This document shows, in pieces, positions 1 to 64,000 of a DNA stretch of 64,000 bases. The notes below the pieces were generated by a model, which saw only the letters and a program-made list of their open reading frames with translations, did not search any database and was not told the origin of the DNA. Position 1 is the first letter of the stretch; every line of letters starts with the position of its first letter. The DNA comes from an uncultured Clostridia bacterium. Its GTDB lineage: Bacteria > Bacillota > Clostridia > TANB77 > CAG-508. The position numbers and the translations under genes are program-made. Where the stretch lies: contig CALXQV010000015.1 in NCBI GenBank assembly GCA_944390535.1, positions 9,070 through 73,069 on the forward strand, in the 5' to 3' direction.

Positions 1-512
1 ACAAAGAAATGATAAAAACTATTGGAAGTGAAAATGTTATTCTTATGGGAGATTCAGCAGGTGGAGGATTAGCACTTGGATTATATGAAAAAATAGCAGA
101 ACAAACAGTAGAACTTCCTATAAAAACCATTTTAATTTCTCCTTGGCTAGATGTCAGATTACAAAATGAAAACATACAAGAAGTTGAAAAACAGGATACA
201 ATTTTAAATAAAGAAGCATTAAAAGTTGCAGGCATTACCTATGCAGGTACAGATGGAATGGATAGTTATCTAGTAAATCCAATAGAAGGAAACATATCTA
301 GCTTGCAAAATATAAAAATCTTTATTGGAACAGATGATATATTAAATCCAGATTGTCATGTGTTAAAGGAAAAAGCGGAAGTTGTTAATGCAGATGTAGA
401 AATAAAAGAATATGAAAAAGCAAAACATATCTGGATAATTGACCATAATTCTGAGGAAGAAATCACAAAGCAAGCATATAATGATGTAGTAGAAGAATTA
501 AAAAATAGTTAA
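1..512 (+). CDS. alpha/beta hydrolase (esterase/lipase, HSL-like), 5' end outside window
   Basis: Frame is open to the window edge; GDSAGG nucleophile-elbow motif; His near C-terminus (KHIWIIDH). Confidence 0.75.
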   Translation, partial: KEMIKTIGSENVILMGDSAGGGLALGLYEKIAEQTVELPIKTILISPWLDVRLQNENIQEVEKQDTILNKEALKVAGITYAGTDGMDSYLVNPIEGNISSLQNIKIFIGTDDILNPDCHVLKEKAEVVNADVEIKEYEKAKHIWIIDHNSEEEITKQAYNDVVEELKNS

Positions 513-522
513 GGAGAAAACA

Positions 523-1800
523 ATGAGTGATAAAAAAGAAAAATTGTATTGGAGAAGATTGGATAATTCAGCTAAAATCTTTCCTATCTCTGCTGGAAAA
601 AAATATAGCACAGTATTTAGATTATCTGTTGTCTTAAAAGAAATGATACAACCCGATATATTAAAACAGGCAGTAGAAAAAGCTTTAGAGCAATATGCGT
701 TTTTTAGAGTTCGATTAAAGAGTGGATTTTTTTGGAATTATTTAGAATATAATCCTAAAAGAGTGGTTGTAGAAAAAGAAAGAGAGTATCCTTGTCAATA
801 TATAGAACCAAAGGAAAACAACCAGTATCTATTTAAAGTTACCTATTTTGATAAAAAAATCAATATTGATATATTTCATTCTTTAACAGATGGAAATAGT
901 GGTGTTATGTTTTTTAGAGAAATTGTTTATAACTATATAGAACTTACACATCAAGAAACATTTCAAGAAGAATTAAGGATTAAAAGAAAATTTGATGTAT
1001 CAACAGAAGATAGCTATATAAAACATTATGATAAAAAATCCAAAGGAAATAATTCATCAAAAAAAGCATATAAATTAGTAGGAAGAAAGATAAAATTAGG
1101 AGCTGTTTCAGCAATTCATGAAATCATTAACTTACAACAATTAAAAGAAGAAGCAAAGAAGAATGAAGCAACCATTACACAGTATTTAACAGCAGTTTTA
1201 ATATATGCAATTTATCAAGCAAACTATGTAAAGCATAAAGGGAAAAAACCAATAAAAGTTTGTATACCAGTAAACTTAAAAAAATATTTTCCATCTAACA
1301 CCATCTCAAACTTTTTTTCTTACATAACAGTTGAAGCCGAAATGCAAAAAGAAAACTTACATTCATTTGATAAAATATTGGCATTTGTAAAAAAAGATTT
1401 TGAGAAAAAATTAATGCCAGAAGAAATACAAAAAACAATGTCTGGGAATGTAAAATTAGGAACAAATCCATTTATAAAAGTAATTCCATTAGCAGTTAAA
1501 AAGCCAATTGTAAGATTAAGTTATTTGGAAATTAGAAAATATACAACAACAACATTTTCCAATATAGGAAGAATTGGTATCATTGGTAAATATCAAGAAT
1601 ATATTGAGGATTTTTTCATGTTAATTGCACCTGAACCAGTAGAAAAAATTAAATGTTCAGCATGTTCTTTTGACAAACATATTGTATTTACATTTACATC
1701 TATTTTAGATGATTGCCAAATAGAGAAAGCATTTTATCAATTTTTAAAAGAAAAAAACATTGATGTAATGATAGAAAGTAATGAAATTTTAGAAATCTAA
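523..1800 (+). CDS. alcohol acetyltransferase-family / condensation-domain-like acyltransferase
   Basis: RBS AAGGAG before ATG; N-terminal WRRLDNSAKIFP signature; HSLTDG (HxxxDG) catalytic-type motif. Confidence 0.55.
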   Translation: MSDKKEKLYWRRLDNSAKIFPISAGKKYSTVFRLSVVLKEMIQPDILKQAVEKALEQYAFFRVRLKSGFFWNYLEYNPKRVVVEKEREYPCQYIEPKENNQYLFKVTYFDKKINIDIFHSLTDGNSGVMFFREIVYNYIELTHQETFQEELRIKRKFDVSTEDSYIKHYDKKSKGNNSSKKAYKLVGRKIKLGAVSAIHEIINLQQLKEEAKKNEATITQYLTAVLIYAIYQANYVKHKGKKPIKVCIPVNLKKYFPSNTISNFFSYITVEAEMQKENLHSFDKILAFVKKDFEKKLMPEEIQKTMSGNVKLGTNPFIKVIPLAVKKPIVRLSYLEIRKYTTTTFSNIGRIGIIGKYQEYIEDFFMLIAPEPVEKIKCSACSFDKHIVFTFTSILDDCQIEKAFYQFLKEKNIDVMIESNEILEI

Positions 1801-1814
1801 GAAAGGAATGGAAT

Positions 1815-2378
1815 ATGTTATATCCCAAAAAATTAAGTAGTAAAAAAAGTAATTTGTTAATCAAAATATTATTAGGTATTTCGTTCGTAATTGCTATTGT
1901 ATTAACAATGATTAATCAGTTAACAACTCCAGAAATTCATTGGGCAGCACTTGTAAATAGTGGAATGATATATGCATGGATAACTGTTATTTATTCTATT
2001 AATAAGAGAACCAATATCGCAGGGCATGTTATGATACAAGCAATTGCCATCTCACTTTTAACTATATATATAGATTATAATTTGGGATTTAGTGGGTGGT
2101 CTTTAGAAATTTCGATTCCCATTATTATTATGATAGCCAATGTAACGATGCTAATATTAACGATTGTTAGTTATAGAAAATATGTACGATATGCTATCTA
2201 TCAGTTGGTTATTTGTATTTGCAGTCTTATTCCGATATATTTCATGTTTGAAAATTTGATAAAGAACTATATTCTAAGCTATATAGCAATTGGCATTTCT
2301 GTTATGAATTTTATTTTAACAATTATTCTTTCAGCAAGAGATGTGAAAGAGGCAGTTATTAGAAAGTTTCATATGTAG
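1815..2378 (+). CDS. polytopic membrane protein of unknown function
   Basis: RBS GAAAGGA; about 5-6 hydrophobic helices; tightly follows the acyltransferase gene. Confidence 0.6.
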   Translation: MLYPKKLSSKKSNLLIKILLGISFVIAIVLTMINQLTTPEIHWAALVNSGMIYAWITVIYSINKRTNIAGHVMIQAIAISLLTIYIDYNLGFSGWSLEISIPIIIMIANVTMLILTIVSYRKYVRYAIYQLVICICSLIPIYFMFENLIKNYILSYIAIGISVMNFILTIILSARDVKEAVIRKFHM

Positions 2379-2433
2379 TAATTAAAGCATCTGATAACCA
2401 AAATAAAGGAAATAAAAAAGATAGCATAGACTA

Positions 2434-2472
2434 AAAATCTTCTTAGATTTCAATACTCTAAGAAGATTTTTT
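2434..2472 (+). terminator. rho-independent terminator, bidirectional in shape
   Basis: 14-bp stem AAAATCTTCTTAGA / TCTAAGAAGATTTT, 9-nt loop, T-run after and A-run before. Confidence 0.7.
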
Positions 2473-2648
2473 ATATTTCGATTTTAACAATAGATTATAA
2501 GAAAGTCAATAAAAATTCATAAAATATTGCAGAAAAAATATACGTAAAAAAATAAAAAAATGATTGAAAAAAATCCCAGTCAAAATGTAAAAAAGCATTG
2601 AAATATCAACATATGTAAACAATACGAATCTTCTTAGAGTATTGAAAT
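2447..2648. promoter_or_regulatory. candidate invertible DNA segment (22-bp perfect inverted repeats flanking 158 bp)
   Basis: ATTTCAATACTCTAAGAAGATT at 2447-2468 and its exact reverse complement at 2627-2648; interior is not palindromic. Confidence 0.4.
2481..2509 (-). promoter_or_regulatory. sigma-A-type promoter inside the candidate switch, pointing away from the downstream gene
   Basis: TTGACT (2509-2504), 17-nt spacer, TAAAAT (2486-2481) on the minus strand. Confidence 0.4.
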
Positions 2649-2756
2649 TCAAGTAAAAACGACCAATAAATAAGTACAATATACCGAATTAATTCATGAT
2701 AACAGATATAATAAAAAAAGAACAAATGAAAAGAATAATAGAAAAGGAAGAAAAAA

Positions 2757-4439
2757 ATGAGAAAAGGAAAAGTAATGTTAAAAGAATATAAAGGGATTAC
2801 ATTAATAGCGCTTGTTATTACAATTATAGTTCTGTTGATACTTGTAGGAATTAGTATTTCAACAATATTTGGAGACAATGGAATAATAAATAAAGCTTTA
2901 CAAGCGAGCTTTTTAACAGAATATACTGAAGTACAAGAAAGAGTAGATTTATTTAACGTGGATGCCCAAATGATTAATACAACACAAGAAAATGTAAATT
3001 GGGAAGTTTTTCCGTTAGGAGATATTATTACTAATGAGGAAAAAAATAGCTGGCAAGAAGAGAAAAAAGACTTGATTAATCAAATAGAAGATAATATAGA
3101 AAGGCCGATAGAAGAAACTATTTTATATTATATTGACTTTAACAAATTAGATATAGAATATAAGCATAAATATTTGATTGATACTAGTACAGGATTATTG
3201 TTCTGTTATGATGGACATAAATACTCAGGAGAATTACATCATATTCCAGATAATATAGAAAAAAATAGTCAGATTTTAATTAGACCCGAATTTGAACCAG
3301 TCAATGAGTTTCCAATTTTGAAAGCGAATGGAGTAGAAAGAGCTGGGGTAATAAGAATAAACTATTCAAATGAAGAGAATTATGAAAATTATTATAGCAT
3401 AGATGAAGGAAAGAATTGGGTAAAATATGAAGGAGAATTTTTGGTAGAAACGAACAAAACTGTCTATGCAAAATCAGTAAATACAATTACTGGTGTGGAA
3501 GCTATGAATTCTATAAAAGTTGTTATTAATCCAAGAGGAATTGCACTAGCAGCATATGATGGGTCGCTATCAACATATGACAATGCTGGTGAAATTGATG
3601 CAGGATATAAATATATGTTAGTGGATAAATCTGCTGTTGGATTAACAGTAGAAGCCCATTTAGGATGGCATTATGCACAAATGCTACAATTAGACGAAAA
3701 TGAAGAAATATTATATGAATCAGATATACCAGGAGTAGATAATGGTAAAAAAACAGTTCAATTTGAAATATTAGAAGAAACAAAATATTTGGTATTACAT
3801 TGTAGTAATAAGGCAGGAGATGGGGCTTTGTTATATGAAATACAAATAAAAAATACACCAGATATTGTTGTTGTACAAAAGGCATATCCTAAATTAACAA
3901 GTAATGGAATTGAAAAACCATCCATGGAAGTTATGTTAGATAATACACATGTAAAACAAGCAGATAAACTATTATATAGCAAAGATAATACTAGTTGGCA
4001 AGAATATAATGGTGAAGAAATCAGGTTAGAAGTAGGAGAAACAATATATGCTAAAAATAAGTTGAATAATGGAGAAGAGTCTGGTGTGGTTAGCCAACAA
4101 TGCACCATTGACAGCAGAGCAATTACAGAAAAAGCATATGATGGGTCGCTATCAACATATGACAATGCTGGTAAAATAAATGCAGGTTATAAATATATGT
4201 CAGTTGATTCATCTGCTATTGGATTAACAGTAGAAGCCCATTTAGGATGGTATTATGCACAAATATTACAATTAAATAAAAATGAAGAGATATTATATGC
4301 ATCAGATATACCAGGAGTGTCAAGTGGCAAAAAAACGGTCCAATTTGAAATATTAGAAGATACAAAGTATCTCGTGTTATATTGTAGCAATAGTGGAGGA
4401 GATGGTGCTTTATTGTATGAAATTAACTTAATTAGTTAA
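2757..4439 (+). CDS. pilin-like (class III signal-like N-terminus) large surface protein with duplicated C-terminal modules
   Basis: N-terminus KG|ITLIALVITIIVLLILVGISI is nearly identical to the PilA N-terminus at 53613; internal 194-codon tandem duplication. Confidence 0.7.
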   Translation: MRKGKVMLKEYKGITLIALVITIIVLLILVGISISTIFGDNGIINKALQASFLTEYTEVQERVDLFNVDAQMINTTQENVNWEVFPLGDIITNEEKNSWQEEKKDLINQIEDNIERPIEETILYYIDFNKLDIEYKHKYLIDTSTGLLFCYDGHKYSGELHHIPDNIEKNSQILIRPEFEPVNEFPILKANGVERAGVIRINYSNEENYENYYSIDEGKNWVKYEGEFLVETNKTVYAKSVNTITGVEAMNSIKVVINPRGIALAAYDGSLSTYDNAGEIDAGYKYMLVDKSAVGLTVEAHLGWHYAQMLQLDENEEILYESDIPGVDNGKKTVQFEILEETKYLVLHCSNKAGDGALLYEIQIKNTPDIVVVQKAYPKLTSNGIEKPSMEVMLDNTHVKQADKLLYSKDNTSWQEYNGEEIRLEVGETIYAKNKLNNGEESGVVSQQCTIDSRAITEKAYDGSLSTYDNAGKINAGYKYMSVDSSAIGLTVEAHLGWYYAQILQLNKNEEILYASDIPGVSSGKKTVQFEILEDTKYLVLYCSNSGGDGALLYEINLIS

Positions 4440-4489
4440 TGGATATACTATATTTCTACCAAAAAAGTGATAATAATATCTTGCAAAAT

Positions 4490-4538
4490 CTGTAATTGTA
4501 TTGTAAAATAATGGAAATACAATTAGAGGTTTTTTATT
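4490..4538 (+). terminator. rho-independent terminator
   Basis: CTGTAATTGTATT / AATACAATTAGAG stem (1 mismatch) followed by GTTTTTTATT. Confidence 0.7.
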
Positions 4539-4804
4539 ATTCATAAAGTTTTATTTGTTAAATATCATTATAATCTAAATTATTTTATCTATTTTTAGAG
4601 TTGATTTTGATCTATCAAATGTCGTTGTTTTAAATATCCATAAATTTATAAAAATGAATATATATGTAGCTAAAAGTTTCATATATTAATAGACATGTTT
4701 ATGTTTAATAATAGAAACATAATTTTGAATTAGAAGAAAAAGTATCAAAAAATCAGATTTGTTTGTTGAATAAAATACAGAAGTCTGATAGAATGAAAGG
4801 AGAA

Positions 4805-5720
4805 ATGTATTTGAATAATTTAAATAAGTTAAAAGAAGTAGACATGCTACCATTATCCAATGACTATGTATTTAAAAGAATCTTTGGAAAAGGTGGCAAT
4901 GAAAAAATACTAAAGAGCCTTTTAGAGGCAATACTAAAAATAGAAATACAAAAGATAGAAATAAAAAATCCAGAAATACCAAAAGAAGCGATAGATGAGA
5001 AATTAAGTATATTAGATATCAAGGCAGAAATTAATGAAGATACAATCATAGATATCGAATTACAGGTAGGAAACACAACAGCAATAGAGAGAAGATTAAT
5101 TGTGTATAATGCAAAGCTAATTGCAGGAGATATCAAAGTATCAGGAGAATACAAAAATGCAAAAGATACAATTATCATATGTATTGTAAATGATAATATA
5201 CTAAAACGAAATGCATACTTTAGTTTAGCCATGTTAAAATATGAAAAAACAGAAGAAATTAGATATGTAAATATGGGGTGTGAAAAAGAGGAAGAATATT
5301 TAAGTAATATGTTAAAATATTACATCATAGAATTACCAAAGTTCAAGAAAAAGAAACCGAAGGTAGCAGATCTATTAGAGAAATGGTTATATGTGATTGG
5401 GGGGAGATAGAAAAATGATGGAGGAATATCAAAAAGAAAATGAAGAAATCAAAGAAGCAGTAGAGCAATTGACAGAGATGAGTTCCGATGAGTATGAAAG
5501 AGAGCTATATGAAATCAGAGAAAGAAGTAGACTAACATACAATACAGAAATGAATGAAGCAAGAAGAAAAGGAATAGAAGAAGGGGAAGAAAAGGGAAAA
5601 GAAGAAGGAAAAACGGAAGAAAAGAAAGAAATTGCTAAGAAGATGAAAGAAAAAGGGTTAGATTTTAAATTGATACAAGAATTAACAGGATTAACACAAG
5701 CACAAATTCATTCATTATAG
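4805..5720 (+). pseudogene. Rpn-family recombination-promoting nuclease / PD-(D/E)XK putative transposase, frameshifted
   Basis: LPLSNDYVFKRIFG N-terminus and E/K-rich C-terminus ending LTGLTQAQI lie in two overlapping frames; the break is at a G6 run 5399-5404. Confidence 0.7.
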
Positions 5721-5749
5721 AATTTTAGATAAAAAGACAGAGGTGAAAC

Positions 5750-7327
5750 ATGAAATCTAATATTTTTAAATACATATTTATTGTATTTGTTATGATAATT
5801 GTGATTGTTGCATTTTTTGTTATTAAAAATAATGAAAATGAGCAAGAAACAGAAGAAAATACTACAAGTACAGAACAAGAAGTAGTTAGACAAATTCGAT
5901 TAGGAATAGCACAATGTGATACCTTAAATCCATTGTTAACAACCAATAAAAATGTACAAGATATTACAAAGTTAATTTATGAACCATTAGTAGACATATC
6001 TTCAGACTATAAAGCAACGCCAGTACTTGCAACAGAATGGGCAAAACAAGATGATACGACATATATTATTAAGTTAAGAGAAAATGTTAAATGGTCAAAT
6101 GGAGAAAGATTTACATCAGCAGATGTTCAATTTACATATGATAAATTAAAAGAGAATTCATCCATATATTCTAGCAACTTAGAACATGTATCTATGTTAG
6201 AAATTGTGGATGATTATACAGTAAAAATGTATCTAGACCAAGAAGTACCATTTTTTGAATATTATTTAATATTTCCAATTGTATCTAAAACCTTTTATGA
6301 TGCACAAGACTACTATAATACAGGAATTGTACCAGTAGGAACAGGAAAATATAAAGTAGAAAGTGTACAAGAAAATTATATAACATTAACCAAAAATACA
6401 AATTGGTGGGATAGAGAAACAAAATTATCATTAGAAGAAATTACAGTAAATGTATATGATTCAATTGGAGAATTGTATAATGCGTTTAAATTAGGAAATG
6501 TGGATATGGTTAATACCAATAATACCAATATACAAGATTATATAGGAACGATGGGATATAGTACGAAGGAAATAAAAGGAAGAGAACATGACTTTTTAGT
6601 CTTAAATACACAAAATACATTATTAGCCAATCAAGAAGTAAGAAAAGCCATATCCTATTCTATTGATAGAAACAACATTGTATCAAATGTCTTTCAAAAT
6701 ACATATAGTACTTCAACTTTTCCATTAGATTTTGGTTCATGGGTATATCAAGAACAAGATGCTAGTTCAGGATATAATCCAGAGCAAGCAAATCAACTAT
6801 TAACAGAAAATGGGTGGAGTTATAGAAATGGATATTGGCAAAAAATACTCAATGGTAGAACACAAAGAATCGAATTAAATCTTATTGTAAAAGCATCAAA
6901 TAGTATACAAATAGCTGTTGCAGAAAATATAAAAACACAGTTACAAAATCAAGGGATTCGCATCAATATTCAACAATATTCTGATGAACAATATAATCTT
7001 GCAATACAAAATAAATCTTATGATATGATTTTTTGTAGTATGAATGTATCACCAAATCCAGATATGTCTCTATTTTTTGGAGAGAATAACTTAGCAAATT
7101 ATACAAATGAAGAAGTAAGCAATTTAATGAATGAAGTAAAAAATACAACTGATGAAAAAACGATACAAAATGATTATACAAGACTGGCAGAAATTTATAA
7201 AACAGATATACCCTATATTAGTTTATACACAAATAAACATATTATAGCATATAACACGGAGTTAGTAGGAGAAATTCATTCAAATTGGTTTAATCCATTT
7301 TGTGGAATAGAAACATGGTATAGATGA
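5750..7327 (+). CDS. ABC transporter substrate-binding protein, family 5 (peptide/nickel type), membrane-anchored
   Basis: N-terminal TM helix; LNPLL...YEPLV...ATEWA...KLRENVKWSNG family-5 SBP pattern; no adjacent permease genes. Confidence 0.8.
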   Translation: MKSNIFKYIFIVFVMIIVIVAFFVIKNNENEQETEENTTSTEQEVVRQIRLGIAQCDTLNPLLTTNKNVQDITKLIYEPLVDISSDYKATPVLATEWAKQDDTTYIIKLRENVKWSNGERFTSADVQFTYDKLKENSSIYSSNLEHVSMLEIVDDYTVKMYLDQEVPFFEYYLIFPIVSKTFYDAQDYYNTGIVPVGTGKYKVESVQENYITLTKNTNWWDRETKLSLEEITVNVYDSIGELYNAFKLGNVDMVNTNNTNIQDYIGTMGYSTKEIKGREHDFLVLNTQNTLLANQEVRKAISYSIDRNNIVSNVFQNTYSTSTFPLDFGSWVYQEQDASSGYNPEQANQLLTENGWSYRNGYWQKILNGRTQRIELNLIVKASNSIQIAVAENIKTQLQNQGIRINIQQYSDEQYNLAIQNKSYDMIFCSMNVSPNPDMSLFFGENNLANYTNEEVSNLMNEVKNTTDEKTIQNDYTRLAEIYKTDIPYISLYTNKHIIAYNTELVGEIHSNWFNPFCGIETWYR

Positions 7328-7354
7328 GGAAAATGAAAAAATTTAAAATAAGTA

Positions 7355-7382
7355 TTGACAAAACAAATTTTTGATATATAAT
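7355..7382 (+). promoter_or_regulatory. recA promoter
   Basis: TTGACA (7355-7360), 16 nt, TATAAT (7377-7382). Confidence 0.6.
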
Positions 7383-7391
7383 AACAATATC

Positions 7392-7403
7392 AAACAAAAG
7401 TTC
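7392..7403. promoter_or_regulatory. putative LexA (SOS/Cheo-type) box
   Basis: AAACAAAAGTTC is the reverse complement of GAACTTTTGTTT (GAAC-N4-GTTT type), between the -10 and the recA RBS. Confidence 0.5.
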
Positions 7404-7422
7404 AAAAATGAGGAGGAAAATT

Positions 7423-8475
7423 ATGAGTGAGAATGCAGAAAAAAAGAAAGCGTTAGAAGCAGCAATGAGTCAAATAGAAAAACAATTTGGAAAAGGGTCA
7501 GTTATGAAATTAGGAGAATTTAAAGCAATGGAAATAGAAGCAATTCCAACAGGTGCTTTAAGTTTAGATATTGCATTAGGAATTGGAGGGGTACCTAGAG
7601 GAAGAATTATAGAAGTATTTGGACCAGAATCTTCAGGAAAAACAACGTTAGCATTACACATTGTGGCAGAAGCACAAAAAATGGGAGGAGAAGCAGCATT
7701 TATTGATGCAGAACATGCTTTAGATCCAGTTTATGCAAAAAAATTAGGAGTGGATATAGATAATTTAATTGTATCTCAACCAGATACAGGAGAACAAGCA
7801 TTAGAAATAACAGAAAGCCTAGTTAGAAGTGGAGCATTAGATGTTATTGTTGTGGACTCAGTAGCAGCATTAGTTCCAAAGGCTGAAATTGATGGTGACA
7901 TGGGAGATTCACATATGGGATTACAAGCAAGACTTATGTCACAAGCCTTAAGAAAATTAGCAGGGGCAATCAATAAATCAAAAACCGTATTGATTTTTAT
8001 TAATCAATTAAGAGAAAAAATTGGTGTTATGTTTGGAAATCCAGAAACAACAACAGGTGGTAGAGCATTAAAATTTTATGCATCTGTTAGAATGGATATT
8101 CGAAAGATAGAAAACATTAAACAAGATGGAGAAGTAAAAGGAAATAGAGTAAGGGTAAAAGTAATTAAAAATAAGGTAGCACCACCATTTAGAGAAGCAG
8201 AATTTGATGTTATTTATGGAGAAGGAATTTCAAAAGAAGGAAATATTCTAGACATGGCTGTTAATTTAGACATTGTAGAAAAAGCAGGTTCTTGGTTTAG
8301 CTATAATGGAGAAAGAATTGGACAAGGAAGAGAAAATGTCAAAAAATACTTAAAAGAAAATCCAAAAATGTTAGAAGAAATTGAAGGCAAAGTAAGAGAA
8401 GATTTTGAAAAAGTATTTGAGGAAAGTCTAGGGGAAGAAATACCTGAAATTGATATGGATGATGAAGAAGAATAA
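7423..8475 (+). CDS. recA: recombinase RecA
   Basis: AGGAGG RBS 7 nt upstream of ATG 7423; Walker [10 protein letters not shown]; full-length RecA sequence. Confidence 0.97.
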
Positions 8476-8481
8476 AAAATG

Positions 8482-8519
8482 ATAAAGGGGATATAAAAAA
8501 ATATCTCCTTTATTGATAT
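8482..8519 (+). terminator. recA terminator
   Basis: ATAAAGGGGATAT / ATATCTCCTTTAT stem, then a T-rich tail. Confidence 0.7.
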
Positions 8520-8576
8520 TTTAAAATGTTTATAGTAAAATATAAGAAATCTAACCTAAGAGATAAGGAGATGGAC

Positions 8577-9062
8577 ATGAAAGAAAGATATAAGACATTA
8601 TCAGCAGTCATGTTAATACTAATTAGAGAGGAAAATGGAAAAGAACAAATTTTATTACAAAAAAGAAAAAATACAGGATATATGGATGGGTACTGGGATT
8701 ATGCAGCCAGTGGCCATGTTGAATATATGGAAAGTATGAAAATGGCTATGAAAAGAGAAGCAAAAGAAGAGTTGTGTATTGATATTGACTTAGAAGATTT
8801 AGAATTTGTTTCATTGATTCATAAAAAGAATGATATAGATACGATTTATTATAACGGATATTTTAAAGCTACGAAATGGAAAGGTGAACCTAAGGTTGGT
8901 GAACCAAGTAAAAATGAAGAAATTAAATGGTTTGATATAGATAATCTTCCAGATAATCTGGTAGATGATAGAAAAGAAGCGATAAAGAATTATATAAATC
9001 AGTTACCATACAGTGAATTTGGATGGAATAATGAAAAGGATAATAATAGGGTGATAGTATGA
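8577..9062 (+). CDS. NUDIX hydrolase
   Basis: Nudix box GHVEYMESMKMAMKREAKEELCI; AAGGAG RBS favours ATG 8577 over the upstream ORF start. Confidence 0.8.
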   Translation: MKERYKTLSAVMLILIREENGKEQILLQKRKNTGYMDGYWDYAASGHVEYMESMKMAMKREAKEELCIDIDLEDLEFVSLIHKKNDIDTIYYNGYFKATKWKGEPKVGEPSKNEEIKWFDIDNLPDNLVDDRKEAIKNYINQLPYSEFGWNNEKDNNRVIV

Positions 9063-9931
9063 TAAAATTACTAGCAAGTGATTTAGATGGAACAATTGTA
9101 TATAATAACAAAATAACAGAGGTAGATTTAAAAGCAGTACAAAAATTAAAGGAGGAAGATATCAAATTTGTCATCTGTACAGGAAAAACATATGCTATGA
9201 CAAAAGATATATGTAATGAATTAATGCCTTCTTATGGAATTTTTGGAAATGGAACACAAATTATAGATATGTATACTGGTAAAGAAATTATTAAAAATAG
9301 TATCACAATTCATCAAGCAATTCAAAGTCTAAAAATTGCTGAAAAACATAAATTACATATGCATATTTACACAGATGATAGTATTGTGGCACAAGAGAAT
9401 CTAAGCTATATGGCGCATAGGAATTATATCTTATATAAAAATAAGTTACAAATTGAAACAGTGAACTCTTTAGAAAAATATATAAAAGAAAAAAGACCGA
9501 ATATATTAAAATTAGTGATATCAGGAGAACAAGATTTAATCGAAATAAAAGAAGAAATTGAAGCAAAAGAAAACGTAACTGCTATACAAATAAAAAAATA
9601 TGGAGAATATAAAGATGATGTTATAGACAAAGAATACGAATATCTAGATATTGTTCCGAAAGATACAACAAAATATCAAGCAATAAAGCAATTAAGTACC
9701 TATTTAAATATTCCACTAAAAGATATGATGGCAATTGGTGATAATATAAATGATATAGAAATGATAAGACATGTAGGAATTGGAATAGCAATTGCAGGAA
9801 GTTTTGGAGAAGTAAAAGAAGTGGCTACTTACATAACTAAAAATACAGTGAAAACAGGTGGTTTTGCAGAAGCAGTAGATAAATTTATAGATGAAAAAAG
9901 GAGAGAATATGTATACAGTAGAAGAGTTTGA
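9059..9931 (+). CDS. Cof-type HAD-IIB phosphatase
   Basis: DLDGTIV motif I and GDNINDIEM motif III. Confidence 0.85.
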   Translation: MIKLLASDLDGTIVYNNKITEVDLKAVQKLKEEDIKFVICTGKTYAMTKDICNELMPSYGIFGNGTQIIDMYTGKEIIKNSITIHQAIQSLKIAEKHKLHMHIYTDDSIVAQENLSYMAHRNYILYKNKLQIETVNSLEKYIKEKRPNILKLVISGEQDLIEIKEEIEAKENVTAIQIKKYGEYKDDVIDKEYEYLDIVPKDTTKYQAIKQLSTYLNIPLKDMMAIGDNINDIEMIRHVGIGIAIAGSFGEVKEVATYITKNTVKTGGFAEAVDKFIDEKRREYVYSRRV

Positions 9932-10355
9932 CAAAGAAAAAACAAAAGTATTAAAATATATACTATATAAAAAAAGAAGCGAAAATGAAGTTAGAAAAAA
10001 ATTTGACAAAGAAATAGAAGAAAATTTGTTAGAAGATGTGATAGCTTATTTAAAAGAAGCAAAATATATAGATGATAAGGGATATATTGAAAAAACGATT
10101 CATAACTTTATGGCTTTAAAAAATTTGTCAATACGAGAAATGGAATATAAGTTGTATAGTAAAGGAATTAAAAAAGAAGATATAGAAGATTACATTTATG
10201 AAAATAAAGAAGAATTAAATCAATATGAAATAAAATCAGCAAATAATATTGCGAATAAAAAAATAACTTCATTAGAAATCGAAGAAATAAAGCAATATTT
10301 AACGAAAAAAGGTTATAAAAAAGATAATATTGCAATCGCGTTAGAAGATGTATAA
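9909..10355 (+). CDS. recX: RecA regulator RecX
   Basis: Three-repeat helical RecX-like sequence near recA; GGAGAG RBS before ATG 9909. Confidence 0.7.
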   Translation: MYTVEEFDKEKTKVLKYILYKKRSENEVRKKFDKEIEENLLEDVIAYLKEAKYIDDKGYIEKTIHNFMALKNLSIREMEYKLYSKGIKKEDIEDYIYENKEELNQYEIKSANNIANKKITSLEIEEIKQYLTKKGYKKDNIAIALEDV

Positions 10356-10375
10356 AAGATAGAAGGAGTAAGACA

Positions 10376-11125
10376 ATGTCGATTTTAACATTAGAATCAA
10401 AAAAATATGCTATTAAGATAGAAAATTTTGAAGGACCATTAGATTTGTTGTGTCATTTAATTGAAAAAAATAAGATGGATATTTATGATATTCATTTAAA
10501 TGAAATTACAGACCAATATATACAATATTTAAACCAAACGGAAAAAATGAATCTAGAAATTGCTAGTGAATTTGTCGTTATGGCATCAACACTACTATAT
10601 TTAAAATCAAAAAATTTACTTCCAAAGCAAGAAGAGGAAGAAGAAGAACTAACAGAAGAAGAATTGATTAGAAGAATTATAGAATATAAAAAATTTAAAG
10701 AAATTAGTAAAGTATTAAAAGAAAATTATATACAAACGGGAAATCGATATTATAAAAACCAAGAAAATATAAAACTTCCAAAACAAAAGTTGGAAAAAGA
10801 TTATGATTCTACAATGATTCCTCATATATATCGAGACTTAATGGAAAGAAATCGTATAAAAATAAATCAAAATGCAAAAAATATTGAAAAAATTGCATTA
10901 GTAGAAAATTATACGGTAGCTGGTAAAGTAAAAGAGATGTTTAAGATATTAGTGAAACAAAAACGATTTGTCTTTAATAAATTATTTTCATTAAATAAAC
11001 GTAATAAACAAGAGGTAGTGACAGCATTTAGTGGTTTGTTGGAGATGTCAAGAAGAAAAAAAGTAGAAACAACACAAGAAGAGTTATTTGGAGATATCAC
11101 TGTGGAAAAAAGAAAAAGAGCATAA
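10376..11125 (+). CDS. scpA: segregation and condensation protein A
   Basis: FEGPLDLLCHLIEKNKMDIYDI...ITDQY signature. Confidence 0.9.
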   Translation: MSILTLESKKYAIKIENFEGPLDLLCHLIEKNKMDIYDIHLNEITDQYIQYLNQTEKMNLEIASEFVVMASTLLYLKSKNLLPKQEEEEEELTEEELIRRIIEYKKFKEISKVLKENYIQTGNRYYKNQENIKLPKQKLEKDYDSTMIPHIYRDLMERNRIKINQNAKNIEKIALVENYTVAGKVKEMFKILVKQKRFVFNKLFSLNKRNKQEVVTAFSGLLEMSRRKKVETTQEELFGDITVEKRKRA

Positions 11126-11129
11126 ATAC

Positions 11130-11158
11130 GTTTAAAAGTATAAAAAAAGGAAAAACTA
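11130..11158 (+). promoter_or_regulatory. forespore (sigma-F/G-type) promoter-like element upstream of ytfI-ytfJ
   Basis: GTTTA, 14 nt, GGAAAAACTA; same layout as the elements at 15938 and 49109. Confidence 0.3.
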
Positions 11159-11191
11159 ATATAAATTGCTTATAAAAAGGAGGCAAGTATA

Positions 11192-11830
11192 TTGGTTTTT
11201 CTTTTTATTATGTTAGTTATCTTAATTTTTACATTGATAATGATAACCGCGAAAGTAGAATTAAACATCGTAAATTTGAGTATTAATTCACAAAAAAGAG
11301 AACATGTTTCAAATGGATATCAAGTAATTATAAAATTAAAAATCTTAGGAAAGATACCAGTTATAAAAATTACACTAACTAAGAAAAAAATAGAAAAAAT
11401 ACAAAAATCATTAAAAATGAATGAAAAAATAGAACAATTAGAAAAGGAAATTTTACAAAATAAGAATGAATTTGATATGCAAATGATAAAAGACGTAAAA
11501 GAAGCAGGGAAAGGAATTTATATAGAAAAACTAGATTTAGAAATAGAAGGAGGAACAGAAAATGCATTTTTAACATCTATCTTAGTGGCTGTTTTTTCAA
11601 CCATATTGTCCATAGGCTTTTCAAAAATGCATATAAATGAAAATAGAGTGTTTTATAAAATAAAACCAATATATGCAAATCAAAATTGTATAAAAATTGA
11701 AATTTCTGGTATATTTCAAATAAAAGTGATACATATTATAAATACAATATATGTGTTCAATAAAAAAAGAGGAGGGAAAAAACATGAGCGAACATCCAAT
11801 AGAAGGTCTTATGACTACGGCTATGAGTAG
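11192..11830 (+). CDS. YtfI-like (DUF2953-type) sporulation membrane protein
   Basis: TTG start 8 nt after AAGGAGG; N-terminal TM; sits directly upstream of and overlapping ytfJ, as in other Firmicutes. Confidence 0.5.
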   Translation: MVFLFIMLVILIFTLIMITAKVELNIVNLSINSQKREHVSNGYQVIIKLKILGKIPVIKITLTKKKIEKIQKSLKMNEKIEQLEKEILQNKNEFDMQMIKDVKEAGKGIYIEKLDLEIEGGTENAFLTSILVAVFSTILSIGFSKMHINENRVFYKIKPIYANQNCIKIEISGIFQIKVIHIINTIYVFNKKRGGKKHERTSNRRSYDYGYE

Positions 11831-12392
11831 CATCCAAGATATGATAGATGTGAATACCATTATAGGAGAACCAATTGAAACATCTAATAATATTGTCATT
11901 ATTCCAATATCCAAAGTATCGTTTGGATTTGCAGCTGGAGGAAGTGAATTTAAGGGAGAAACGGTGGACGAATATAGGAAAAAGGAAAAGGAAGAAGAAG
12001 TACAGTATAGACTACCATTTGGAGGAGGTTCTGGAGCAGGTGTTAGCATTAATCCCATTGCTTTTTTAGTCATTCAAGGAGAAAATGTAAAACTAATGCC
12101 AGTGAATTATAGTTCTTCGATTGACAAATTATTAGACTATATTCCAGACTTATTAGATAAAACCAATCATATGGTTAATAAATGTATGCAAAAAGCAAAA
12201 GGAAAAGGAAAAGAAGAACTAAAAAATAAAGAACAGAAAAAATCAGAAAAGGTAAAAATGGACAAGACAAGAATAGAAGAAGATTTAGATGAAAATAGAC
12301 ATATAAAAGAACGAATAGAAAAAACAAAAAAACCAACAGAAGAAGAAATTACTTACGAATATGAATATGATGAAACTTTAGATGATGAGTAA
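11784..12392 (+). CDS. ytfJ: sporulation protein YtfJ / GerW family
   Basis: HPIEGLM...IGEPIE...IIPISKVSFGFAAGG signature; extra K/E-rich C-terminal tail. Confidence 0.8.
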   Translation: MSEHPIEGLMTTAMSSIQDMIDVNTIIGEPIETSNNIVIIPISKVSFGFAAGGSEFKGETVDEYRKKEKEEEVQYRLPFGGGSGAGVSINPIAFLVIQGENVKLMPVNYSSSIDKLLDYIPDLLDKTNHMVNKCMQKAKGKGKEELKNKEQKKSEKVKMDKTRIEEDLDENRHIKERIEKTKKPTEEEITYEYEYDETLDDE

Positions 12393-12892
12393 AATCGGGA
12401 ATTTGGGGACGGCCTCATTTTTCCCGTTTTCGAAATTAAGTAAGAAAAAAATATAGAATATAAAAAACGAAACGATTTTGTGTATCTGAATTTGAAATTA
12501 GAAATTCTTAAAGAAAAAAATGAGGAATGTTCATGAGGAATCAAGTGATATATTCATTTCTTATAAATGTCTCGGCTCAATACAAATGATAAAAAACTCT
12601 AAAATCATTTTATGGCACTCTTTCACTTAGTCCTCGCTATGCTCGACGTGAACATTTTCCATAAAATGATTTAAGAGTTTCTAATCATTCTCCAATCACA
12701 TTCGACATATTATGCAAAATGAATATATCACTTGATTGAGCTTGAATGAAAGAGGCTCATTTTTTTCTTTTAGAATTTCTGTGAAAATTTAGCTTATACA
12801 AAGTCGTGTAATGACTTTATATTCTATATTTTTTGTATGTTGCAAATTTAGAAAAACGGGAAAAATGAGGCCGTCCCCAAATTCCCGATTTT
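12391..12892. repeat. 502-bp foldback (MITE-like) element with perfect 40-bp terminal inverted repeats
   Basis: AAAATCGGGAATTTGGGGACGGCCTCATTTTTCCCGTTTT at 12391-12430, exact reverse complement at 12853-12892; the arms remain similar in reverse complement almost to the centre (about 12637). Confidence 0.85.
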
Positions 12893-12994
12893 AAATGTCG
12901 AAAACTTCCTATAAAACGACAAAACTTCTTAAAATTCACTCTTGGAAAATACTGGAAAAGAGAATATAATACAGAAAGAAATTTAAAGGAGGCT

Positions 12995-13318
12995 ATGATG
13001 GAATCAAAATTTTACGAAGAGGACAAGTTATTAATTTTTAGAATCACAGATGAGATTGATGATTTTAGTGTTCAAAAGATAAGGAGGAAAGCAGATTATG
13101 AAATTGAAAGATATATGCCTAAAAAGGTTATATTTGATTTTAATTGTGTTACATTCATGGATAGCGCAGGGATAGGATTGATTATTGGAAGATATAAGTT
13201 TGCAAAAATGCTAGGCGGTACAGTAGAACTGGCTAATTTAACAAGTAGCATTAAAAAAATATTTGAAATGAGTGGGATTTTAAGATTAATCCCCATCACG
13301 GATTTAGAAGTATCATAA
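12995..13318 (+). CDS. spoIIAA: anti-sigma-F factor antagonist SpoIIAA (STAS)
   Basis: STAS fold sequence with phosphorylatable Ser in FMDSAGIG; operon context. Confidence 0.9.
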   Translation: MMESKFYEEDKLLIFRITDEIDDFSVQKIRRKADYEIERYMPKKVIFDFNCVTFMDSAGIGLIIGRYKFAKMLGGTVELANLTSSIKKIFEMSGILRLIPITDLEVS

Positions 13319-13436
13319 TAAATTGTATATCTGAATATATAAGAAAAGATTAGTTTATGGATATAAGTGTTGGTAAATTTTGGGGTTTATAGGTATACCA
13401 GAAAAAAACCTAAATATATATTAAAAGGAAAAGAAG

Positions 13437-13919
13437 ATGAAAAGTGAAATTGAAAATGAAATGAAATTAGAATTTATTAGTAAGTCTGCAAATGAAGCAT
13501 TTGCAAGAATTACAGTAGCAGCTTTTGCATCACAATTAGACCCTACTATTGAGGAATTAGCAGATATTAAAACTGCAGTTTCTGAGGCAGTTACGAATTG
13601 TATTATTCATGGATATGATAAAAAGCAAGGAATTGTAAAAATATTTGCTAGATTAAAAGAAAATGAAATCTTAATAGAAATTTCAGACAAGGGAAAAGGA
13701 ATTGAAAATATTGATATAGCAAAAGAGCCATTATATACAACCAAACCAAATTTAGAAAGATCTGGTATGGGATTTACGATTATGGAAAGTTTTATGGACG
13801 AAGTAGAAATCGAATCTGTTGTAGGATTAGGAACAAAAGTAACTATGAGAAAAAGGATAAAAAATAAAATGGAAAATGAAGAATCAGATGATGAGTTTGA
13901 AATGATTACAAGAGAATAG
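13437..13919 (+). CDS. spoIIAB: anti-sigma-F factor SpoIIAB (Ser kinase)
   Basis: HATPase-type N/G boxes ([25 protein letters not shown]); lies between spoIIAA and sigF. Confidence 0.9.
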
Positions 13920-13928
13920 AGGTAAACT

Positions 13929-14657
13929 ATGTTTGAAAATAGTATAGAAGCAATTAAGAAGGTGCAAGCTGGGGATAAACACGAATTAGAAAGAATGATT
14001 AGGGATAATAATGGGCTGATATGGAGTATTGTAAAAAGATTTAATGGAAGAGGATATGAACTAGAAGATTTATACCAAATAGGATGTATGGGATTTATTA
14101 AATCAATTAAAAGGTTTGATACCAATTATGATGTAAAATTGTCGACATATGCCGTCCCCTATATGATAGGAGAAATTAAACGATATATTCGTGATGATGG
14201 ACCAATAAAAGTTAGTAGAAGTATTAAAGAACTAGGAATGAAGATAAGAGAACTACAAAGAGAAAGTGTTAATAAAACAGGGAAAGAGTTAAGTATAGAA
14301 GAATTAGAAAAAGAATTAAAGATTTCAAAGGAGGATATAGGATTAGCATTAGAAGCAAATCATACAGTAGAGTCCATAGATGGAAAATGTTATACCAATC
14401 ATAAAGATGGAAATAGTATTCATTTAATAGAAAAAATTTCAACAGATAAAAACGAAGAAGAATGTATCACAAATAAATTAGCAATTAAACAATTAATAGA
14501 AGGATTAGCAGATAGGGATAAAGAAATCATATTTTTACGATTCTATAAAGATAAGACACAGTCACAAGTTGCAAAAATTCTTGGAATTACCCAAGTACAA
14601 GTATCAAGACTAGAAAGAAAAATTTTAGAAAATATGAAAATGAAGCTAATTTCATAG
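13929..14657 (+). CDS. sigF: sporulation sigma factor SigF
   Basis: Sigma-70 regions 2-4 (DLYQIGCMGFIKSIKRFD; QSQVAKILGITQVQVSRLE); third gene of the spoIIA operon. Confidence 0.9.
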   Translation: MFENSIEAIKKVQAGDKHELERMIRDNNGLIWSIVKRFNGRGYELEDLYQIGCMGFIKSIKRFDTNYDVKLSTYAVPYMIGEIKRYIRDDGPIKVSRSIKELGMKIRELQRESVNKTGKELSIEELEKELKISKEDIGLALEANHTVESIDGKCYTNHKDGNSIHLIEKISTDKNEEECITNKLAIKQLIEGLADRDKEIIFLRFYKDKTQSQVAKILGITQVQVSRLERKILENMKMKLIS

Positions 14658-14669
14658 AGAGGTGATACA

Positions 14670-15669
14670 TTGAAAAAAGTTTTTATCTATTTTTTTGCTT
14701 TTTTATTTATCTGCTTTGTTTTACCAGCATTACTTACTAAAACAGAGATAAATGCCATATCCAATACAAACGATGAAAAGGAAGAAGAAAAACAAATTTT
14801 AGAAAACTATACATATAATCAATATGGAACGATTCGATTATTACATGCAGATACAAATGAAGTAGAAGAGGTAGCATTAGATAGCTATCTTTGCAATGTT
14901 GTATCAGCAGAAATGCCAGTAGATTTTGAAAAAGAAGCATTAAAAGCACAAGCCATTGTTGCAAGAACATATACAATCTATAAAATAAAGAATAAAAAGC
15001 ATGACAATGCAGATATTTGTGATGATTCTAATTGTTGCCAAGCTTGGATATCAAAAGAGGATAGGTTAGCTAGATGGGAAGAAGATAAAGAAGCAAAGTG
15101 GAATAAAATAGAAGAATGTGTAAAAGAAACACAAGGAAAGATGATTACCTATAACAATGAACCAATCAATGCTTTTTTTCATTCAAATAGTGGCGGGAAA
15201 ACAGAACTTCCAGTAGATGTATGGGGAGGTCGGCAGTAATATGCCATATCTTCAAGTTGTTGAAACAGCGGGAGAAAATGGGTATACACAATATAATTCA
15301 GAATTAGAGTTAACAAATGAAGAGATACTGGTAAAATTAAAAGAAAAATATCCAGATATCCAAATTGATTTTAATCAAGCAGATATCAAGATATTAGCCT
15401 ATACAACTAGTGGGAGAGTAAAAACAATTCAATTTGGAAATTATGAAATTTCTGGAACAGAAGCAAGAAGTATATTGGGATTGAGATCTACAAACTTTGA
15501 AATATTAAAAGAAGAGGGAAAAATAAAATTTGTGGTCATTGGATATGGGCATGGAGTAGGAATGAGTCAAACAGGAGCAGATAGTATGGCTAAAAATGGA
15601 AGTACAGCAGAAGAAATTATTAAACACTTTTATGTTGGTGTAGAAATTAAAGATGCTAATTCTCTTTAA
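14670..15669 (+). pseudogene. spoIID: stage II sporulation protein D (lytic transglycosylase), split by a +1 frameshift near 15231
   Basis: N-part ends ...FHSNSGGKTELPVDVWGGRQ*; C-part continues (S)NMPYLQVVE...GYGHGVGMSQTGA in the next frame. Confidence 0.8.
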
Positions 15670-15710
15670 TTTGAAATTTTTGAAAAATGAATATTTAGAA
15701 GATTTTAGAT

Positions 15711-15900
15711 AAAGCACACTAGTATGATATATTTTTTATGAATTACTTGGTTGCATTGCAGAATAAATAAATTCTAAAATTAACAAGCAGGTACCTCTCA
15801 AAGCAAGTTTGAGATTCTCCTACTTGTTAATTAAAGAATTTATAATATTCTTCCATTTACATTCGTAATTTCATAAAAAATATATCATACAGTGTGCTTT
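15711..15900. repeat. 190-bp imperfect foldback element
   Basis: 36-nt arms AAAGCACACTAGTATGATATATTTTTTATGAATTAC (15711-15746) and a near-exact reverse complement (15865-15900); inner arms are also complementary. Confidence 0.75.
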
Positions 15901-15937
15901 AGGTTATTTAGATTTCTTTAAAAAATTACTTAAAAAT

Positions 15938-15966
15938 GTATATTCTTTAAAAAAAAGGAAATACTT
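15938..15966 (+). promoter_or_regulatory. forespore (sigma-F/G-type) promoter-like element
   Basis: GTATA, 14 nt, GGAAATACTT, about 30 nt upstream of ATG 15996. Confidence 0.4.
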
Positions 15967-15995
15967 GTAATAATAAAGTATTTAAGGAGGATTAT

Positions 15996-16808
15996 ATGAA
16001 AAAGGATATTCATTTAAAAAATATAAGGGAAAAAAATATAAATGACAAAATCATTTCTTATGTAGTTATGGGAGCAATTGTGGTGGCGATTATCATCATT
16101 TCTCTTTTACTATATAGTCAAAAAATAAATAATGATGTAAAAGATGAAACAATGACATTAGAGCAAATGACAGATATTATAGGACAAGCAGAGCAAAATG
16201 AAGTGGAGACAGAAAGTGCGAGTACAGAATTAGGAAAAACAGTAGAAGAAAGTGAAGAAGAAACAGAGCAAAAAAATAGACAAAATGAAATGGCACAAAA
16301 TACAATGACAAATGAAAGTGTAGCAAGTAGTACTGTGAGTGAAAATACAACACAAAATATAACTGGTGAAGAAAATAAGGAGACAACAGCTGAGGTAAAA
16401 GAACTATCATTTGAAAGACCAGTAGAAGGAGAGATTATTAGAGAATTTGCCCAAGATAATTTAGTGTATTCAGAAACATTAGAAGAATGGACAACACATA
16501 GTGGAATGGATATAAAAGCAGATAAAACAACAGTAGTAAAAGCAGCAGAGGCTGGTGTTGTAAAATCTATAAAAAATGATCCTAGATATGGATTAACCAT
16601 TGTGATTGAACATGATGATGTTTATCAAACAGTATATTCTAATCTATTAACTTCTGAATTTGTAGTAGAAGGAGAAACAGTAGAAAAAGGACAGTCCATA
16701 GGAACTGTTGGGAACAGTGCTGTATTTGAGATAGCAGATGAACCACATTTGCATTTTGAAATCTTAAAAGATTCTATTGCAATAGACCCTTCTATTTATA
16801 TAAAATAA
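15996..16808 (+). CDS. M23/LytM-domain membrane protein, SpoIIQ-like
   Basis: N-terminal TM, E/T-rich linker, LytM domain (HSGMDI ... DEPHLHFEI); downstream of spoIID and behind a forespore-type promoter. Confidence 0.6.
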   Translation: MKKDIHLKNIREKNINDKIISYVVMGAIVVAIIIISLLLYSQKINNDVKDETMTLEQMTDIIGQAEQNEVETESASTELGKTVEESEEETEQKNRQNEMAQNTMTNESVASSTVSENTTQNITGEENKETTAEVKELSFERPVEGEIIREFAQDNLVYSETLEEWTTHSGMDIKADKTTVVKAAEAGVVKSIKNDPRYGLTIVIEHDDVYQTVYSNLLTSEFVVEGETVEKGQSIGTVGNSAVFEIADEPHLHFEILKDSIAIDPSIYIK

Positions 16809-16891
16809 TTGACTAAGAAATATAAGTGTGATAAAATATTTTGGTAAGTTAGGTTCTTATAAATTTAGGAATATAAAAAGAGGGAAGAAAA

Positions 16892-17983
16892 ATGAAGTTA
16901 GGAATCGTTGGATTACCAAATGTAGGAAAAAGTACATTATTTAATAGTATTACAAAGGCAGGAGCAGAATGTGCCAATTATCCATTTTGTACAATTGAAC
17001 CAAACGTTGGGGTTGTTCCTGTTCCAGATGAGAGACTAGACGTATTAACCAATATGTATCATCCACAAAAAACAACACATGCTGTTATTGAATTTGTGGA
17101 TATTGCAGGATTGGTAAAAGGGGCAAGTAAAGGAGAAGGACTAGGAAATAAATTTTTATCACACATTCGTGAAACAGATGCTATCTGTGAAGTAGTAAGG
17201 TGTTTTGAAGATTCTAATGTTGTACATGTTGATGGAAATATCAATCCAGTAAGAGATATTGAAACCATTAATTTAGAATTAATATTTGCAGATATCGAAA
17301 CAGTTAATAAGCGATTAGATAAAGCAAAGAAAAATCTAAAAGCAGATAAAAAATATCAAGAAGAGATTGATGTATTGGAAAAAATAAAAGAAAATTTGGA
17401 AAATGGAATTTCAGCAAGGGCAATTGATTTTAATGAAGATGAACAAGTTTTAGTAAAAGATATGTTTTTATTGACCACAAAACCAATCTTATATATTGCA
17501 AATGTATCTGAAGAACAATTAAATGATGCAGAAAATGACCCAATGGTTCAAAAAGTAAAAGAATATGCAAGTAAAGAAAAGGCAGAAGTTATACCATTGT
17601 GTGTAAAAGTAGAAGAAGAATTATCAGGATTAGAAGATACGGATAAACAAGAAATGCTAGAAATGTTAGGGTTAGAAGAATCAGGACTAGATAAAGTAAT
17701 AAAGAAAAGCTATGATTTATTAGGATTAATGTCATTTTTAACTGCTGGAGAACCAGAGGTAAGAGCATGGACAATCAAGAAAGGGACAAAAGCACCTCAA
17801 GCAGCAGGAAAAATACATTCAGACATTGAAAGAGGATTTATTAAAGCAGAAGTGGTTTCTTTCAAGGATTTAGTAGAACAAGGCTCAATGGTTGCAGCAA
17901 AAGAAAAAGGATTAGTTAGAGCAGAAGGAAAAGACTATATTATGCAAGATGGAGATATTGTTTTATTCAAATTTAATGTTTAA
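16892..17983 (+). CDS. ychF: ribosome-binding ATPase YchF
   Basis: GLPNVGKSTLFN G1 motif; full-length YchF including the C-terminal TGS-like domain. Confidence 0.95.
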   Translation: MKLGIVGLPNVGKSTLFNSITKAGAECANYPFCTIEPNVGVVPVPDERLDVLTNMYHPQKTTHAVIEFVDIAGLVKGASKGEGLGNKFLSHIRETDAICEVVRCFEDSNVVHVDGNINPVRDIETINLELIFADIETVNKRLDKAKKNLKADKKYQEEIDVLEKIKENLENGISARAIDFNEDEQVLVKDMFLLTTKPILYIANVSEEQLNDAENDPMVQKVKEYASKEKAEVIPLCVKVEEELSGLEDTDKQEMLEMLGLEESGLDKVIKKSYDLLGLMSFLTAGEPEVRAWTIKKGTKAPQAAGKIHSDIERGFIKAEVVSFKDLVEQGSMVAAKEKGLVRAEGKDYIMQDGDIVLFKFNV

Positions 17984-18034
17984 TATACCTTGCATTTTGT
18001 AACAAAAATGTAATATAAAAAATAAAAAAATGTA

Positions 18035-18063
18035 TTGACGGAAAAATAAAATAAGTATATGAT
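18035..18063 (+). promoter_or_regulatory. promoter of the LPXTG protein gene
   Basis: TTGACG, 17 nt, TATGAT. Confidence 0.45.
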
Positions 18064-18192
18064 ATATATATAATGTAACCAAAGATATGGTAGTAGTGTG
18101 TTTATAACTTGCAATTATTAGAAAAAGATGGTATAATAATAATTGTTTGTAGAGTAATAAAAAATATACTATTGAAAGTAAGGAGAGGTAAT

Positions 18193-18558
18193 ATGAAAAA
18201 ATCAATTATTTTAAAAAGTTTTTTAGTAATTTTAATATGTGCAATGTTTACATTTGCAATAACACCAGTATATGCAGCAACAGATGAAGGATTTGAAGAT
18301 GTATTTAATTTAACTTCAAATACAGAAAACACAAATACCAATACAAATACAGGAAACACAAATACAAGAAATACAAATACAAATAGTGTACAAAATTTAA
18401 ATGCATTAAGAAATACAAGTAATACAGCAAATACATCTAATACGTTACCAAAAACAGGTATAGGAGATGCTTTACCAACAGTATTATTGGTTGTTGTATT
18501 TACAATTTCAGCAGTTTATGCATATAAGAAAATAAAAGATTATAGAAATATTGATTAA
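18193..18558 (+). CDS. small LPXTG-anchored cell-wall protein with Asn/Thr-rich repeats
   Basis: Signal peptide (..PVYA|AT), N/T repeats, LPKTG followed by a hydrophobic stretch and KKIKDYR tail. Confidence 0.8.
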   Translation: MKKSIILKSFLVILICAMFTFAITPVYAATDEGFEDVFNLTSNTENTNTNTNTGNTNTRNTNTNSVQNLNALRNTSNTANTSNTLPKTGIGDALPTVLLVVVFTISAVYAYKKIKDYRNID

Positions 18559-18568
18559 TATAAATAAA

Positions 18569-18598
18569 ATTGAAGATGGTTAGCCATCTTCAATTTTT
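18569..18598. terminator. bidirectional terminator shared by convergent genes
   Basis: ATTGAAGATGG / CCATCTTCAAT stem, loop TTAG, A-run before and T-run after; overlaps the sortase stop codon. Confidence 0.75.
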
Positions 18599-19269
18599 GC
18601 TTTTATAATAATACGATTACCATTAAAATTATTACAAGTAACCAATGTTAATTCAAAAGAATCTGTAACTGTGTGGTATACAGGGGATAAATCATCAGAT
18701 TTTACTTCATAATTTTTAATAACAGAATATATGAATTGATTATCAGAAGTATCATAAATATAAATTTTATCATGTATAGTTAAATCTTTAATTTTGCTAA
18801 AAAATTTATCATTATCATAATTATGTCCAGCAATACATAAATTATAATCACTAGAATTGCTAAAAGGGAAATTTCCAAAAAATCGACAAGGAGCAGTTTT
18901 TAATAATTCATCAGTTAATTCATTAAAAATAGGATAGGAAATATTTAATTTAGGAATTTCAATAACGCCAATAATACTGTTGGGTTGAAGTAGACTACTA
19001 TTTGAAGTATCGTTAGTATGATTAGCATATAATTTGGAAATACTATAATTATGAATTAATAAATCAGAAAAATCTTCTTTATGATTTAAAGAAATTTTGT
19101 AATAAACAAAAACAGAAATAATGATAAATATAGCAAAAATAGAAAGAAAAAATTGAATATTTAATATTTTTTTGTAAGACTGTTTTTTAGAAGGAACATG
19201 TTGTTTATTACCAAAATCTTTTGATTGGTCAATATGGTTATTTAAGTCAATATTAATAATTTGATTCAT
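18580..19269 (-). CDS. sortase (transpeptidase)
   Basis: N-terminal TM, catalytic His (CIAGHN) and TLVTC motif; ATG 19269 preferred over the upstream TTG. Confidence 0.85.
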   Translation of the reverse strand: MNQIINIDLNNHIDQSKDFGNKQHVPSKKQSYKKILNIQFFLSIFAIFIIISVFVYYKISLNHKEDFSDLLIHNYSISKLYANHTNDTSNSSLLQPNSIIGVIEIPKLNISYPIFNELTDELLKTAPCRFFGNFPFSNSSDYNLCIAGHNYDNDKFFSKIKDLTIHDKIYIYDTSDNQFIYSVIKNYEVKSDDLSPVYHTVTDSFELTLVTCNNFNGNRIIIKAKIEDG

Positions 19270-19560
19270 GTCAATTTCAATCCTTTCTGTATTACAAAAT
19301 TTCAATTCTATTAACTATTAGTATTTCCTCATATAGTAAAAATATAATAATGATAAAACATAAAAAAATGGTAATTATGAAAGAAGGTAAAGGAGTAATA
19401 TACTTCTTATTTTTTTATAAAAAAATTTAAATAATAAAAAAATCACTTTTACAGATAGATGACACGGTTATTATCATAAATTTATGTATAAGTAACTGTT
19501 AGATTGATAAAAAGGATGTAAAAGTGATATAGTTTACTATGGGATAGGAAAGGAGGAAAT

Positions 19561-20494
19561 ATGTGGATATTAGATAAAATAATAAGTAGAAATCATACCA
19601 TCAAGTTTGAAGAAATTTCAATGGAATGGTTAGAATTAAAAAGAAATACAATCAAACAATCTACATATTATAAATATGCGTATTGCATAGAAAAATATTT
19701 AAAAGAAAGACTAGGAAAATTAAGAAAAAAAGATTTGGAAACATATGATTATAATCAAATGACAAATGAACTAACAAAAGAATTATTCCCAAAATCAGTA
19801 AAAGAAATATTAAATGTTTTAAAATCTATATTAAAATATGCTAATCAAAGATATGAAATGAATATACATTTGGATTTGATTATTTCGCCAAAAGTAAGAG
19901 TAAAGGAAATTAGTGTATTGTCGAAAAAGGAAGTTAATAAACTAGAAAAATATTGTCTAGCAGAAAATAGTTTAAAAAGTTTAGGTGTATGGATATGTTT
20001 AAACACAGGATTAAGAATAGGAGAAATATGTGCATTAAAATGGGAAGATATTGATTTTGAAAAAAAATTAATTCATATCAAAAAAACATTGCAGAGAGTA
20101 TATACTGTTGAGAAGAAAACAGAAATTATTATTGACAGTAGTAAAACAGAATCTTCTATTAGGTCTATTCCTATGTCTGATAAAATTTATCATACACTAA
20201 AAGAATTACGAAAAAAGCAGGATGTGGAATCTTTTTTTTTTGACGGGGTCTAAAATACAATATATAGAGCCAAGAAGTTATCAAAATATATTTAAAAGAA
20301 TTTTGAAAGAAAGTAAAGTAAAAGAATATAATTTTCATGTTTTAAGACATACTTTTGCAACAAATTGTATAAAAGTAGGAATGGATATAAAATCACTAAG
20401 TGAAATTTTAGGACATGCTAGTGTAGATGTCACATTAAATCGTTATGTACATTCTTCATATGAAATGAAGAAAAAATTTTTAGAAAAGTTGTAA
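19561..20494 (+). pseudogene. stand-alone tyrosine site-specific recombinase, frame broken in a T10 run (20232-20241)
   Basis: N-terminal SAM-like domain, NTGLRIGEICALKWEDID, then in the next frame HVLRHTFAT...GHASVDVTLNRYVH; T9 would restore one ORF. Confidence 0.8.
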
Positions 20495-20642
20495 TTTTTA
20501 TTATGTTAAAACAGTATTTACGTAAGTAAATATAAGAATTTTGTTTAGTATATGTAAACGAAAAAATTTGCAATAAATATACTTGACAAATAAAAAATAT
20601 TGTACTAAAATAGTTAGGCTACGAACTAAAAGAGGTGTGAAT

Positions 20643-21095
20643 ATGGAAAAACGTGAAATTGGAAAATACATTCAAATTGTATCAAGACAATTAAAAAGGA
20701 ATATGGATGAAACTTTAAGCAAATATAATGTTACAGGCGTGCAGTCAATGGTCATAAGATATATTTATAAAAAATCTCAAAAAGGAGAAGTGTTTGCAAA
20801 AGATATTGAAGAAGAATTTGATATGAGAAAAGCAACAGTTACAGGAATTATTCAACTAATGGAGACAAATGGGCTGATTGCTAGAAAAACCAAAGAAGGT
20901 GATTGTAGACTAAAAAGTATTGTCTTAACACCAAAAGCATTAGAAATACAAAATATTGTGCAAAAACAAATACGTGTCACAGAAAAAAATATTGTAAAAG
21001 AAATGACCAAAGAAGAACAAAAACAATTTTTAGAATTGTTAAAAAAAGCATCCAATAATTTAGAAAATGCCAAAAAGAATATGCATCTTACTTAA
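20643..21095 (+). CDS. MarR-family transcriptional regulator
   Basis: Winged-helix MarR pattern; RBS AGAGGTG before ATG 20643; TTGACA-N17-TAAAAT promoter at 20583. Confidence 0.85.
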   Translation: MEKREIGKYIQIVSRQLKRNMDETLSKYNVTGVQSMVIRYIYKKSQKGEVFAKDIEEEFDMRKATVTGIIQLMETNGLIARKTKEGDCRLKSIVLTPKALEIQNIVQKQIRVTEKNIVKEMTKEEQKQFLELLKKASNNLENAKKNMHLT

Positions 21096-21228
21096 GTAAA
21101 GCATTAAAGAGAGGCAAGTTTTATTAACTAACAAATAAAACTTGGATTCTTTTGTTAGAAACACAAAGGAAAATAAACAGTTGAATTTTATTTTTAAAAC
21201 AAAAATCATAAAGAAGGGAGAGGAAAAA

Positions 21229-22968
21229 ATGTTAAAAAAATTAGCAAGTTATATTAAAGAATATAAAAAAGATACCATATTAACACCCATTTTTGTTATT
21301 TTAGAAGTGGTTATGGAGGTTATGATTCCTCTATTAATGGCAAGAATTATCGATGTTGGGATTCAAAATGGAGATGTCCGCTATATTCTAGAAATAGGAG
21401 CTTTATTAATTGTTTCAGCCATATTATCTTTAACCTTTGGAATGTTATCAGGAAGGTTTGCAGCAAAAGCTTCCGCAGGATATGCAAAAAACTTAAGAAA
21501 GGCAATGTTTCATAAGGTTCAAGACTATTCTTTTGAAAATATAGATAAATTCTCAACTTCAAGTCTAGTAACACGTATGACAACAGATGTTACTAATGTA
21601 CAAATGGCCTTTCAAATGATTATTAGGATTTTAGTCAGAGGACCAATCATGATGATATTTGCACTAATCATGGTAATGTCAATTAGTTTAAAACTATCAG
21701 CAATCTTTTTTATAGCAATACCAGTGTTAGGTGCTATTTTGTTCTATATAGCAATCAAAGCACACCCTAATTTTGAAAGAGTATTTAGAAAATATGATAA
21801 ATTAAACAGAGTGGTCCAAGAAAATGTATCTGCTATCAGAGTGGTTAAAGCATATGTTAGAGAGTCATTTGAAGAAAAGAAATTTAAAGAAGTCAATGAT
21901 GAAGTATATGAAAATTTCAAAAAAGCAGAAAAAATAGTGGCATTTAATGGACCAGTTATGCAATTTACCATTTATGCTTGTATCTTATTAATCTCATGGA
22001 TTGGTACACAATTAATTGTTGGTGGAGAAATGGGAACAGGACAATTATCAAGTATTATTACATATGCATGGCAAATTCTTGCAAGTTTAATGATGTTATC
22101 ATTTGTATTTGTTATGATTATTATGGCACAATCATCAGCAGAAAGAATTATGGAAGTAATAGAGGAAGAACCAACATTAAAAAATAAAGAAAAACCAGTA
22201 ACAGAAGTAAAAGATGGTTCTATTACATTTGAAAATGTTAGTTTCCAATATAGTGATGAAAAAGAAGATAATAAATTTGCACTAGAAAATATTAATTTAG
22301 AAATAAAAGCAGGAGAAACCATAGGAATTATTGGAGGAACAGGAAGTTCAAAATCAACACTTGTTCAGTTGATTCCAAGACTATATGATGTCACAAAAGG
22401 AACAATCAAAGTAGGTGGTGTTGATGTAAAAGATTATGAAATTCATAGTTTAAGAGATGCTGTTGCAATGGTATTACAAAAAAATATCCTATTTTCTGGA
22501 ACGATTGCTGAAAATTTAAGATGGGGAAACAAAGAAGCAGAACAAGAAGAATTAGAAGAAGCTTGTAAATTAGCACAAGCAGATGGTTTTATCAAAGAAT
22601 TTCCAAGTAAATATGAAACCATATTAGACCAAGGTGGTACAAATGTTTCAGGAGGACAAAAACAAAGAATTTGTATTGCAAGAGCGATGCTAAAAAAACC
22701 AAAAATATTAATTCTAGATGATTCAACAAGTGCAGTAGATACCAAAACAGATGCATTAATTAGAAAAGCATTTAGAGAAGAAATTCCAAATACAACAAAA
22801 ATCATTATTGCACAAAGAGTTTCTTCAGTAGAAGATGCAGATAAAATTATTGTGCTAAGTGAAGGAAAAATAGATGGAATTGGTACTTCAGAAGAATTAT
22901 TAAAAACAAATACCATATATAGAGAAGTATATGAATCACAAATGAAAGGAGGAGAGGAAGATGCCTAA
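21229..22968 (+). CDS. ABC exporter, fused permease/ATPase (half of a heterodimer)
   Basis: 6-TM domain plus GGTGSSKST Walker A, SGGQKQR signature, ILILDD Walker B. Confidence 0.9.
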   Translation: MLKKLASYIKEYKKDTILTPIFVILEVVMEVMIPLLMARIIDVGIQNGDVRYILEIGALLIVSAILSLTFGMLSGRFAAKASAGYAKNLRKAMFHKVQDYSFENIDKFSTSSLVTRMTTDVTNVQMAFQMIIRILVRGPIMMIFALIMVMSISLKLSAIFFIAIPVLGAILFYIAIKAHPNFERVFRKYDKLNRVVQENVSAIRVVKAYVRESFEEKKFKEVNDEVYENFKKAEKIVAFNGPVMQFTIYACILLISWIGTQLIVGGEMGTGQLSSIITYAWQILASLMMLSFVFVMIIMAQSSAERIMEVIEEEPTLKNKEKPVTEVKDGSITFENVSFQYSDEKEDNKFALENINLEIKAGETIGIIGGTGSSKSTLVQLIPRLYDVTKGTIKVGGVDVKDYEIHSLRDAVAMVLQKNILFSGTIAENLRWGNKEAEQEELEEACKLAQADGFIKEFPSKYETILDQGGTNVSGGQKQRICIARAMLKKPKILILDDSTSAVDTKTDALIRKAFREEIPNTTKIIIAQRVSSVEDADKIIVLSEGKIDGIGTSEELLKTNTIYREVYESQMKGGEEDA

Positions 22969-24823
22969 AAAGAAAGGAAATAAAAGAAAAACAATTAAAA
23001 GACTATTAAAATATGTAACACAAGGATATAAATGGCAATTAACCATTGTTTTAATTAGTATCATAATTAGTGCATTAGTTGGGGTGATTGGTACACAATT
23101 TATCAAATATCTAATTGATGATTTTATTACACCACTTTTAGGAAGCCAATCTCCTGATTATTCAGCATTGATAAAGGTGATTATGCTTATGGGAGGAGTA
23201 TATGCCTTAGGTGTGATTTGTACATATATCTATGATAGATTAATGGTGAATATATCGCAAGGTGTGTTAAATAAAATTCGTAAGCAAATGTTTAATCATA
23301 TGCAAAAATTACCAATTCGATATTTTGATAGTCGTTCACATGGAGAAATTATGAGTACCTATACAAATGATGTAGATACATTAAGACAAATGCTAAGCCA
23401 AAGTATTCCACAAGTATTTTCAGCTTGTGTTTCTATGGTAGCAGTGCTAATTGCTATGTTTGCAACAAATGTCTATTTAACATTTGTCGTATTAGCAATG
23501 GTTGTATTAATGATATTTGTATCAAGATATTTAGGGGGAAATAGTTCAAGATTTTTTGTTAAACAACAAGAAGATATTGGAAAAGTGAATGGATATATTG
23601 AAGAAATGATGGAAGGACAAAAAGTTGTCAAAGTATTTAATTATGAAGAAGATTCAAAAGCAAGGTTTGATGAATTAAATGAACAATTATGTGATAGTAT
23701 GACAAAAGCCAATATGTATGCCAATATTTTAATGCCATGTATCATGAATATTGGAAATTTAGGATATGTGTTAGTGGCTGTGATTGGTGGAATTTTGTCA
23801 ATTAATGGAATCCTAACAATTGGTAGTATAGCAGCCTTTTTACAATATGTAAAAGCATTTACGAATCCGCTAGGGCAAGTTTCTCAACAAATGAATTCTA
23901 TTATTATGGCACTAGCTGGTGCAGAAAGAATTTTTAATTTAATTGATGAGCAAGAAGAAGTAGATGAAGGATATGTAACATTAGTCAATGCAAAAATGGA
24001 AAATGGAAAAATTATAGAAGCAGAAGAAAGAACAGGAATGTGGGCATGGAAACATCCTCATAAAGATGGTAGAGTTACCTATACAAGACTTCGTGGTCAA
24101 GTAGAATTTGAAAATGTACAATTTGGATATGAACAAAAGAAACGAATATTACATGATATTAGTTTAACAGCAAAAGAAGGGCAAAAAGTATCTTTTGTTG
24201 GAGCAACAGGAGCAGGAAAAACAACCATTACAAATCTAATCAACAGATTTTATGATATACAAGATGGAAAAATTCGCTATGATAGAATTAACATCAGAAA
24301 AATTAAAAAAGATGATTTAAGAAAATCATTAGGAATGGTTCTTCAAGATACAAGCTTATTTACAGGAACGATAAGAGATAATATTCGTTATGGAAAATTA
24401 AATGCAACAGATGAGGAAGTGGAAGCGGCAGCAAAACTTTCAAATGCAGACAAATTTATTAAACATTTGCCACATGGATATGACACGAAAATAACGGGTA
24501 ATGGAGAGGGATTATCACAAGGACAAAGACAATTGTTATCAATTGCAAGAGCAGCATTGAATAATCCACCCGTATTAATCTTAGATGAAGCAACTTCAAG
24601 TATTGATACGAGAACAGAAAAAATTGTTCAAGAGGGAATGGATAAATTAATGAAAGGAAGAACAGTATTTGTCATTGCCCATAGACTTTCTACGATTAAA
24701 AATTCTGATTTAATTATGGTGTTAGACCATGGAAGAATTATAGAAAGAGGAAATCATAAAGAATTAATTGCACAAAAAGGAACATATTATGGATTATATA
24801 CAGGTGCAATTGAAATAGATTAA
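22961..24823 (+). CDS. ABC exporter, fused permease/ATPase (second half)
   Basis: GATGAGKTT Walker A, LSQGQRQ signature, VLILDEATS Walker B; overlaps the upstream partner by 8 nt. Confidence 0.9.
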   Translation: MPKKKGNKRKTIKRLLKYVTQGYKWQLTIVLISIIISALVGVIGTQFIKYLIDDFITPLLGSQSPDYSALIKVIMLMGGVYALGVICTYIYDRLMVNISQGVLNKIRKQMFNHMQKLPIRYFDSRSHGEIMSTYTNDVDTLRQMLSQSIPQVFSACVSMVAVLIAMFATNVYLTFVVLAMVVLMIFVSRYLGGNSSRFFVKQQEDIGKVNGYIEEMMEGQKVVKVFNYEEDSKARFDELNEQLCDSMTKANMYANILMPCIMNIGNLGYVLVAVIGGILSINGILTIGSIAAFLQYVKAFTNPLGQVSQQMNSIIMALAGAERIFNLIDEQEEVDEGYVTLVNAKMENGKIIEAEERTGMWAWKHPHKDGRVTYTRLRGQVEFENVQFGYEQKKRILHDISLTAKEGQKVSFVGATGAGKTTITNLINRFYDIQDGKIRYDRINIRKIKKDDLRKSLGMVLQDTSLFTGTIRDNIRYGKLNATDEEVEAAAKLSNADKFIKHLPHGYDTKITGNGEGLSQGQRQLLSIARAALNNPPVLILDEATSSIDTRTEKIVQEGMDKLMKGRTVFVIAHRLSTIKNSDLIMVLDHGRIIERGNHKELIAQKGTYYGLYTGAIEID

Positions 24824-25015
24824 TCTTATGCAGAATGGAGTTTTCTATTCTGTATATTTTTTTAACAAAAATCCATAATAATAGAAATATAAAAAAATGT
24901 ATAGATAGATGTACAAAAAAAATGTATTATGATACAATGTAAAAGAAAAAGAGATAAAGAAAAATATGTGAAAAATGGATAGTAAAATTTATCTAAAAAT
25001 AAAGGGGGAAAACAA

Positions 25016-26725
25016 ATGAAACAAAAAATCATTAAAAGATTAATTATCGTTTTACTAATTACAATTCTAATTTTAGGAGGAATTTTTGCGTATTTATATT
25101 TTGGTACAGACATATTAAAAACAAATGAACAACTATTTTTTAAATATTTAGGACAAATGGTTGATACACAAGAAGGATTTATAGATACTCAATTAATAGA
25201 ATATTCTAATAAAAAATATACAGGAAAATATGAAGATAGTGGAAATTTTTCAATAGATGTAGATATGACAGGAATGGATTCACAAATGTTACAAACAATA
25301 AATGATTTTAACATAGAATATGCAGGAAAAATTGATAATACAGCAAGAAAAAATGAGCAAGACATTTCTATCAATTATTCAAGCGATGTAAATTTTCCTA
25401 TTAAATACAAATATGCGAATGAAACATTAGGATTACAAACAGACTATGTTTCTCAAAAGTATATTGGGATAGAGAATAGAAATTTAAAAGAGTTTGCAGA
25501 AAACTTAGGCATTACAGATACAGAAAGTATTCCAGATACGATAGATTTATTTAGCAGATTAAACAATCAAGAAACTGTAAATTTCACAGAAGAAGAAAGA
25601 AAGCAAGTAATACATACATATAAAACGATGATACAAGAAAAATTAACTGGAAAAGAGTTTACAAAAACACAAGAAAATGAAGTAACTAGTTATTCTGTGC
25701 AAATGACCAATCAAGAAATACAAGATTTAATGGTTACATTTTTAGAAACTTTAAAAAATGACCAAATCATGATGTCAAAAATGGAAGAAATGTTCAAAGA
25801 AGCATTAGACAGCATGAATCAAAATTCTACTGAAAAAATAACGATACAAACGATGATTCAGGAAATGATTGATGATATGTATGATTCTGAAATAGGAGAG
25901 GGAAGCACGACAATAACAGTATCTCAAATCAATAGAAAGGTATCAGCGATTGCTTTAACATCAACAGAAGAAACAACAGGAGTAGAATTAAAATTAACAA
26001 AAACAAAAGACCAAGGAAACTTGAATTATGGTATAGAAATGAATATAACAGATGTGGAAACACAAGAAAATATGAAATATTTCTTAACAGCAAGTTATCA
26101 AGGTTTAGAACAGTTAGCAAGTGTTAATGAAACATATCAATATGGCATAACAGGGATGATAGATGGTCAAGAACAAAAAATGATATGTAATTTAAATTGT
26201 ACAGATACATTTCATGATGGAATAATCGTTGAAGATTATACAGAAGATGAAATACAAGTATTAAATGAGTATAATCAAGAAGAACTGTTAACATTAATCA
26301 TGACAATTGCTGAAAGAATTAGTGAAGTAAATGCAATGCAAATGGAAGAAATTGGTTTTAGCGAATATGGGAATCCAATTATGTTTGCATTTCCATTAAC
26401 ATCTATGCCAATACTAATCTATAACCAAGCATCAGATGTTATGAATGAAACATCAATGAGTGGAGTAGAGATATTTAATTCCCAATTTACACAATATGAA
26501 GGAAAACAAAGAGGAACAGCTATTAAGAGTTTATTACAAATGGTTCTTTCAAATAATATGGTAGAAACAGATGAAAATAGAAAAGTAGAAGTAAGTGGTG
26601 TTGTTACAATGACAAAAGATGATATAGAAGCACCAATAAGTGAGATTAATAGTGGTTCAATGTATAATGTAGAGATACAATATACAGAAGGAATGGTTCA
26701 TGAAATTATTATTACTGAGCAGTAA
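25016..26725 (+). CDS. membrane-anchored protein of unknown function (569 aa)
   Basis: RBS AGGGGG; single N-terminal TM; long extracytoplasmic part with no motif I recognise. Confidence 0.6.
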   Translation: MKQKIIKRLIIVLLITILILGGIFAYLYFGTDILKTNEQLFFKYLGQMVDTQEGFIDTQLIEYSNKKYTGKYEDSGNFSIDVDMTGMDSQMLQTINDFNIEYAGKIDNTARKNEQDISINYSSDVNFPIKYKYANETLGLQTDYVSQKYIGIENRNLKEFAENLGITDTESIPDTIDLFSRLNNQETVNFTEEERKQVIHTYKTMIQEKLTGKEFTKTQENEVTSYSVQMTNQEIQDLMVTFLETLKNDQIMMSKMEEMFKEALDSMNQNSTEKITIQTMIQEMIDDMYDSEIGEGSTTITVSQINRKVSAIALTSTEETTGVELKLTKTKDQGNLNYGIEMNITDVETQENMKYFLTASYQGLEQLASVNETYQYGITGMIDGQEQKMICNLNCTDTFHDGIIVEDYTEDEIQVLNEYNQEELLTLIMTIAERISEVNAMQMEEIGFSEYGNPIMFAFPLTSMPILIYNQASDVMNETSMSGVEIFNSQFTQYEGKQRGTAIKSLLQMVLSNNMVETDENRKVEVSGVVTMTKDDIEAPISEINSGSMYNVEIQYTEGMVHEIIITEQ

Positions 26726-26794
26726 ATATGATAAGGAAGTATAAAGATAATTAGAAAATTGAACCTAATTTATAAAGTAGAGGAGTAGGTTTTT

Positions 26795-27955
26795 ATGTAT
26801 GATATGACAATTTCAAAAGATATTATCTATATTGGAGCAAGTGACAAAAACATAAAAATATTTGAAAACCAATATGTATTAGAAAATGGGATGAGTTATA
26901 ATTCTTATTTAATAAAAGATGAAAAAAATGTTGTATTAGATACCATAGATGAAAAATTAACAGATAAATGGATAGAAAATTTGGAAAAAGCATTGAAAGG
27001 TGAAAAGCCAGATTATCTAATTGTTTCTCATATGGAACCAGACCATGCATATAATATAGGAAAATTGGCTAAAAAATATCCAGAAATGAAGATTGTTGGA
27101 AATCAGCTTACTTTTAATATGCTTGCCAATTTCTTTAAAGAAATCGATTTTTCTAATAGAAAATTTGTTGTTATGGAGGGTGATGTCTTAGATATTGGAA
27201 AGCATAAATTGCAATTCTTTATGGCACCTATGGTACATTGGCCAGAAGTTATGGTGACATATGAGCAAACAGAAAAAATCCTATTTTCAGCAGATGGCTT
27301 TGGAAAGTTTGGGGCAATCGATGCAGAAGAAGAATGGGATTCAGAAGCAAGAAGATATTATTTTGGAATTGTTGGAAAATATGGTATGCAAGTACAAGCA
27401 TTATTAAAAAAAGCTACCAACTTAGAGATTCAAATGATTTGTCCTTTACATGGACCAATTTTAAAAGAAAATTTAGGGTATTATTTAAACAAGTATCATA
27501 CATGGAGTAGTTATCAACCAGAGGAAGAAGGAATCGTAATTGCTTGTAGTTCTATTTATGGAAATACATTGAAAGCTGTGCAAAAACTAGCAGAGATATT
27601 AAAAGAAAAAGGAAATAAAAAAGTTGTAATAGTAGATTTAACAAAAGAAGACTGGGCAGAATCAGTAGCAAATGCTTTCAAATATTCTCATCTAATTGTT
27701 GCATCTTCTAGTTATAATGCAGGGATATTTCCTCCTATGAAACAATTTTTAAATCATCTAAAAGAAAGAAATTATCAAAATAGAACAATAGGTATGATAG
27801 AAAATGGATCATGGGCACCATCAGCAGGAAAAGAAATGAAAAGTATTTTAGAAGAAATGAAAAATATAAATATAGTAGAACCTATGATTACCATAAAATC
27901 AACAATAAGTAATGAAAATATTTCACAAATGGAACAATTGGCAAATGAACTTTAG
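26795..27955 (+). CDS. FprA-family A-type flavoprotein (metallo-beta-lactamase-like plus flavodoxin domains)
   Basis: SHMEPDH di-iron motif and C-terminal flavodoxin-like domain. Confidence 0.8.
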   Translation: MYDMTISKDIIYIGASDKNIKIFENQYVLENGMSYNSYLIKDEKNVVLDTIDEKLTDKWIENLEKALKGEKPDYLIVSHMEPDHAYNIGKLAKKYPEMKIVGNQLTFNMLANFFKEIDFSNRKFVVMEGDVLDIGKHKLQFFMAPMVHWPEVMVTYEQTEKILFSADGFGKFGAIDAEEEWDSEARRYYFGIVGKYGMQVQALLKKATNLEIQMICPLHGPILKENLGYYLNKYHTWSSYQPEEEGIVIACSSIYGNTLKAVQKLAEILKEKGNKKVVIVDLTKEDWAESVANAFKYSHLIVASSSYNAGIFPPMKQFLNHLKERNYQNRTIGMIENGSWAPSAGKEMKSILEEMKNINIVEPMITIKSTISNENISQMEQLANEL

Positions 27956-28031
27956 GGACAGTCCTGAAAGTTCACCCAAATAGTGCTAATGAATTAAAGA
28001 AAATGAACTTTAAGGACTGTCCCTAAAGTTC
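27947..28031. repeat. pair of 27-bp hairpin units in inverted orientation (family B, locus 1)
   Basis: GAACTTTAGGGACAGTCCTGAAAGTTC (27947-27973) and GAACTTTAAGGACTGTCCCTAAAGTTC (28005-28031); the upstream gene's TAG lies inside unit 1. Confidence 0.8.
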
Positions 28032-28054
28032 TAAGTCAGAGGCTGGTGATTTCT

Positions 28055-28240
28055 ATGTCACGTAAAAAAACGGAAACAGGATTAATTATTGTTAAACAAA
28101 CAAAATTTGATAAAATCAGAAGAGGTTTGTTAATGTTTTTTTATGGAAATGATTATAAGCTGATTGAAAAGTATGAACAATTGTTAAAAGTAAATAGACC
28201 GCAAAATATTATTATACCAAAAGAAATCAAAAACCTTTAA
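28055..28240 (+). CDS. small hypothetical protein (61 aa)
   Basis: ORF only; weak RBS; basic N-terminus. Confidence 0.3.
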   Translation: MSRKKTETGLIIVKQTKFDKIRRGLLMFFYGNDYKLIEKYEQLLKVNRPQNIIIPKEIKNL

Positions 28241-28428
28241 ATGAATAAAGAAATATATGCATATATAAAAGATGGTTTGCCAAAAGCAAATACATCTTTT
28301 TTCTATATTGTGATGAAAAATGTGAGAAAACATGATATAATAAGATATGGTTATTACTTTTATGTTATCATTTTTACAAGAAATGACAATGATAGCAGTT
28401 ATTTGAAAAATATATGAGAGGATAGAAA

Positions 28429-29451
28429 ATGAAAAATATCAAAGATTATACGTTAGAGGAATTAAAAGAAGTGTTAAAAGAAATTGGAGAGAAACCATTT
28501 CGTGCTGAACAAATTTATAAATGGATATATGAAGCTAGAGTTTCTGATTTTGAGGATATGACAAATTTGTCCTTAGAATTGAGAGAAAAGCTAAGACAAA
28601 ACTTTGAAATCAAAGAATTTAAAATATTGAAAAAACAAGAAGCATCAGATGGAACAAAGAAATATTTATTTGATGTCTTAGATGGAAATGCCATTGAAAC
28701 AGTATTAATGCAATATCATCACGGATATAGTATTTGTGTATCTTCACAAATTGGTTGTAAAATGGGATGCAAATTTTGTGCATCTACTGGAATTCCTTTT
28801 GCAAGAAATTTGAGTTCTGGAGAAATTATTGAACAAATTATGGCAGTAGAAAGGGATGCCAATGTTAGAATTTCTAATATTGTATTCATGGGAATTGGAG
28901 AGCCATTAGATAATTATGATAATGTTGTAAAAGCGATTCGAATCATTAATCATCCAAAAGGACTAAACATAGGAGCAAGACATATTAGTATTTCTACAAG
29001 TGGTTTAGTTCCTAAAATTTATCAATTAGCAGAAGAAAATATACAATGTACTTTATCGATATCTTTACACGCAACAACAAATGAGCAAAGAAGTCAAATG
29101 ATGCCAGTAAACAATACATATCATATAGAAGAATTATTACAAGCATGTAAGGATTATATAGAGAAAACACATAGAAGAATTTCATTTGAATATGCTTTAG
29201 CAAAAGAAAATAACGATAATCTAGAAGATGCGAAACGATTAGTAAAATTACTAAAAGGAATGCTTTGCCATGTCAATTTAATTCCAATTAATAAGATAGA
29301 AAATGGAACATATACAAAAAGTTCAAATGAGAATATTATGAAGTTTAGAGATTATTTAAATGACCATGGGATTGTTGCAACCATTAGAAGAGAATTAGGC
29401 TCAGACATAGATGCGGCTTGTGGACAGTTAAGAAGAAAAAATTTGAAATAA
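28429..29451 (+). CDS. rlmN: 23S rRNA/tRNA A2503 C2-methyltransferase RlmN (radical SAM)
   Basis: GCKMGCKFCAS CxxxCxxC cluster; full-length RlmN pattern ending DIDAACGQL. Confidence 0.92.
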   Translation: MKNIKDYTLEELKEVLKEIGEKPFRAEQIYKWIYEARVSDFEDMTNLSLELREKLRQNFEIKEFKILKKQEASDGTKKYLFDVLDGNAIETVLMQYHHGYSICVSSQIGCKMGCKFCASTGIPFARNLSSGEIIEQIMAVERDANVRISNIVFMGIGEPLDNYDNVVKAIRIINHPKGLNIGARHISISTSGLVPKIYQLAEENIQCTLSISLHATTNEQRSQMMPVNNTYHIEELLQACKDYIEKTHRRISFEYALAKENNDNLEDAKRLVKLLKGMLCHVNLIPINKIENGTYTKSSNENIMKFRDYLNDHGIVATIRRELGSDIDAACGQLRRKNLK

Positions 29452-29459
29452 CTAAAAAA

Positions 29460-29492
29460 AGCAAGGTTTAGAAATGCATCCTAGACCTTGCT
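29460..29492. terminator. hairpin terminator between convergent genes
   Basis: AGCAAGGTTTAG / CTAGACCTTGCT stem, A-run before and T-rich sequence after. Confidence 0.6.
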
Positions 29493-29538
29493 TCTTTGAT
29501 TACTACCCGTTTTATAGAAAATCTTTTAAGGAGGGTAG

Positions 29539-29871
29539 TTATTTTTTTCTTTCATACTCTAACTGGATAAAATGATGTATGATAGACAACTTTTTATCAT
29601 CATCATTTAAAAGTTTTTGAAAATGTTTGATAGCAGAGTTAATAGCTACATCTAAGTCTTCTAATGTTTTAGCACGAATAATTTCATATTCGGCCCTTAC
29701 ATCAGCTGGGATACGCCGGCAGAGTCTAGAATCCTTAATCATAAAATCCAGACCTTCTATCCCTTGGTTATCCCTACTAAGGAATTCCTGAAATCTTTCG
29801 GAAAGTGTAAAATCTTCCCTAATGTTACAGAGCAGGCTAAAAGCATCTGCATTTAAAATTTTTTTATCCAT
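29539..29871 (-). CDS. hypothetical protein (110 aa), compositionally atypical
   Basis: Strong RBS AAGGAGG; own promoter TTGCTT-N17-(TGC)TATACT; G/C-ending codons unusual for this window. Confidence 0.5.
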   Translation of the reverse strand: MDKKILNADAFSLLCNIREDFTLSERFQEFLSRDNQGIEGLDFMIKDSRLCRRIPADVRAEYEIIRAKTLEDLDVAINSAIKHFQKLLNDDDKKLSIIHHFIQLEYERKK

Positions 29872-30018
29872 TTTTAATCCTCCTTATGGATCTATAAATG
29901 TGGGCGAAGGCTATAAAAGCTAGCCCAAAACAATAAGTTACATTATAAATAGTATAGCATAATTTACATAAAAAAGCAAATAAGGACAGAGAAAATTTTT
30001 CTCCATCCATAATTCAAA

Positions 30019-31497
30019 TTAAAGAATAATACAAATTAATCCACCACTGCCTTCATTAACAATTCTTTCTAATGTTTCTTGTAATTTAATTTGTGCTTCT
30101 TCAGGCATTTTAGCAAGCTTTGTTTGAAGACCTTCATTTACTAGTTCATGTAAACTTTTTCCAAAGATATTAGATTCCCAGATTTTTTGAGGTTCACTTT
30201 CAAATCCAGAAAGTAAGTAATTTACTAACTCTTCTGACTGTTTTTCAGAACCAACAATTGGGCAAACTTCAGTTGCAACATTTGTTTTAATAAGATGAAT
30301 AGAAGGTGCCATAGCTTTTAGTTTTACACCAAATTTAGAACCTTGTTTTACCATTTCTGGTTCTTCTAAAATTAATTCATCCATTGAAGGAGTTACAATT
30401 CCATATCCTTTTCGATTGACTTCATCCAATGCATAAGCAATTTTATCATATTTCTTTTTTACATCTGCTAATTCAGAAATAATGCTAAACAAATCTCCCT
30501 CATTAGAAACAGGAACACATGTAATTTCTGAAAGGACTTGATAAAAAAGTTCTTCTTTTAAAGTAATTTCTACATTTACTTTTCCAGTTCCTAGTTGAAT
30601 ATCTGTTATAGAAGTTTTTGAAATAATTTCTGTTTGTTTAATTGTATCTGCACAACTTGAAATTTCCTTTAAGACATTGACATTAGAGAAAGCATCCTTG
30701 ATTTCTTTATATAATTCAGTTTTTAAAGGATGTGACATATCTAATCCATCAATCCATCTAGGAAACTTAATGCAAACTTGGTCAACAGGAAATTCATATA
30801 ATACTTTAGAAAACATCGTATTAATATTTTCAATAGTCAAATATTCGCAATTAAGAGGCATAACAGATGTATTGTATTTTTCGCTTAAAGTTTCTGCAAG
30901 CTCTTTGGTGTATTCGGAATCAGGGTCATTTGAATTTAGTAAAATGATAAAAGGTTTATTCAAAGCTTTTAATTCATTGACAACTCTTTCTTCAGCTTTA
31001 ATATAATCTTCTCTTGGAATATCTGTAATTGTCCCATCAGTTGTAACTAAAACACCTATGGTAGAGTGTTCTCCAATCACTTTTTTTGTTCCTATTTCGG
31101 CAGCAGTTTCAAAAGGGATTTCTTCTTCAGACCAAGGTGTTTTTACCATTCTAGGCATGTCATCTTCTAAATAGCCAATGGCATTATCCACTAGATAACC
31201 AACACAATCTACTAATCTGGCCTTAAACTTCAAATTATCATTTAAGGTGATTTCGATAGCCTCGTTAGGAACAAATTTTGGCTCTGTTGTCATAATTGTT
31301 CTGCCACCAGCACTTTGTGGAAGTTCATCTTTGGCCCTTTCCTTTTTATATTCATTATCAATGTTGGGAATGACTAGTAAATCCATAAATCGTTTAATAA
31401 AAGTAGATTTACCAGTTCGTACAGGACCAACGACTCCTACATAAATATCTCCATCAGTCCTTTTTGCGATGTCTTGATACAATCTTGTATTTTCCAT
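30019..31497 (-). CDS. spoIVA: stage IV sporulation protein A (spore-coat morphogenetic ATPase)
   Basis: GPVRTGKSTFIKRFM Walker A and full-length SpoIVA sequence. Confidence 0.95.
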   Translation of the reverse strand: MENTRLYQDIAKRTDGDIYVGVVGPVRTGKSTFIKRFMDLLVIPNIDNEYKKERAKDELPQSAGGRTIMTTEPKFVPNEAIEITLNDNLKFKARLVDCVGYLVDNAIGYLEDDMPRMVKTPWSEEEIPFETAAEIGTKKVIGEHSTIGVLVTTDGTITDIPREDYIKAEERVVNELKALNKPFIILLNSNDPDSEYTKELAETLSEKYNTSVMPLNCEYLTIENINTMFSKVLYEFPVDQVCIKFPRWIDGLDMSHPLKTELYKEIKDAFSNVNVLKEISSCADTIKQTEIISKTSITDIQLGTGKVNVEITLKEELFYQVLSEITCVPVSNEGDLFSIISELADVKKKYDKIAYALDEVNRKGYGIVTPSMDELILEEPEMVKQGSKFGVKLKAMAPSIHLIKTNVATEVCPIVGSEKQSEELVNYLLSGFESEPQKIWESNIFGKSLHELVNEGLQTKLAKMPEEAQIKLQETLERIVNEGSGGLICIIL

Positions 31498-31820
31498 CTA
31501 TATACCTCCTTCTAATCACTTTCAAAATGTTCGCATACTTTTAGAAAAGTATATTTTCTAAAAGTAAAATCGTTATACACAATTTTACTTACATAAAATT
31601 GGCATGCGAACAAATACGCGACATGTAATTTAACTAAAAGGACAAAGTTTTTAATCATGTCGCTTTTGTTCTAAATTACTTTACTTAATGTATATTGGGA
31701 TTTTTTTGGTTTATGACAAGTTTTCTAAAAAACTTGATAAAAATATAGGAGTGTGATAAAATGACAATATTAAAATCAAAACATATACTATACTATATTA
31801 GCTAAAAGGAGCGAAACAAA

Positions 31821-33065
31821 ATGGATAAAGTACAGGATACAATAGAAATATTAAAAATATATCATCAAGAACATATCATAAAATTAATAGAAACATTAAA
31901 CGAAGATAAAAAACGAATATTGATAGAACAAATTAGTCATATTGATTTTCATCAATTAAAAGAATTATATGACAATACAAAGAAAGAAATTGAGATAAAA
32001 GAAAATAAAATAGAGCCATTACCATATTTGGATAAAGAAAAATTATCAGAGGAACAAAAAGAGAAATTTCAAAAATTGGGTAAGGAAGTTATCCAAAATG
32101 GGGAATATGCTGTTGTCACTATGGCAGGGGGACAAGGAACAAGATTAGGACATTCAGGTCCAAAAGGAACATTCAAATTAGATGTGTATGGAAAAGGAAA
32201 ATATCTATTTGAAATTTTAGCAGAAAATTTAAAAGAAGCAAACCAAAAATATGGGGGAACCATACCATGGTATATTATGACAAGCAAAGAAAATAATGAT
32301 GAAACGATTGAATTTATGAAAAAACATAATTATTTTGGATATGATAAAGAAGCTGTCACGTTTTTTGCACAAAGTGAAATGCCTTTAGTAGATATAAATG
32401 GCAAACTGTTAGTAGGAAAAGACATGAAGATTAAAGAAGCATCTGATGGAAATGGTGGTACATATTGTTCTTTAAGAGCAAGTGGAGCTCTAGCAGAGAT
32501 GAAGGAAAAAGGAATTAAATGGGTGTTTATTGGAGGAGTAGATAATGCGTTACTAAAAATGGCAGACACCATTTTATTAGGAATGGCAATTGATAAAAAA
32601 GTACAAATTGCTTCAAAATCAATTGTAAAAGCCAATCCACATGAACGTGTAGGTGCATTTGCGAAGATGAATGGACATCCAAAAGTAATTGAGTACACAG
32701 AATTGCCAGAGAAAATGGCAGAAGAAGTAGATGAAAATGGAGAACTAAAATATGGAGAATCTCATATCATGTGTAATCTATATACCATAGAAGCGATTGA
32801 AAAAATCAGCAAAGAAACACTAATTTATCATAGTGCATTCAAGAAAAATTCTTACATAGATGAAAATGGAAAAGAAGTCATTCCACAAGGGCCAAATTCA
32901 TATAAATTTGAATCATTTATATTTGATGCTTTTGAATTATTTGATGATATCGCCATCTTACGAGGAAAAAGAGAAGATGACTTTGCACCAGTAAAAAATA
33001 AAGAAGGCGTAGACAGTCCTAAAACGGCAAAAGAATTATATGAAAAATTTTGGAATAGAAATTAA
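31821..33065 (+). CDS. UDPGP type-1 family UDP-sugar (UDP-GlcNAc-like) pyrophosphorylase
   Basis: MAGGQGTRLGHSGPKG motif of eukaryote-type UAP/UGP enzymes. Confidence 0.8.
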   Translation: MDKVQDTIEILKIYHQEHIIKLIETLNEDKKRILIEQISHIDFHQLKELYDNTKKEIEIKENKIEPLPYLDKEKLSEEQKEKFQKLGKEVIQNGEYAVVTMAGGQGTRLGHSGPKGTFKLDVYGKGKYLFEILAENLKEANQKYGGTIPWYIMTSKENNDETIEFMKKHNYFGYDKEAVTFFAQSEMPLVDINGKLLVGKDMKIKEASDGNGGTYCSLRASGALAEMKEKGIKWVFIGGVDNALLKMADTILLGMAIDKKVQIASKSIVKANPHERVGAFAKMNGHPKVIEYTELPEKMAEEVDENGELKYGESHIMCNLYTIEAIEKISKETLIYHSAFKKNSYIDENGKEVIPQGPNSYKFESFIFDAFELFDDIAILRGKREDDFAPVKNKEGVDSPKTAKELYEKFWNRN

Positions 33066-33072
33066 CAGATTT

Positions 33073-33155
33073 CAGGGGATTTTGGGGACGGACTCATTTT
33101 TCCCTTTTTGCAATGACATAAATTCGAATTTAAAAGAAAAAATAGATTTAAAATA
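33073..33155. repeat. solo arm related to the 12391 foldback termini
   Basis: GGGGATTTTGGGGACGGACTCATTTTTCCC followed by TCGAATTTAAAAGAAAAAATAGATTTAAAAT, alignable with 12396-12470. Confidence 0.6.
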
Positions 33156-33181
33156 AGTGATATGAGAAAGGAATGGATAAA

Positions 33182-33853
33182 ATGGAAGAATGTAAAATTG
33201 TAAATTTATATAATTTAGAGGAAACAATTGCAAAAGAATTGCTAGAAAAAAGTACATATCCATGGGAAGCGCTACCTGATATAGGGAAATATATTTTAGA
33301 ATTAGGAGAAAAATTAGATAAAGACGAATATGAAAAAGTGGGGGAAGATGTTTGGATTGCTAAAAGTGCAAAAGTAGCACCAACTGCATATATTCATGGT
33401 CCTGCGATTATTGGAAAAGAAGCAGAAGTAAGGCATTGTGCATTTATTAGAGGAAATGCAATTGTTGGAGAAGGTGCTGTTGTGGGAAATTCAACAGAAT
33501 TAAAAAATGTTATCTTATTTAATAAAGTGCAAGTGCCACATTATAACTATGTAGGAGATTCTATCTTAGGATATAAAGCACATATGGGAGCAGGTTCTAT
33601 TACTTCTAATGTAAAATCAGACAAACAATTAGTTGTTATTAAAAATGGGAAAGAAACCATAGAAACTAAACGAAAAAAAGTAGGGGCTATGTTAGGAGAT
33701 AATGTAGAAGTTGGTTGTGGTTCTATTTTAAATCCAGGAACAGTTGTAGGTAGAAATTCTAATATTTATCCATTATCTTCTGTAAGAGGTGTTGTTCCCA
33801 AAAATAGTATTTATAAAAATAAAAATGAAATTGTAGAAAAACAAGATAGGTAA
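33182..33853 (+). CDS. left-handed beta-helix (hexapeptide) transferase, GlmU C-terminal-domain-like
   Basis: Hexapeptide repeats (IIGKEAEV, IVGEGAVVG, LGDNVEVG); RBS spacing favours ATG 33182. Confidence 0.7.
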   Translation: MEECKIVNLYNLEETIAKELLEKSTYPWEALPDIGKYILELGEKLDKDEYEKVGEDVWIAKSAKVAPTAYIHGPAIIGKEAEVRHCAFIRGNAIVGEGAVVGNSTELKNVILFNKVQVPHYNYVGDSILGYKAHMGAGSITSNVKSDKQLVVIKNGKETIETKRKKVGAMLGDNVEVGCGSILNPGTVVGRNSNIYPLSSVRGVVPKNSIYKNKNEIVEKQDR

Positions 33854-33888
33854 TTGTAAGTTTAAAAATAGTATTTAAATATAGAAAT

Positions 33889-33926
33889 CCCCACCTCTCA
33901 TTTTACTGAGTAGGTGGGGCGTTTTT
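33889..33926 (+). terminator. rho-independent terminator
   Basis: CCCCACCT / AGGTGGGG stem followed by CGTTTTT. Confidence 0.8.
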
Positions 33927-33935
33927 AAAAAGAAG

Positions 33936-34421
33936 TTAATCTAGATAATGTGCTCTTTTACTGGTAATAATACGAGGTGGAATCATCTCCAAATCTTTCA
34001 GTTTTCCTGTGACAGTTTTTTTTATGCCAAAAAATAGTCCGAATTCATAATAAATATGGATTGCACAAAAATTTTCATCACCCTGTAATAAATTTCTAGC
34101 AGAGCGTTTCAGGAAACTTACAAGCTGATCAGAGTGCAATTCTAGAGAGTATAATTTTCTTATAATAAAGATTACTTTTTCAGCAGAGCTTTCTAAATTT
34201 TCAATCGATGGGTTAATTAGACTCTCGTAAGAGTATTTTTCTAAAATCTCGAAAATAACCCGCTTTTGATTTTCTTCTAAAAAGACTTCTATTAAAGGCC
34301 CTTTTAGAGTATCCTCCCATGCAACCATACGAATGTTTAATGAGCCCTTTTTAAAGGACCAAATTTTGTTAAAGGTATCGTATAGAACATCTCCCTCATA
34401 AAAATGTGCTTTAGTATACAT
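33936..34421 (-). CDS. hypothetical protein (161 aa), compositionally atypical
   Basis: RBS AAGGAGGG; structured leader with two hairpins (34441-34495); no motif I recognise. Confidence 0.5.
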   Translation of the reverse strand: MYTKAHFYEGDVLYDTFNKIWSFKKGSLNIRMVAWEDTLKGPLIEVFLEENQKRVIFEILEKYSYESLINPSIENLESSAEKVIFIIRKLYSLELHSDQLVSFLKRSARNLLQGDENFCAIHIYYEFGLFFGIKKTVTGKLKDLEMIPPRIITSKRAHYLD

Positions 34422-34741
34422 AAATTCCCTCCTTTTAAATACTTTCCTTAAAGAATAACGCTAAAGGAAAGTAGTGGCTTTTTGCCACTCGTTACCTTAT
34501 TAATTGATATTAATATTATATAAATTTCTTACAACAAAGTCAAGGTGATGTAAATAAGGATGAAACATAAACTATTGAAATTAACTCAAAAATAATTTAA
34601 AATTTTCACAAAGGATTTTATAAAATTCCTTTATTTTTTTATCCTAATTGTATATAATAAGAAAGAAAAAATAAAACTTACTAAAATCTTTTTTCTACAT
34701 GTGATGATTTCATAATAAAAAATTATTGAAGATTTTGGTAA

Positions 34742-36761
<2,020 letters not shown>

Positions 36762-36763
<2 letters not shown>

Positions 36764-36867
36764 ACTTAAGGGACAGTCCTTAAAGTTCATTTTATGCAAA
36801 AAATATACGCAAATAACAAAATCACAAAAATAATTTTAATGAACTTTAAGGACTGTCCCTTAAGTTC
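36762..36867. repeat. pair of 27-bp hairpin units in inverted orientation (family B, locus 2)
   Basis: GAACTTAAGGGACAGTCCTTAAAGTTC (36762-36788) and its exact reverse complement (36841-36867); the ligA TGA overlaps unit 1. Confidence 0.85.
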
Positions 36868-36880
36868 AAAAGGAGAAAAA

Positions 36881-37135
36881 ATGGACAAAAAATATACATT
36901 TGAAATGATGTGGGAGGATTTAGATGATGGATACCAAATTTATTATACTTATGTAAGAAATCGCTATTTGTTATTTAAAACAGCACCAAATTGTTATACA
37001 CAAAAATTGTTATCTACGAATCCTAAAAATCCTCAGCCTAAAATGACAATGCTGACATTAAAAAGGGTTAAAGAAATGTTTCCACATATGGAAGATATTG
37101 AATATCGTATAGGGATAATTGATGAAGAAGTATAA
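36881..37135 (+). CDS. hypothetical protein (84 aa)
   Basis: RBS AAAGGAG 6 nt before ATG 36881; the annotated longer ORF merely translates the repeat. Confidence 0.45.
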   Translation: MDKKYTFEMMWEDLDDGYQIYYTYVRNRYLLFKTAPNCYTQKLLSTNPKNPQPKMTMLTLKRVKEMFPHMEDIEYRIGIIDEEV

Positions 37136-37179
37136 CAGACCTTACTTATTATATAAGAAAATTTTTAGGAGATGAAATC

Positions 37180-37797
37180 ATGATAAAAAATATAATATTT
37201 GATTTGGGAAATGTCATTATCAAAGGTTCTACGATTGAAACCTTAATGCATTTTACAGATAATGAAGATATGGCTAAAAACTTAATGAAATATGTTTTTA
37301 AAACGGAAGAATGGAAATTGCTAGACTTAGGAAATATTACTAGAGAAGAAGCAATTATACAGATGCAAAAGAAAGCACCAAAAGAATATGCATGTTTAAT
37401 TGAAAAAGTTATGAAAGAAAGATGCAAATACTTAACAATAAATAAAGATACTGTGGAAATTGCAAAAAAGTTAAAAGAAAAAGGATATCATATATATGTA
37501 TTATCTAACATGGCTGCATTTACTTATGAGTATTTTCAAGAGATTGATTTTTTTAAATTATGTAATGGAATTATTATTTCAGCTTATGAGCATATAGTAA
37601 AACCAGATGAAAAAATATTTGAAACATTATTACATAGATATCATTTAATACCACAAGAAACTCTATTTATTGATGATGATGACACAGGAAAAAGTTTCCA
37701 AACGGCAAATATGTTAGGAATACAAGGAAGAAAAGTGAAACCAAACGATAGCCAAGATATTCTAAAGCTGTTACAAGCATATCATATTGAAATATAA
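37180..37797 (+). CDS. HAD-superfamily hydrolase (subfamily IA-like)
   Basis: IIFDLGNV motif I, LSN motif II, FIDDD motif; paralog of 44657-45274. Confidence 0.8.
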   Translation: MIKNIIFDLGNVIIKGSTIETLMHFTDNEDMAKNLMKYVFKTEEWKLLDLGNITREEAIIQMQKKAPKEYACLIEKVMKERCKYLTINKDTVEIAKKLKEKGYHIYVLSNMAAFTYEYFQEIDFFKLCNGIIISAYEHIVKPDEKIFETLLHRYHLIPQETLFIDDDDTGKSFQTANMLGIQGRKVKPNDSQDILKLLQAYHIEI

Positions 37798-38023
37798 TGA
37801 AATTCACAAATAATTCACATTTTTTGCAAAAAATATACATATATGGAGAGTATATTTATAATCATAAACATCCCCTTTTTTTCAAAAGCTGTTCTGTGAA
37901 AAAAGAATAAAAACAGGATAGCTTTTTTTACATTTTTATTGCAAAAAAAAATATGTTAGTATATAATCAGTTGAGAAAGAAGGAAAGGAGATATAGAGAG
38001 AAGTACTCTATAAAATAGAAGAA

Positions 38024-38875
38024 ATGGCAGTAATTATTGATGGAAAAGAATTAGCAAGAAAAGTAAGAAGTAATTTAAAAATAGAATGTGAAAATTTAAA
38101 GAAAAAAGGGATTTATCCTAAGTTTGCAGTTATTATGGTAGGAAATGATCCTGCTTCAAAAGTATATGTTAGAACTAAGAGTAAAGCATGTGATGAGATT
38201 GGGGTAGAATATCAAGAACATATATTAGAAGACAGCATAACACAAAAAGACCTAATAGAATTAATTCACAAATTAAATGAAGATACAACAGTTAATGGAA
38301 TATTATTACAAAGTCCTATTCCAAAACATTTAGACATAGATGAAGCATTTAGAGAGATATCTCACGAAAAAGATGTAGATGGATTTAATCCAATTAATGT
38401 AGGAAAATTGTTATTAAACCAAGATACCTTTATATCATGTACACCATTTGGAATCATGAAGATGTTTGAAGAATACAACATAGATTTAGAAGGAAAGAAT
38501 TTAGTGATTATTGGAAGAAGTAATATCGTAGGAAAACCACTTATGGCATGTTGTTTAAATAAACATGCAACTGTAACCATTTGCCATTCAAGAACAAAAG
38601 ATTTAAAGGAAAAGACAAAAAATGCAGACATATTGGTAGCTGCCATTGGAAAACCAAATTATGTTACAGCTGATATGGTAAAAGAAGGAGCAGTTATTAT
38701 CGATGTGGGGATTAACAGAGGAAAAGATAAAAAAATAACAGGAGATGTTGATTTTGAAAATGTAAAAGAAAAAGCAAGTTATATCACACCAGTTCCAGGG
38801 GGAGTGGGACCAATGACAGTTGCAATGCTTATGAATAATGTTATAAAAGCAACAAAAAATCAAAATGATATATAA
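38024..38875 (+). CDS. folD: bifunctional methylene-THF dehydrogenase / methenyl-THF cyclohydrolase
   Basis: Full-length FolD (VGNDPASKVYV, GRSNIVGKP, PVPGGVGPMT). Confidence 0.95.
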   Translation: MAVIIDGKELARKVRSNLKIECENLKKKGIYPKFAVIMVGNDPASKVYVRTKSKACDEIGVEYQEHILEDSITQKDLIELIHKLNEDTTVNGILLQSPIPKHLDIDEAFREISHEKDVDGFNPINVGKLLLNQDTFISCTPFGIMKMFEEYNIDLEGKNLVIIGRSNIVGKPLMACCLNKHATVTICHSRTKDLKEKTKNADILVAAIGKPNYVTADMVKEGAVIIDVGINRGKDKKITGDVDFENVKEKASYITPVPGGVGPMTVAMLMNNVIKATKNQNDI

Positions 38876-38891
38876 AAATAGAAATAGATAG

Positions 38892-38917
38892 GGGCACTTT
38901 TTTAAGTGTCTTTTTTT
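38892..38917 (+). terminator. folD terminator
   Basis: GGCACTT / AAGTGTC hairpin followed by T7. Confidence 0.6.
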
Positions 38918-38934
38918 AATTAGGAGGGATAGAA

Positions 38935-39804
38935 ATAGAAGAATTAGAAAAGAAAAAGTATTGGATATGGTTATCTAATATTCAAGGATTAGGAAGTAGA
39001 AGGAAACAAATATTATTAAATAGGTATAAAACCCCTGAAAAAATATATACTTTAAAGAAAGAAGAAATTTTACAGATAAATGGTTTTAATGAGAACTTAG
39101 CAGAAAGTATTATTTGTGAAGAAAACAGACAGAATATAGAAAGGCAAATAGGATTTTTACAAAAGGAAAACATAAAAGTCATTACAATACAAGATAAAGA
39201 ATATCCTAAAATTTTAAAAACTATTTATGATTATCCCATTAGCATATATGTGAAAGGAAATGAAAAAATCCTCAATATGCCATCTATTGCAATTGTGGGG
39301 TGTAGACAGGCAAGTACTTATGGAAAAAAAGTAGCACAATATTTTTCTTATTATTTATCTAAAAAAGGTATGGCTATTATAAGTGGATTAGCCAAAGGGA
39401 TTGATAGTCAAGCACATATAGGAGCTATGAAAGCAAAAGGAATCACAATAGGGGTGATAGGAAGTGGATTAGATATGGTGTACCCTAAAGGAAACCAATA
39501 TTTATATGATAGTATTATAAAAGAAAATGGTGCGATTATATCAGAATATCCCCTAGGAATGAATCCTTTAAAAATGAATTTTCCAGCAAGAAATAGGATA
39601 ATTAGCGGAATGAGTAAAGGTGTGTTAGTGATTGAAGCGAAAAAGAAAAGTGGGACACTATTAACGGTAGATTTTGCATTAGAACAGGGACGAAATGTAT
39701 ATGTAGTGCCAGGAAATATTGATGAAATCAATTCAGTAGGTACGAATGATTTAATTAAGCAAGGAGCACAAATGGTAACTAGTTATAGAGATATTGAAAT
39801 ATAA
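38935..39804 (+). CDS. dprA: DNA-processing protein DprA (Smf), apparently with a non-ATG (ATA) start
   Basis: Rossmann core (AIVGCR..GLAKGIDS..PARNRIISG) preceded in frame by about 105 codons of typical DprA N-domain with no ATG/GTG/TTG; AGGAGG at 38922-38927. Confidence 0.75.
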   Translation: MEELEKKKYWIWLSNIQGLGSRRKQILLNRYKTPEKIYTLKKEEILQINGFNENLAESIICEENRQNIERQIGFLQKENIKVITIQDKEYPKILKTIYDYPISIYVKGNEKILNMPSIAIVGCRQASTYGKKVAQYFSYYLSKKGMAIISGLAKGIDSQAHIGAMKAKGITIGVIGSGLDMVYPKGNQYLYDSIIKENGAIISEYPLGMNPLKMNFPARNRIISGMSKGVLVIEAKKKSGTLLTVDFALEQGRNVYVVPGNIDEINSVGTNDLIKQGAQMVTSYRDIEI

Positions 39805-39856
39805 ATCAAAATACTGTATAGTGAATCTAAGCCTGAACAGTAACTAGGTTTTTTTA

Positions 39857-39896
39857 AAGTTCAAGAGAAATTCACAAAGTTCAAGAGAAATTCACA
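39857..39896. repeat. perfect 20-bp tandem duplication
   Basis: AAGTTCAAGAGAAATTCACA x2. Confidence 0.85.
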
Positions 39897-39962
39897 AACC
39901 GTATATTTACTTATCATATTGAGAATGATATAATAGTAAAAATATAAAAACAGGAGAGAAAG

Positions 39963-40637
39963 ATGACAAGAGTAAAGTTAAAAGATAGAATATTACCACA
40001 ATATACAAAAGGTGAAGAAATATTTAATATGACATCTCATATTGTAGGTGCAGTTTTAGGAATTGTAGCGATTGTTTTATGTATTGTTTTTGCAGCCATT
40101 CATGGAAATGGATATGGTGTTGTGAGTGCAGCTATCTATGGTGTAACGATGGTTATATTGTATACAATGTCTAGCATTTATCATGGATTAAGTCCTAAAA
40201 GATATTCTAAAAGAGTTTTTCAAGTATTAGACCATTGTTCTATATTTTTATTAATTGCTGGTTCATATACTCCATTTGCATTATGCACATTAAGAGAATA
40301 TAATACAGCAACAGGATGGACAATATTTGGTATTATATGGGCAATGGCTATATTAGGAATCGTATTAAATTCTATTGATATCAAAAAATATAAAAAGTTT
40401 TCAATGATATGTTATCTAGTTATGGGATGGTGTATTGTTGTAAAAATTAATTTATTACCACAATTATTAGGAATAGCAGGATTTAGTCTATTACTAGCAG
40501 GTGGAATTGCGTATTCAATAGGTGCTATTCTATATGGCGTTGGAAAAAAACATAAATGGATGCACTCTGTTTTTCATATGTTTATTTTATTAGGTAGCAT
40601 TTTACAATTTTTTTGCATATTATTATATGTAATGTAA
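39963..40637 (+). CDS. hemolysin III / PAQR-family membrane protein
   Basis: 7 TM helices; SSIYHG and DHCSIFLLIAGSYTPF motifs. Confidence 0.9.
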   Translation: MTRVKLKDRILPQYTKGEEIFNMTSHIVGAVLGIVAIVLCIVFAAIHGNGYGVVSAAIYGVTMVILYTMSSIYHGLSPKRYSKRVFQVLDHCSIFLLIAGSYTPFALCTLREYNTATGWTIFGIIWAMAILGIVLNSIDIKKYKKFSMICYLVMGWCIVVKINLLPQLLGIAGFSLLLAGGIAYSIGAILYGVGKKHKWMHSVFHMFILLGSILQFFCILLYVM

Positions 40638-40887
40638 ATTTAGAAAAGCGATTTTACTATATAATTTTATTACTTAAATATGTATAATTAAGACAATATA
40701 ACCTTGTTGTATATGTAAAAAACAGAAGGTTTTAAACCTTCTGTGACCCATAAATATACATTCATTTTACCATAAAAAGATAGAAAAATCAAATGATGAA
40801 AATGGAAAGAAAAAGAGCATACAAATGAAAAAAAGAGATAATATTATATAAAGAAAGAAAAGATAAATTTTAAAAAGAAAAATAGAT

Positions 40888-40916
40888 TTGTAAAACAATT
40901 TTAAATGTGTTAATAT
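40888..40916 (+). promoter_or_regulatory. strong sigma-A promoter with extended -10
   Basis: TTGTAA, 17 nt ending TGT, TAATAT. Confidence 0.55.
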
Positions 40917-40922
40917 ATAAAT

Positions 40923-41132
40923 AATCTAATAAGAATGACAAAAATCCCTGCGTAGTACGTAAGAGCATAATTTTTAGAACCAACAAATTTTAAGAGGGGC
41001 CGATCTCATAAATATGGCGTGCATGCTCACAATATAGTGAGAAGCCCATGAGTATTTAGGTAGGCACCCACCTGTTTTTAGGAGCAGGTCCTTAAAAATT
41101 AAAAAGCTGACGGCTAAGGCGGGGCTTTTTTT
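40923..41132 (+). ncRNA. ssrS: structured small RNA, 6S-RNA-like (long irregular closing helix plus central bubble)
   Basis: 5' CCCUGCGUAGUACGUAAGAGCAUAAUUUUUAGAACC pairs irregularly with 3' GGUCCUUAAAAAUUAAAAAGCUGACGGCUAAGGCGGGG; internal CUCAU/AUGAG and CUCAC/GUGAG stems; promoter before, T7 after; GC-rich island in AT-rich DNA. Confidence 0.45.
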
Positions 41133-41236
41133 ATTGAATAGGAAACACTATGAAACTTTAAGTTACGCAACTCAAAGTGAAAATAAATATTTCATATTTT
41201 CAAAAGAAAAATCGTTTTTCCTATTCAATAAAAAAA
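41126..41236. repeat. hairpin element with perfect 20-bp inverted repeats
   Basis: TTTTTTTATTGAATAGGAAA (41126-41145) and its reverse complement (41217-41236); a further imperfect foldback follows at about 41273-41357. Confidence 0.6.
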
Positions 41237-41541
41237 CGTTACACAGAAAAATTGCATAGCAATTTTTTACGCCGACTGATCTTTACGCTTCTTTGAGAAC
41301 TTAAAAATATATAGTTAAATTTAAAAAAGTAGAAAAAGTTCTCGCGAAGCGAAATTTGTCTTGGCATAATAGAATGGGAGATGAAATAGTATAGTTTTCA
41401 TATCATAAAAAAGAATAGAAAGATAATTTCTTGCTATTTTTATGTAAATAGTATAAAATAAACAAAAATAAACTATTTTTTGTAGAAAAAAACTTGCATT
41501 TTAAATGAGTATAAAAGCCAAAAAGAAAGAAGGTGTGTCAT

Positions 41542-42387
41542 ATGACAATTAAGCAAGCCATCATAAAAGGGGTCACGATATTAAAACTAGAAAAAATAAC
41601 AACACCAAAATTAAAAGCAAGATTACTATTACAATATGTGTTAAAAAAACCGAGACAATATTTAATTGTATATGATAATCAAAAATTAACAGACAAGCAA
41701 GAACAAGAATACCTAAAATATATAAAGTTATTAACACAAGGTGAACCAATAGAACATATGACACATCATAAAGAATTTATGAAACTAAATTTTTATGTAG
41801 ATGAAAATGTATTAATACCAAGGCAAGATACAGAAATATTAGTAGAAGAAGTAATAAAAATAGCAAAAAAAACAAAAGCAAAGAAAATATTAGATTTATG
41901 TACAGGAAGTGGAGCAATTGCAGTTTCTTTAGCAAAATATCTAGGAAATGTAGAGTTAACAGCTTTAGATATTAGTGGTAAGGCGTTAGATATTGCTATT
42001 GCTAATGCAAAAAACAATCATGTACAAGATAAAATTACATTTGTGGAATCAGACCTTTTTCAAGATTTAGGGCCAGAAAAATATGATATGATTGTTTCTA
42101 ATCCGCCATATATCAAAAGAAAAGAATTAGAAACATTAGATAGAGAAGTAAAAAGAGAACCAAGGATAGCATTAGATGGGGGAGAAGATGGTCTGGATTT
42201 TTATAGAAAAATGATTGATAGAAGTTATGAATATTTAAAATATGGTGGATATCTTTGCTTAGAAATTGGATATGACCAAAAAGAAGCTGTGATGCAACTA
42301 ATAGAAGATAGAAAGCAATATAAAGGAACATATTGTAAAAAAGATTTATATGATAATAATCGAGTAATTGTAACAAGATTAAGATAA
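41542..42387 (+). CDS. prmC: release-factor glutamine methyltransferase
   Basis: NPPY motif, LDLCTGSG SAM-binding motif. Confidence 0.9.
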   Translation: MTIKQAIIKGVTILKLEKITTPKLKARLLLQYVLKKPRQYLIVYDNQKLTDKQEQEYLKYIKLLTQGEPIEHMTHHKEFMKLNFYVDENVLIPRQDTEILVEEVIKIAKKTKAKKILDLCTGSGAIAVSLAKYLGNVELTALDISGKALDIAIANAKNNHVQDKITFVESDLFQDLGPEKYDMIVSNPPYIKRKELETLDREVKREPRIALDGGEDGLDFYRKMIDRSYEYLKYGGYLCLEIGYDQKEAVMQLIEDRKQYKGTYCKKDLYDNNRVIVTRLR

Positions 42388-42430
42388 GCAGATACCAGGA
42401 GGGATTTTGACTATCGAAGGGGAGGAAAAT

Positions 42431-43318
42431 ATGTCTTTTTCATCAGATATAAAACAGGAATTAAATAAAACAAATAGTTTAGCAAACAAGGAAAATGTAA
42501 AATTTGAATTTATGGGATATTGTATCTCTGGAAATACAGATTTGATAAAAGGAAAAAATATTCGATTTTCAACAGAAAGTGATTATAATATTAATCGTTT
42601 TTCCAAATTACTATCTAATTTAGAAATCAACCATGACATAGATGTTAATGGGAAAACATTTCATATTGTTACCAAAGCATTAGATATACAAAAGTTAGCA
42701 TATTTAGAGATAAAAGAAAATGAAATATACGTAAAAGAAATCATAAAAGAAGTAAAAGATGATGAGCAAAAAAGAGCATTTATTAGGGGAACTTTTTTAG
42801 GGGGAGGATCTATAAATAATCCAGAGAACTCTTATCATTTAGAGATAGTATTATCAAATGAAAAGAACCTAACCCAATTGCAAGAAATATTACGAGAATT
42901 TGAGGTCAATACAAAAGAACTAAAAACAAAAAAACGATATGCTGTTTATATCAAAGAAGGAGAAGAAATTTCAAAATTTTTAGCATTGATTGGAGCTAAT
43001 AAAGCTGTATTACAATTTGAAGATATTAGAATCCAAAAAGAGATGAGGGGAAAAGTTAACCGAATTGTGAATTGCGAAGCAGCAAACCTAAATAAAACCA
43101 TCAATGCGGCAATAGAGCAAATAGAAGCAATAAAAAAATTGCAAGCAGATGGTAGGTTTCATAAATTAGATGACAATTTAAAAGAAATCGCTATTTTGAG
43201 ATTAGAAAATCCAGATATTTCATTGTTAGAATTAGGAAAATTATTAAAAGAACCAGTAGGAAAATCAGGAGTAAATTATAGATTAAAAAAAATAATGGAG
43301 ATAGCAAATGGAAAATAA
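42431..43318 (+). CDS. whiA: DNA-binding protein WhiA
   Basis: MSFSSDIKQEL start, LAGLIDADG-like middle, C-terminal HTH (GKSGVNYRLKKI). Confidence 0.9.
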   Translation: MSFSSDIKQELNKTNSLANKENVKFEFMGYCISGNTDLIKGKNIRFSTESDYNINRFSKLLSNLEINHDIDVNGKTFHIVTKALDIQKLAYLEIKENEIYVKEIIKEVKDDEQKRAFIRGTFLGGGSINNPENSYHLEIVLSNEKNLTQLQEILREFEVNTKELKTKKRYAVYIKEGEEISKFLALIGANKAVLQFEDIRIQKEMRGKVNRIVNCEAANLNKTINAAIEQIEAIKKLQADGRFHKLDDNLKEIAILRLENPDISLLELGKLLKEPVGKSGVNYRLKKIMEIANGK

Positions 43319-44561
43319 AGAATTAGGAATTTATATACATATACCATTTTGCAAACATAAATGTGATTATTGTGATTTTGTGTCATTTTCAGATAAACAA
43401 TCATGTATAGAAAAATATATAGAGGCTGTAAAAAAGGAAATAAATAACTATTTCCAAGATGAACAATTTTTACAAACATATACAGTCACCACTATATATA
43501 TTGGTGGGGGAACACCATCATATATAAATAGTAGATATATTTTTGAGATAATGAAAGTATTGGAAAATAATTTGAAAAACAATATGGTAAAAATGGAAGA
43601 TATGGAAATAACGATAGAAGTCAATCCAGGGACAGTCAATAAAGAAAAATTAGAACAGTATAGAAAAGCGAAAATCAATCGATTAAGTATTGGGTTACAA
43701 AGTGCCAGTAATACTATATTAAAACAAATAGGAAGGATTCATACATTTGAGCAATTTTTAGAAACATACAAAATGGCAAAAGAAGTAGGATTTAAGAATA
43801 TCAATGTAGATTTAATGATAGGGCTACCAAACCAAACAATAGAAGATATAAAAATAAGTTTAAAAGAAGTGATACAATTACATCCAACTCACATGAGTGT
43901 ATATTCTTTGATTGTGGAAGAAGGAACGCTGATAGCACAAAAAATAGAAAATGGTCAGTTAAAAGAAATGGATGAAATTTTAGAACGAAATATGTATTGG
44001 TATGTTAAAAATACATTGGAATTAAATGGATATACACATTATGAAATCTCTAATTTTGCAAAAAAAGGAAAAGAATCAAAACATAATCAAAATTGTTGGA
44101 AACAAAAAGAATATATTGGGATTGGTCTAGCTGCCCATTCATATTTGAATTATGTGAGGTATAGCAATACTTTAGAAATAGACCAATATATTGCTCAAAT
44201 GAATACACTAAATGAACAAGTTGTAAAAGATATATTAGCATTAGTGGAAGAAAAAGACATGCTAGAAAAAATGGATATAAAAGAAAATCTAATGTGTCAG
44301 ATAGAAAAAGTATATGAAATAGAAGAAATACAAAATATAGAAGATAGAAAAAAAGAATACATCTTATTAGGATTGAGAACAATAGAAGGAGTATCAATAT
44401 CTAAATTTAAAGAAAAATATATCGATAATCCTATATTTTTATATAGAAAAGAATTAGAAAAATTAGTGGAAGAAAAATTAGTTATAATAGATGGGGATTA
44501 TATAAGACTTACTAATAAAGGATTAGATTTGGCCAATCTAGTTTGGGAAGAATTTATATGA
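43308..44561 (+). CDS. hemW: radical-SAM heme chaperone HemW (HemN-like)
   Basis: IHIPFCKHKCDYCDF CxxxCxxC motif; GGGTPS. Confidence 0.85.
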   Translation: MENKELGIYIHIPFCKHKCDYCDFVSFSDKQSCIEKYIEAVKKEINNYFQDEQFLQTYTVTTIYIGGGTPSYINSRYIFEIMKVLENNLKNNMVKMEDMEITIEVNPGTVNKEKLEQYRKAKINRLSIGLQSASNTILKQIGRIHTFEQFLETYKMAKEVGFKNINVDLMIGLPNQTIEDIKISLKEVIQLHPTHMSVYSLIVEEGTLIAQKIENGQLKEMDEILERNMYWYVKNTLELNGYTHYEISNFAKKGKESKHNQNCWKQKEYIGIGLAAHSYLNYVRYSNTLEIDQYIAQMNTLNEQVVKDILALVEEKDMLEKMDIKENLMCQIEKVYEIEEIQNIEDRKKEYILLGLRTIEGVSISKFKEKYIDNPIFLYRKELEKLVEEKLVIIDGDYIRLTNKGLDLANLVWEEFI

Positions 44562-44640
44562 ACTTGAGGGACAGTCCTTAAAGTTCACTAATAAAAACAT
44601 ATATTAAAGGCATGAACTTTAAGGACTGTCCCTTAAGTTC
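44560..44640. repeat. pair of 27-bp hairpin units in inverted orientation (family B, locus 3)
   Basis: GAACTTGAGGGACAGTCCTTAAAGTTC (44560-44586) and GAACTTTAAGGACTGTCCCTTAAGTTC (44614-44640); the hemW TGA overlaps unit 1. Confidence 0.85.
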
Positions 44641-44656
44641 ATATGAAAGGGGCAAA

Positions 44657-45274
44657 ATGATAAAAAATATAATTTTTGATTTAGGAAATGTTATTATAAA
44701 TTATAACCAAGAGAAAATTATTAGCAATTTTACAGATAAAGAAGATGAAATGAAATATATATTTGATGAAATATTTAATAGTCCAGAATGGGTTTTAATG
44801 GATTTAGGAGATATTTCTAATGATGTAGCTATGAAAGTAATTAATAAGAGAAATAAATATAAATATGAAAAACTGACCCAAGACTTTTTAAATGAGTGGT
44901 ATAAAAAACAGTTTATCAATAGAGAGATTGTGGAGATAGCAAAAACATTAAAAAATAATGGATATAGGATTTTTGTTTTATCAAATATGGCGAATTGGAC
45001 ATATGACTATTTTAAAAATGATGAATTCTTTTCTTTATGCACAGGAATTGTTATTTCTGCACATGAACATATAAAAAAGCCAGATAGAAGAGTGTATAGA
45101 TTACTTTTAGATAGATATAATTTAAATCCAGAAGAGTGTTTATTTATAGATGACGATAAGTCTGGCGAAAATTATGAAACAGCCAATAGAATAGGTATAA
45201 AAGGTAGAAAAATCATACCAAATCAAGCAGAAGATGTGAAAAAATTATTATTAGAATTTAATATAAAAATATAA
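44657..45274 (+). CDS. HAD-superfamily hydrolase, paralog of 37180-37797
   Basis: MIKNIIFDLGNVII start identical to the paralog; LSNM, FIDDD motifs. Confidence 0.8.
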   Translation: MIKNIIFDLGNVIINYNQEKIISNFTDKEDEMKYIFDEIFNSPEWVLMDLGDISNDVAMKVINKRNKYKYEKLTQDFLNEWYKKQFINREIVEIAKTLKNNGYRIFVLSNMANWTYDYFKNDEFFSLCTGIVISAHEHIKKPDRRVYRLLLDRYNLNPEECLFIDDDKSGENYETANRIGIKGRKIIPNQAEDVKKLLLEFNIKI

Positions 45275-45355
45275 AGTACATAAATGGCAGGTAATTTTAT
45301 ATTAAAGAAATATCTAACGAAAATAAGAGCAGAATATAAAAAATCAAAAAAATAC

Positions 45356-45519
45356 TTGACAAAAAGCGAATAAATATGATAAGATATTAAACGTTACAAG
45401 AAGAAGTCAAACTTCTCACCTTATCCAATAGAGGAAAAAGGTTGGAAATTAAATATGATTAGCAGATTAAATGCTGGTTTTATTTTGGATTTGACTTGTA
45501 ACAAAAGTCAAATTTTTTT
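45356..45519 (+). promoter_or_regulatory. infC operon promoter plus L20-leader-type attenuator
   Basis: TTGACA-N18-(TGA)TAAGAT; long-range pairing GUUACAAG..GUCAAA with UUUGAC UUGUAAC; terminator hairpin TTGACTT/AAGTCAA (45490-45510) plus T-run. Confidence 0.55.
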
Positions 45520-45538
45520 ATTATTGGAGGTGTTTTGT

Positions 45539-46054
45539 ATAAAACAAGAATTACCAATTAATGGTCAAATAAGAGCAAGAGAAGTTCAATTAATAGGAGA
45601 TAGCGGAGAAAAAATAGGTGTTATTTCTTTAAATGAAGCTTTAGAAAAAGCAGAAGAAAAAAACTTAGACTTGGTTTTGGTTGCTCCAAATGCAAATCCA
45701 CCAGTTTGTAAGATTATGAACTATGGAAAATATAAATTTGAGCAAGCTAAAAAAGAAAAAGAAGCTAAGAAAAAACAAAAAAGTTTTGAAGTTAAAGAAA
45801 TAAGGGTAACTCCTAATATTGAAGAACATGACTTTAGTTTCAAATCAAAAAATGCGAAAAAATTTATACAAGATGGAAACAAAGTAAAAATAACAGTTAG
45901 ATTTAGAGGAAGAGAAGTAAACAATTCAAAAGCAGGTGAAGTAGTATTAAATAAATTCATAGAAGATATGAGTGATGTTGCAGTAGTAGAAAAGGCACCA
46001 AAGCTTGAAGGTAGAAACATGTTTACCATTCTTGCTAAAAAAACTGAAAAATAA
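45539..46054 (+). CDS. infC: translation initiation factor IF-3, ATA start
   Basis: GGAGG 8 nt before in-frame ATA 45539; IKQELPINGQIRAREV... full IF-3; a non-AUG start is the conserved autoregulatory feature of infC. Confidence 0.9.
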   Translation: MKQELPINGQIRAREVQLIGDSGEKIGVISLNEALEKAEEKNLDLVLVAPNANPPVCKIMNYGKYKFEQAKKEKEAKKKQKSFEVKEIRVTPNIEEHDFSFKSKNAKKFIQDGNKVKITVRFRGREVNNSKAGEVVLNKFIEDMSDVAVVEKAPKLEGRNMFTILAKKTEK

Positions 46055-46076
46055 AAAATAGGAAGGAGAATGACTT

Positions 46077-46280
46077 ATGCCAAAATTAAAAACAAATAAA
46101 GCTGCAAAGAAAAGATATTCTTTAACAGCTACAGGAAAAGTAAAAAGAACAAAATCAAACAGAAGACACTTATTAGCAAACAAAACAAAAAGACAAAAAA
46201 AATCAGGAAAAATTCAAAATGCTTATGCAGATAAAACATGTATGAATACAATCAAAAAATTATTACCATATGGTAATTAA
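46077..46280 (+). CDS. rpmI: 50S ribosomal protein L35
   Basis: MPKLKTNKAAKKR start. Confidence 0.95.
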   Translation: MPKLKTNKAAKKRYSLTATGKVKRTKSNRRHLLANKTKRQKKSGKIQNAYADKTCMNTIKKLLPYGN

Positions 46281-46314
46281 TCTGTAAAATTAGTAAATAA
46301 GGAAGGTGATAGAT

Positions 46315-46665
46315 ATGGCAAGAGTAAAAACAGCAAGAACAACAAGAGCAAGACATAAAAAAATATTAAAACAAGCCAAAGGATATTTTGGAGCAAAACA
46401 CTATAGATTTAGAAATGCAAATCAAGCAGTTATGAAATCTTTATCATATGCATATGTAGGAAGAAAAGATAAAAAAAGTAATTTTAGAAAACTATGGATT
46501 GCAAGAATTAATGCAGCAGCAAGAATGAATGGAACAACATATAGTAGATTAATTGCAGGATTAAAAAAAGCAAATGTAACAATTAATAGAAAAATGTTAG
46601 CAGATATTGCTGTAACAGATCCAAAAGCATTTACAGAAATTGCTGAAATTGCAAAAAAAGCATAG
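46315..46665 (+). CDS. rplT: 50S ribosomal protein L20
   Basis: [26 protein letters not shown] start. Confidence 0.95.
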
Positions 46666-46666
46666 A

Positions 46667-46709
46667 AAAAATAGAGTTATTTTATGAAAGTAAAGTAACT
46701 CTATTTTTG
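46667..46709 (+). terminator. rplT terminator
   Basis: ATAGAGTTA / TAACTCTAT stem followed by TTTTGC. Confidence 0.75.
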
Positions 46710-46776
46710 CATGATGTTTAATATATCATACAAAATCTATCATGTTTATATAGTATATAATATGTTGGATTTTGTA

Positions 46777-47193
46777 TTATATATTAAACGAAAAAATTAT
46801 TGTTTTTTCATTTTTGGTTTTGAAATTAAAGAAGCTAAATAACCAAAAAAGATAGCAGCAGCAATTCCGACCAGCGGCAGCTTTTACGCCACCAGTAAAA
46901 GCACCGATAAATCCGATATTTTTTACTTCTTCAATAGCTCCCTTGGCCAAGTTATAACCAAATCCTGTTAAAGGCACAGTTGCACCAGCTCCAGCAAAAT
47001 CTACTAAATGCTGATAGATACCCAATCCGCCTAAAACAACACCTAAAGTAACAAAAATGACTAAAATTCTAGCAGGAGTTAATTTGGTTTTGTCAATTAA
47101 AATTTGACCAACAATACAAATTAAGCCACCAACGATAAAACATTTTAGAAGGGTAGACCATTCGAAAACAGAACCCCAATCAACTTCATTCAT
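46777..47193 (-). pseudogene. spoVAE: stage V sporulation protein AE (SpoVAEb-like) with a frameshifted C-terminus
   Basis: Normal sequence up to ...GAFTGGVKAAAG, then an aberrant tail; removing one base at plus-strand 46869 gives GGIAAAIFFGYLASLISKPKMKKQ* ending at 46797. Confidence 0.75.
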
Positions 47194-47285
47194 AAAATTC
47201 ATTCCTTTCACTAGGTTAAAAATATAAAAGTGGTTAAATAAAAGTTACCTGATATGGATTTTTAAAAACACCATATAAGGAAATG

Positions 47286-48300
47286 TTATAAATTTTCAAT
47301 ACTAATCGCATGAGCAATACCAGGAATAGATTCACCTTGTTGAGAACTAGTAGAATTCATTAAGGCACCTGTTGCAATTAATAAAATTCTTTTCATCTTC
47401 CTATCTTTTAATTGTCTGAAAAAATATCCAGAAAATACAGTTCCGCAACAGGCACAACCACTACCGCCACTATGGGTATCTTGTGTTTCTTTATCAAAAA
47501 TCAATACACCGCAATCATTATAATTGCTTTTAATGTTATAACCATTTGCTTTTAGAAGGTCAATGGCAATTTCTTTTCCCACATAACCCAAATCGCCACT
47601 AATGATAGCATCATAGTAATTAGGACTTCTTCCTGTATCGATAAAATGGGTAGTTAATGTATCAGCAAAACTAGGAGCCATAGCAGCACCCATGTTATTT
47701 CCATCTTTAATTCCCATATCAATAATTTTTCCAGGTGTAATATGTGTAATATAGGGACCAGATCCATTTTTAGAAATGATTGCACTTCCAGAACCAGTAA
47801 CAGTCCATTGGCTAGTTTGAGGTCGTTGATTTCCCAATTCTAGTGGGAATCGAAATTGTTTTTCAGCACTACAAAAGTGACTAGAAGTCGCACATAAAAC
47901 GTAATTTGCAAAACTTTCTGCACAAATAGCACCTAATGTTAAAGATTCTACGAACGTTGAACAAGCACCAAAAACACCAAAAAAGGGAATGTTTAGTTCT
48001 CTTAAACCAAAGCTAGAAGAAATACATTGATTTAATAAATCTCCTGCAAACATACAATCAATATCACTTGCTGAGATACCGTGCTTTTTGGATAACCATA
48101 TTAACAGTTTCTTTAATGATTTTGCTTTCTGCTTTTTCCCAAGTTTTTTCTCCCCAAAACTCATCATCTAAAGTTTGGTCAAAATATTTAGCCAAAGGTC
48201 CTTCAGCTTCTTTTGGCCCTACAATAGAAGCACATTCTAAAATAGTAGGAGGAGTAGTAAACTTAAAGGTTTGTTTTCCTAACTTTTCCAAAACATTCAA
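47286..48300 (-). pseudogene. spoVAD: stage V sporulation protein AD, split by a frameshift near 48081
   Basis: 78-aa N-part (GKQTFKF..IVGPKEAEGPL) and 293-aa C-part (..DIDCMFAGDLLNQ..FGACST) lie in overlapping frames. Confidence 0.8.
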
Positions 48301-48332
48301 CTCCTTTCAAATAAATGTGAACTTAAGTTCGT

Positions 48333-48800
48333 TTAAACTAAAGTAATATTTTGTGTATTAAAGATTAAATAAATAATACCAACTAATATAGAAGCTGAAA
48401 TACCAAATACTAAGACAGGTCCAGCGACAGTAAACATTTTTCCTCCAACACCCATGACATATCCTTCTGATTTATATTCCATGGCAGGAGAGACAATTGA
48501 GTTTGCAAATCCAGTAATAGGAATTAAAGAACCAGCACCTGCAAATTTTCCAATCTTATTAAAAATGTTTAATCCAGTAAGAAAAGCGGATAAACCGATT
48601 AATAAAATGGAAACAATTGTGCCAGAAATTTGTGTATCAAACCCTCTATCTTTGCAAATATTAAGAATAATCTGTCCGATTGTACAAATGAGACCACCTA
48701 CCCAAAAAGCATTAAAGCAATTTTTTAGAATGGGTGAATTAGGAGACTTTTTATCTACATAATCCTGATATGTTTTTTTTGTTTCTGTTGGATTTTCCAT
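48333..48800 (-). CDS. spoVAC: stage V sporulation protein AC
   Basis: KSPNSPILKNCFNAFWVGGLICTIGQ signature; 4 TM helices. Confidence 0.9.
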   Translation of the reverse strand: MENPTETKKTYQDYVDKKSPNSPILKNCFNAFWVGGLICTIGQIILNICKDRGFDTQISGTIVSILLIGLSAFLTGLNIFNKIGKFAGAGSLIPITGFANSIVSPAMEYKSEGYVMGVGGKMFTVAGPVLVFGISASILVGIIYLIFNTQNITLV

Positions 48801-48826
48801 TATATACAGTTCCTTTAAAAAAAAAA

Positions 48827-49054
48827 TTAAGCATCTTTATTATCTTTTCTATTTAAATCAATAGAAAATGAGATATCTAAGTCAACAAAATATTCCGAAA
48901 TTTTATCTCCACTAATACTTGCTCTTTGTTCTAAAATTTTAACATCAGAAAGATAGTCAATTGTTTTTGAAGCTTCTGCAACTGCTTTTACAATGGCATC
49001 TTTCCATGATACAGTTGAATTACCAGTAATAATTAAATGTTTTTTTATTTCCAT
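48827..49054 (-). CDS. dodecin-family protein, first gene of the spoVA transcription unit
   Basis: ITGNSTVSWKDAIVKAVAEASKTI...EYFVDLDISF matches the dodecin pattern. Confidence 0.65.
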   Translation of the reverse strand: MEIKKHLIITGNSTVSWKDAIVKAVAEASKTIDYLSDVKILEQRASISGDKISEYFVDLDISFSIDLNRKDNKDA

Positions 49055-49080
49055 ACATATACCTCCAAATCTTTTAAAAA

Positions 49081-49109
49081 TATGTTTTCCAAAAAATCAA
49101 AAAATATAC
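49081..49109 (-). promoter_or_regulatory. forespore (sigma-F/G-type) promoter-like element for dodecin-spoVAC/D/E
   Basis: On the minus strand GTATA, 14 nt, GGAAAACATA, about 25 nt upstream of the start codon. Confidence 0.3.
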
Positions 49110-49232
49110 AAAACAGGTAGAAAAAATATAAATAAGAGTATATAATTGGAAAAAGAAAACAAAAAAGAAAGTAAATTTTCGTATTTCTACAATAAATCAT
49201 AAAAATTGATAAATCGTGAGGAGAAAATAGCT

Positions 49233-50564
49233 ATGATAGATATCGTAAGGGAAGTAGCATTAAAAACATTATATAAAATTGATAAAGAAGAAGCATATTC
49301 TAACATTGCATTAGATGAAATGATTAAAGAAAATAGAAATAAATTAGAAGATAGAGATATTGGCTTTATTTCAGAAATTGTGTATGGAGTTACTTCATGG
49401 AAGTTAACCATTGATGAAATCATAAAACAATATTCTAATATTAAGCTAAAAAAGATTTCACCATGGATTTTAAATATTTTGAGAATGGGAATTTATCAAA
49501 TTGTTTTTTTAGATAAAGTTCCAAAATCAGCAGCAGTCAATGAAAGTGTAAATTTAGCAAACCGATATGGTCATAAAGGGAGTCGTAATTTTGTAAATGC
49601 CATTTTAAGAAAAGTAGATAAAAAAGATTATGAAGCATTTTTTGAAATTGAAAATCCAATAGAAAGACTTTCTAAAACAACATCTATGCCAGTTTGGGTC
49701 ATAGAAGCATTATTAAAAGAACATGATATAGAAAAAGTAGAAGAAATCTGTAAAGCGTCTAATATAAGACCAAAAGTTACAATTAGAATCAATACATTAA
49801 AAACCAATAAACAAGAATTAGAAAATTTATTAAGAAAGAGAAATATAACAGTCAAAGAAGGAAGATTTGAAGATTTCTTAGTATTAGAAAAAGCAAAAAA
49901 TATAGAAAAATTAGATTTGTTCAAACAAGGATATTTTACGATTCAAGATGAAGGGGCAGGTTTGATTGCTAAAGTGCTAAATCCGAAACCAGGAGAATGG
50001 ATACTTGACGCTTGTAGTAGCCCAGGAGGAAAGACAACATATATGGCAGAATTGATGAAAAATAAAGGTGAGATTATTGCTTGGGATTTACATCCTCATA
50101 GAGTGAAACTGGTAGAAGAAAATGCAAAACGATTAGGAATTAATATGATTACAGTACAATGTCAAGATGCAACAATATATAAAGAAGAATATAAAGAAAA
50201 GTTTGATAAAATTTTGTTAGATGTACCCTGTTTAGGAATGGGAGTCTTAAAAAGAAAACCAGATATCAAATGGAAACGAAAGAAAGAAGATATGACAGAC
50301 ATCATAAAGAGTCAAGAAAGCATACTAGAAACTTGTTCAAAATATCTAAAACCCCAAGGACAAATTGTTTATTCGACATGTAGTATTATACGTGAGGAAA
50401 ATGATTGTATTATAGAGAAATTTTTGCAAAAAAACAAAAATTTTGAATGTGCCGAAATAGAAGGATTAGAGATAGAAAAAAGTGAAAAAGTAATAAAGAA
50501 AATACAATTATACCAAAATAATGAAACAGATGGATTTTTTATTTGTAAATTACAAAAAAAGTAA
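49233..50564 (+). CDS. rsmB: 16S rRNA m5C967 methyltransferase
   Basis: NusB-like N-domain plus SAM MTase (DACSSPGGKT, DVPCLGMG, YSTCS). Confidence 0.9.
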   Translation: MIDIVREVALKTLYKIDKEEAYSNIALDEMIKENRNKLEDRDIGFISEIVYGVTSWKLTIDEIIKQYSNIKLKKISPWILNILRMGIYQIVFLDKVPKSAAVNESVNLANRYGHKGSRNFVNAILRKVDKKDYEAFFEIENPIERLSKTTSMPVWVIEALLKEHDIEKVEEICKASNIRPKVTIRINTLKTNKQELENLLRKRNITVKEGRFEDFLVLEKAKNIEKLDLFKQGYFTIQDEGAGLIAKVLNPKPGEWILDACSSPGGKTTYMAELMKNKGEIIAWDLHPHRVKLVEENAKRLGINMITVQCQDATIYKEEYKEKFDKILLDVPCLGMGVLKRKPDIKWKRKKEDMTDIIKSQESILETCSKYLKPQGQIVYSTCSIIREENDCIIEKFLQKNKNFECAEIEGLEIEKSEKVIKKIQLYQNNETDGFFICKLQKK

Positions 50565-50609
50565 ATATTACAATTTGATTACACTTGAATTACAATTAGA
50601 TTAAATATA

Positions 50610-50637
50610 TTGATTTTTCTAAGAGTAATGGTAAAAT
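50610..50637 (+). promoter_or_regulatory. candidate pilus-operon promoter
   Basis: TTGATT, 16 nt ending TGG, TAAAAT. Confidence 0.35.
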
Positions 50638-50752
50638 AAATTAGTAAGAATTGGCGTATTTGTCAAAAAATAGTAACTTACTAATTTATTCAAGTATCAA
50701 ATTTTTTGAAGTGCAAAAAATATATAAAGAAAAATATATAAAGGAGCAAAAC

Positions 50753-52372
50753 ATGGCTAACTGTTTAGGATTATATGTAGAAAGCAATATAATTAAATAT
50801 GCAAAAATTTCAAAAGATCATGAAAAAATAAAAGTAGAAGCATTTGGTGTAAAATTTTATGATAATCTACAAAAAGCAATTGATCAGATTATAGAAGAGA
50901 CCTATAGCTATAAAACACCAATTAGTATAAATTTATCAGGTGAAATTTATAACTATTTTGATATGTTTGCAATGTTAAGTAATAAAGATTTAGCAAAAGC
51001 AATTAAGACAGAATTTGAAATGTATTGCAATGACCAAGGATATAATCCGAATGTTTTTGAAACACGATATGTTGTTTCAAAAAATCCACAAGATAAAGAT
51101 AAATTAAAAGTAATTCATATAGGAGCAAATAAGATAGAATTAACAAAGAAAGTGCAAGTTTTAGAAAAAAGCAAATTAACCGATATTGTTCCTGTATCAA
51201 TGGCAATTACGAACTTAATTGAAACAAAACCAAAAGAGAATTGTTTAATCGTTAATATGGAAGAAAATACAACCATAACAACTATTTTGGATGAAAATGT
51301 ATATGATATCCAAGTGTTTGATGAAGGAAGCCAAGAGTTTTTGAGAAAAATTAATTTAAAAGAAAATTCGTTAGCAAAAGCATATGAAATATGCAAAAAT
51401 ACAACCATATATACTTCAGAAGGAAAAGAGCTACAAGAAACAGAAATTGGCTATTTGGAAGATATTATGCCAACATTATACACAATTGTTGGAAATGTAA
51501 GGAAAATTATCAATGAAAGTGAAGAAAAAATCACAAAAGTCTATTTAACAGGAACAGCAACTTTAATTAACAATTTAGATTTATATTTCCAAGAATATTT
51601 AAGTGAAGTAGATTGTGAAATATTAAAACCATATTTTATTAATCCAACAAAAGATATTAGTATACAAGATTATATAGAAGTAAATTCAGCAATGTCTTTA
51701 GCTTTGTCAGGAATAGGGCAAGGAATACAAGGAATTAACTTTAAAAAACAAACTTTTAATGAAAAAATTCCAGACTGGTTAAAAATAGAGATAAATCCTG
51801 GAAAAGAAAAGAAAAGTAAATTAGCAACCTCTGGTTGGTTTACAAATGATTTAGGAGAAAAACTTGACAAAACAGAGATTGGTTTATTAAGAACAGCTAT
51901 TGGTTTAATTATCATATTAATTGTGTACAGTTGCTTTGCAATATTATTACAAAATCAAATGCAAGAAAAAACACAACAAGCACAACAATCCATTAATTAT
52001 ACAAATGCACAGATTCAACTAGCGATAAATGATAAGACCAAAATAGATTCAAGAACAAATGATTATACAGAAATGATTCAAAATTTACAAGATTTAAATG
52101 ATAGAATTACAGATGCAAGTAAAACAAGAGATGCAATACCAAATTTGTTAAATTCCATCATGTATATTATACCAGAAAATGTTCAAATAACATCTATAAA
52201 AAATACAACAGGAACACATATTGTGATTGAAGCACAATCAAATAAATATGAACAATTAGGTATGTTTAAAGCAAAGTTAGATACAGAAATGTATTTGACA
52301 AATGTAATTTCTACTTCAGGACAGCAAGAAAATAATATAATTAAAGTAACGATAGAAGGAGATTTACCATGA
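50753..52372 (+). CDS. pilM: type IV pilus assembly protein PilM-PilN fusion
   Basis: Actin-like ATPase-fold N-part, one TM (LLRTAIGLIIILIVY), PilN-like coiled C-part; fused as in clostridial T4P clusters. Confidence 0.7.
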   Translation: MANCLGLYVESNIIKYAKISKDHEKIKVEAFGVKFYDNLQKAIDQIIEETYSYKTPISINLSGEIYNYFDMFAMLSNKDLAKAIKTEFEMYCNDQGYNPNVFETRYVVSKNPQDKDKLKVIHIGANKIELTKKVQVLEKSKLTDIVPVSMAITNLIETKPKENCLIVNMEENTTITTILDENVYDIQVFDEGSQEFLRKINLKENSLAKAYEICKNTTIYTSEGKELQETEIGYLEDIMPTLYTIVGNVRKIINESEEKITKVYLTGTATLINNLDLYFQEYLSEVDCEILKPYFINPTKDISIQDYIEVNSAMSLALSGIGQGIQGINFKKQTFNEKIPDWLKIEINPGKEKKSKLATSGWFTNDLGEKLDKTEIGLLRTAIGLIIILIVYSCFAILLQNQMQEKTQQAQQSINYTNAQIQLAINDKTKIDSRTNDYTEMIQNLQDLNDRITDASKTRDAIPNLLNSIMYIIPENVQITSIKNTTGTHIVIEAQSNKYEQLGMFKAKLDTEMYLTNVISTSGQQENNIIKVTIEGDLP

Positions 52373-53088
52373 AAAAATTATTAATCATCATTTTGATAAT
52401 ACTTGTGTTAATCCTAACAGTATTTACGATTATACAAGGCCTTCAAATTGGTAATTTGCATATTTGGGGAATACAAACAATACAAGCTGAAAATGCAAAA
52501 TTAGATGAAACAGTTACAGAAGCCACAAGACTTGCAAGTTCTACGTTTCCAGGTAAAGTTGGCGAAGTCAATAGTAGTATGAAATCTTTAGAAGAGAAAA
52601 AAAATACTTATGAAGATATGGTTGCAGTAAGTGACACAGGAGATATTCAAACAGCAACGCAATTATCAAATTACACCTTAGATTTTTTATGGACAGAAAT
52701 TGGTACACATGCAACTAGTGAAGGGGTTAATATTGATATATCCTTGACAGCTGGAACAGGAGGGGAAAATGTATATGATTTAAACTTCACAGCTGTTGGA
52801 AGTTATATAGGAATATGTGAATTTATTAGAGATATAGAAGATGATTCAGATTTAGCATTTAAAATCGAACAATTTTCTATGACAACTGGTGAATCAACAT
52901 CTTCTTTAAGAGCAACTTTTGTATGTAAGAATATCCCAATTGAAGGTATATCTTCAATCAATACAGATACAAGTACTTCAACACAAGGAAATACAACAAA
53001 CACGACGAATACAACAAATACCACTACAAATAGCTCGTCAAATACAGCACAAAGCAATAGTACAAACACAACAAATACTGCGAAATAG
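52369..53088 (+). CDS. pilO: PilO-like pilus assembly protein with N/T-rich tail
   Basis: N-terminal TM and position after pilMN; C-terminal NTTNTTNTTNTTT low-complexity tract. Confidence 0.5.
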   Translation: MKKLLIIILIILVLILTVFTIIQGLQIGNLHIWGIQTIQAENAKLDETVTEATRLASSTFPGKVGEVNSSMKSLEEKKNTYEDMVAVSDTGDIQTATQLSNYTLDFLWTEIGTHATSEGVNIDISLTAGTGGENVYDLNFTAVGSYIGICEFIRDIEDDSDLAFKIEQFSMTTGESTSSLRATFVCKNIPIEGISSINTDTSTSTQGNTTNTTNTTNTTTNSSSNTAQSNSTNTTNTAK

Positions 53089-53102
53089 AAAAGGAGTGTA
53101 TT

Positions 53103-53540
53103 ATGGCTAAAAAAGTTATAAAAGAAATCATTATTATGTTATTAATATGTTTGGCAATTATATTAATATTGGGCGTATTATTATATGAATATGTACCAAG
53201 TAATAAGATCATACCAGATGAAGTGTCTTACACGACACCAGCAACAGTGCAAGAGGAATTAAGTAAAAGTAAAGATGTTGAAAATGATGAAATTATCTTA
53301 ACATATAGTGTAGATTCTACAGATTTAGATAATTATGAAAGAATTAACACCTATGTACCAGGGAAAGCAAATCCATTTTCACCATATAATAAAGAAACAA
53401 CAACTGCTGGAGAAAATACGACACAAAATGGTAGTTCAAATGCCAATACAAATACAAATTTAGAAAATACAAATGAAACAACGGAAAACACAACTACTTC
53501 CGAAGGATCAACCTTTTATCCTGATAAAGGAACCAAATAG
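53103..53540 (+). CDS. membrane-anchored pilus-cluster protein (possibly PilP-like)
   Basis: N-terminal TM; GKANPFSPY motif resembles the (R/K)xPF motif of PilP-type proteins; N/T-rich tail. Confidence 0.4.
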   Translation: MAKKVIKEIIIMLLICLAIILILGVLLYEYVPSNKIIPDEVSYTTPATVQEELSKSKDVENDEIILTYSVDSTDLDNYERINTYVPGKANPFSPYNKETTTAGENTTQNGSSNANTNTNLENTNETTENTTTSEGSTFYPDKGTK

Positions 53541-53612
53541 TTTTTAACGTTATGTTTTTTAAACATAAATAATATATATTAATGCATATCAAAAGAAAAG
53601 GAGGAAACAAAA

Positions 53613-54062
53613 ATGAGAAACCAAAGAGGTATTACTTTAATCGCTTTAGTAATCACAATTATTGTTTTATTAATTTTAGCAGGGGTATCAATTGCTATGC
53701 TTACAGGAGAAAATGGTATATTAACAAAAGCAACAGATGCAAAAGCTAAGAGTGCAGAAGCAGAAGCTGAAGAAGCTTTGAAATTAGCACTTTCAGAAAT
53801 TTTAGCAAATAAGTTAGACCCTACTTATGAAGGTAGCGAAGATGTCATTAATGAAGCTAATATAAAAAAATTAGTGACAGATAATAACAATAATGTAACA
53901 GTTACTGAGGCAACAGAAACAGAAGCAAACGATACAGTACCAGCGTATTTTACAGTAAAATTACAACTTGGTAATAATAGTGTATATACACGTTATGTTG
54001 AAACAGAATCAGGAAAAGTTTCTACTAGTGTACCAACTGCATCAGTTGAATCAGGAAGCTAA
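53613..54062 (+). CDS. pilA: major type IV pilin (non-canonical, no Glu5)
   Basis: MRNQRG|ITLIALVITIIVLLILAGVSIAML class III signal-like N-terminus; strong RBS AAAGGAGG; hairpin after the gene. Confidence 0.7.
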   Translation: MRNQRGITLIALVITIIVLLILAGVSIAMLTGENGILTKATDAKAKSAEAEAEEALKLALSEILANKLDPTYEGSEDVINEANIKKLVTDNNNNVTVTEATETEANDTVPAYFTVKLQLGNNSVYTRYVETESGKVSTSVPTASVESGS

Positions 54063-54090
54063 TATATAAAAATTATAGTTATAAACTAAA

Positions 54091-54120
54091 AGCCATACGC
54101 ACACTTGAGTGTGTATGGCT
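54091..54120 (+). terminator. hairpin after pilA (partial terminator)
   Basis: AGCCATACGCACAC / GTGTGTATGGCT stem; weak T-tail. Confidence 0.45.
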
Positions 54121-54186
54121 TAAATATTAAAAATAGAAGTAAAACAGATAAAATGAATACGATTATGATAGATAGAAGGAGAGAAA

Positions 54187-55002
54187 ATGGATATACTACT
54201 ATATATATTAATATTCATAATGGGGACTGTATTTGGTAGTTTTTTTACATTAGCAATATATAGAATACCAAAGAAACAAGATATTACACATACACATTCA
54301 TATTGTCCTAATTGTAATCATAAATTAGGTTTTTTAGATTTAGTTCCTATATTTAGTTATATCTTTTTGTTAGGAAAATGTAGATATTGTAAAACAAATA
54401 TTAGACCTAGATATTTTATCTTAGAACTTTTATCTGGTTTCACATTTGTCATAATCGCATATATGTTAAATATGAATATCAATAATTTAAGACCAATGTT
54501 ATTAGCAGAAGGTGCATTTATGGCACTTTATTTGTGTTTTATTTTTATCATGGCAGGTATTGATGCAGAAAATAGGAAAATTGAAAAATCAATATCTATG
54601 TATGGTATTTTACTTTCTATTGTTTATATAATATATCTATGTGTAATAGAGAAAGATAGTATATTTAGATATGTTATATATTTAGCATTTTATGTTATCA
54701 TTTTAATACTAGACACCGTTACTTTAAAGAGATATGCAAAAAATAGTTATGTTCATGGTATGATACTAACCGTTTTAACGATGGTCATTTTTACAGGAGA
54801 GTATGTGGTAATAAATACGATTATTATGACAGCACTTGTGGTAGCAATTAATTTATTATTACATAAAGTAGCAAATATCAGAAAAAGAGTTAGAAGCGAA
54901 AAAAAAGATTATGGCAAAAATATAAATTATGGAGTTATTTTAGCCATAGCCAATATTTTAAATCTTATCTTTGTATTAGCTTGGTATAAATTTTTTATTT
55001 AA
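54187..55002 (+). CDS. pilD: prepilin peptidase (A24 family)
   Basis: N-terminal CPNCNHKL...CRYCKTNI Zn-finger, RYFILELL, polytopic membrane body with AGIDAE. Confidence 0.8.
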   Translation: MDILLYILIFIMGTVFGSFFTLAIYRIPKKQDITHTHSYCPNCNHKLGFLDLVPIFSYIFLLGKCRYCKTNIRPRYFILELLSGFTFVIIAYMLNMNINNLRPMLLAEGAFMALYLCFIFIMAGIDAENRKIEKSISMYGILLSIVYIIYLCVIEKDSIFRYVIYLAFYVIILILDTVTLKRYAKNSYVHGMILTVLTMVIFTGEYVVINTIIMTALVVAINLLLHKVANIRKRVRSEKKDYGKNINYGVILAIANILNLIFVLAWYKFFI

Positions 55003-55022
55003 TTTTAAGAAAGGAAATGCTA

Positions 55023-55457
55023 ATGAAAGTAAAAAGTGAAAAAGGAATTACGAATATAGATATAACAGTTTCAATTATATTAATTACACTATTTGTATCA
55101 ATCATTGCAACTATCATGTATACAATTCATGCAAATTCTACTTCTATGAATCGAAAGACAGAGGCAATGAATTATGCAATTAATGAAATAGAAAATATTA
55201 AAGCACAAGATTTTGATACTTTACAAGATACAAATGAGGAAGCAAATGAATTTGTGGATATAATAGATACAGAGGGAAATACAACAGGATATGCTAAAAA
55301 AGTAACAATAATAGATTATGCTAACTTACCAGAAAACAAAGAAAATGATGCAATTTTGTCAGGGCTTGTGAAAAAGGTGACAGTAGAAATTGCTTATAAA
55401 GTAGGAAATACCACACAAACAGTTGATTTATCAACAGTCATTACAAAAAATAGTTAA
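55023..55457 (+). CDS. minor pilin-like protein
   Basis: SEKG|ITNIDITVSIILITLFV N-terminus (Asp at +5). Confidence 0.55.
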   Translation: MKVKSEKGITNIDITVSIILITLFVSIIATIMYTIHANSTSMNRKTEAMNYAINEIENIKAQDFDTLQDTNEEANEFVDIIDTEGNTTGYAKKVTIIDYANLPENKENDAILSGLVKKVTVEIAYKVGNTTQTVDLSTVITKNS

Positions 55458-55468
55458 GGAGAAAGACT

Positions 55469-55921
55469 ATGCGTACACAAACAGGAGTTACATTAATATC
55501 AGTAACCATATATGTTATTGTCATGGTGATTGTAGTAGCTGTTATTACAGTTTTGACTTCATATTTTTATAAAAATGTAGATATTACTGCTACAAGGCAA
55601 GATTTAAATCAGCAATACACAAAATTTAATACGTATTTCATAGAAGAAGTAAATAAAAAAGGAAACAAAATACTAGATATAGGAGAAACACAAGAAGATG
55701 ATGAAAATGCTATCCAAAAATATATCGTATTTTCAAGTGGAAATCAATATACATATATTCCCCAAAATAAAGGGATATATATAAATCAGGTAAAAATTGC
55801 AGAAAATATAACAAATTGTACCTTTACTAGCCAGGAAGATGAAAATGGAAAAACAATTGTAACAGTTGTCATACAAGGAGATAATTTTGAAAAAACGACA
55901 ACATATACGCTAGTAGATTAA
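55469..55921 (+). CDS. minor pilin-like protein
   Basis: TQTG|VTLISVTIYVIVMVIVV N-terminus. Confidence 0.55.
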   Translation: MRTQTGVTLISVTIYVIVMVIVVAVITVLTSYFYKNVDITATRQDLNQQYTKFNTYFIEEVNKKGNKILDIGETQEDDENAIQKYIVFSSGNQYTYIPQNKGIYINQVKIAENITNCTFTSQEDENGKTIVTVVIQGDNFEKTTTYTLVD

Positions 55922-55944
55922 AAACTGTGAAAGAGGTGTTTACT

Positions 55945-57576
55945 ATGGATTTAAAAAGAAGACAACCCATTGGTGTAGAATTAGTAAAAAGAGGAATTGT
56001 CAATGAAGAAGATATTCAAAAAGCATTAGATTATCAAAGGCAACATCCAAACACAAAAATAGGAGATTGCTTATATGAATTAGAAGCATGTGACCCATAT
56101 GTACTAATTACAACAATTGGTGAAATATTAGGAGAAAAAGGTATTTTACTATCTAAAAATTCAGTAAAAATCAATGTAGAAGAATACATTTCTTTAGATA
56201 TTGCAAAAAAGAATAAAGCAATTCCTTTTGAAATAGAAAATGGAAAAATTAAAGTATGTTTTGCCAATACAGTTAATAGAAAAAGTATAGAAACTATCCG
56301 TTTATTACTTTTAAACAAAGGACTGATTATGGATAGCTATATTACCTTTGAAAAAGAAATTGTACAAATACTAAAATCTTTAGAGGGAAAAGCCAATACA
56401 GATATTCGTGGTTCAGGAATAACAGTTATTAATTTAGTAGATAGTATCATTAAAACAGGGATTGAAAAAAGAGCTAGTGACATTCATATAGAACCAATGG
56501 CAACAGCGGTTCGTGTTAGATATAGAATTGATGGAGAATTGTTCACAGCAGCAAATTTAGATAAAGAAAAGCAACAACAAATCATAGGAAGATTAAAGGC
56601 GATTTCTAATATGCATCAAGAAAAACAAGAAGCACAAGATGGTAGAATTCTACTTTATGAAGACTACAATATTCGTGTATCATCACAACCAAATGTGTAT
56701 GGAGAAAAATTTGTTTTAAGGTTATTAAAGAAAAATGAAAATATCAAAAATATCTTTGATTTAGGGTATTACGGAGAAGAAGAAGAGTTTAAAAAAAGTG
56801 TCAATAAGAAAAATAGTATTACGATTGTAGCTGCACCTACAGGAGAAGGTAAAACCACTTCTTTGTACAGTATTATCGATTCATTGAATAAACCAGAAAT
56901 CAATATTACAACAATTGAAGACCCTGTGGAAATTCGAATTCCAGGATTAAACCAAATTGAAATTGATAATAGAACAACATTTGCAGGTGCGTTGAGGACT
57001 GTATTAAGACAAGACCCAGACATTATCCTAGTTGGAGAAATCAGAGATAGAGAAACAGCTGAAATTGCAATACAAGCTGGACAAACAGGACATTATGTAT
57101 TATCAACTATCCATACGATTGATAGTATAGAAGTGATTAACCGATTAAGAAAAATTGGTATATCTGATTATGATATTTCAAGTACGTTAGCGACTATCAT
57201 TTCACAAAGATTGATAAGAAGAATTTGTCCAAAATGTAAAAAAGAAAGAGAATTTACAAAAGAGGAAAAAGAAATTATAACAAATATATTAGAAAAAAAT
57301 GGAGAGAAGATTGATTTAAAAGATATAAAAACCTTTGATTCATCAGGGTGTGACTATTGTAATGGAACTGGATTTTATGATAGAATTGGAATTTTTGAAA
57401 TATTAAATATGACAGAACCATTAAAAGAATTAATTATTTCAGGTGCATCAAGTATGGAGATTAGAAGAAAAGCATTAGAAGAACAGTATAGACCACTAAT
57501 TGTTGATGGAATTATGAAAGTAATAAAAGGGGAAACTACCTTAGAAGAATTAAATAAGAAATTATTGGTTTTCTAG
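55945..57576 (+). CDS. pilB: type IV pilus extension ATPase PilB (GspE family)
   Basis: GspE N-domain, Walker A APTGEGKTTS, Asp/His boxes, tetracysteine CPKC...CDYC. Confidence 0.9.
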   Translation: MDLKRRQPIGVELVKRGIVNEEDIQKALDYQRQHPNTKIGDCLYELEACDPYVLITTIGEILGEKGILLSKNSVKINVEEYISLDIAKKNKAIPFEIENGKIKVCFANTVNRKSIETIRLLLLNKGLIMDSYITFEKEIVQILKSLEGKANTDIRGSGITVINLVDSIIKTGIEKRASDIHIEPMATAVRVRYRIDGELFTAANLDKEKQQQIIGRLKAISNMHQEKQEAQDGRILLYEDYNIRVSSQPNVYGEKFVLRLLKKNENIKNIFDLGYYGEEEEFKKSVNKKNSITIVAAPTGEGKTTSLYSIIDSLNKPEINITTIEDPVEIRIPGLNQIEIDNRTTFAGALRTVLRQDPDIILVGEIRDRETAEIAIQAGQTGHYVLSTIHTIDSIEVINRLRKIGISDYDISSTLATIISQRLIRRICPKCKKEREFTKEEKEIITNILEKNGEKIDLKDIKTFDSSGCDYCNGTGFYDRIGIFEILNMTEPLKELIISGASSMEIRRKALEEQYRPLIVDGIMKVIKGETTLEELNKKLLVF

Positions 57577-57620
57577 TTAAAAAGTGATTTTATGAAAATA
57601 TAAAAGAGGAGGAACAAAAC

Positions 57621-58730
57621 ATGAATATGGATAAAATCCTAGATATTGCAATGCAAAAAGATGCATCAGATGTTCACATGATATGCGGAAATAAGCCAAT
57701 GCTTAGAATTGCAAGAGATTTAGTTGAAATAGAAGAAATGAAAGAATTGACAGAAGAAGATATGTCAGAGGCATATGATTATTTAGTAAGAGGAAATATA
57801 GACAAAGATGAAGTATATAATTCAACTAAAAAATTGGATTTATCATATGAATATAAAGATATTCGTTTAAGGGTTAATATTTCTTCTTCAGATGAAATTC
57901 CAACATGTACATTAAGACTTATCAAAAATGAGTTACCACCTTATGAATCTTTAGGTATACCAGATGTCGTAAGAAGAATGACTTATCAACCACAAGGATT
58001 AATTTTGGTTACAGGAAAAACAAACTCTGGTAAAAGTACAACCTTAAACTCACTGATAGATTACATTAATGAAAATCAAAATAAAAAGATATTAACCTTA
58101 GAAAATCCAATTGAATTTAAGCATCATTCTAAAAAATCATTAATTGTTCAAAAGGAAATAGGAAGAGGAAGAGATGTTTTAACTTTTAGTGATGGTGTAA
58201 AAAACTCTCTAAGAGAAGATTGCGATATTTTAGTAATTGGAGAGATTAGAGATAGAACGACAATGGAGGCAGCTATTGAAATGGCAGAGTCTGGACATTT
58301 AGTAATTGGAACATTACACACAAAATCTTGTGCAGAAACGATTGACAGAATGATAAATTTCTATGAAGTAAGAGACCAAGCAAGTATTAAATATTTATTA
58401 TCTGCATTATTAAAATTAGTTGTTTCGCAAAGATTATTAAAAGGAATAGATGGAAAATTGGTTTTGGTTCCAGAAGTAATGGTAGTGGATAATATTGTTG
58501 CAGGAATTATAAGAAAAGAAAAATTAAGCGTATCTGAAATAGAAGATGCCATACAAAGCAATTTAGAAAAAGGAAGTATAGGACTAATCAATTCTTTAGC
58601 AGAATTATTTGTAGAAGATAAAATTACACTAGAACAAGCTAAATCACAAATAGAAGAGAAAAACCAAGAAATCTTAAATAGAACCATTATGCAATTAAAA
58701 ATTAAGAAAAGTACAGCTAGAAACAAATAA
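57621..58730 (+). CDS. pilT: type IV pilus retraction ATPase PilT
   Basis: GKTNSGKSTTL Walker A, GEIRD, GHLVIGTLHT. Confidence 0.9.
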   Translation: MNMDKILDIAMQKDASDVHMICGNKPMLRIARDLVEIEEMKELTEEDMSEAYDYLVRGNIDKDEVYNSTKKLDLSYEYKDIRLRVNISSSDEIPTCTLRLIKNELPPYESLGIPDVVRRMTYQPQGLILVTGKTNSGKSTTLNSLIDYINENQNKKILTLENPIEFKHHSKKSLIVQKEIGRGRDVLTFSDGVKNSLREDCDILVIGEIRDRTTMEAAIEMAESGHLVIGTLHTKSCAETIDRMINFYEVRDQASIKYLLSALLKLVVSQRLLKGIDGKLVLVPEVMVVDNIVAGIIRKEKLSVSEIEDAIQSNLEKGSIGLINSLAELFVEDKITLEQAKSQIEEKNQEILNRTIMQLKIKKSTARNK

Positions 58731-58744
58731 AGAGGAGGTAACAT

Positions 58745-60091
58745 ATGCCAACATATATATATAGGGCTATGACAAAATCAGGGGTCATTGTAAGAAATAA
58801 GATAGAAGCACCTAGCAAACAGAATTTGTTAAAAATGCTGAAAGGAAATGACTTATTACCTATTAATGTAGAACAAATTCGATATATTGGACAACAACAA
58901 AAAAAGACTAAGAAAAATATCCCCAATATAGAAGAAATCATGAAAAATGTTAACACGACAAATATAGGAAAAAGTAGGCCAAAGCAATTATCAACAAAGG
59001 AAAAAGTAAACCTATATTTTGCAAAAACAGAGAAAATAACGACCAGAGATATTATGATATTTACACAAAATTTTTATCTGTTAAAAAAAGCAAACTTTAA
59101 TAATATACATGCATTAGATACGATTATTCAAAGTACAGAAAACGTTTCTTTTAGAGGGATTTTGGAAGACATATTAGCTGGAGTGGAAGCTGGTGAAAAT
59201 ATGTACACAACAATGGAATACTATTCTAATATTTTTCCATATATCTACATTAATATGATAAAAGTAGGGGAATTGTCAGGTTCTCTTACAAAATCCCTAG
59301 AACAGGCTGTTAAATATTTAGATGAATCAGATGCTTTGACTAGAAAATTAAGATCGATTTTAATACCAAATATTGTTCAATTTGTATTATTGTTAGTTAT
59401 GCTTTTTGTAGGAACATTAGTAGCGATACCCGCAATTCAAGGGATTTTTGATGAATTGGGAACAGAAGAAGAGTTACCAGCAGTTACTTTATGGTTTGCA
59501 GATGTTGTAGATAATCTAATCACATATTGGTATATCCCTGTCGCTATTCTTGTGATTATTGCATCAGGAATTGTGTTTTACATCAATACACCAAAAGGAA
59601 AATATAACTTCCATTACTTTAAATATAAAATGCCAGTATTTGGAGAATTAATTTTTGCTTTAGACTTTTCAAGATTTTTAAAAGCCATGTTACTGAATTT
59701 AAGAAATGGAATGAGAATACAAGATTCTATTGAAGTTAGTAAAAATGTTGTAAAAAATTATGTCATGCTATCTATGATAGAAACATCTATTAATAATATG
59801 TTAACAGGTAGCTCATGGATAGAGCCATTTGAGGAATCAGGACTAGCCAAATCTATGATAACAGAAATGCTAAAAATTGGTATGCAAACAGACTTAGCAG
59901 AAATGATGGAAAAACTAGTAGAATACATGCAGATAGATATTGATAATATTATGGAAAAAATCATGAAAGTATTACCACAAGTGGTATATGCAATTGTTGG
60001 TGTTGTACTAATTTTCTTTGTGTTAGTTGTATTAGTACCATGTATTCAAGTATATATGGGAAATTTCTTATTCTCAGCATATGGTGTATAA
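58745..60091 (+). CDS. pilC: type IV pilus platform protein PilC (GspF family)
   Basis: Two GspF-type repeats and three TM segments. Confidence 0.9.
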   Translation: MPTYIYRAMTKSGVIVRNKIEAPSKQNLLKMLKGNDLLPINVEQIRYIGQQQKKTKKNIPNIEEIMKNVNTTNIGKSRPKQLSTKEKVNLYFAKTEKITTRDIMIFTQNFYLLKKANFNNIHALDTIIQSTENVSFRGILEDILAGVEAGENMYTTMEYYSNIFPYIYINMIKVGELSGSLTKSLEQAVKYLDESDALTRKLRSILIPNIVQFVLLLVMLFVGTLVAIPAIQGIFDELGTEEELPAVTLWFADVVDNLITYWYIPVAILVIIASGIVFYINTPKGKYNFHYFKYKMPVFGELIFALDFSRFLKAMLLNLRNGMRIQDSIEVSKNVVKNYVMLSMIETSINNMLTGSSWIEPFEESGLAKSMITEMLKIGMQTDLAEMMEKLVEYMQIDIDNIMEKIMKVLPQVVYAIVGVVLIFFVLVVLVPCIQVYMGNFLFSAYGV

Positions 60092-60100
60092 AAAGGAAAT

Positions 60101-60143
60101 TTATGGAGCATTTAGATAAGCAAAATGTTCCATAATTTTTTTT
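60101..60143 (+). terminator. pilus-operon terminator
   Basis: TTATGGAGCATTT / AAATGTTCCATAA stem followed by T8. Confidence 0.75.
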
Positions 60144-60232
60144 GGATAATATAATGCTTTTTTTAAAGCCATATGATATAATCAAAAAAGAGAAATGATT
60201 TTACACAAATTTAAGAAAGTGGTGAGCCTAAA

Positions 60233-61135
60233 ATGAAAATAGGGATTGATTTAGGTGGTAGTCATATTGCCATAGGAGTGGTGGACAATAAAGGAAAAAT
60301 ACTAGAAAAAGTAGAAAAACGAATTACAAAAGCAGAAAAAAATGCAATTAAAAAAGTAATAGAGGAATATATTATTGAAAAAACATCTAATTTTTTAGAA
60401 CAATACAAAATCACAGAAATGGGAATTGCCATACCAGGAACTGTAAAAAACGAAACAGTTGTAAAATCTGCTAATTTAGGATTAAAAAATTATGAAATTG
60501 TGAAAAATTTGCAAGAAAAAATACAATTACCAATAAAGATTCGAAATGATGCAAAATGTGCGGCATTAGCAGAAAATATATATGGTGCATTAAAATCATA
60601 TAATAGAAGTATATTTTTAACATTAGGAACAGGAATTGGAGGAGCGGTTATTCTTCATGATACGCTATTAGATACAGGAGAATTACCTGGCTGTGAATTT
60701 GGGCATATGTTAATAGAAAAAAATGGAAACTTATGCAGATGTGGAAAAAAAGGTTGTTGGGAAACATATGCTTCTATGAAGGCATTTAAAGACAATTTAA
60801 GAGAAATCCTAGATTTAGACGAAAGAACGAGTGGAAAAGAATTGTTAGATATATTAAGGAAAATGGATAAAAATAATTCTAAATATGCACAAACCAATAA
60901 GCTGATAGAACAATATATAGAATATTTGAGCATAGGAATATCTAATTTAATAAATATTTTTGAGCCTGAGGCTATTGGAATTGGTGGGAGTTTTGTATTT
61001 TATGAGGAAATTTTCCTAGAGAGATTGAAAATAAAATTGTTACATGATAATTTATTGTTTAATGAAAGAAAAGTAATTAACATTCAAACAGCTATATTAG
61101 ATAATGATGCAGGTATGATTGGGGCAACTTTATAA
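60233..61135 (+). CDS. glk: ROK-family glucokinase
   Basis: GIDLGGSH ATP motif; CRCGKKGCWE Zn motif. Confidence 0.85.
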   Translation: MKIGIDLGGSHIAIGVVDNKGKILEKVEKRITKAEKNAIKKVIEEYIIEKTSNFLEQYKITEMGIAIPGTVKNETVVKSANLGLKNYEIVKNLQEKIQLPIKIRNDAKCAALAENIYGALKSYNRSIFLTLGTGIGGAVILHDTLLDTGELPGCEFGHMLIEKNGNLCRCGKKGCWETYASMKAFKDNLREILDLDERTSGKELLDILRKMDKNNSKYAQTNKLIEQYIEYLSIGISNLINIFEPEAIGIGGSFVFYEEIFLERLKIKLLHDNLLFNERKVINIQTAILDNDAGMIGATL

Positions 61136-61162
61136 AAATAATAAAGGAAAGGAGCAAGTTGC

Positions 61163-62089
61163 ATGAAAGAAGAGAAAAAAGCAACAAGACAAAGTTATGG
61201 AGAAATGTTAGAAAAATTAGGAGGAGAAAATGAGAAGATTGTTGTATTAGATGCAGACCTATCAGCAGCAACAAAAACCAGTATTTTTGCCAAGAAATTT
61301 CCAGACAGATTTTTTGATATGGGAATTGCAGAGGCCAATATGATGGGGGTAGCAGCAGGTATGGCATCTTGTGGAAAAATACCATTTGTTAGTACATTTG
61401 CAGCTTTTGCAGCAGGACGTGCTTATGACCAAATTCGTTCTAGTATTTGTTATCCAAATTTAAATGTAAAAATATGTGCAACCCATTGTGGAATTACGGT
61501 AGGAGAAGATGGAGCAACACATCAAATGATAGAAGATTTAGCCTTAATGAGAGCTTTGCCGAATATGACTGTTTTATGTCCATCAGATGATGTAGAGACA
61601 AAATGGTTGATAAAAGAAATTGCCAATATAAAAGGACCTGTATATGTGAGATTAGCAAGGCTTGCAACACCAGGAATTTATGAAGAAAACCAGTCATTTG
61701 AAATCGGAAAAGCAGTACAAATAGGAGAAGGAACAGATGCAACTGTTTTTGCAACAGGAGTGGTTGTACCAGAGGCTATAAAAGCAAAAGAAATTTTAGA
61801 AAAAGAAGGTATTAACATTCGAGTAGTAGATATGCATACCATAAAACCAATTGATAGAGACATGATTATAAAATCAGCAAAGGAAACTAAAAAATTAATT
61901 TCTATTGAAGACCATAGTATCATTGGTGGATTGGGAAGTGCTATTAGTGAAGTATTAACAGAAGAATATCCTTGTAAATTAATGAGAATGGGAATTAAAG
62001 ACACATTTGGAAAATCTGGAAATGCAGTAGAATTATTGAAATATTTCGGATTGACGAGTGAAGAAATTGTTGATATGATAAAGAAATAG
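61163..62089 (+). CDS. transketolase, C-terminal (pyrimidine-binding) subunit
   Basis: FFDMGIAEANMMGVAAGMA and downstream split-transketolase subunit-B sequence. Confidence 0.9.
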   Translation: MKEEKKATRQSYGEMLEKLGGENEKIVVLDADLSAATKTSIFAKKFPDRFFDMGIAEANMMGVAAGMASCGKIPFVSTFAAFAAGRAYDQIRSSICYPNLNVKICATHCGITVGEDGATHQMIEDLALMRALPNMTVLCPSDDVETKWLIKEIANIKGPVYVRLARLATPGIYEENQSFEIGKAVQIGEGTDATVFATGVVVPEAIKAKEILEKEGINIRVVDMHTIKPIDRDMIIKSAKETKKLISIEDHSIIGGLGSAISEVLTEEYPCKLMRMGIKDTFGKSGNAVELLKYFGLTSEEIVDMIKK

Positions 62090-62176
62090 CCCAAAAGGAG
62101 AAGATATGGAAGACGCTAACAAATGAAATGTGAATTTTATGTGAATTTTTTGAAATGAAGAAAAACGAAGAAAAAT

Positions 62177-62218
62177 GATAGAAAAGGCAAAAAAACCAAC
62201 TTTTTCTATCGTTTTTTT
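62177..62218 (+). terminator. rho-independent terminator
   Basis: GATAGAAAAGG / CCAACTTTTTCTATC stem followed by GTTTTTTT. Confidence 0.7.
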
Positions 62219-62319
62219 ATATAGAACCTATTGCAAATTTTGTTCTTTATTGTTATGATTAGATAGAATAAAATATATAATAGAATATTATGCGAAAAAA
62301 TAGATAAGGAGAGCAAAAG

Positions 62320-63000
62320 ATGATAGAATTTAGAAATGTCACAAAGACATATGACACAGGTACAAAAGCAGTAAAAAATGCGAATTTCAGAATTGACAAA
62401 GGCGAATTTGCTTTTTTAGTTGGAACTTCAGGAAGTGGAAAATCAACATTAATTAAATTGATTCTAAAAGAAGAAGAACCAACTTCAGGAAATATTATTA
62501 TCAATGGAAAAGATACCACATTTTTAAAACCAAATAGAATTCCATATTTAAGAAGAAGTATGGGTGTTGTATTTCAAGATTTCAGACTATTACCAGATAA
62601 AACAGTATATGACAATGTTGCTTATGCAATGTATATTGTAAGAGCAACACCAAGACATATTAGAAGACAAGTTCCAATGGTACTTTCACTAGTTGGTTTA
62701 AGCGGAAAAGCAAAAATGTATCCAAATGAATTATCAGGAGGAGAACAACAAAGAGTGGCATTAGCAAGGGCATTGGTAAACAATCCATCTATGCTAATTG
62801 CAGATGAACCAACAGGAAACTTAGATCCAGAAACAGCATGGGATATTATGACATTGTTAAATGATATCAATATGAGAGGAACAACCGTTGTTGTTGCAAC
62901 ACATGCAAAAGACATTGTTGACAAGATGAAGAAAAGGGTTATTCATATTAGAAAAGGTGAAATCATAAAAGATGATAAAAAAGGTGGGTATGAACTGTGA
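62320..63000 (+). CDS. ftsE: cell-division ATP-binding protein FtsE
   Basis: GTSGSGKST Walker A, LSGGEQQR, LIADEPTG. Confidence 0.92.
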   Translation: MIEFRNVTKTYDTGTKAVKNANFRIDKGEFAFLVGTSGSGKSTLIKLILKEEEPTSGNIIINGKDTTFLKPNRIPYLRRSMGVVFQDFRLLPDKTVYDNVAYAMYIVRATPRHIRRQVPMVLSLVGLSGKAKMYPNELSGGEQQRVALARALVNNPSMLIADEPTGNLDPETAWDIMTLLNDINMRGTTVVVATHAKDIVDKMKKRVIHIRKGEIIKDDKKGGYEL

Positions 63001-63899
63001 AATATAATATATTAGGATATTTAATTGGAGAAGGATTTAGTAACGTATTTAAAAATAAGAAATCAACAGGGGCGTCACTAATGATTATGTGTGCAACCAT
63101 GATTATATTTGGTGTATTTTTAATCTTAAGTGAAAATATCAACCATTTTGTACAAGAAGTAGAAGAAGCACAAGGAATACAAGTATTTGCGACCGATGAA
63201 GCAACAGAGGAACAAATTAAGCAATTAGGAGAAGATATTAGTAAAGTTAATGGTGTCAATACAACAGAATATGTATCTAAAGAACAAGCATTAAATCAAA
63301 TGAAAGAAAAATTTGCAGAAAATGAAGAATTGTTAGAAGGATATGATGGAGAAAATAATATTTTTACAGCATCATATATTGTAACATTAACAGACTTAAC
63401 ATTAAGTGAGCAGGTACAAAAAGATATATCACAATTAGCAAATGTAAAAAAGATTACAAGTTCTAATGAAACTGTATCAACCTTAATTGATTTAGCAAAT
63501 GGAATAAAAATTGTGACAGCAGTTATTTTAGCATTGCTAATTATTATATCTATATTTATCATTTCAAATACGATTAAATTGACTGTCCATGCAAGAAGAA
63601 AAGAAATTTCTATTATGAAATATGTAGGGGCGACAAATGGATTTATCAGATGGCCTTTTATTGTAGAAGGTATGATTATTGGAATTATTGCAAGTGCAAT
63701 TTCAATTGTGATTGTAGCAGTTGCCTATAATTTCATTGCAGAACAAATGGTAAATTCACACTTTATGAGAACAGTAGGGGTTAGCTTAGTAGGATTTTCA
63801 GATATGTTCAGTTCAATTATATTGATATATATGTTACTAGGAATTGGAATAGGAGCCATAGGAAGTATTATTTCTATGAGAAAATATTTAAAAGTATAA
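62997..63899 (+). CDS. ftsX: cell-division permease-like protein FtsX
   Basis: GTG start overlapping the ftsE stop (GTGA); 4 TM helices with a large extracellular loop. Confidence 0.88.
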   Translation: MKYNILGYLIGEGFSNVFKNKKSTGASLMIMCATMIIFGVFLILSENINHFVQEVEEAQGIQVFATDEATEEQIKQLGEDISKVNGVNTTEYVSKEQALNQMKEKFAENEELLEGYDGENNIFTASYIVTLTDLTLSEQVQKDISQLANVKKITSSNETVSTLIDLANGIKIVTAVILALLIIISIFIISNTIKLTVHARRKEISIMKYVGATNGFIRWPFIVEGMIIGIIASAISIVIVAVAYNFIAEQMVNSHFMRTVGVSLVGFSDMFSSIILIYMLLGIGIGAIGSIISMRKYLKV

Positions 63900-63910
63900 A
63901 GGAGTAGAGC

Positions 63911-64000
63911 ATGCGTAAATATTTATGTATGGTTTTAGCTTTTATCATCATTTGTACATATATAACTGTGGTATATGCAGAAGACGATGCAACGAACAGT
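63911..64000 (+). CDS. secreted protein, N-terminal fragment (3' end outside window)
   Basis: RBS GGAG; signal peptide MRKYLCMVLAFIIICTYITVVYA; position after ftsEX would fit an EnvC/M23-type activator, but no domain is visible. Confidence 0.4.
   Translation, partial: MRKYLCMVLAFIIICTYITVVYAEDDATNS

Follow-up and report, generated by a model that had tools for sequence, protein, structure and literature searches.

A putative invertible promoter in front of a type IV pilin-like surface protein gene in an uncultured Clostridia bacterium

The mechanism of the inverton, or invertible promoter, is textbook knowledge, and thousands of invertons are known in gut bacteria, Clostridia included. In Escherichia coli the fimS element, the target of FimB/FimE, is 314 bp long with 9-bp repeats, has adjacent recombinase genes and drives the fimbrial genes. 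The core site of a tyrosine recombinase (lox, FRT or dif) consists of inverted half-sites flanking an asymmetric spacer of 6-9 bp, which is the same in both partner sites.

Several switches of this kind have been described in Clostridioides difficile, and they do not all act in the same way. The flagellar switch has a length of 154 bp and 21-bp repeats (PMC5914908). At cwpV the regulatory element is an orientation-dependent terminator, while flgB is controlled by a mechanism that acts after transcription initiation (PMC5914908, PMC8844915). The cmr switch contains an internal promoter, is followed by extra fixed promoters downstream, and its recombinase, RecV, is encoded elsewhere (PMC8844915). 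Among gut bacteria, PhaseFinder analysis has produced large sets of invertons, such as the Clostridia inverton group 139, which is linked to a tyrosine recombinase group; the repeats in the published inverton coordinates are 13-26 nt long (PMC11892184).

Here we describe a short segment (positions 2469-2626) in a 64-kb stretch of DNA from an uncultured Clostridia bacterium. The whole stretch is called the window below, and all positions refer to it unless a second locus is named. We suggest, with a probability of roughly 0.65, that this segment is an invertible promoter which places a surface protein, type IV pilin-like and probably glycan-binding, under phase variation. From the sequence anatomy we infer the inversion itself, the position of the crossover, the activity of the internal promoter P1 and the identity of the recombinase.

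The locus has the dimensions of a RecV-type switch, i.e., 158 bp with 22-bp repeats and a recombinase gene 17 kb away, and its design appears closest to that of the cmr switch of C. difficile. In both, a short repeat-flanked segment in a low-G+C clostridial genome carries a promoter that serves, or in the window would serve, the downstream genes in one orientation only; fixed promoters (in the window a promoter-like site) follow downstream, and the recombinase (in the window a candidate) is unlinked. However, the repeats of cmr are imperfect and those of the window perfect, cmr has a c-di-GMP riboswitch while the Rfam scan of 2300-2850 was negative for one, and the cmr cargo is a signal-transduction operon, while the cargo of the putative inverton in the window is a pilin-like adhesin. 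The fimS element likewise has a promoter inside an invertible element for pilus genes and is served by tyrosine recombinases, but the segment described here differs from it in its length of 158 bp, its 22-bp repeats, the lack of an adjoining recombinase gene and the type IV-like nature of the pilus. Like the locus described here, cwpV precedes a surface protein gene, and the U-tract that is bound to one orientation in the window resembles the cwpV terminator (PMC5914908). However, cwpV has no internal promoter and works purely by termination in the leader, whereas in the module of the window it is the promoter that is conserved and the hairpin that is lineage-specific. A first-pass annotation of this DNA had likened the locus to the RecV switches of cwpV, flgB and cmrRST together; the likeness holds for cmr with its internal promoter, while cwpV and flgB act otherwise (PMC5914908, PMC8844915). 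The gut-Clostridia invertons found by PhaseFinder are likewise intergenic, repeat-flanked, about 200 bp long and located near surface or adhesion genes. For nearly all members of group 139, however, a recombinase from the linked group is encoded no more than 5 kb away, which is not the case for the switch of the window.

The left repeat (IR-L, 2447-2468, plus strand) is the 22-mer ATTTCAATACTCTAAGAAGATT, and the right repeat (IR-R, 2627-2648, minus strand) is its perfect inverted copy, with 158 nt in between, which reproduces the first-pass annotation exactly. The complementarity stretches to 27 nt at 93%, and IR-R together with a degenerate outer half-site, TTCAAG, covers 2627-2653. The base composition of the window is about 27-30% G+C, but a repeat pair of this length is beyond chance, as had been claimed. 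The window holds two copies of the 22-mer when up to 3 mismatches are tolerated, while at the same tolerance none was found in 100 dinucleotide shuffles of the window, and 200 first-order Markov simulations of 64 kb gave no perfect inverted repeat longer than 18 nt with a gap of 30-1000 nt. The interior itself has no foldback potential (DNA fold z = +0.54). This sets it apart, again in agreement with the earlier description, from the true foldback at 15722-15890 (z = -6.6) and from the other long inverted repeats of the window, which are nested palindromes.

The 22-mer is not a dispersed repeat, a possibility that the first-pass annotation had raised. In a scan of 185,579 species-representative genomes, the exact 22-mer was found at one other locus, hereafter L004, in a metagenome-assembled genome of an uncultured Clostridium. 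Here, too, the repeats bracket a short segment (159 nt).

Inside the segment lies the predicted promoter P1 (2481-2509, minus strand), with the -35 hexamer TTGACT at 2509-2504, a 17-nt spacer and an extended -10 element, TGTTAAAAT, at 2489-2481, whose TG extension occupies 2489-2488. The near-consensus promoter TTGACT-17-TAAAAT had been noticed before, and it is the top promoter-like match in 1800-3000 (10/12). Promoter-like hexamers do arise easily in such DNA, as the earlier note had cautioned: the same region contains 12, against 9.7 expected from shuffles. A weaker plus-strand candidate at 2564-2593, proposed in the same note, was not picked up by the promoter scan and is not conserved in L004. 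P1 is currently directed to the left, away from the pilin-like gene, with a predicted start at about 2474 on the minus strand. When 2469-2626 is flipped in silico, the plus strand has TTGACT at 2586, TAAAAT at 2609 and a predicted start at about 2621, and the predicted 5' UTR to the ATG at 2757 is about 135 nt long, close to the earlier proposal of a plus-strand promoter at about 2586-2614 some 140 nt before the gene. The predicted junctions of the flipped form read ...CTCTAAGAAGATT|CGTATTGTTTACATATG on the left and ...CGAAATATAAAAA|AATCTTCTTAGAG on the right.

Beyond IR-R, the leader of the pilin-like gene (2654-2756, plus strand) contains a ribosome-binding site, AAAGGAAG, and a fixed -10-like TATAAT (2707-2712) whose -35 is poor. 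The window thus has CCGAAT-17-TATAAT, which is weak, to the right of IR-R, and at the homologous position L004 has TTGACT-17-TAAAAT (6150-6178 of L004, 10/12). As a fixed promoter-like site is found in both species, the gene is perhaps not strictly OFF in the present orientation, and the switch may modulate expression rather than gate it strictly, by analogy with cmrRST.

In their layout, with 12-nt half-sites and an asymmetric 9-nt spacer, both repeats resemble core sites of the lox type. Read from the sequence, the left site, AATCTTCTTAGA-TTTCAATAC-TCTAAGAAGATT, is a perfect 12-9-12 palindrome around the asymmetric spacer. The right site, AATCTTCTTAGA-GTATTGAAA-TTCAAGTAAAAA, has the same inner half-site and a spacer that is identical in 9/9 positions but inverted, while its outer half-site is degenerate. 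The sites of L004, read in the same way, have the same layout with degenerate outer half-sites on both sides, and the degenerate half-sites retain a TCYAAG-like core in both species. Half-sites with a shared asymmetric spacer are therefore found at both loci. Strand exchange requires partner sites with identical spacers, while a dimeric operator does not, which favours a recombinase site.

The palindromic left site and its flanking A/T runs (2433-2471) can form a hairpin with a 15-bp stem and a 9-nt loop, the structure facing the promoter that the first-pass annotation had placed at 2434-2470. Its predicted free energy is -15.2 kcal/mol on the plus strand and -16.6 kcal/mol on the minus strand (z -5.5 and -4.1). 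The U-tract 3' of the left stem is present solely in the current orientation; the in-silico flip swaps it for CGUAUUG. No such hairpin is found in L004, so it is specific to the lineage of the window, and a terminator conserved to the left of the switch in both species was rejected as an interpretation. A better reading of the hairpin is that of a full palindromic core site for a recombinase, which at the same time provides the putative terminator of the upstream gene, encoding a DUF6320 protein. In this reading the left site would be a two-way intrinsic terminator, ending the DUF6320 transcript and halting leftward transcripts from P1.

Outside the left repeat lies a conserved 17-mer, GGAAATAAAAAAGATAG (2408-2424, plus strand), identical at 5847-5863 of L004. 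Among 55 loci compared it is confined to those that bear the switch, and it may be an accessory protein-binding site. Two other explanations for sequence features of this region were discarded: a small conserved ORF spanning the left repeat is interrupted in every frame, and the Rfam scan of 2300-2850 for known RNA families gave chance hairpin matches only.

The comparison with L004 reveals which parts of the module have been kept. IR-L is identical in 22/22 positions (100%) and IR-R in 21/22 (95%); for P1, the -35 is identical in 6/6 positions and the extended -10 block in 10/10, while the spacer of the promoter is identical in 8/14 (57%). The remaining interior is 63-75% identical, and the leader is collinear with 64% identity over 97 nt (67% in the block comparison). 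Retention of the repeats and of the P1 hexamers while the rest has diverged suggests selection on the elements needed by an invertible promoter. Further, although P1 in the window faces no gene, L004 has the identical hexamers and extended -10, which fits the OFF state of a switch. As the module is known in two species only, this comparative evidence comes from one pairwise alignment.

The genomic context of L004 is unrelated to that of the window. On its left is a divergently transcribed G5/SH3/glucosaminidase gene, starting at 5738 of L004, and on its right, 400 nt downstream, the gene for a 462-aa pilin-like Glug protein. A pilin-like gene is thus found next to the switch at both loci, as expected of an inverton beside a surface gene. 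The two downstream proteins share only the pilin N-terminus of about 38 aa, and their C-terminal bodies are unrelated; what the two loci have in common is therefore the switch and a surface gene of the pilin type. In a sister species with the same synteny and flanking genes that are 83-86% identical, both the switch and the 560-aa gene are missing, which indicates an accessory cassette.

Searches for further copies of the module were negative. A 20-mer of the repeat had 0 matches in the JGI metagenomes, three patterns had 0 matches in IMG/VR, and the plasmid and phage collections were negative by blastn. The two inner half-sites, searched as a gapped pattern, had four matches, which were discarded as unrelated palindromes in DNA of 32-53% G+C. 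In other lineages, the homologues of the 560-aa protein (P0002, P0009, P0012) and of the L004 protein (P0122, P0128) are encoded at other loci, with different upstream regions that lack these repeats.

The presumed regulated gene (2757-4439, plus strand) starts 108 nt beyond IR-R and encodes a 560-aa protein, whose N-terminus is of the type IV prepilin type, KG/ITLIALVITIIVLLIL, beginning KGITLIALVITIIVLLIL. Over the 40 N-terminal residues it is 65% identical to the 149-aa type IV pilin of the window (53613-54062, plus strand; Pfam N_methyl), which upholds the pilin-like nature claimed for it in the first-pass annotation. The body has beta-sandwich domains and two copies of a domain of about 100 aa that resembles a carbohydrate-binding module, and longer homologues bear the Pfam domain Mucin_bdg. 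In the AlphaFold model, which is of moderate confidence (pLDDT 69), the best fold matches in the PDB are glycan-binding proteins with carbohydrate-binding modules, at a low TM-score. The label pilin-like adhesin is reasonable, while the model and the domain resemblance are only suggestive of a glycan-binding function.

The genes upstream of the switch, for an alpha/beta-hydrolase, an AATase-like protein and the DUF6320 protein (ending at 2378), are all on the plus strand, and 2 kb downstream of the switch there is a gene of the PD-(D/E)XK 'transposase' family (PDDEXK_2). The window also contains a set of type IV pilus genes (53613-55002, plus strand), in which the major pilin gene is followed by that of the prepilin peptidase (54187-55002, A24_N_bact); genes for PilB- and PilT-like ATPases come further downstream. 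This machinery would process and assemble the 560-aa pilin-like protein.

A candidate invertase is encoded 17 kb from the switch, by a stand-alone tyrosine recombinase gene (19561-20494, plus strand) with the Pfam domain Phage_integrase and a SAM-like domain. Among solved structures, its catalytic half is nearest to the Tn1549 integrase (6EN0), and it passes none of the NCBIfam family cut-offs. In the window a T10 tract (20232-20241), one T too long, puts the gene out of frame. The first-pass annotation had called this orphan gene the only recombinase in the window; it is the sole one, but it is not simply dead, as an intact allele is known. On a contig of the same species, a T9 allele encodes an intact 310-aa protein (P0259) and is otherwise identical over 934 nt; this contig is from the same sample as one of the assemblies with the switch in its common orientation (L045). 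An orthologue in another species is chromosomal and retains the downstream ABC-transporter neighbours.

The frameshift is recurrent. Among relatives with at least 75% identity, 11 clusters with 182 members are truncated and 11 clusters with 127 members are intact, so that frameshifted alleles, spread over several protein clusters, make up 182/309 member sequences. All of the truncated relatives retrieved (8/8) stop right after the T tract, and truncated alleles of 230 aa are present in other assemblies. From these sequences the tract looks hypermutable, or else rescued by slippage. The PDDEXK_2 gene of the window is also split, as its G6 run has one G more (+1) than that of a sibling assembly, so homopolymer errors in this assembly are possible.

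No recombinase gene lies within 5 kb of the switch in the window or in L004, and tblastn with an approximate Hin query found no serine recombinase in the window. The gene for XerD, about 2.8 kb left of the start of the window and about 5 kb from the switch, was considered and rejected as a dedicated invertase; the protein scores above the TIGR02225 cut-off and the gene adjoins spoIIM, which marks it as housekeeping.

We suggest that the switch could work as follows. Two inverted lox-like sites, with half-sites TCTAAGAAGATT and spacer TTTCAATAC, would flank 158 bp with one strong sigma-A-type promoter, P1. In the present, OFF orientation, P1 would fire to the left into the palindromic left site, and this two-way terminator would insulate it and would likewise stop transcription from the DUF6320 gene. 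A tyrosine recombinase would exchange strands inside the spacer, and the segment would flip. In the ON orientation, P1 would occupy about 2586-2614 of the plus strand, and its transcripts would cross the right repeat and the leader of 135 nt before they enter the gene at 2757. As the left hairpin would then be without its U-tract, read-through from upstream could boost expression. The flip would thus both bring a promoter and remove a terminator, and both changes push expression in the same way.

The orientation of the switch was compared in seven independent assemblies, the window and 4 + 2 others that were located by exact-protein look-ups with the 560-aa protein, the AATase-like protein encoded upstream of it and the protein of L004. 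Five are from this species (the window, ERZ28614742, ERZ24773253, ERZ28614620 and ERZ24773265) and two from the species of L004. No flipped copy was found among them, and P1 always points away from the gene, also in the sample that carries the intact recombinase allele. However, assemblies report the majority orientation only and coverage is low, about 4-6x for two contigs of this species and 22x for the contig of L004 where it could be read, so the uniform orientation is weak negative evidence. A strongly OFF-biased switch would look like this, and so would a fixed element. Both orientations of the segment, as seen in the inverton class, are thus not present among these seven majority states. 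The earlier claim that the gene is phase-variable and seen in its OFF state therefore stands as far as the anatomy goes, backed by the conservation in L004, while inversion itself is unseen in the seven assemblies.

The constant orientation bears on two alternatives. The locus could be a fossil or locked switch, i.e., once a real inverton that no longer flips in this lineage, either through the frameshift in the invertase or through loss of a partner recombinase, in which case the gene would run only from the weak fixed promoter. The T10 recombinase of the window, the 230-aa alleles elsewhere and the fixed TATAAT beyond IR-R agree with this as well. We consider it unlikely, as the repeats are perfect or near-perfect and the P1 hexamers intact despite a neighbouring identity of about 60-65%, which speaks for ongoing selection on all elements, and as the recombinase is intact in a T9 allele of the same species. 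Alternatively, the region may never invert, the 22-mers being operators at which a DNA-binding regulator is bound on either side of a leftward promoter, for instance by looping, and proteins could bind the blocks that we read as -35 and -10. The leftward promoter of L004 is indeed directed at a gene, that of the glucosaminidase, and the conserved 17-mer outside the repeats would suit a fixed regulatory region. However, that gene has its own promoter (11/12), and in the window the leftward promoter meets only a terminator hairpin and a convergent gene. The gene type common to both species is on the right and not on the left, and a recombinase, but not a dimeric operator, requires what is seen here, an asymmetric spacer of 9 nt with the same sequence in inverted orientation at either site. 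A fixed region is thus quite improbable.

Neither a mobile element nor chance explains the locus well. Terminal inverted repeats with an outward promoter could be the remnant of a MITE or of insertion-sequence ends, and a unit of about 200 bp with inverted repeats of 22-27 nt is indeed found at unrelated loci in two species, in the window with a PD-(D/E)XK 'transposase'-family gene 2 kb downstream. However, there is one copy per sampled genome, the metagenome, viral, plasmid and phage collections gave no matches, and no target-site duplication is visible by eye in the flanks of either locus. Further, the homology between the species passes both repeats: to the left it includes the 17-mer and to the right about 100 nt of leader, so the repeats are not the ends of a unit. 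The locus thus shows none of the marks of a MITE, neither multiple dispersed copies nor target-site duplications nor homology that stops at the repeats, and this origin is very improbable. Finally, the left arm does belong to a terminator-like hairpin, and the pair could be a coincidence between the terminator of the upstream gene and a chance partial copy downstream. No shuffle or simulation gave an inverted repeat of 22 nt, and the same pair is present in L004, which has no hairpin; this idea is hardly credible and effectively refuted.

An invertible promoter thus remains our preferred reading. If it is true, an uncultured gut Clostridium uses a DNA switch to vary an adhesin that is displayed on a pilus and probably binds glycans or mucin. 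The catalogue of gut invertons would then gain a type IV pilin-like cargo, and a compact pair of promoter and recombination site, conserved across species, would be added to it. More unusual is the candidate invertase with its recurrent homopolymer frameshift, as the switching machinery itself could be phase-variable. It can be speculated, although we regard it as doubtful, that phase variation here has two tiers, in which the recombinase is toggled by T9/T10 slippage and, when ON, flips this promoter and perhaps other switches genome-wide. These switches would govern a large modular family of pilin-anchored adhesins in uncultured gut Clostridia, and the switch population would by turns be 'unlocked' and 'frozen'.

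The switch found upstream of the gene for the 560-aa pilin-like protein is also present at L004, a locus from a different uncultured Clostridium species, where the pilin-like gene encodes a 462-aa Glug protein. Here, the switch sits amid divergent genes (L004 4329-7900), and the promoter-like site P1 within the putative invertible segment currently faces a gene for a G5/SH3/glucosaminidase protein, which also has its own 11/12 promoter. If the segment were inverted, P1 would instead face the pilin-like Glug gene. The L004 switch could be a two-way toggle between the glucosaminidase and the pilin-like Glug genes.

The candidate invertase, the stand-alone tyrosine recombinase gene at 19561-20494, contains a frameshift at a T10 tract (20232-20241). 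An intact allele from the same species (L052 4036-4968) has T9 at this site, and this is the sole difference between the two alleles. In the set of relatives with 75% identity or more, truncated forms account for 182 member sequences in 11 clusters and intact forms for 127, also in 11 clusters. Every truncated sequence retrieved stops directly past the T tract. Judged from these sequences, this tract resembles a contingency (slippage) site within an invertase-like gene. The scan of the window for homopolymers (A/T runs of at least 10 and G/C runs of at least 6) detected three runs, and two of them are associated with frameshifts. A gene for a PD-(D/E)XK (Rpn-like) protein is broken into two ORFs, 4763-5410 and 5397-5720; compared with a sibling contig, L001 (99.93% identity to the window across 7.4 kb), the gene is split by one additional G in a G6 run (5399-5404). 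The homopolymer-associated frameshifts are due either to natural slippage or to assembly error.

The window contains several other inverted repeats and foldbacks. Located 260 nt from the recombinase gene, a 20-nt inverted repeat of 90% identity (19091-19110 and 19284-19303) encloses the start and the first ~55 codons of a sortase gene. The two arms match perfectly over just 14 nt, a length that simulations put at chance level. At 15713-15899, an inverted repeat of ~30 nt that contains nested palindromes folds back strongly on itself (z = -6.6); its neighbours are an unannotated ORF and the gene for an M23 peptidase, and it does not match any Rfam family. The large nested palindrome of ~500 nt at 12390-12893, with arms of up to 62 nt at 84% identity and a perfect core of 41 nt, is intergenic, flanked by a ytfJ-like gene on one side and a STAS-domain gene on the other. 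In addition, a dispersed foldback family with the core TGAACTTTAAGGACTGTCCCTTAAGTTCA is present at 27947-28031, 36755-36868 and 44553-44647; each copy is a hairpin with arms of 28-35 nt, and the family resembles REP-like elements. A 26-nt inverted repeat (41126-41236) follows the 6S RNA gene (40942-41129, 96 bits). Sequences resembling 41126-41237 are found in tandem at L004 1015-1227, and also at 557-607 of L034, a sister species that lacks the switch.

Just left of the window, on the contig L044, a gene for a RelA/SpoT-like small alarmone synthetase and a SocA_Panacea-domain gene (7563-8929) fall between xerD and a hydrolase gene. This pair is likely a toxSAS toxin-antitoxin system, and it is missing from the corresponding position in L034.

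Upstream of other pilin-like Glug genes, the DNA is different and looks unstable. At L028 (2420-2830) there are repeats of 34-49 nt in alternating orientation as well as a (CA)10 run. The five contigs L029-L033, which come from four Logan runs, one of them contributing two contigs, each begin 72-176 nt upstream of such a gene, three of them at exactly 78 nt. In the upstream regions of L053-L055, lengths vary between samples, (TA)10 versus (TA)9 and T8 versus T7.

The 560-aa gene contains an internal duplication of 291 nt (3551-3841 versus 4133-4423, 87% identity), whose units code for both CBM-like domains of the protein, and from the alignment consensus a third unit appears to be present in homologues of ~770 aa. 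Position 5 of type IV pilins is normally Glu; the pilin N-terminus GITLIALVITIIVLLILAG, found at 2793 and 53628 of the window, has Ala in place of Glu5. The same N-terminus leads hundreds to thousands of gut-metagenome proteins, and the C-terminal modules behind it vary widely (LRR, Glug, RCC1, Mucin_bdg). By their sequences, these proteins appear to make up a large, modular family of surface proteins anchored to pili.
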